DNA of 4,813 nucleotides from IMG/VR virus record IMGVR_UViG_2534682294_000008; one strand, 5' to 3'. The position numbers and the translations under genes were made by a program. Below the pieces are notes generated by a model, which was not told the origin of the DNA, searched no databases, and worked only from the letters and a program-made list of their open reading frames with translations. How positions within the stretch are numbered: position 1 is the stretch's first letter; each line of letters starts with the position of its first letter. This DNA comes from a virus (taxonomy: Duplodnaviria; Heunggongvirae; Uroviricota; Caudoviricetes). This document shows, piece after piece, positions 1 to 4,813 of this stretch.

Positions 1-285
1 GTGACTGCGCATACGGGCCACCAGCAGAGGCGGCATTGCCTTTTCGATCGCCGGTAACAGAGCCTGCATTTTTTCAACTGCATCAGGGGTGTCTTTCTCT
101 ATCCAGCGGAAAATTTTCTGGGTATTGCGAGCCAGGGCTTCCGGATGGCTGTCGTCGTACAGTTCAGGAAACGTCATACCCAACTCAAAATAAGCCTGGG
201 TTATTCCAGCTGCCGGAACTTTTTCGCCATCAGGACGCGCCCAGGCATTCATCGCCATGCGGATGTGTTCATGCTTGATTTTCAT
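1..285 (-). CDS. ydaT: YdaT-family regulator (CII-equivalent), N-terminal 95 codons only; gene continues beyond the window start
   Basis: Uninterrupted reverse-strand frame from ATG at 285..283 to position 1 (95 codons; absent from the ORF track because no stop lies inside the window). Translation begins MKIKHEHIRMAMNAWARPDGEKVPAAGITQAYFELGMTFPELYDD..., which I recognise from memory as the N-terminal signature of YdaT-type proteins of Rac/CP-933P-like prophages. G-rich RBS (AAGGGGGG) 4 nt upstream of the ATG. Lies directly downstream of, and overlapping, a Cro-like gene. Confidence 0.6.
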   Translation of the reverse strand, partial: MKIKHEHIRMAMNAWARPDGEKVPAAGITQAYFELGMTFPELYDDSHPEALARNTQKIFRWIEKDTPDAVEKMQALLPAIEKAMPPLLVARMRSH

Positions 286-511
286 GAATCCCCCCTTGGT
301 TAGAAGGCGGATTATGATCAGAATCGGGAATGACAACCGTCGGTATGTGTAACTCATATTTGAGCGCCCCGGCAGTGACTGCCTGAATTAGCAACGCCCA
401 TTTCCACGGAACGTCTTCCCCCCACATGCTGACTGTGGTTTTTGACGTTCCTAGAGCGGCGGCTGTTTTAACAACTCCGCCAAAATAGCCTAATACTTCT
501 GATTTTTTCAT
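269..511 (-). CDS. ydaS: Cro-like HTH transcriptional regulator (YdaS-type), 80 aa
   Basis: Reverse-strand ORF (track ORF 269..559) trimmed to the ATG at 511, which has a GGAG Shine-Dalgarno 6 nt upstream; the in-frame ATGs at 523 and 559 lack one. Product MKKSEVLGYFGGVVKTAAALGTSKTTVSMWGEDVPW... has the Cro/YdaS-type HTH pattern (GG..., LG.S...VS.W). Divergent from the CI-like repressor gene, as in a cI/cro switch. Confidence 0.7.
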   Translation of the reverse strand: MKKSEVLGYFGGVVKTAAALGTSKTTVSMWGEDVPWKWALLIQAVTAGALKYELHIPTVVIPDSDHNPPSNQGGIHENQA

Positions 512-602
512 GAGTCGCTCCATAAAACTGAACGCCAAAAGTTTAATAATCAAAACCAAAGAAAGTCAAGAAACAAAACCATCTGTGTTTTAAAATCAAA
601 AC
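512..602. promoter_or_regulatory. Divergent immunity control region (oR/pR/pRM equivalent) with two 16-bp operator-like imperfect palindromes
   Basis: GTTTAATAATCAAAAC (541-556) and GTTTTAAAATCAAAAC (587-602): both are GTTT-N8-AAAC near-palindromes sharing the half-site AATCAAAAC. On the reverse strand, TTGACT (564-569) -N18- TAAACT (540-545) is a plausible pR-like promoter for the Cro-like gene. On the forward strand, AAAAAT (591-596) sits 6 nt before the repressor ATG with only a weak -35. Confidence 0.5.
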
Positions 603-1241
603 ATGAACAAGCAAACAATATCTGAACGCATAACCCAACGTATGCATGCGCTAAACTTGAAAGGCAAAGACCTTGTCAATGCCACTGGCGCATCAAAAGG
701 CTCCGTAAGTCAATGGATGAACGGTGGAGGAGCGCCGTCCTCGCGTTACATAAGTTCACTGGCAAAGATATTGAAAGTAAACGAAAATTGGCTTCTTAAT
801 GGAGGAGAGTTAAATACAGGTGATTCGCTTGATCTATCTTTACCGCCGATAAAAACGGTTCCGCTACTATCACTTCAGCAGGCAGCAAGCTGGAGTGATT
901 ATATGAAAAATTCCTCAATAACCTCTTGTGTGCAGCTTGTCGGAGAAATCCCGGCCAATACCTTTGCTGTTGTTCTAGAGAGTGACAGTATGTCGACATC
1001 TGGTGGTGGAGTTTCCATCCCAAATGGTTCAACAGTTTTTGTTGATCCCGATCGAATCGTACAACCAGGAAATATTGTCCTTGCCTTACCCAAAGGGACC
1101 ACAACGCCTGTCATTCGCAAACTGGAGATAGAAGGGCCGGATATTCTTTTAGTCCCCACGAATCCTCGCTACCCTTCAATTATGCTGGATGATCTATCTT
1201 GCATATTGGGAGTATGCTTTAAAATTCAACAAGATATTTAA
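603..1241 (+). CDS. cI: Lambda CI-like prophage repressor (HTH DNA-binding N-domain plus LexA/S24 peptidase-like C-domain), 212 aa
   Basis: Track ORF 603..1241. The N-domain contains LAKILKV, identical to a segment of lambda CI as I recall it. The linker PLLSLQQAASWSDY aligns with lambda PVFSHVQAGMFSPE. The C-domain has the S24 catalytic-serine motif (E-S-D-S-M, Ser129) and a Lys (K173 in VIRKLE) at the spacing expected of the Ser/Lys dyad, followed by a lambda-like LVPTNPRYPSIML segment. No Shine-Dalgarno: the operator-like site abuts the ATG, consistent with a leaderless transcript. Confidence 0.88.
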   Translation: MNKQTISERITQRMHALNLKGKDLVNATGASKGSVSQWMNGGGAPSSRYISSLAKILKVNENWLLNGGELNTGDSLDLSLPPIKTVPLLSLQQAASWSDYMKNSSITSCVQLVGEIPANTFAVVLESDSMSTSGGGVSIPNGSTVFVDPDRIVQPGNIVLALPKGTTTPVIRKLEIEGPDILLVPTNPRYPSIMLDDLSCILGVCFKIQQDI

Positions 1242-1324
1242 CCAACCTCATCTATTTGATTAACTGTATGCCATCGTAGTGATGGCGTAACAGCTGCCTG
1301 CTTAAAATGTTTTGATAAAAAAAC

Positions 1325-1353
1325 ATTGACCTTAAATGTTCGTTTTTCTAAAC
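1325..1353 (+). promoter_or_regulatory. Candidate sigma70 promoter with overlapping operator-like inverted repeat (possible pL/oL equivalent or moron promoter)
   Basis: TTGACC (1325-1330) -17 nt- TAAACT (1348-1353). Immediately upstream and overlapping the -35 is GTTTTGATAAAAAAC (1309-1323), whose reverse complement carries the same ATCAAAAC half-site as the two sites in the cI/cro intergenic region; it is part of a 7-bp AT-rich inverted repeat AATGTTT/AAACATT (1306-1312 / 1320-1326). Confidence 0.35.
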
Positions 1354-1452
1354 TTCATTCATTCCCTCACCCCGCCCCACAGAATGCAGGGCAATACTTC
1401 GAGTTACCAGGCAGTGGTCAGGGGTTAAGTAGCCAGCCCGAGGCGTAAGAAC

Positions 1453-1686
1453 ATGACGGCAGGGTTCAACTTTAATAACTATGCAGCAGGTTTTTGTTCC
1501 GCTACCCCGGCGTTAAGGGGAAATGAGGTCAACATGGATACGCTCAATCTTGGCAACAACGAATCTCTGGTATGTGGCGTGTTCCCCAACCAGGACGGTA
1601 CGTTCACCGCGATGACGTATACCAAAAGCAAAACGTTTAAAACTGAAGCTGGCGCGCGTCGCTGGTTAGCCAGAAACACTGACTGA
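1453..1686 (+). CDS. Small hypothetical protein, 77 aa (alternative start at 1534 gives 50 aa)
   Basis: Track ORF 1453..1686. GAGG 9 nt upstream of the ATG at 1453, and GAGG 5 nt upstream of the internal in-frame ATG at 1534, so the true start is ambiguous. Stop TGA (1684-1686) overlaps the next ATG (TGATG), suggesting translational coupling with the 216-aa gene. No family recognised. Confidence 0.45.
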   Translation: MTAGFNFNNYAAGFCSATPALRGNEVNMDTLNLGNNESLVCGVFPNQDGTFTAMTYTKSKTFKTEAGARRWLARNTD

Positions 1687-2336
1687 TGAGGTTGACGATG
1701 GAATTTAAAGATTTACCTCCTTCAATCCAGGAGATTGCAGCACACACACTTCGTCATCGTCTGAACGAACTTGAATTGGAATCGGTAACGAAAAAAGACA
1801 CTGATAATATGGCTCGTAATGTGCGCGATGCGTTTACCGGATTGTATTTCTGTGCGTCTATAAATAAACACGACTCAGAGAGTGTGGCAAATAAAATTGC
1901 AGAAACGACAGCGCAAAACATCAATACGAAACCAACGGAAGAAGAAATTGATCAGTTTGCTCATGATGCTGGTTTAAAAAACAAGAAAGAAAAATCGCCA
2001 TATGCGGGGAACATGTTTGTTTATGACAATCTCATCAGAATTCGTGGCGAAATTCCGGCGGAATACCTGGCAAGAGTCCATCAGGCATTGCTTAAAAATT
2101 TGGAAACAGAATTATTTGATGGCAACACTAACGGTTTCTTCATGGTATCAGGCCTTGAGAAAGACTGGGATGCAGAAAAACGCTGGAATGTTGCTACATG
2201 GTTATTCAGTAACAGAGCCGCTGCACTGGAAGCTTCGGCATGTATTTGCGGCCTGTTCTTAACAGACCACAAATATAATCTGGATGTGTACAGTTATATT
2301 TACGCTGAACACGGTCCACTCTGGATTGACTGGTAA
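1686..2336 (+). CDS. Hypothetical soluble protein, 216 aa, unknown function (alternative start at 1698)
   Basis: Track ORF 1686..2336 with TGATG overlap to the upstream small gene. The in-frame ATG at 1698 (MEFKDLPP...) has GAGG 6 nt upstream. Long open frame in an AT-rich context with no predicted transmembrane segment and no catalytic motif I can recognise. Confidence 0.65.
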   Translation: MRLTMEFKDLPPSIQEIAAHTLRHRLNELELESVTKKDTDNMARNVRDAFTGLYFCASINKHDSESVANKIAETTAQNINTKPTEEEIDQFAHDAGLKNKKEKSPYAGNMFVYDNLIRIRGEIPAEYLARVHQALLKNLETELFDGNTNGFFMVSGLEKDWDAEKRWNVATWLFSNRAAALEASACICGLFLTDHKYNLDVYSYIYAEHGPLWIDW

Positions 2337-2546
2337 TTATAAGGAAACACCAGCAGGGCCGCGGCGACCAACAGAACGATTAAAATCAATAATGCCATTA
2401 TAAAGGACATTATTTAATTTATCGTAGAATGCTGATTCTGTGAGCCTCAACTCTGAATGAGTTTTTAATAACCCTGATTGCCTGAGTTGATTTACCAGGC
2501 ATTCAATCTGTTTTTCAATAAGCGGATTTCTTTTTTTGTTTGGCAT
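2337..2546 (-). CDS. Small hypothetical protein, 69 aa, convergent with the 216-aa gene
   Basis: Track ORF 2337..2558 trimmed to the ATG at 2546 (MPNKKRNPL...), which has a strong GGAGG 5 nt upstream. Its stop codon (2339..2337) directly abuts the stop of the forward 216-aa gene (2334-2336). No family recognised. Confidence 0.45.
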   Translation of the reverse strand: MPNKKRNPLIEKQIECLVNQLRQSGLLKTHSELRLTESAFYDKLNNVLYNGIIDFNRSVGRRGPAGVSL

Positions 2547-2589
2547 TTTATCCTCCATTGAGGTTCTGGGTTAAAAATGGAGACCAACA

Positions 2590-2960
2590 CGCTGTCACGT
2601 GTGGTCGTGCGCCGGACACGGATAAGAATCCGGTACTGACAGTTTACTGAAAGGATATTTCCCTGAAAAGTCAGTGCATAACGCGAAAGCGTACGGCGAA
2701 GCTCTTTCCCTTAGAAGGCTTGTCGTTAGATTTCTTCGAACGTGCGCTTCCGGTTGTGGCACTCCGCGAAATGGCGCGGCGGTAAGTATGGCGGGGTTAT
2801 TCCTTCCCCATTGAGGACACCGGGTTGTCAGGTTGACCATACGCTTAAGTGACAACCCCGCTGCAACGCCCTCTGTTATCAATTTTCTGGTGACGTTTGG
2901 CGGTATCAGTTTTACTCCGTGGCTGCTCTGCCGCCCTTTTTAAAGTGAATTTTGTGATGC
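2590..2960. other. GC-rich, hairpin-dense non-coding island (candidate structured RNA or regulatory/recombination region)
   Basis: No credible ORF on either strand; the only track ORF here (2595..2882, -) translates to an R/P/A-rich low-complexity product. Multiple short GC stems: CCGGA/TCCGG (2612-2633), ACGC-GAAA-GCGT (2681-2692, GNRA tetraloop), CCGCG/CGCGG (2764-2779), GGGG/CCCC (2793-2809), a 9-bp perfect inverted repeat (2822-2858), and a GC stem followed by TTTTT (about 2899-2941). Composition contrasts with the AT-rich flanking genes. Confidence 0.3.
2822..2858. repeat. Perfect 9-bp inverted repeat GGGTTGTCA ... TGACAACCC with 19-bp spacer
   Basis: Read directly: 2822-2830 GGGTTGTCA and 2850-2858 TGACAACCC are exact reverse complements. 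Could be an RNA stem-loop or a dimeric protein-binding site. Confidence 0.5.
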
Positions 2961-3034
2961 GGTGAATGCGGCTAAGCGCACGCGGAACAGTTAAAACCAA
3001 AAACAGTGTTATGGGTGGATTCTCTGTATCCGGC

Positions 3035-3055
3035 GTTAATTGTTAACTGGTTAAC
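3035..3055. promoter_or_regulatory. Tandem GTTAAY repeats (GTTAAT, GTTAAC, GTTAAC) upstream of the downstream + strand gene block; candidate regulator-binding array
   Basis: GTTAAT (3035-3040), GTTAAC (3042-3047), GTTAAC (3050-3055) at 7-8 bp spacing; the last two form the inverted repeat TTAAC-TG-GTTAA. Located about 55-75 bp upstream of the start codon at 3111. Confidence 0.25.
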
Positions 3056-3110
3056 GTCACCTGGAGGCACCAGGCACTGCATCACAAAATTCATTGTTGA
3101 GGACGCGATA

Positions 3111-3299
3111 ATGGAAACGTTATTACCAAACGTTAATACGTCTGAAGGTTGTTTTGATATTGGTGTTCTGCTCAGTAACCGGGAGTTTACTGAAGATGCC
3201 ATTAACATGAGGAAATATGAGCCTTATCTGCTCAATGATAATTCCATACTTTCCCGAATTGCTCTTCTTGAACTTGGTATTTTCGGAGAACGTCAATGA
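3111..3299 (+). CDS. Small hypothetical protein, 62 aa
   Basis: Track ORF 3006..3299 trimmed to the ATG at 3111 (METLLPNVNT...), which has GAGGA 7 nt upstream; the longer form would read through the GTTAAY repeat array. Stop TGA overlaps the next start (ATGA at 3296-3299). No family recognised; not Arg-rich, so not an N-type antiterminator. Confidence 0.5.
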   Translation: METLLPNVNTSEGCFDIGVLLSNREFTEDAINMRKYEPYLLNDNSILSRIALLELGIFGERQ

Positions 3300-3484
3300 C
3301 TTCAGCATTTGCACTGATGATGACGGTTTTTCTTATAACGGGTGAATCACAGAATGTGATTACCGGAATTTATGCCAGTAAAGAATCCTGCCTCCAGGCA
3401 AGAGACGAGCAAAAAATTTCTGGTGAATGCCTCCCGGTAAAAAAAGTATCGCTGTACCTGAATAACGAAACACCGGCTGGATAA
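3296..3484 (+). CDS. Small membrane-anchored or secreted hypothetical protein, 62 aa
   Basis: Track ORF 3296..3484 with GGAG 7 nt upstream and ATGA overlap to the preceding gene. N-terminus MTSAFALMMTVFLITG is a hydrophobic segment (signal-anchor or signal-peptide-like) followed by a hydrophilic domain with two Cys residues. Confidence 0.5.
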   Translation: MTSAFALMMTVFLITGESQNVITGIYASKESCLQARDEQKISGECLPVKKVSLYLNNETPAG

Positions 3485-3576
3485 CCCTCCAGCCATATTA
3501 ACACCATACCAACGGATTAAAAATGCCAGCAATGGCAGGGATTTGTTCACCCTTAAATCTGTAATGAGGTTTATCA

Positions 3577-4740
3577 ATGAGCACTGATAAAGAAGAATTT
3601 GCGCTATATTGCGAAGCAAAAAATGACAAAGTCAGAAAACGTCTGGGAATTAAAGGTGGTTTTTACTGGACTACAGCAAAAAAATTATCTGTTGCCATCT
3701 CCCGCTGCATTACCGCAATGGATGACAACGATTATGATGAAGACGACTTTAAAAAACCCGTTCGCGTCCATTTACCCGTTGTGAATGACCTTCCACCTGA
3801 AGGCGTGTTTGATACCGAATTCTGCAACCGATACGAAAAAGGCGGGGAAGATGGCATTACAATGGTATTTATCGCGCCCTCTCCCTCCGTGCAGGAGAAA
3901 CCAGCCAGTACTGACAATACCAACGTCAACGGCGAAGACATGACGGAGATTGAGGAGAATATGCTCCTGCCGGTTTCTGGTCAGGAGCTGCCCATTCGCT
4001 GGCTTGCGCAACACGGCAGCGAAAAACCAGTAACGCACGTTGCACGGGAAGAACTTCAGGCATTACATATAGCACGGGCGGAAGAACTGCCGGCTGTTAC
4101 TGCCCTGGCCATTTCTCACAAAACAAAGCTGCTCGACCCGCTGGAGATTCGCGACCTTCACAAACTGGTACGCGACACTGACAAAGTTTTCCCTAATCCC
4201 GGTAATTCAGACCTGGGACTGATAACTGCTTTTTTCGAGGCATACCTGGACGCTGACTACACTGATCGGGGTCTGCTGACAAAAGAGTGGATGAAAGGAA
4301 ATCGTGTTTCGCGTATCACCCGTACGGCTTCCGGTGCAAATGCCGGTGGCGGGAACAAAACCGATCGCAATCCGAATTTAGTACACACCTTCGATACGCT
4401 GGATGTGGAGATTGCAGCAGCCACACTTCCGATGGATTTTAATATTTATGAAATTCCGGGCAGCGTTTATCGTCGCGCAAAAGAAATCGTCCTGAAAAGA
4501 GAAAGTCCGTTCAAAGAATGGTCCGCAGCACTTCGCGCAACCCCGGGTATTCTGGACTATTCCCGCGCCGCTATTTTTGCACTTATCCGGAGCGCTCACC
4601 CTGAGTTTTATCACTACCCGGGACGCCTTCAGGGGTATATCAACGCCTACTTAACGGAGACTGATCACGAGAACCCCAGCAAGGAAACTCTCACTGCTGC
4701 ACGACATACACCGGAAAAAGATATCCTGGAAGAAGTGTAA
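3577..4740 (+). CDS. Hypothetical acidic protein, 387 aa, unknown function
   Basis: Track ORF 3577..4740, the longest ORF in the window, with GAGG 7 nt upstream of the ATG. Contains an acidic tract ([10 protein letters not shown]) and a Gly-rich loop ([11 protein letters not shown]) that does not fit a Walker A consensus. No family recognised. Confidence 0.75.
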
Positions 4741-4813
4741 GCGTACAGCGAGGGCCGTATTGACGGGGATGTGTTATTCAGCTGGCAGTGCTATGCGCCA
4801 CGGAAGCAGTTCG

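Follow-up and report, generated by a model that had tools for sequence, protein, structure and literature searches.

Which genes follow the CI-like repressor gene in this piece of Caudoviricetes DNA, and in which state of the prophage would they be expressed? The stretch that we analyzed, hereafter the window, comprises 4,813 nt of IMG/VR record IMGVR_UViG_2534682294_000008. A first-pass annotation had drawn an unrecognized pair of genes immediately downstream of the repressor gene, and the two plus-strand open reading frames on which it was based (1453-1686, 77 aa, and 1686-2336, 216 aa) do exist.

The window shares 99.9% identity with a lambdoid prophage, a defective one, of E. coli O157:H7, and matches O157:H7/O121 prophages likewise. 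Judged by its sequence, it carries a Qin-type dicBF operon (early-left, PL-equivalent) in its E. coli O157:H7 form, with Pfam matches to DUF1391, DicB, DUF1482 and Exonuc_VIII and an Rfam match to DicF. The order is cro-like gene, cI, operator and promoter, ydfA, 212-aa gene, reverse 69-aa gene, dicF leader, DicF, dicB, ydfD and truncated recE:

269-511, minus strand: cro-like gene (P22_Cro family), 80 aa from MKKSEV (Pfam PF14549, E=1.7e-15)
586-603, no strand assigned: OR-like operator palindrome TGTTTTAAAATCAAAACA in the cro/cI intergenic region (exact TGTTTT-N6-AAAACA; repeat family D1)
603-1241, plus strand: CI-type repressor, 212 aa (Pfam HTH_3 and Peptidase_S24; phrog_4)
1308-1325, no strand assigned: OL-like operator palindrome TGTTTTGATAAAAAAACA, abutting the -35 element (TGTTTT-N6-AAAACA)
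1326-1354, plus strand: predicted early-left promoter, sigma-70-like, TTGACC-17-TAAACT (consensus scan)
1534-1686, plus strand: ydfA homologue, 50 aa (DUF1391), WP_000380316.1 (Pfam PF07151; phrog_751; 88% DNA identity to K-12 ydfA)
1678-2605, no strand assigned: cassette substituted relative to K-12 Qin, which has ydfB and ydfC there (blastn against K-12; arm alignment)
1698-2336, plus strand: gene for a 212-aa protein, WP_000394548.1, phrog_2151, 'Ybl81' (PGAP call; homologue starts)
2337-2546, minus strand: convergent gene for a basic 69-aa protein, WP_001133037.1, phrog_4274 (PGAP; Shine-Dalgarno sequence; selection)
2606-2884, plus strand: untranslated dicF leader, the right-hand recombination arm of the cassette (93% identity to K-12; kept in all cassette types)
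2885-2936, plus strand: DicF sRNA with terminator hairpin (Rfam RF00039, 75 bits against a gathering score of 48, E=7.6e-16)
3111-3299, plus strand: dicB, cell-division inhibitor, 62 aa (Pfam PF05358, E=2.7e-36; called dicB by PGAP)
3296-3484, plus strand: ydfD-like gene, DUF1482 (Pfam PF07358; K-12 homologue annotated 'lysis protein')
3577-4740, plus strand: truncated recE, the N-terminal part of exonuclease VIII, 387 aa of about 870 (Pfam PF06630, NCBIfam PRK09709)

The Qin dicBF region of K-12 (dicC/dicA; ydfA-ydfB-ydfC-dicF-dicB-ydfD-ydfE) has the same architecture. Both loci have homologous ydfA, dicF leader, DicF, dicB and ydfD and a RecE/YdfE-type exonuclease gene, and they agree in the position of the promoter, in its TTGACC -35 element and in a divergent cro-like/repressor switch, which in the window lies directly upstream (269-511 on the minus strand, 603-1241 on the plus strand). 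In the window, too, ydfA (DUF1391) is the promoter-proximal cistron, and DicF, with a terminator-like site at 2919-2934 within it, lies within a long untranslated stretch, with dicB and ydfD next in order. By blastn, homology to K-12 Qin covers ydfA and then resumes from the dicF leader onward. There are three differences. The window repressor resembles CI/LexA and contains an S24 domain, whereas Qin has the short DicA, and the operators differ; the unrelated 212-aa and convergent 69-aa genes stand in place of ydfB and ydfC; and recE is truncated, unlike in Qin, with the PRK09709 match spanning positions 1-388 of 877, homology breaking off at 4740 and the O157 copy flagged 'incomplete' by PGAP.

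The control region bears directly on the second part of our question. The cro-like gene is annotated by PGAP in EDL933/TR01 as a 'Cro/CI family transcriptional regulator', and the cI open reading frame is intact in EDL933, where the PGAP annotation covers only its final 112 aa. A motif scan of CI found the SDSM and IRKL dyad motifs and no canonical Ala-Gly cleavage site, which leaves its SOS inducibility uncertain. The exact palindrome TGTTTT-N6-AAAACA occurs twice in the window, at 586-603 and 1308-1325 only, compared to no copies in 200 shuffled sequences; a degenerate copy lies near the OR-like palindrome (540-558) and another (1335-1353) spans the promoter spacer and the -10 element. Across 131 distinct regions upstream of ydfA, the palindrome was found in 10 of the 11 with this CI helix-turn-helix type and was missing from 118 of the 119 with other repressors. 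The palindrome is thus specific to this type of CI and is a predicted CI binding site.

The promoter that had been proposed ahead of the gene pair was recovered at 1326-1354, the positional equivalent of K-12 dicBp, and the aligned position in K-12 likewise reads TTGACC. In K-12, dicBp upstream of ydfA is the operon promoter; it is repressed by DicA and drives ydfABC-dicF-dicB-ydfD (PMC10448788; PMC5069750), from which a polycistronic transcript has been demonstrated (PMC10448788). Since a predicted operator and promoter separate cI from ydfA, the genes of the window appear to head an early-left operon of the PL/dicBp type, rather than to lie between cI and its left operator. In lambda, rexAB sits between cI and OL/PL and is co-transcribed with cI in the lysogen. 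Like rexA-rexB, the genes downstream of the window cI follow a CI-type repressor gene on its own strand within a lambdoid immunity region; however, their place is that of the first PL genes, and they have no sequence similarity to the RexA and RexB families. The equivalence to the rexA-rexB position that had been drawn is therefore not upheld, and neither in their location relative to the left operator nor in membership of the RexA/RexB or other known defence families do the genes follow the rexAB pattern. Because the operator abuts the promoter, is repeated at cro/cI and tracks the CI type, we consider ydfA and the 212-aa gene most likely to be early genes under repressor control. This is what the first-pass annotation had entered as a caveat, namely repressor control, expression after induction and an early function, and the operator at the promoter and its covariation with CI type favor that caveat over the main proposal. 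A scan found no intrinsic terminator between cI and the promoter, so that read-through from the cI promoter is possible; a structured leader RNA at 1360-1540 was unsupported (z=+1.16).

We then considered the two plus-strand genes individually. The small open reading frame had been given as 77 or 50 aa, and the 50-aa form stands: PGAP calls a 50-aa protein, and its ATG at 1534 has GAGG 5 nt upstream. Conservation does not extend to the 27 extra codons of the 77-aa form: a start codon is missing at that place in K-12, and frameshifts and stops interrupt sister leaders. Neither protein had been recognized; for the small one this no longer holds, since residues 29-75 of the 77-aa frame, and these only, match DUF1391/YdfA in Pfam (E=1.2e-29, 102 bits, cut-off 27.3), and phrog_751 is matched at E=9.6e-36, whereas the larger protein remains without a family. 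The sole PADLOC match of YdfA, to AbiEi (E=0.047), was dismissed as chance. AT-richness, noted for both frames, applies to the 212-aa gene (GC 0.413) and not to ydfA (0.503; window mean 0.459).

Nor is the TGATG stop/start overlap the junction used. Nearly all homologues of the larger protein start at MEFKDLP, corresponding to ATG 1698, and an MRLT extension was present in 1 of 25 aligned; as this conserved start also has its own GAGG (1689-1692), the protein is one of 212 rather than 216 aa. The spacer from the ydfA stop to ATG 1698 is 11 nt, with the Shine-Dalgarno sequence just after the stop, and translational coupling of ydfA with the 212-aa gene is possible. An 11-nt spacing is also the commonest arrangement, found in 70 of 79 IMG/VR loci with ydfA within 700 nt of the large gene. 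Same-strand orientation, close spacing and this recurrence would fit a coupled exclusion, abortive-infection or toxin-antitoxin module of YdfA and the 216-aa protein at a rexAB position, active in the lysogen, as would the reported exclusion of some phages by DicB, a member of the same operon type (PMC6832061). Yet the two genes are not conserved as a unit. Of 5426 complete E. coli genomes, 4400 contain DNA matching the ydfA region and just 568-843 the 212-aa cassette, making the former about 5-8 times more widespread; in some loci ydfB or ydfB and ydfC intervene between ydfA and the 212-aa-type gene, and Salmonella homologues of the 212-aa protein have no ydfA. In addition, neither protein matches PADLOC or any defence, toxin or antitoxin family, no toxin or antitoxin fold was seen, and the operator, the promoter and the non-conserved overlapping start stand against the arrangement as first drawn. 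We consider such a module highly improbable: the lack of conserved pairing, which the first-pass annotation had itself named as a refuting outcome, goes most of the way to refuting it, and we infer that YdfA is a conserved leader cistron and not a specific partner of the 212-aa protein.

The 212-aa protein consists of an N-terminal helical module (N-module, aa 1 to about 58), a linker and a C-terminal bb-a-bb-a-b sandwich (C-domain, aa about 98-212). The N-module belongs to a polymorphic family and heads many proteins with unrelated C-terminal tails, while the C-domain occurs in prophage-like elements of Escherichia and Salmonella only. Most of the residues that are invariant in both branches of the C-domain have a hydrophobic or structural character (P, M, Y, L, I, G, F, W, A); a single Asp, Asn and Glu complete the set, and no Cys, His, Ser or Lys is invariant across the two. 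Neither a toxin-like fold nor a set of catalytic residues was apparent, and fold matches were generic, with no functional pointer. Searches of Pfam, NCBIfam, PADLOC and PDB sequences gave no credible match for the 212-aa or the 69-aa protein at the thresholds applied, nor did profile searches with N-module, C-domain and 69-aa alignments, and neither protein has a recognizable fold. Among weak candidates, an RPA32 match (E=0.28) was dismissed as chance; a Prp/YsxB-like cysteine protease, suggested by weak BFVD fold matches, was rejected given the lack of invariant Cys/His and TM-scores of at most 0.46; and YdfB and YdfC were rejected as relatives (hhalign probability 0.3%). A literature search returned no paper mentioning Ybl81 or the WP accessions, and DUF1391 was named once, in an unrelated GWAS paper.

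The pair as first drawn omits one further gene. The minus-strand 69-aa gene converges on the 212-aa gene with directly adjacent stop codons and has GGAGG 5 nt before its ATG. Its dN/dS is 0.15-0.27 and the open frame is its own frame only; the values for the 212-aa protein are 0.12-0.23 in the C-domain and 0.25-0.55 in the N-module. By these comparisons both genes are under purifying selection, which in the case of the 69-aa sequence argues that the protein matters, and not just its transcription. Both products are predicted to be soluble and they differ in charge (pI 5.2 for the 212-aa and 9.9 for the 69-aa protein). In every lineage examined, a 69-aa homologue lies beside the C-domain homologue: lambdoid E. 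coli prophages, Salmonella elements with a Mu-type repressor, and P2-like int/C/Cox elements, which carry the pair at several insertion sites, including a variant with an HTH insert. The two proteins co-diverge (99/84/75/52% identity for the 69-aa protein versus 100/70-78/70/29% for the large one), and at 29%/52% identity the pairing spans different switches, N-terminal domains and non-conserved flanks. Thus, the conserved partner of the 212-aa protein appears to be the convergent 69-aa gene and not ydfA, and the proposal of a small partner with an effector, untenable for YdfA, survives only with this gene as the partner.

Because the two genes abut, linkage alone would predict their association, and we therefore weighed whether they are merely neighbors in a recombination hotspot, with the 212-aa gene an early accessory gene and the 69-aa gene an independent moron expressed in the lysogen. 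The interval from ydfA to the dicF leader is indeed highly mosaic between conserved arms, ydfA plus the N-module on the left and the dicF leader on the right, and the last ~60 nt of the cassette (2547-2605) are common to several unrelated reverse-gene cassettes. Reverse small genes come and go beside one and the same N-module type, being absent at one locus (L104) and represented by a 91-aa gene at another (L107), and in O104:H4 a 64-aa reverse gene persists beside a degraded N-module gene. Either member of the 212/69 pair is also found broken alone in some loci, including an intact large gene beside a frameshifted 69-aa gene in 7 IMG/VR and 2 Salmonella loci, where real slippage at a run of seven A (2531-2537) or an error of draft assembly may be the cause. 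Separation of the two would, however, be expected for unrelated neighbors, and their pairing persists across element types at 29%/52% identity; we regard this reading as somewhat unlikely.

Temperate phages have hotspots of accessory genes, for example those of P2 that carry defence systems. The slot in the window resembles them in holding a variable cassette at a fixed position between conserved arms, with many alternative contents, and differs in lying within a repressed early operon and in contents that are PADLOC-negative. Moreover, its left arm lies inside coding sequence, the N-module, so that a swap creates chimeric proteins, unlike in the usual accessory hotspots. The conserved N-module is joined to at least seven alternative, unrelated C-terminal tails. 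For five tail types an own, unrelated convergent small open reading frame with a Shine-Dalgarno sequence was seen (large/small protein lengths in aa: 212/69, 112/64, 179/80, 201/63 and 130/79), an association that linkage confounds, and the largest other N-module class, T1 (53 loci), has no consistent convergent gene, which weakens a rule that every tail has a cognate convergent gene.

These tails raise the question of whether the 212-aa protein could be an induction-coupled polymorphic effector, with the 69-aa protein as an antidote made from its own promoter on the opposite strand. Pore-forming colicins have this layout, their immunity gene being placed between the toxin and lysis genes and read from the other strand. 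By analogy only, the window shares with a colicin operon a promoter under LexA/CI-type repression, a large gene whose N-terminal part is conserved and whose C-terminal part varies, an opposite-strand small gene directly after it and a lysis gene downstream (ydfD). The variety of tails, the small genes accompanying several of them, the deep co-divergence of C-domain and 69-aa protein and the opposite charges all agree with such a system, and downstream members of the operon are toxic or lytic in K-12 (PMC5069750, PMC10448788). On the other hand, the window pair has no homology to the colicin system, no membrane or pore domain and no identified small-gene promoter: the lone candidate for the 69-aa gene from our scan is a weak TTTTCA-17-TAAACT inside the leader that is also present in K-12, and a further scan match (2574-2545) overlaps the ATG and cannot serve the gene. 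Some natural loci do without the small gene, having a frameshifted copy beside an intact large gene, T1 lacks a consistent partner, and the absence of a toxin-like fold, catalytic set or PADLOC match and the possible explanation of the one-to-one association by physical linkage count against an antidote as well. We judge this reading unlikely for the 212/69 pair. Its generalization, that the ydfA-to-dicF interval hosts polymorphic, induction-coupled effector/antidote cassettes of which the O157:H7 212/69 pair is one ancient member, is quite doubtful.

Alternatively, the cassette may regulate the operon in cis or trans, with convergent transcription of the 69-aa gene, alone or together with its protein, shielding the toxic dicF-dicB-ydfD genes against leaky transcription from upstream or providing antisense RNA for processing by RNase III. 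The convergent gene lies between the promoter and dicF with a terminator on neither side, the small genes have the conserved dicF leader as their upstream arm, and RNase III is needed in K-12 for processing or stability of the dicBF mRNA (PMC10448788). Yet K-12 and the T1 loci manage without a reverse gene, selection acts on the 69-aa protein sequence and no strong antisense promoter was found, which makes this role very unlikely.

The explanation that we find best, and consider probable though by no means secure, is that the genes downstream of cI are promoter-proximal cistrons of a dicBF operon, silenced by CI, which include a 212-aa accessory protein with a 69-aa partner. Extrapolating from K-12 Qin, the plus-strand genes would be silent while CI is bound, and inactivation of CI would lead to transcription of ydfA, the 212-aa gene, DicF, DicB and YdfD as one polycistron. 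We favor a 212-aa protein that is non-enzymatic, expressed upon induction and provided with a cognate small partner: a soluble adaptor or binding protein, produced early once repression is lifted, that probably acts, like the products of its operon neighbors, on a target in the host or in a competing phage. Its cognate partner, which may antagonize or regulate it, would be the basic 69-aa protein, whose gene is read against the direction of the operon.

Among toxic prophage genes that E. coli has retained, the dicBF operon is a well-studied example. Four dicF copies are present in EHEC strains, and DicF feeds into virulence regulation (PMC7873438). The O157:H7 dicBF copy analyzed here carries different cargo in its promoter-proximal slot, and this slot is a recombination hotspot that generates chimeric proteins. 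The real conserved unit appears to be the convergent 212/69 gene pair and not the same-strand pair with ydfA, which shifts the focus to the 212-aa gene together with the 69-aa gene and to the derepressed rather than the resting lysogen. If the two were effector and antidote, they would represent a new layout among prophage conflict systems; if not, they would be ordinary mosaic prophage cargo. Should the interval as a whole host polymorphic cassettes of this kind, it would bring a colicin-like genetic logic to a prophage early operon, in conflict between phages or between phage and host.

In sequence, the window is nearly the same as a defective lambdoid prophage carried by E. coli O157:H7 and O121; over 4740 bp it differs from EDL933 by 2 mismatches and 1 gap. 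Family and RNA searches gave the following feature map.

Features of the window, with strand
269-511 (-), P22_Cro-like gene (family search)
603-1241 (+), gene of a CI-type repressor, HTH_3 + Peptidase_S24 (family search)
1242-1533, intergenic region
1534-1686 (+), DUF1391 gene, ydfA (family search)
1698-2336 (+), 212-aa gene (no family)
2337-2546 (-), 69-aa gene (no family)
2885-2936 (+), DicF sRNA (Rfam, 75 bits; gathering score 48)
3111-3299 (+), dicB
3296-3484 (+), DUF1482/ydfD-like gene
3577-4740 (+), RecE/exonuclease VIII gene, N-terminal 387 aa

Direct comparison with the dicBF operon of the E. coli K-12 Qin prophage established the identity of the operon: homology covers the ydfA stretch (1496-1677, 88%) and restarts at 2606 with the dicF leader, DicF and dicB (93%), leaving 1678-2605 as a substituted stretch relative to K-12. 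Several partial dicBF loci in O157 strains have already been published (PMC5069750), and the window, with its full DicF followed by dicB and a ydfD-like gene, thus carries one of the several dicF copies present in EHEC. A terminator hairpin ends its DicF, and the dicB stop overlaps the start of the ydfD-like gene (ATGA). A sub-threshold Rfam STnc100 match at 2934-3143 (+; 34.7 bits vs a gathering score of 47, E=5.6e-05) runs through the dicF-dicB spacer into the start of dicB and may mark a conserved structured leader of dicB. In Escherichia sp. E4742 (L007) and one E. coli locus (L010), DicB and DUF1482 genes are present, but the interval from the 69-aa gene to dicB gave no DicF match reaching the Rfam gathering score; this spacer is shorter in E4742 (about 380 nt vs 565 nt in the window). 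Some dicB operons may be without dicF. The recE homology to the O157 prophage stops at 4740, and the final 77 bases of the window (4737-4813) match, reversed, the TR01 site adjoining IS256/ISEc8 remnants (L001, 16764-16840); a rearrangement has thus cut recE short, and the prophage is defective.

We then analyzed the control region. The exact palindrome TGTTTT-N6-AAAACA, matched in 0 of 200 shuffles, has just two copies in the window, one between cro and cI (586-603) and one at 1308-1325, which adjoins the -35 of a promoter consensus match (TTGACC-17-TAAACT, 1326-1354) that the first-pass annotation had proposed and that is real as such. Degenerate copies lie at 540-558 and 1335-1353, the latter covering the promoter's spacer and -10. 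Among 131 distinct ydfA-upstream regions from the fetched loci, the palindrome was present in 10 of the 11 with the HTH domain of the window's CI and absent from 118 of the 119 with other repressors, the pattern that an immunity-specific operator would give. The K-12 promoter dicBp, which precedes ydfA, is under about 22-fold repression by DicA; the antirepressor Rem or stress can lift this repression, which is also lost spontaneously, and the promoter then yields a single polycistronic transcript that is processed to release DicF (PMC10448788; PMC5069750). This precedent and the promoter/operator arrangement thus place ydfA and the 212-aa gene at the site of the first PL genes rather than at the rexA-rexB-like position originally assigned to them, a repressor-controlled placement that the first-pass annotation had itself anticipated as a caveat. 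The stretch between cI and the promoter showed no intrinsic terminator. Both S24 dyad motifs, SDSM and IRKL, are present in CI; a canonical Ala-Gly cleavage site was not found (QAAS stands at the expected place), so SOS inducibility is not assured. The PGAP annotation of O157 genomes covers just the last 112 aa of CI ('LexA family protein'), although the full 212-aa HTH+S24 ORF is intact. One E. coli locus (L022, 2007-2671, -) has a HigB-toxin/HTH antitoxin pair between the repressor gene and ydfA, the true position between repressor and early promoter that the rexA-rexB comparison had meant.

Both ORFs reported downstream of the repressor exist, but the identity and start of the small one, the start of the large one and their AT-richness had been misjudged. 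The small ORF, listed as unrecognised, is YdfA (DUF1391), its Pfam match covering only residues 29-75 of the proposed 77 aa. The start codon of the upstream extension is absent in K-12, closely related leaders have frameshifts and in-frame stops in it, and ATG 1534, with GAGG 5 bases upstream, begins the 50 aa called by PGAP (ydfA). Nearly all 212-aa homologues begin with MEFKDLP, at ATG 1698 (GAGG at 1689-1692; PGAP call, 212 aa), and 1 of 25 aligned has the MRLT extension. Thus, the TGATG stop/start overlap is not the junction in use; in fact 11 nt separate the two genes, the SD lying immediately 3' of the ydfA stop, and at this spacing translational coupling would be possible. AT-richness holds for the 212-aa gene (GC 0.413) but not for ydfA (GC 0.503).

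YdfA and the 212-aa protein do not behave as a unit. Among 5426 complete E. coli genomes the ydfA region was matched in 4400 and the 212-aa cassette in 843 (568 at at least 80% coverage). A ydfB gene separates ydfA from the 212-aa homologue in Escherichia sp. E4742, ydfA-ydfB-ydfC precedes the N-module gene in some other loci, and no DUF1391 gene at all was found beside Salmonella 212-aa homologues. The 11-nt arrangement is the commonest (70 loci) and not obligatory; a rexAB-like module of YdfA and the 216-aa version of the large ORF is extremely improbable.

The 212-aa protein had no match in Pfam, NCBIfam, PADLOC or PDB sequences; its only full-length family is phrog_2151 (function unknown), and its full-length form falls into just one cluster at 50% identity among the 1.84 billion representatives of the library searched. 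It is soluble, mildly acidic and built of two modules, a predicted helical N-module of ~58 residues (MEFKDLP..QEMAA..IDN..RNVR.AF.GLY; dN/dS 0.25-0.55) and a C-domain (aa ~98-212; dN/dS 0.12-0.23). The N-module also stands at the head of ~45 protein clusters whose C-tails are unrelated, some of these proteins being frameshift products. In 50,697 deposited phage genomes the cassette was essentially absent, the sole match being weak and confined to the first 138 bp, in phage Evi. In L205-L207 a 286-aa C-domain homologue (5001-5861) has a CI-like HTH_3 inserted between its N-terminal domain and C-domain, resembling the HTH of the window's CI (…SSRYI..LA..LK…WLL.G).

The stop codon of the 212-aa gene directly adjoins that of the opposite-strand 69-aa gene, which has GGAGG 5 nt before its ATG and encodes a basic protein (pI 9.9; PGAP WP_001133037.1; phrog_4274). 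No frame but its own is open (dN/dS 0.15-0.27). Both this gene and the 212-aa gene are genuine and evolve under purifying selection. The pairing is long-standing: the 69-aa gene lay beside C-domain homologues in every lineage examined (frameshifted or uncalled in some individual loci), namely E. coli lambdoid prophages with CI-type or DicA-type repressors, Salmonella elements with a Mu-type repressor, and Salmonella elements with a P2-like integrase/C/Cox switch at several chromosomal sites, including the HTH-insert variant. In the P2-like elements the two genes overlap by 10-53 nt. Furthermore, the proteins diverge in parallel, with identities of 99/84/75/52% for the 69-aa and 100/70-78/70/29% for the 212-aa protein. 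Thus, the conserved unit is the C-domain with the 69-aa protein, not YdfA with the 212-aa protein. That the 212-aa and 69-aa genes are unrelated neighbours in a hotspot is possible but doubtful, and a cis/antisense insulator of dicF-dicB is very unlikely.

Several N-module proteins with other tails likewise had an unrelated convergent small ORF at the 3' end (protein/small ORF, in aa: 112-119/64, 179/80, 201/63 and 130/79). The 5' flank and SD of the 69-aa gene (AACCTCAATGGAGGATAAA-ATG) are common to 3 or 4 of these small genes, and further upstream of them lies the conserved dicF leader, present in K-12 too. These common flanks therefore bound a variable core, C-tail plus small reverse gene, between N-module and dicF leader. 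In one locus (L104) the N-module gene runs directly into the dicF leader, and in another (L107) it is truncated and adjoins a reverse 91-aa gene; that each N-module tail has a convergent small gene is only partly true.

In Salmonella L003/L004 a second N-module paralogue (119 aa, 5979-6338, +), just downstream of the first, is overlapped by a convergent 64-aa gene (6305-6499, -), which in O104:H4 (L012, 3501-3651 and 3828-4022) is intact beside a degraded N-module gene. In Salmonella L003, L005, L014 and L016, the early operon with the 212-aa homologue also contains arrays of C4 antisense RNA and isrK matches, some 2-4 kb downstream of the cassette; these adjoin Phage_ASH/'Derepression' genes and resemble a P1/P7-type immI antirepressor module.

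In pore-forming colicin operons an SOS-repressed toxin gene precedes an immunity gene on the opposite strand, beyond which lies a lysis gene. The window cassette has a similar layout, and the slot resembles polymorphic effector/immunity loci. However, adjacency by itself predicts one-to-one association, and the T1 class, the largest other class of N-module proteins (106-124 aa, 53 dereplicated loci), had no consistent reverse gene. Moreover, 7 near-identical IMG/VR loci (L024, L027, L031, L036, L051, L058, L064) combine an intact 212-aa gene with a 69-aa gene frameshifted after 6 codons by a 1-nt deletion in an A7 tract (window 2531-2537, minus strand, codons 3-6), which could be slipped-strand variation or draft-assembly error, and in 2 Salmonella loci the small gene is frameshifted in its C-terminal part. 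These observations do not support a strict antidote role, and a true effector/antidote cassette is unlikely.

In the explanation we prefer, the + strand genes would be silent while CI is bound and, upon derepression, would be made together with DicF, DicB and YdfD; the 212-aa protein may be a non-enzymatic early accessory protein that binds a host or rival-phage component, with the 69-aa protein as its putative cognate partner. We hold the context and regulation with high confidence and the function only tentatively; the explanation overall is modestly favoured.

The operon type, YdfA, DicF, DicB and YdfD were already known. We found no mention of the 212-aa and 69-aa proteins in the literature, and DUF1391 appeared once, in an unrelated GWAS paper. 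What is new is an uncharacterised polymorphic cargo in a known operon and a convergent pairing not remarked on before. Although the original claim is largely deflated, the corrected picture yields a specific hypothesis that can be tested in a strain of medical relevance.

Follow-up and report, generated by a model that had tools for sequence, protein, structure and literature searches.

The GC-rich island at positions 2590-2960 of the window (the whole stretch of 4,813 nt analysed here) is, with a probability of about 0.93, the middle, untranslated part of a dicBF-type early-left operon that belongs to a lambdoid prophage of the O157/O26/O121 kind. Sequence matches and gene order established both which locus this is and its anatomy. 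The window sequence showed 100% identity to O157/O26/O121 chromosomes, and 4590 of 5426 complete E. coli genomes contained a match to the locus. Within the island, the DicF sRNA gene at the 3' end is preceded by a leader of ~280 nt, which consists of two modules, A and B. The features of the locus were as follows:

1326-1354, plus strand: candidate early-left (dicBp-type) promoter, TTGACC-17-TAAACT, from a consensus scan only
2606-2745, plus strand: leader module A, with several hairpins (CCGGA...UCCGG, a long CUGAC...GUCAG and the GNRA hairpin 2681-2692), from single-sequence folding
2738-2881, plus strand: leader module B, a predicted four-helix-junction RNA, 161.6 bits with our own covariance model R1
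2753-2760 with 2860-2867: helix P0 of module B
2764-2768 with 2775-2779: helix P1 of module B
2780-2783 with 2819-2822: outer stem of P2 of module B
2793-2796 with 2806-2809: inner stem of P2 of module B
2823-2830 with 2850-2857, plus 2831-2833 with 2843-2845: helix P3 of module B
2834-2842: near-invariant apical loop of module B, UGACCAUAC (position 7 A or G)
2884-2941, plus strand: DicF sRNA (Rfam match), the annotated 53-nt form at 2884-2936 and then the U tract at 2937-2941
2899-2909 and 2923-2936, plus strand: arms of the DicF terminator hairpin
2942-2964, plus strand: 5' arm of a long-range duplex and candidate RNase III site, pairing with 3075-3098 in minimum-free-energy (MFE) folds
3075-3098, plus strand: 3' arm of the same duplex in MFE folds, just upstream of the dicB ribosome-binding site
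3111-3299, plus strand: dicB, cell-division inhibitor, 62 aa (Pfam PF05358 DicB, 125.5 bits; annotated in the identical O157 RefSeq record)

The island was non-coding with a G+C content above that of its flanks, as the original prediction had described it: the G+C fraction was 0.525-0.535 across 2601-2900, compared with 0.365-0.44 on either side (200-nt windows). The absence of a credible reading frame, claimed at the same time, was also confirmed. The only ORFs of the island were one of 95 aa on the minus strand (2595-2882) and short ones on the plus strand; none of them had a Pfam match, and no frame was kept open throughout the homologues, in which the distance between invariant anchors ranged from 43 to 49 nt and not in multiples of three. 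The minus-strand ORF, as well as the hypothetical proteins annotated on the homologous stretch in several phage records, would suit a decayed protein-coding gene, but this reading, like that of inert foreign DNA, is barely credible. A coding relic was rejected on the missing Pfam match, the unconserved frame and the indels that are not multiples of three, and the substitutions preserved base pairs, including G-U pairs that are possible on the plus strand only. A relic of foreign DNA had been among the options of the original prediction, and it was rejected together with the degraded gene because the block from ~2606 onwards is conserved with the Qin and Tritos loci, is matched in the 4590 genomes counted above and evolves under the constraint of RNA pairing. 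The MFE of 2600-2945 was -126.8 kcal/mol, compared with -109.1 +/- 5.7 kcal/mol for 100 dinucleotide shuffles (z = -3.1), none of which matched it. Where at least six stem-loops had been noted, the MFE fold of 2600-2945 contained more than six hairpins, and the GNRA hairpin ACGC-GAAA-GCGT was located exactly where it had been placed, at 2681-2692. The structured non-coding RNA suspected in the island turned out to be DicF together with a covarying RNA module upstream of it, and the long structured leader proposed for the small gene downstream is indeed present, that gene being dicB.

DicF, an inhibitor of cell division, is among the oldest known bacterial sRNAs, and several copies are known per O157 strain. 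A scan with the Rfam covariance models, one of the checks suggested by the original prediction, matched DicF (RF00039) to positions 2885-2936 of the plus strand over its full length (model positions 1-52 of 52), with a score of 75.0 bits against a gathering score of 48 (E = 7.6e-16). By this match, the 3' end of the island is the known DicF gene. The window copy aligned with K-12 dicF (b1574), and phage Tritos carries an annotated DicF misc_RNA at the aligned position. The sole change relative to K-12 DicF was an A-to-G substitution at 2910, by which a U-G pair takes the place of a U-A pair; no observation spoke against the identification. The 3' end of DicF was formed by a rho-independent terminator hairpin with a U tract (GGCGGUAUCAG...CUGCUCUGCCGCC then CUUUUU, 2899-2941; fold energy -15.4 kcal/mol), and the structure line of the Rfam model was satisfied. 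A weak terminator had been called at 2899-2941; the G+C stem followed by TTTTT is present, but it is not doubtful: this is the DicF terminator. In K-12, DicF represses ftsZ and is ~53-72 nt long, RNase E and RNase III being the enzymes that produce it (PMC5069750); the 5' end is RNase E-dependent and the documented rho-independent terminator yields the 53-nt RNA (PMC5069750), while the 72-nt form is an RNase III product (PMC5069750, PMC9438474). Both ends of the RNA (RNase E at the 5' end, the terminator at the 3' end), the 72-nt RNase III form and the long untranslated region have all been described (PMC5069750; PMC9438474). In the identical O157 RefSeq record, dicB is annotated at this copy and dicF is not.

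The genes around DicF follow the order of K-12 Qin. The start of dicB lies 170 nt downstream of DicF, and the neighbouring genes were identified with Pfam as DUF1391 (ydfA-like) and DUF1482 (ydfD-like). With the K-12 Qin dicBF operon (ydfABC-dicF-dicB-ydfD), the window shares the RNA itself, with one substitution in 53 nt, an untranslated leader of ~280-340 nt upstream, the dicF-dicB spacer, the dicB and ydfD-like genes downstream, and the ydfA-like (DUF1391) gene upstream. It differs from Qin in that a 216-aa gene and an opposite-strand 73-aa gene replace ydfB and ydfC, in that the homology block starts at ~2606 only, and in that the repressor is of the S24-peptidase (LexA/CI) type instead of DicA. 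When aligned with its counterparts in K-12 Qin and phage Tritos, the block from ~2606 to dicB had a mean column identity of 93%, and its conserved start at ~2606 was the same whatever genes lie upstream. The S24/HTH repressor gene was located at 603-1241 (Pfam). The candidate promoter that follows it parallels in position the dicA-dicBp arrangement of K-12; it would drive the whole operon and is separated from module B by ~1.4 kb. The expression of dicB is possible solely from transcripts that pass the DicF terminator. In K-12, transcription of dicBF from Plac, a foreign promoter inserted at the start of the operon, gave DicB-dependent phenotypes (PMC6832061), which implied that the terminator is read through without a specific promoter or a lytic phage.

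In the dicF-dicB spacer, the end predicted for the 72-nt DicF (2884 + 72 nt = 2955) fell inside the 5' arm of the long-range duplex, and the RNase III cut that gives this form would lie in the duplex 2942-2964 / 3075-3098 seen in the folding models. The same duplex is the outer stem of a match of 2934-3143 to Rfam STnc100 (RF02076), which scored 34.7 bits, below the gathering score of 47. The spacer matched the whole model including the outer long stem, and K-12, Tritos, pPE4 and phiSTEC1589 gave the same weak match at the corresponding position. In contrast to STnc100, a gammaproteobacterial sRNA, the match in the window lies mostly outside the island, and the window copy is an operon-internal spacer, not a free-standing gene. 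The spacer also contained the 3' strand of a possible 9-bp helix, 2741-2749 / 2974-2982, an alternative to the boxA-like reading of its 5' strand that is discussed below. The cdtI type keeps this helix as GUGCUCU/AGAGCAU, and in the DicF class the few variants that occur break it, with no compensation.

Module A opens the block that is shared with Qin and phage Tritos, and in phage phiSTEC1589-Stx1c it is present without module B. The original prediction had noticed a boxB-like string in this part of the leader. The string CCCTGAAAA is present, at 2661-2669 and hence one base away from where it had been placed, but the resemblance to boxB was unsupported. No complementary arm of CCCUGAAAA (2661-2669) was found in the window, and the arm was absent from the commonest K-12-like variant too; some relatives possess it as CCCUG-AAAAGY-CAGGG, with a loop of 6 nt instead of the boxB pentaloop. 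On these grounds boxB was rejected. A nut site for an N-type antiterminator, composed of the boxA-like GUGCGCUUCC (2742-2751) and of either CCCUGAAAA or the P0 hairpin as boxB, is very improbable. At the boxA-like place some variants have UGCUCUUU or UGCUCUCU, which resemble the rrn/lambda boxA, but the segment abuts P0 with a spacing of 1-3 nt, and its complementarity to AAGCGCACG (2974-2982) could be another reason for its conservation. The P0 of relatives without module B does have the outline of boxB, a 5-bp stem with a GAAUA or AAAUA pentaloop. Against this stand the unpartnered CCCUGAAAA and the lack of any N-like ORF or Pfam match among the ORFs of the window, and in the only relative that encodes N the gene lies 1.5 kb upstream of the site, which is not the nutL position.

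Module B is built on the P0 hairpin, which stops 16 nt short of the DicF 5' end and whose apical loop holds P1-P3 as an insert of ~100 nt. P3 is closed by a loop of 9 nt in which 8 of the 9 positions are fixed. The comparative alignment, another of the checks that had been suggested, revealed compensatory changes in these upstream helices among relatives. In 24 non-redundant module B sequences, 95.3% of the cells were paired, compared with 35-60% when the partners were slid, and 10 double-change pairs were found, compared with 0-4; none of 500 shuffles was as good. When 75 distinct sequences were aligned to the model, 97.4% were paired and the double-change pairs numbered 11, against 1-2. In the Izhakiella copy four consecutive P3 pairs were changed and all were still paired, while the P2 inner stem occurred as GGGG/CCCC, CUGGG/CCCAG and CAGGUG/CACCUG. 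The G-U pairs of module B were consistent with the plus strand alone. Rfam 15 gave no match to the leader (2590-2890) at E <= 10 on either strand. Judged by this alignment and the Rfam scan, module B is a conserved covarying RNA that belongs to no Rfam family, and the leader is not a passive spacer; no earlier description of the leader (2606-2881) was found in the literature accessible to our search. By eye, the P2 loop UCCUU and a downstream GAGGA were complementary in some variants (UCCUU/AAGGA, CUCC/GGAG), as in a pseudoknot, and not in others.

The distribution of module B extends beyond DicF, including the ban leader of phage P1 and lambdoid phages without an Rfam DicF. Of 143 instances, 134 had a downstream sequence open to inspection, and all 134 had a terminator hairpin and a U run beginning ~15-70 nt after P0 (111 called by the scan; 23 of the cdtI or Erwinia type recognised by reading the sequences), with a freely variable spacer and seed between P0 and the terminator. 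A pattern scan of contigs, with 17 specified bases and ~70 matches expected by chance, gave matches confirmed by model R1 in Enterobacterales and in a few contaminated-looking MAGs only. Each genome segment examined had one copy, and none was found in the rightward early operon. In P1, module B begins ~15-35 nt past the predicted transcription start and is located between the C1-controlled Pban promoters and a terminator, before the tRNAs and ban. In 2H10, which has no annotated N, module B and its terminator occupy a gene-free gap after a promoter read from the sequence, and in cdtI and pPE4 a similar gap follows the repressor gene; the location after an early promoter and before terminators, without N, was seen in 2H10 and P1. 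The annotated "dicF-like region" of P1 (NC_005856 68791-68892, ban leader), directly after the Pban promoters, was traced to module B (R1, 100.5 bits) followed by an intrinsic terminator. Its closing stem P0 is not conserved, and P1 had no Rfam DicF match at E <= 0.01. The similarity behind this annotation is P3 of module B and the position of the terminator, not the DicF RNA. Some relatives keep the flank and the P0 stem without P1-P3, P0 being closed by a pentaloop, and phage LLS carries a different insert within P0; the P0 hairpin and its 5' flank GUGCGCYUCC were kept with or without module B and in LLS. These relatives imply that module B is dispensable both for a DicF-type sRNA and for having the operon.

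We favour a role in cis, in which module B would act on the decision between termination and read-through, or else on how the RNA is processed at the neighbouring terminator and RNase E site. Its dispensability in the P0-only relatives and in LLS speaks against such a role, as do the single copy per segment, with none in the rightward operon, and the lack of an alternative pairing linking module B to the terminator stem. The sequence GGCGGUA is common to module B and the 5' arm of the DicF terminator. Competition between module B and the terminator stem, as in an attenuator, was dropped as an explanation, because the P1 terminator is without the shared GGCGGUA and no convincing alternative helix was found. 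It is possible, with the odds clearly against it, that the leader is a scaffold for biogenesis and stability, in which P0, with or without its insert, would set the 5' boundary for RNase E and then shield the 3' end of the upstream mRNA from exonucleases. P0 stops just ahead of the A/U-rich single strand that leads to the mapped DicF 5' end (GUUAUCAAU, then UUUCUGG), and this end depends on RNase E (PMC5069750). P0 and its flank persist whether or not module B is present, and the free variation of spacer and seed is as expected for different sRNAs sharing one processing frame. The 3'UTR/intra-operonic sRNAs SroC, CpxQ and MicL likewise arise by early rho-independent termination combined with RNase E cleavage past a stable hairpin (PMC9438474). 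However, the guiding hairpin here carries the conserved three-helix insert with near-invariant loops, and processing alone needs none. A plain hairpin would suffice, which leaves the P3 loop unexplained; the conservation of loop and junction sequences from E. coli to Erwinia, Izhakiella and P1 points to a specific partner, and the start of the P1 module so close to the predicted transcription start leaves no upstream mRNA to be protected or released from.

A rather unlikely reading is that module B is a protein-independent processive antiterminator in the manner of put, which, as nascent RNA, would attach to RNA polymerase and carry it across the DicF terminator and those beyond it, supplying early read-through to N-less lambdoid phages and to the P1 ban operon. 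Like HK022 put (putL and putR, cis antiterminators binding RNA polymerase), module B is a structured RNA in the early-left transcript of an apparently N-less lambdoid phage, upstream of terminators that early genes must pass and promoter-proximal in several relatives, as in the gene-free gaps of 2H10, cdtI and pPE4 and between Pban and the terminator in P1. An N homologue was found upstream in 0 of 86 module-B loci (each with at least 2.5 kb of upstream sequence, the window copy with ~2.9 kb included) compared with 2 of 23 loci without it, by tblastn with two seeds, lambda N and Stx-phage N, for diverse N proteins; with two seeds the power of this test was low, and many of the loci lacking the module are Rac-like remnants that have been rearranged. 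An RNA mechanism has already been suspected for N-less relatives such as LLS (PMC12315714), and the Plac-driven transcripts of K-12 reach dicB (PMC6832061). The original prediction had offered a nut/put-like element; membership of the put family itself was ruled out by the lack of homology and the different architecture (PMC9378689). BLAST with putL recovered HK022, HK75, HK639, phiEt88 and others, a separate sequence family without module-B phages, and model R1 had no match in the HK022 early region. Module B is a predicted four-helix junction of ~115 nt and put two stem-loops of ~70 nt (PMC9378689). Moreover, module B is present in one copy per phage and is optional in close relatives, those without it and LLS cope with the same terminator, and a partly leaky terminator explains the read-through without any element, as K-12 gives both terminated and read-through products. 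Quite unlikely is a domain acting in trans, as part of an sRNA of ~190-200 nt (module B, seed and terminator) of which DicF would be the processed 3' piece, or as a protein or RNA decoy. The P1 arrangement of promoter, module B, spacer and terminator does resemble an independent, C1-controlled RNA gene of ~190 nt, and loops that hardly vary hint at a binding partner. The target consensus of GcvB R1, CACAACA (PMC4104026), is exposed at the 3' strand of P0 in many variants, but this motif is absent from the window copy (GCUGCAAC) and lies within a helix. No report of a stable ~190-nt RNA from the locus was found in the literature accessible to our search, and module B is optional in close relatives. 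An anti-sRNA of the AgvB/AsxR type was rejected, since RNAs of this kind are found in the moron site, past PR', and not at the present place (PMC4104026).

The operon would work as follows. Transcription from the promoter downstream of the repressor would pass the ydfA-like gene, the 216-aa gene and the leader (2606-2881), and most polymerases would then reach the intrinsic terminator at 2899-2941. RNase E would cut the terminated transcripts at ~2884 to give DicF as a 53-nt Hfq-binding sRNA, a step taken from the K-12 literature. Read-through transcripts would bear dicB and the downstream genes, and RNase III would cleave this RNA, at a point that we place in the long-range duplex (2942-2964 / 3075-3098), to yield DicF of 72 nt. 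According to the literature, the targets of DicF would be the ftsZ, manX, xylR and pykA mRNAs, and in EHEC also pchA.

The core of the locus, DicF and dicB, is already known, and the locus is in this respect an ordinary one. Its annotation should be corrected, as the identical RefSeq record lists no dicF here. In addition, phage P1 and the majority of E. coli genomes carry a covarying module of 145 nt with near-invariant loops, which has no Rfam family and is located just upstream of the terminator that decides whether the sRNA alone or also dicB/kil, the recombination genes and xis are expressed. Speculatively, and with the chances against it, module B could be a second, unrelated family of cis RNAs that make RNA polymerase terminator-resistant, put-like in logic, which may work together with the GUGCGCYUCC flank, P0 and the promoter-proximal hairpins of LLS. 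If so, this would explain how early genes past a strong terminator are expressed in N-less lambdoid phages of Enterobacterales and in the P1 ban operon, and DicF-type sRNAs would be a by-product of unmodified polymerases. If module B controls the decision at the terminator, it would bear on how N-less lambdoid phages pass their early terminators, as well as on the output of DicF in EHEC, where DicF feeds virulence control.

At 100% identity, the window (4813 nt) occurs in chromosomal prophages of E. coli O157:H7, O26, and O121, and 4590 of the 5426 complete E. coli genomes had a match to the region. The stretch represents the early leftward operon of a lambdoid prophage, and its genes, taken from the annotated O157 record and Pfam, are arranged as follows:

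269-559, minus strand: P22_Cro-type gene
603-1241, plus strand: HTH + S24-peptidase repressor
1326-1354: promoter-like site, by consensus scan only
within 1453-1686, plus strand: DUF1391 (ydfA-like) gene
1686-2336, plus strand: 216-aa gene, no Pfam family
2337-2558, minus strand: 73-aa gene, no Pfam family
2590-2960: flagged island
3111-3299, plus strand: dicB (PF05358, 125.5 bits)
3296-3484, plus strand: DUF1482 (ydfD-like) gene
3577-4740, plus strand: Exonuclease VIII (RecE), N-terminal part

The layout is the same as dicA / ydfABC-dicF-dicB-ydfD in Qin of K-12, except that the 216-aa gene and the convergent 73-aa gene (1686-2558) stand in place of ydfB and ydfC. The mosaic joint between the replaced genes and the conserved RNA block lies at about 2590-2606.

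The island had been described as GC-rich, structured and non-coding, and our analysis bore this out. G+C was 0.525-0.535 over 2601-2900 versus 0.365-0.44 in the flanks, and the RNA fold of 2600-2945 was stabler than 100/100 shuffles (z = -3.1; z = -5.05 for the longer stretch 2600-3115). Also present were the GNRA hairpin (2681-2692), the boxB-like string CCCTGAAAA (2661-2669), and, at 2899-2941, the G+C stem followed by TTTTT. The readings of a structured non-coding RNA region and of a long leader belonging to the small gene downstream stood, while those of boxB, a relic, and a degraded gene fell. A degraded protein gene was rejected since the ORFs, one of 95 aa in antisense and short ones in sense, had no Pfam match and no conserved frame. 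The boxB reading of 2661-2677 was rejected since the hairpin arm occurs only in a minority of variants: the sequence there is CAGUG in the window and CAGAC in the K-12 type, and several relatives read CCCUGAAAAGUCAGGG at this place, which is a hairpin.

The covariance-model scan against Rfam that the original prediction proposed showed that the 3' third of the island is DicF (RF00039), with a whole-model match at 2885-2936 (75 bits versus a gathering score of 48, E = 7.6e-16); no Rfam family matched 2590-2890, even at E = 10. Alignment with K-12 and phage Tritos, whose record carries "DicF antisense sRNA" at the aligned place, revealed one base different from K-12 dicF, A to G at 2910, by which a U-A pair becomes U-G. 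In the identical O157:H7 segment (L001, NZ_CP033605.1 2108453-2108923), RefSeq annotates dicB and no dicF ncRNA, and this DicF copy is unannotated in that record. O157 strains have several DicF copies each; RNase E generates the DicF 5' end, a rho-independent terminator sets the 3' end of the 53-nt form, and RNase III cleavage of the full-length transcript yields the 72-nt form (PMC5069750; PMC9438474). Given the end of the 53-nt form, the hairpin that had been called a weak terminator is the DicF terminator. The locus belongs to the DicF family and the dicBF operon type in all testable features, and the island as originally posed is already known as the DicF locus.

In the predicted fold of the dicF-dicB spacer, three hairpins lie within a long outer stem that extends to the dicB ribosome-binding site, the 23-nt segment 2942-2964, directly 3' of the U tract, pairing with 3075-3098 just upstream of that site. 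The 72-nt DicF is expected to end at 2955, within this duplex, from which we infer that the duplex may be the RNase III site. The spacer (2934-3143) matched Rfam STnc100 over its full length but below threshold (34.7 bits versus a gathering score of 47), and K-12, Tritos, pPE4, and phiSTEC1589 showed the same weak match at the homologous position; phage P1 has a partial match (L004 3842-3961). Across the terminator, CGUGCGCUU at 2741-2749 is complementary to AAGCGCACG at 2974-2982 over 9 bp, a pairing that would cross the duplex and give a pseudoknot topology. The cdtI class retains the corresponding pairing in different letters (GUGCUCU/AGAGCAU), and no compensatory change was seen within classes. 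This 9-bp complementarity would offer a competing explanation for the boxA-like look of 2742-2751.

The block common to the window, Qin, and Tritos starts at about 2606, independent of the upstream genes. BLAST against phages divided the leader into module A (about 2606-2758), found without module B in the N-encoding phage phiSTEC1589-Stx1c, and module B (about 2753-2875), found in phages without Rfam DicF at E <= 0.01, namely cdtI, 2H10, Salmonella phage F1055, "Actinobacillus" phage pPE4, and P1/P7. The leader of many relatives begins with ACCACC..GCCUG..GUGGU.AAAAG.CAGGC, able to form an H-type pseudoknot (phage LLS, L237 about 32255-32225 minus strand, where it directly follows the early-left promoter; L016, L142, L202, L006, and others). 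GCCCGG...CCGGGC at the second helix in the Rac-like class is an apparent compensatory change. The first leader hairpin of the window differs from this type (CUGAC...GUCAG).

Comparison of relatives for compensatory base changes, likewise proposed, found covarying helices upstream of DicF: module B is an RNA of four helices that covary. Two pattern scans of IMG/VR and GTDB genomes gave instances that were reduced to 24 non-redundant sequences (alignment A3), on which the helices were defined, partly via RNAalifold. P0 is the closing stem, helix P1 a short hairpin, P2 a long arm made up of an outer helix and an inner hairpin that varies, and P3 a hairpin extended by three inner pairs and capped by the near-invariant apical loop UGACCAUAC (A or G at position 7). 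In A3, 95.3% of cells were paired versus 35-60% in slid controls, with 10 double-change pairs versus 0-4; in A4, a model-based alignment of 75 distinct sequences, the values were 97.4% versus 35-60% and 11 versus 1-2. None of 500 shuffles was as good in either case. Compensatory changes included GGGUUGUCA...UGACAACCC in E. coli versus GGGUAACCA...UGGUUACCC in the Izhakiella copy, and GUCA/UGAC in the window versus GCCA/UGGC in phage P1; the P2 inner stem varied as GGGG/CCCC, CUGGG/CCCAG, CAGGUG/CACCUG, and AGGG/CCCU. The frequent G-U pairs are compatible with the plus strand only.

The covariance model built for module B, R1, scored the window copy at 161.6 bits. R1-confirmed GTDB matches were confined to Enterobacterales (E. 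coli, E. albertii, E. ruysiae, Shigella, Citrobacter, Trabulsiella, Erwinia tracheiphila, Izhakiella), plus a small number of MAGs with apparent E. coli contamination; neither the early region of HK022 nor the N-encoding relative gave a match. Records assigned to unrelated hosts also contained almost identical sequences of the E. coli-type dicF region; they were found in GTDB MAGs labelled Bacillota, Veillonella, Proteobacteria, and Collinsella (L175, L179, L184, L188), in the 'Actinobacillus' phage PP818812 and in Aeromonas phage AP1 (MT713136), probably by contamination or mis-assignment.

A hairpin with a U run, starting about 15-70 nt 3' of P0, followed module B in all 134 instances with enough downstream sequence (of 143); 111 were called by scan, and 23 of cdtI or Erwinia type were identified by reading the sequences. 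The terminators were mostly of the UUGGCGG...CCGCCCUUUUU kind, that of phage P1 being GCCCAUCUUCGGGUGGGCGUUUUUU. The spacer from P0 to the terminator and the terminator loop varied among instances, as if alternative sRNA "seeds" had been set into one common frame. In pPE4 (L009 2600-2790), a tandem duplication covers the spacer, the terminator, and the post-terminator arm, and the two identical terminators stand at a distance of 93 nt. At the P0 3' strand/spacer, many variants (e.g. L009, L122, L098) carry CCACAACA(A), which matches the R1 target consensus of GcvB, CACAACA (PMC4104026); the window's copy has GCUGCAAC there, without CACAACA.

In phage P1, module B lies directly 3' of the C1-controlled Pban promoters, ahead of tRNA genes and ban, and overlaps the record's "dicF-like region" (L004 2479-2654), in which Rfam DicF had no match at E <= 0.01. 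The similarity there comprises helix P3 and an unrelated terminator, so the annotation reflects module B and its terminator rather than a DicF RNA. In 2H10, the order is the cI terminator, a good promoter, a leader of ~265 nt, module B, a terminator, a further long inverted repeat, and the first gene; the genome has a single module B copy and no annotated N gene. Rfam C4 antisense RNA was found on the minus strand in 2H10 (L010 38-226, 83 bits) and cdtI (L005 40-228, 68 bits), with isrK next to it (55 and 60 bits). Since C4 and module B occur in both, these phages share two P1-type RNA elements with phage P1.

Module B is optional among relatives. In loci without it, which were found via the conserved post-terminator arm, GUGCGCYUCC still flanks the P0 stem on its 5' side, and a pentaloop (GAAUA or AAAUA) closes the stem (L202, L211, L011, L217, and ~25 other IMG/VR loci). 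Helices P1-P3 thus behave as a ~100-nt insert that sits in the apical loop of a hairpin which is itself conserved. LLS, which lacks N and perhaps uses a put-like RNA according to its authors (PMC12315714), shares the flank, P0, the terminator, and the post-terminator stem (L237 31933-32096, minus strand) but has a different insert of ~110 nt inside P0, scoring only 23.8 bits with R1. Across these loci, P0 behaves as a platform whose RNA inserts can be exchanged.

Module B precedes a terminator that the downstream genes must pass and is promoter-proximal in phage P1 and 2H10; it might thus control read-through by a put-like logic. Plac-driven K-12 transcripts extend to dicB (PMC6832061), and a lambda-type/Stx-type N homologue was present in 0/86 loci with module B versus 2/23 without it, a weak test. 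However, a leaky terminator alone would account for the read-through, and module B is single-copy and dispensable in relatives. Nor is it a put relative, and the locus is not a member of the put or nut family. The module B leader might instead be a scaffold for processing or stability, as P0 ends 16 nt upstream of the RNase E-dependent DicF 5' end and its stem is retained in variants with and without module B and in LLS, but such a role leaves the near-invariant loops unexplained, and also the case of phage P1, where there is almost no RNA upstream. It is conceivable, though improbable, that module B is part of a longer trans-acting RNA. By the literature consulted, module B is apparently an undescribed, widespread structured RNA motif, and in it lies the residual interest of the locus.

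Follow-up and report, generated by a model that had tools for sequence, protein, structure and literature searches.

The DNA analysed here (4,813 nucleotides of one strand, read 5′ to 3′ and hereafter called the window) belongs to a Qin-like lambdoid prophage and carries its dicBF early-left operon, in the O157-type haplotype. Two small overlapping open reading frames (ORF1 and ORF2) lie between the small RNA DicF and a truncated recE-like gene, in the following arrangement (position, strand, feature):

269–511, minus strand: Cro-like regulator occupying the dicC position (Pfam P22_Cro, E = 1.7e-15; RefSeq Cro/CI family regulator)
603–1241, plus strand: CI-like repressor of 212 aa in the position of dicA (Pfam HTH_3, residues 9–68, and Peptidase_S24, residues 113–197)
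1326–1354, plus strand: promoter-like site (TTGACC, 17 nt, TAAACT) from a consensus scan, candidate equivalent of dicBp
1534–1686, plus strand: ydfA-like first gene of the operon (DUF1391; Pfam PF07151, E = 1.2e-29; RefSeq CDS)
1698–2336, plus strand: 212-aa ORF in place of K-12 ydfB/ydfC (RefSeq hypothetical protein; phrog_2151, E = 2e-147)
2337–2546, minus strand: 69-aa ORF (phrog_4274), with a promoter-like site at 2574–2545
2607–2884, plus strand: untranslated DicF precursor region, 90% identical to the sequence that precedes dicF in K-12
2885–2936, plus strand: DicF small RNA with its terminator hairpin (Rfam RF00039, 75 bits, gathering threshold 48, E = 7.6e-16, full length)
2937–3110, plus strand: dicB leader, between DicF and dicB, 98.9% identical to K-12
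3099–3103, plus strand: dicB Shine–Dalgarno sequence GAGGA, read from the sequence, 7 nt before ATG 3111
3111–3299, plus strand: ORF1, dicB, 62 aa, O157-type allele, cell-division inhibitor family
3285–3288, plus strand: ydfD Shine–Dalgarno sequence GGAG, inside the end of dicB, 7 nt before ATG 3296
3296–3299, plus strand: ATGA stop/start overlap of dicB and ydfD, read from the sequence
3296–3484, plus strand: ORF2, ydfD-like, a 62-aa DUF1482 protein homologous to the Qin lysis protein YdfD
3577–4740, plus strand: N-terminal 387 codons of recE/exonuclease VIII (ydfE-like; NCBIfam NF007259, positions 1–388 of 877; Pfam Exonuc_VIII)
4738–4813, strand not assigned: end of an ISEc8 copy (IS66 family); it interrupts the recE-like ORF, which takes its TAA stop from it

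Up to position 4743 the window is 99.9% identical to Escherichia coli O157/O121 chromosomes, in which both ORFs are annotated by RefSeq as coding sequences (WP_000449175.1, DicB; WP_000199475.1, DUF1482 family protein), and its end (4741–4813) matches ISEc8 copies at 100% identity in over 3,400 genomes. The junction between ISEc8 and recE occurs in none of the 274 complete genomes that match the window elsewhere; in these, recE continues. The order repressor/cro, ydfA, DicF, dicB, ydfD and recE is common to the window, to the Qin (Kim) prophage of K-12 and to the complete phages Tritos and Stx2_14040/PPompW; in the phages, recE is full at this place and xis and int come next. Because the gene order matches both K-12 Qin and complete phages, the pair can be assigned to a lambdoid early-left operon, in agreement with the placement proposed in an earlier note on this DNA. 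The start of a YdaT-like gene also lies upstream, together with the repressor and Cro-like genes, and one Citrobacter-type locus has an N-antiterminator-like gene within the operon.

At the regulatory end of the operon, Stx2_14040 has DicA and DicC, Tritos has a short CI repressor and Cro, and the window has a repressor combining a helix–turn–helix with an S24 domain in place of the DicA of K-12. As this S24 autoprotease domain is absent from K-12 DicA, induction of the window copy of dicBF by DNA damage (that is, through the SOS response) is plausible. Of this intact repressor ORF, RefSeq annotates only the last 113 codons (as ‘LexA family protein’), despite identical DNA. The candidate dicBp equivalent lies between the repressor gene and ydfA, which is the K-12 layout; its assignment is positional only, because the promoter scan found no more sites in the window (5) than in shuffled sequence (7.3). 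The 212-aa ORF that follows ydfA had no Pfam match, and PPompW-type phages have a comparable arrangement here, with a different ORF followed by a small opposite-strand ORF. DicF, an antisense regulator of ftsZ and other mRNAs, is 98% identical to K-12 dicF, lies 175 nt upstream of dicB and contains a terminator-like stem (2919–2934) followed by a run of T. The K-12 dicBF operon is tightly repressed, and its transcript starts upstream of ydfA and is subject to both processing, in which RNase III and RNase E release DicF from the precursor part, and read-through (PMC10448788).

Both ORFs are real genes and not chance reading frames, as judged from full-length matches to curated families, RefSeq annotation and conservation. 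The earlier note had described two 62-aa ORFs with Shine–Dalgarno sequences and an ATGA overlap, the second with a hydrophobic start and two cysteines, and all of these features are borne out by the present analysis. The predicted duplexes with the anti-Shine–Dalgarno sequence amount to −5.9 kcal/mol for dicB and −6.6 kcal/mol for ydfD. An alternative start for ORF1 at GTG 3006 would give 97 codons; as it has no Shine–Dalgarno sequence and the family model spans exactly the 62 residues from ATG 3111, we take the latter to be the start of dicB. Judging from the sequence, translation of dicB and ydfD is probably coupled through the ATGA overlap. An ATGA or GTGA overlap is found in five of the seven dicB–ydfD loci compared, with a 1-nt spacer in the other two, and a DUF1482 gene lies directly 3′ of dicB in all seven (that from Citrobacter included), as it does in phage Tritos. 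In a few database proteins, of 92–108 aa, the Pfam domains of DUF1482 and DicB are combined; these fusions presumably arise from a frameshift or from read-through at the stop/start overlap. The 374-nt pair is present at a coverage of at least 80% in 1,020 of 5,426 complete E. coli genomes (4,219 of them have at least some part of it), and 604 records have their best match to the pair at an identity of at least 99%.

ORF1 matches the DicB family along its entire length (Pfam PF05358, residues 1–62 of 62, E = 6.4e-37, 125.5 bits with a cut-off of 27) and the NCBIfam model for ‘cell division inhibition protein DicB’ (NF049927, 114.2 bits, cut-off 100). Like DicB of K-12 (b1575), with which it shares 63% identity, it has 62 residues, lies downstream of DicF and overlaps ydfD. 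The primers published for dicB of O157:H7 match the window exactly (3111–3132 and 3277–3299), so that the allele studied here has already been quantified and deleted in O157:H7, for which both dicB transcripts and a deletion phenotype have been reported (PMC6915034). The N-terminal segment METLLPNVNTSEGC is present in the window protein; residues L5, P6, N7, N9–G13 and F15 are invariant across 17–24 alleles, and the N-terminal 14 residues, L5 included, are invariant or nearly so among alleles and are retained in the window. In K-12 DicB, this N-terminus (residues 1–14, including L5) is essential for activity, the identity of residue 2 (E in the window, K in K-12) does not matter, and the last eight residues are dispensable, whereas removal of 12 or more weakens activity (PMC4967827). 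An AlphaFold2 model shows a small, soluble-looking helical protein at moderate confidence (pLDDT 73), and DicB had no sequence match in the PDB.

Comparison with K-12 Qin shows that dicB itself is mosaic, with an abrupt boundary at about codon 34. Up to this point the two prophages are close: DicF and the dicB leader are 98–99% identical and codons 1–33 of dicB are 88% identical in nucleotides and 79% in amino acids, whereas codons 34–62 (that is, the C-terminal 29 residues) are 47% and 45% identical, ydfD is 55% identical in nucleotides and the next 38 nt are 33% identical, before identity returns to 89% from 3523 onwards. The divergent segment thus covers about 3210–3522 of the window, and the matches to phages Tritos, mEp460 and HannyBb break at the same point. 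Tritos carries the K-12 type and the PPompW phages carry the window type (94% identical to the window in nucleotides, 93% in the C-terminal half of DicB and 82% in YdfD), and further alleles exist. The boundary gives rise to two haplotypes of the C-terminal half of DicB together with YdfD, a detail that is new. As the C-terminal half of the window DicB is 45% identical to that of K-12 and tail deletions weaken the K-12 protein, its partner specificity could differ. A modest lead for work on this operon is that pathogenic E. coli carry a haplotype whose DicB tail and YdfD share about 45% identity with their K-12 counterparts, the proteins used in all mechanistic studies.

ORF2 belongs to DUF1482 (Pfam PF07358, E = 2.9e-15, 56.3 bits with a cut-off of 25, residues 4–61; phrog_1092, E = 7e-34; no NCBIfam model matched). 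It is 45% identical to YdfD of K-12 (b1576; ‘lysis protein’ in RefSeq), which resembles it in length (to within one residue), in its hydrophobic N-terminus, in G16, C32 and C45 and in the stop/start overlap after dicB, and differs from it in the acidic and basic residues of its C-terminal part, which is approximately neutral in the window protein (five K + R and six D + E). The window protein begins MTSAFALMMTVFLITG; its uncharged hydrophobic stretch of 16 residues precedes the first charged residue, E17, and the cysteines are at positions 32 and 45. Word-indexed protein searches reached only close relatives from E. coli, Salmonella and Citrobacter, and an exhaustive search of 1.84 billion representatives showed DUF1482 to be a small family, with 31 clusters at 50% identity. 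Two alignments of these clusters, with 25 and 32 sequences, show G16 (at the end of the hydrophobic stretch), C32 and C45 to be invariant, and F5, L7, T10, E38 and Q39, all kept in the window protein, to be nearly so. A repetitive, secreted-looking protein of 1,031 aa, six repeats of which matched YdfD residues 19–45, was considered as a relative and rejected: the resemblance is that of a short motif with one cysteine (AGIFSSEEGCLNGWDD compared with TGIYASKESCLQARDE), multiplied by the repeats, and is probably not homology.

Expression of the K-12 YdfD lyses cells, and DicB or SulA prevents this lysis (PMC8835842), so that lysis needs ongoing division. A single study reports that YdfD binds IspG with a Kd of 18 µM, on the basis of pull-down, isothermal titration calorimetry (ITC) and FRET with tagged proteins, that overexpression of ispG or supply of HMBPP rescues the cells, and that cysteine mutants of YdfD still bind IspG (PMC8835842). 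The last result indicates that the two cysteines are conserved for some other reason.

The published IspG model requires the C-terminal part of YdfD to be cytoplasmic, and the topology of the protein therefore matters for IspG as a possible target. The earlier note had called the N-terminus of ORF2 a hydrophobic anchor; this is an interpretation, as the hydrophobic stretch alone is observed. No 19-residue window of YdfD scores as a membrane-insertable helix in any of seven alleles, the sums being +3 to +7 kcal/mol (about +6 kcal/mol for the best segment of the protein studied here) in a rough sum on the Hessa scale. There is no basic residue before the hydrophobic run, the flank after it is acidic, and the first basic residue occurs at position 27–29. 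AlphaFold2, given an alignment without the K-12 sequence, models YdfD as a compact beta–beta–alpha–beta fold (mean pLDDT 80), in which a strand of residues 5–12 (pLDDT 82–87) is paired with residues 18–26 and followed by a helix (29–39), a strand (44–47) and a second helix (48–56). Foldseek returned no match to this model (best E = 1.3), and neither the protein nor its profile had a sequence match in the PDB. A second new detail is therefore that the stretch is shorter than a canonical membrane helix requires and is modelled as a beta-strand, so that sequence does not settle the topology: YdfD may be held in the membrane by a short anchor, may carry a cleavable signal peptide that ends at G16 and precedes a periplasmic disulfide domain, or may be a soluble mini-domain. 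The IspG mechanism fits awkwardly with the uncharged hydrophobic N-terminus, the acidic flank and the two invariant cysteines, and is the weakest link of the role proposed for YdfD.

An alternative reading is that YdfD acts outside the cytoplasm, either because its N-terminus is a Sec signal peptide with cleavage following G16 or because it serves as a short signal anchor of N-in/C-out orientation, such that a periplasmic part of about 46 residues with a C32–C45 disulfide would act on an envelope target at the division site and not on IspG. The uncharged stretch has the length of a signal-peptide h-region and no insertable 19-residue segment accompanies it in the seven alleles (by the same rough sums); G16 is invariant and the residue at position −3, in most cases V, I, T or L, would be compatible with signal peptidase I, this reading of the cleavage site being a rule of thumb; and the acidic flank with its late first basic residue favours a C-out orientation. 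The family-wide cysteines, which IspG binding does not need, and the dependence of lysis on ongoing division point the same way. Nevertheless, we regard the reading as unlikely, given that the n-region lacks a basic residue, that the modelled pairing of residues 5–12 with 18–26 argues for a soluble mini-domain, and that the published pull-down, ITC, FRET and rescue by ispG or HMBPP argue for a cytoplasmic target (PMC8835842). Somewhat less probable still is a compound proposal in which the DicB tail and YdfD would form a swappable, co-diverging cassette of matched partners (that is, each tail tuning or neutralising its own YdfD in a manner similar to a toxin–antitoxin pair) and YdfD would be a soluble beta–beta–alpha–beta mini-domain or an exported disulfide peptide rather than a membrane-anchored inhibitor of IspG. 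Divergence of the C-terminal half of DicB does correlate with that of YdfD (r = 0.80 for 21 pairs of seven loci); we rejected this co-variation as evidence of interaction, as the segments are adjacent and simply linked. Were YdfD indeed a soluble mini-domain or an exported disulfide peptide, both the published mechanism and the ‘anchor’ would need revision.

Two further readings concern the pair as a whole or the identity of its second member. That dicB and ydfD are silent relics, with no present function in a prophage damaged by insertion sequences, seems improbable to us: the downstream recE is cut by ISEc8, the integrase is truncated by IS1203 in related genomes and the K-12 operon is tightly repressed (PMC10448788), but both ORFs are intact, the 604 near-identical records and the complete phages keep the pair (the latter together with its stop/start coupling), and the transcripts and deletion phenotype in O157:H7 are those of this very allele (PMC6915034). 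Least credible, and in our opinion very improbable, is the earlier note’s suggestion that ORF2 is a membrane-anchored, Kil-like division inhibitor or a superinfection-exclusion protein. Position in the early-left operon and the hydrophobic N-terminus speak for it; however, the tested member of DUF1482 (YdfD) lyses cells and does not cause filamentation, its lysis is stopped by a division block, and DicB and DicF already provide for division inhibition and exclusion in this operon. In a search of Pfam at E ≤ 1, the two ORFs matched no family apart from DicB and DUF1482, with nothing Kil-like, and neither of them matched a PADLOC-DB model of defence or exclusion at E ≤ 0.1 (that DicB excludes phages was learned from experiments in K-12, not from the PADLOC catalogue). 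A division-inhibition and exclusion module is therefore an apt description of the pair by way of ORF1 (DicB, as known for the K-12 allele; PMC6832061) together with DicF, and an inapt one of the hydrophobic ORF2, whose homology to a protein of known non-exclusion function (the lysis protein YdfD) is what the note itself had named as speaking against its proposal. The note had recognised neither sequence; both belong to named families (Pfam DicB and DUF1482), and the pair is not new.

We thus return to the explanation that we consider very probable, namely that the pair is dicB–ydfD, the distal coding part of the dicBF early-left operon in an O157-type haplotype, with roles like those in K-12 by homology. 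The K-12 roles can, by homology, be assigned to the window alleles with confidence for DicB and with less confidence for YdfD. Given the layout of the locus and the work on K-12, the operon would be silent as long as the CI-like repressor is bound. Upon derepression, a single transcript from the promoter upstream of ydfA would extend through the DicF precursor, and part of the transcription would pass the DicF terminator into dicB and ydfD. If the homology holds, a complex of DicB with MinC would then be directed to ZipA at midcell and the FtsZ ring dismantled, with filamentation as the result, and the same MinC-dependent activity would disable ManYZ and so block DNA entry of lambda-like phages. 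Both steps follow K-12, in which DicB acts with MinC and ZipA and confers a ManYZ-dependent exclusion of lambda, the inhibition of ManYZ by DicB–MinC activity lowering lambda infection about 100-fold (PMC6832061). YdfD, again by homology with K-12, would lyse dividing cells, and if IspG is the target, as reported, the envelope would run short of isoprenoid carrier lipid. DicB, as a block to division, would be expected to postpone YdfD-dependent lysis, such that dicB and ydfD may be viewed as an inhibitor-plus-killer couple.

Early-left operons of other lambdoid phages offer functional parallels to DicB. Lambda Kil and Rac KilR are small early-left-operon proteins that block FtsZ-ring formation and are described as acting on FtsZ itself; DicB resembles them in blocking the ring from an early operon and differs from them in working via MinC and in having no sequence relationship to them (Pfam, E ≤ 1). 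Qin-like phages have their own holin–endolysin cassettes elsewhere. The authors of the IspG study liken YdfD to E of phiX174, A2 of Qbeta and LysM of phage M (small proteins whose block of a step in the supply of envelope precursors lyses growing cells; PMC8835842). YdfD differs from these single-gene lysis proteins in that it shares no homology with them, has another target and lies in the early operon of temperate phages. Among complete lambdoid phages (Stx2_14040/PPompW, Tritos and mEp460), the order dicF–dicB–ydfD is that of the window and leads into exonuclease VIII, xis and int, the difference being that their recE is full-length (with a frameshift in Stx2_14040) and that of the window is cut by an insertion sequence.

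The genes dicB, ydfD and dicF are textbook genes of cryptic prophages, and the pair described here is in this sense already known and ordinary. The useful outcome is rather a corrected assignment of roles, in which division inhibition and exclusion fall to the first gene, and the hydrophobic second is the lysis gene.

Three minor observations concern the distribution of the module and the region that precedes its coding part. The combination of DicF, dicB and ydfD occurs in 39 deposited phage records, isolated temperate phages included, so that the module is not confined to defective prophages; a paper published in 2016 reported no DicB or DicF in about 2,000 phage genomes (PMC5069750). The dicB leader is far more conserved with respect to K-12 (at the identity given above) than the coding sequence after it. 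Over this leader (2934–3143, plus strand), there is also a sub-threshold Rfam match to the Salmonella small RNA candidate STnc100 (34.7 bits, gathering threshold 47, E = 5.6e-5).
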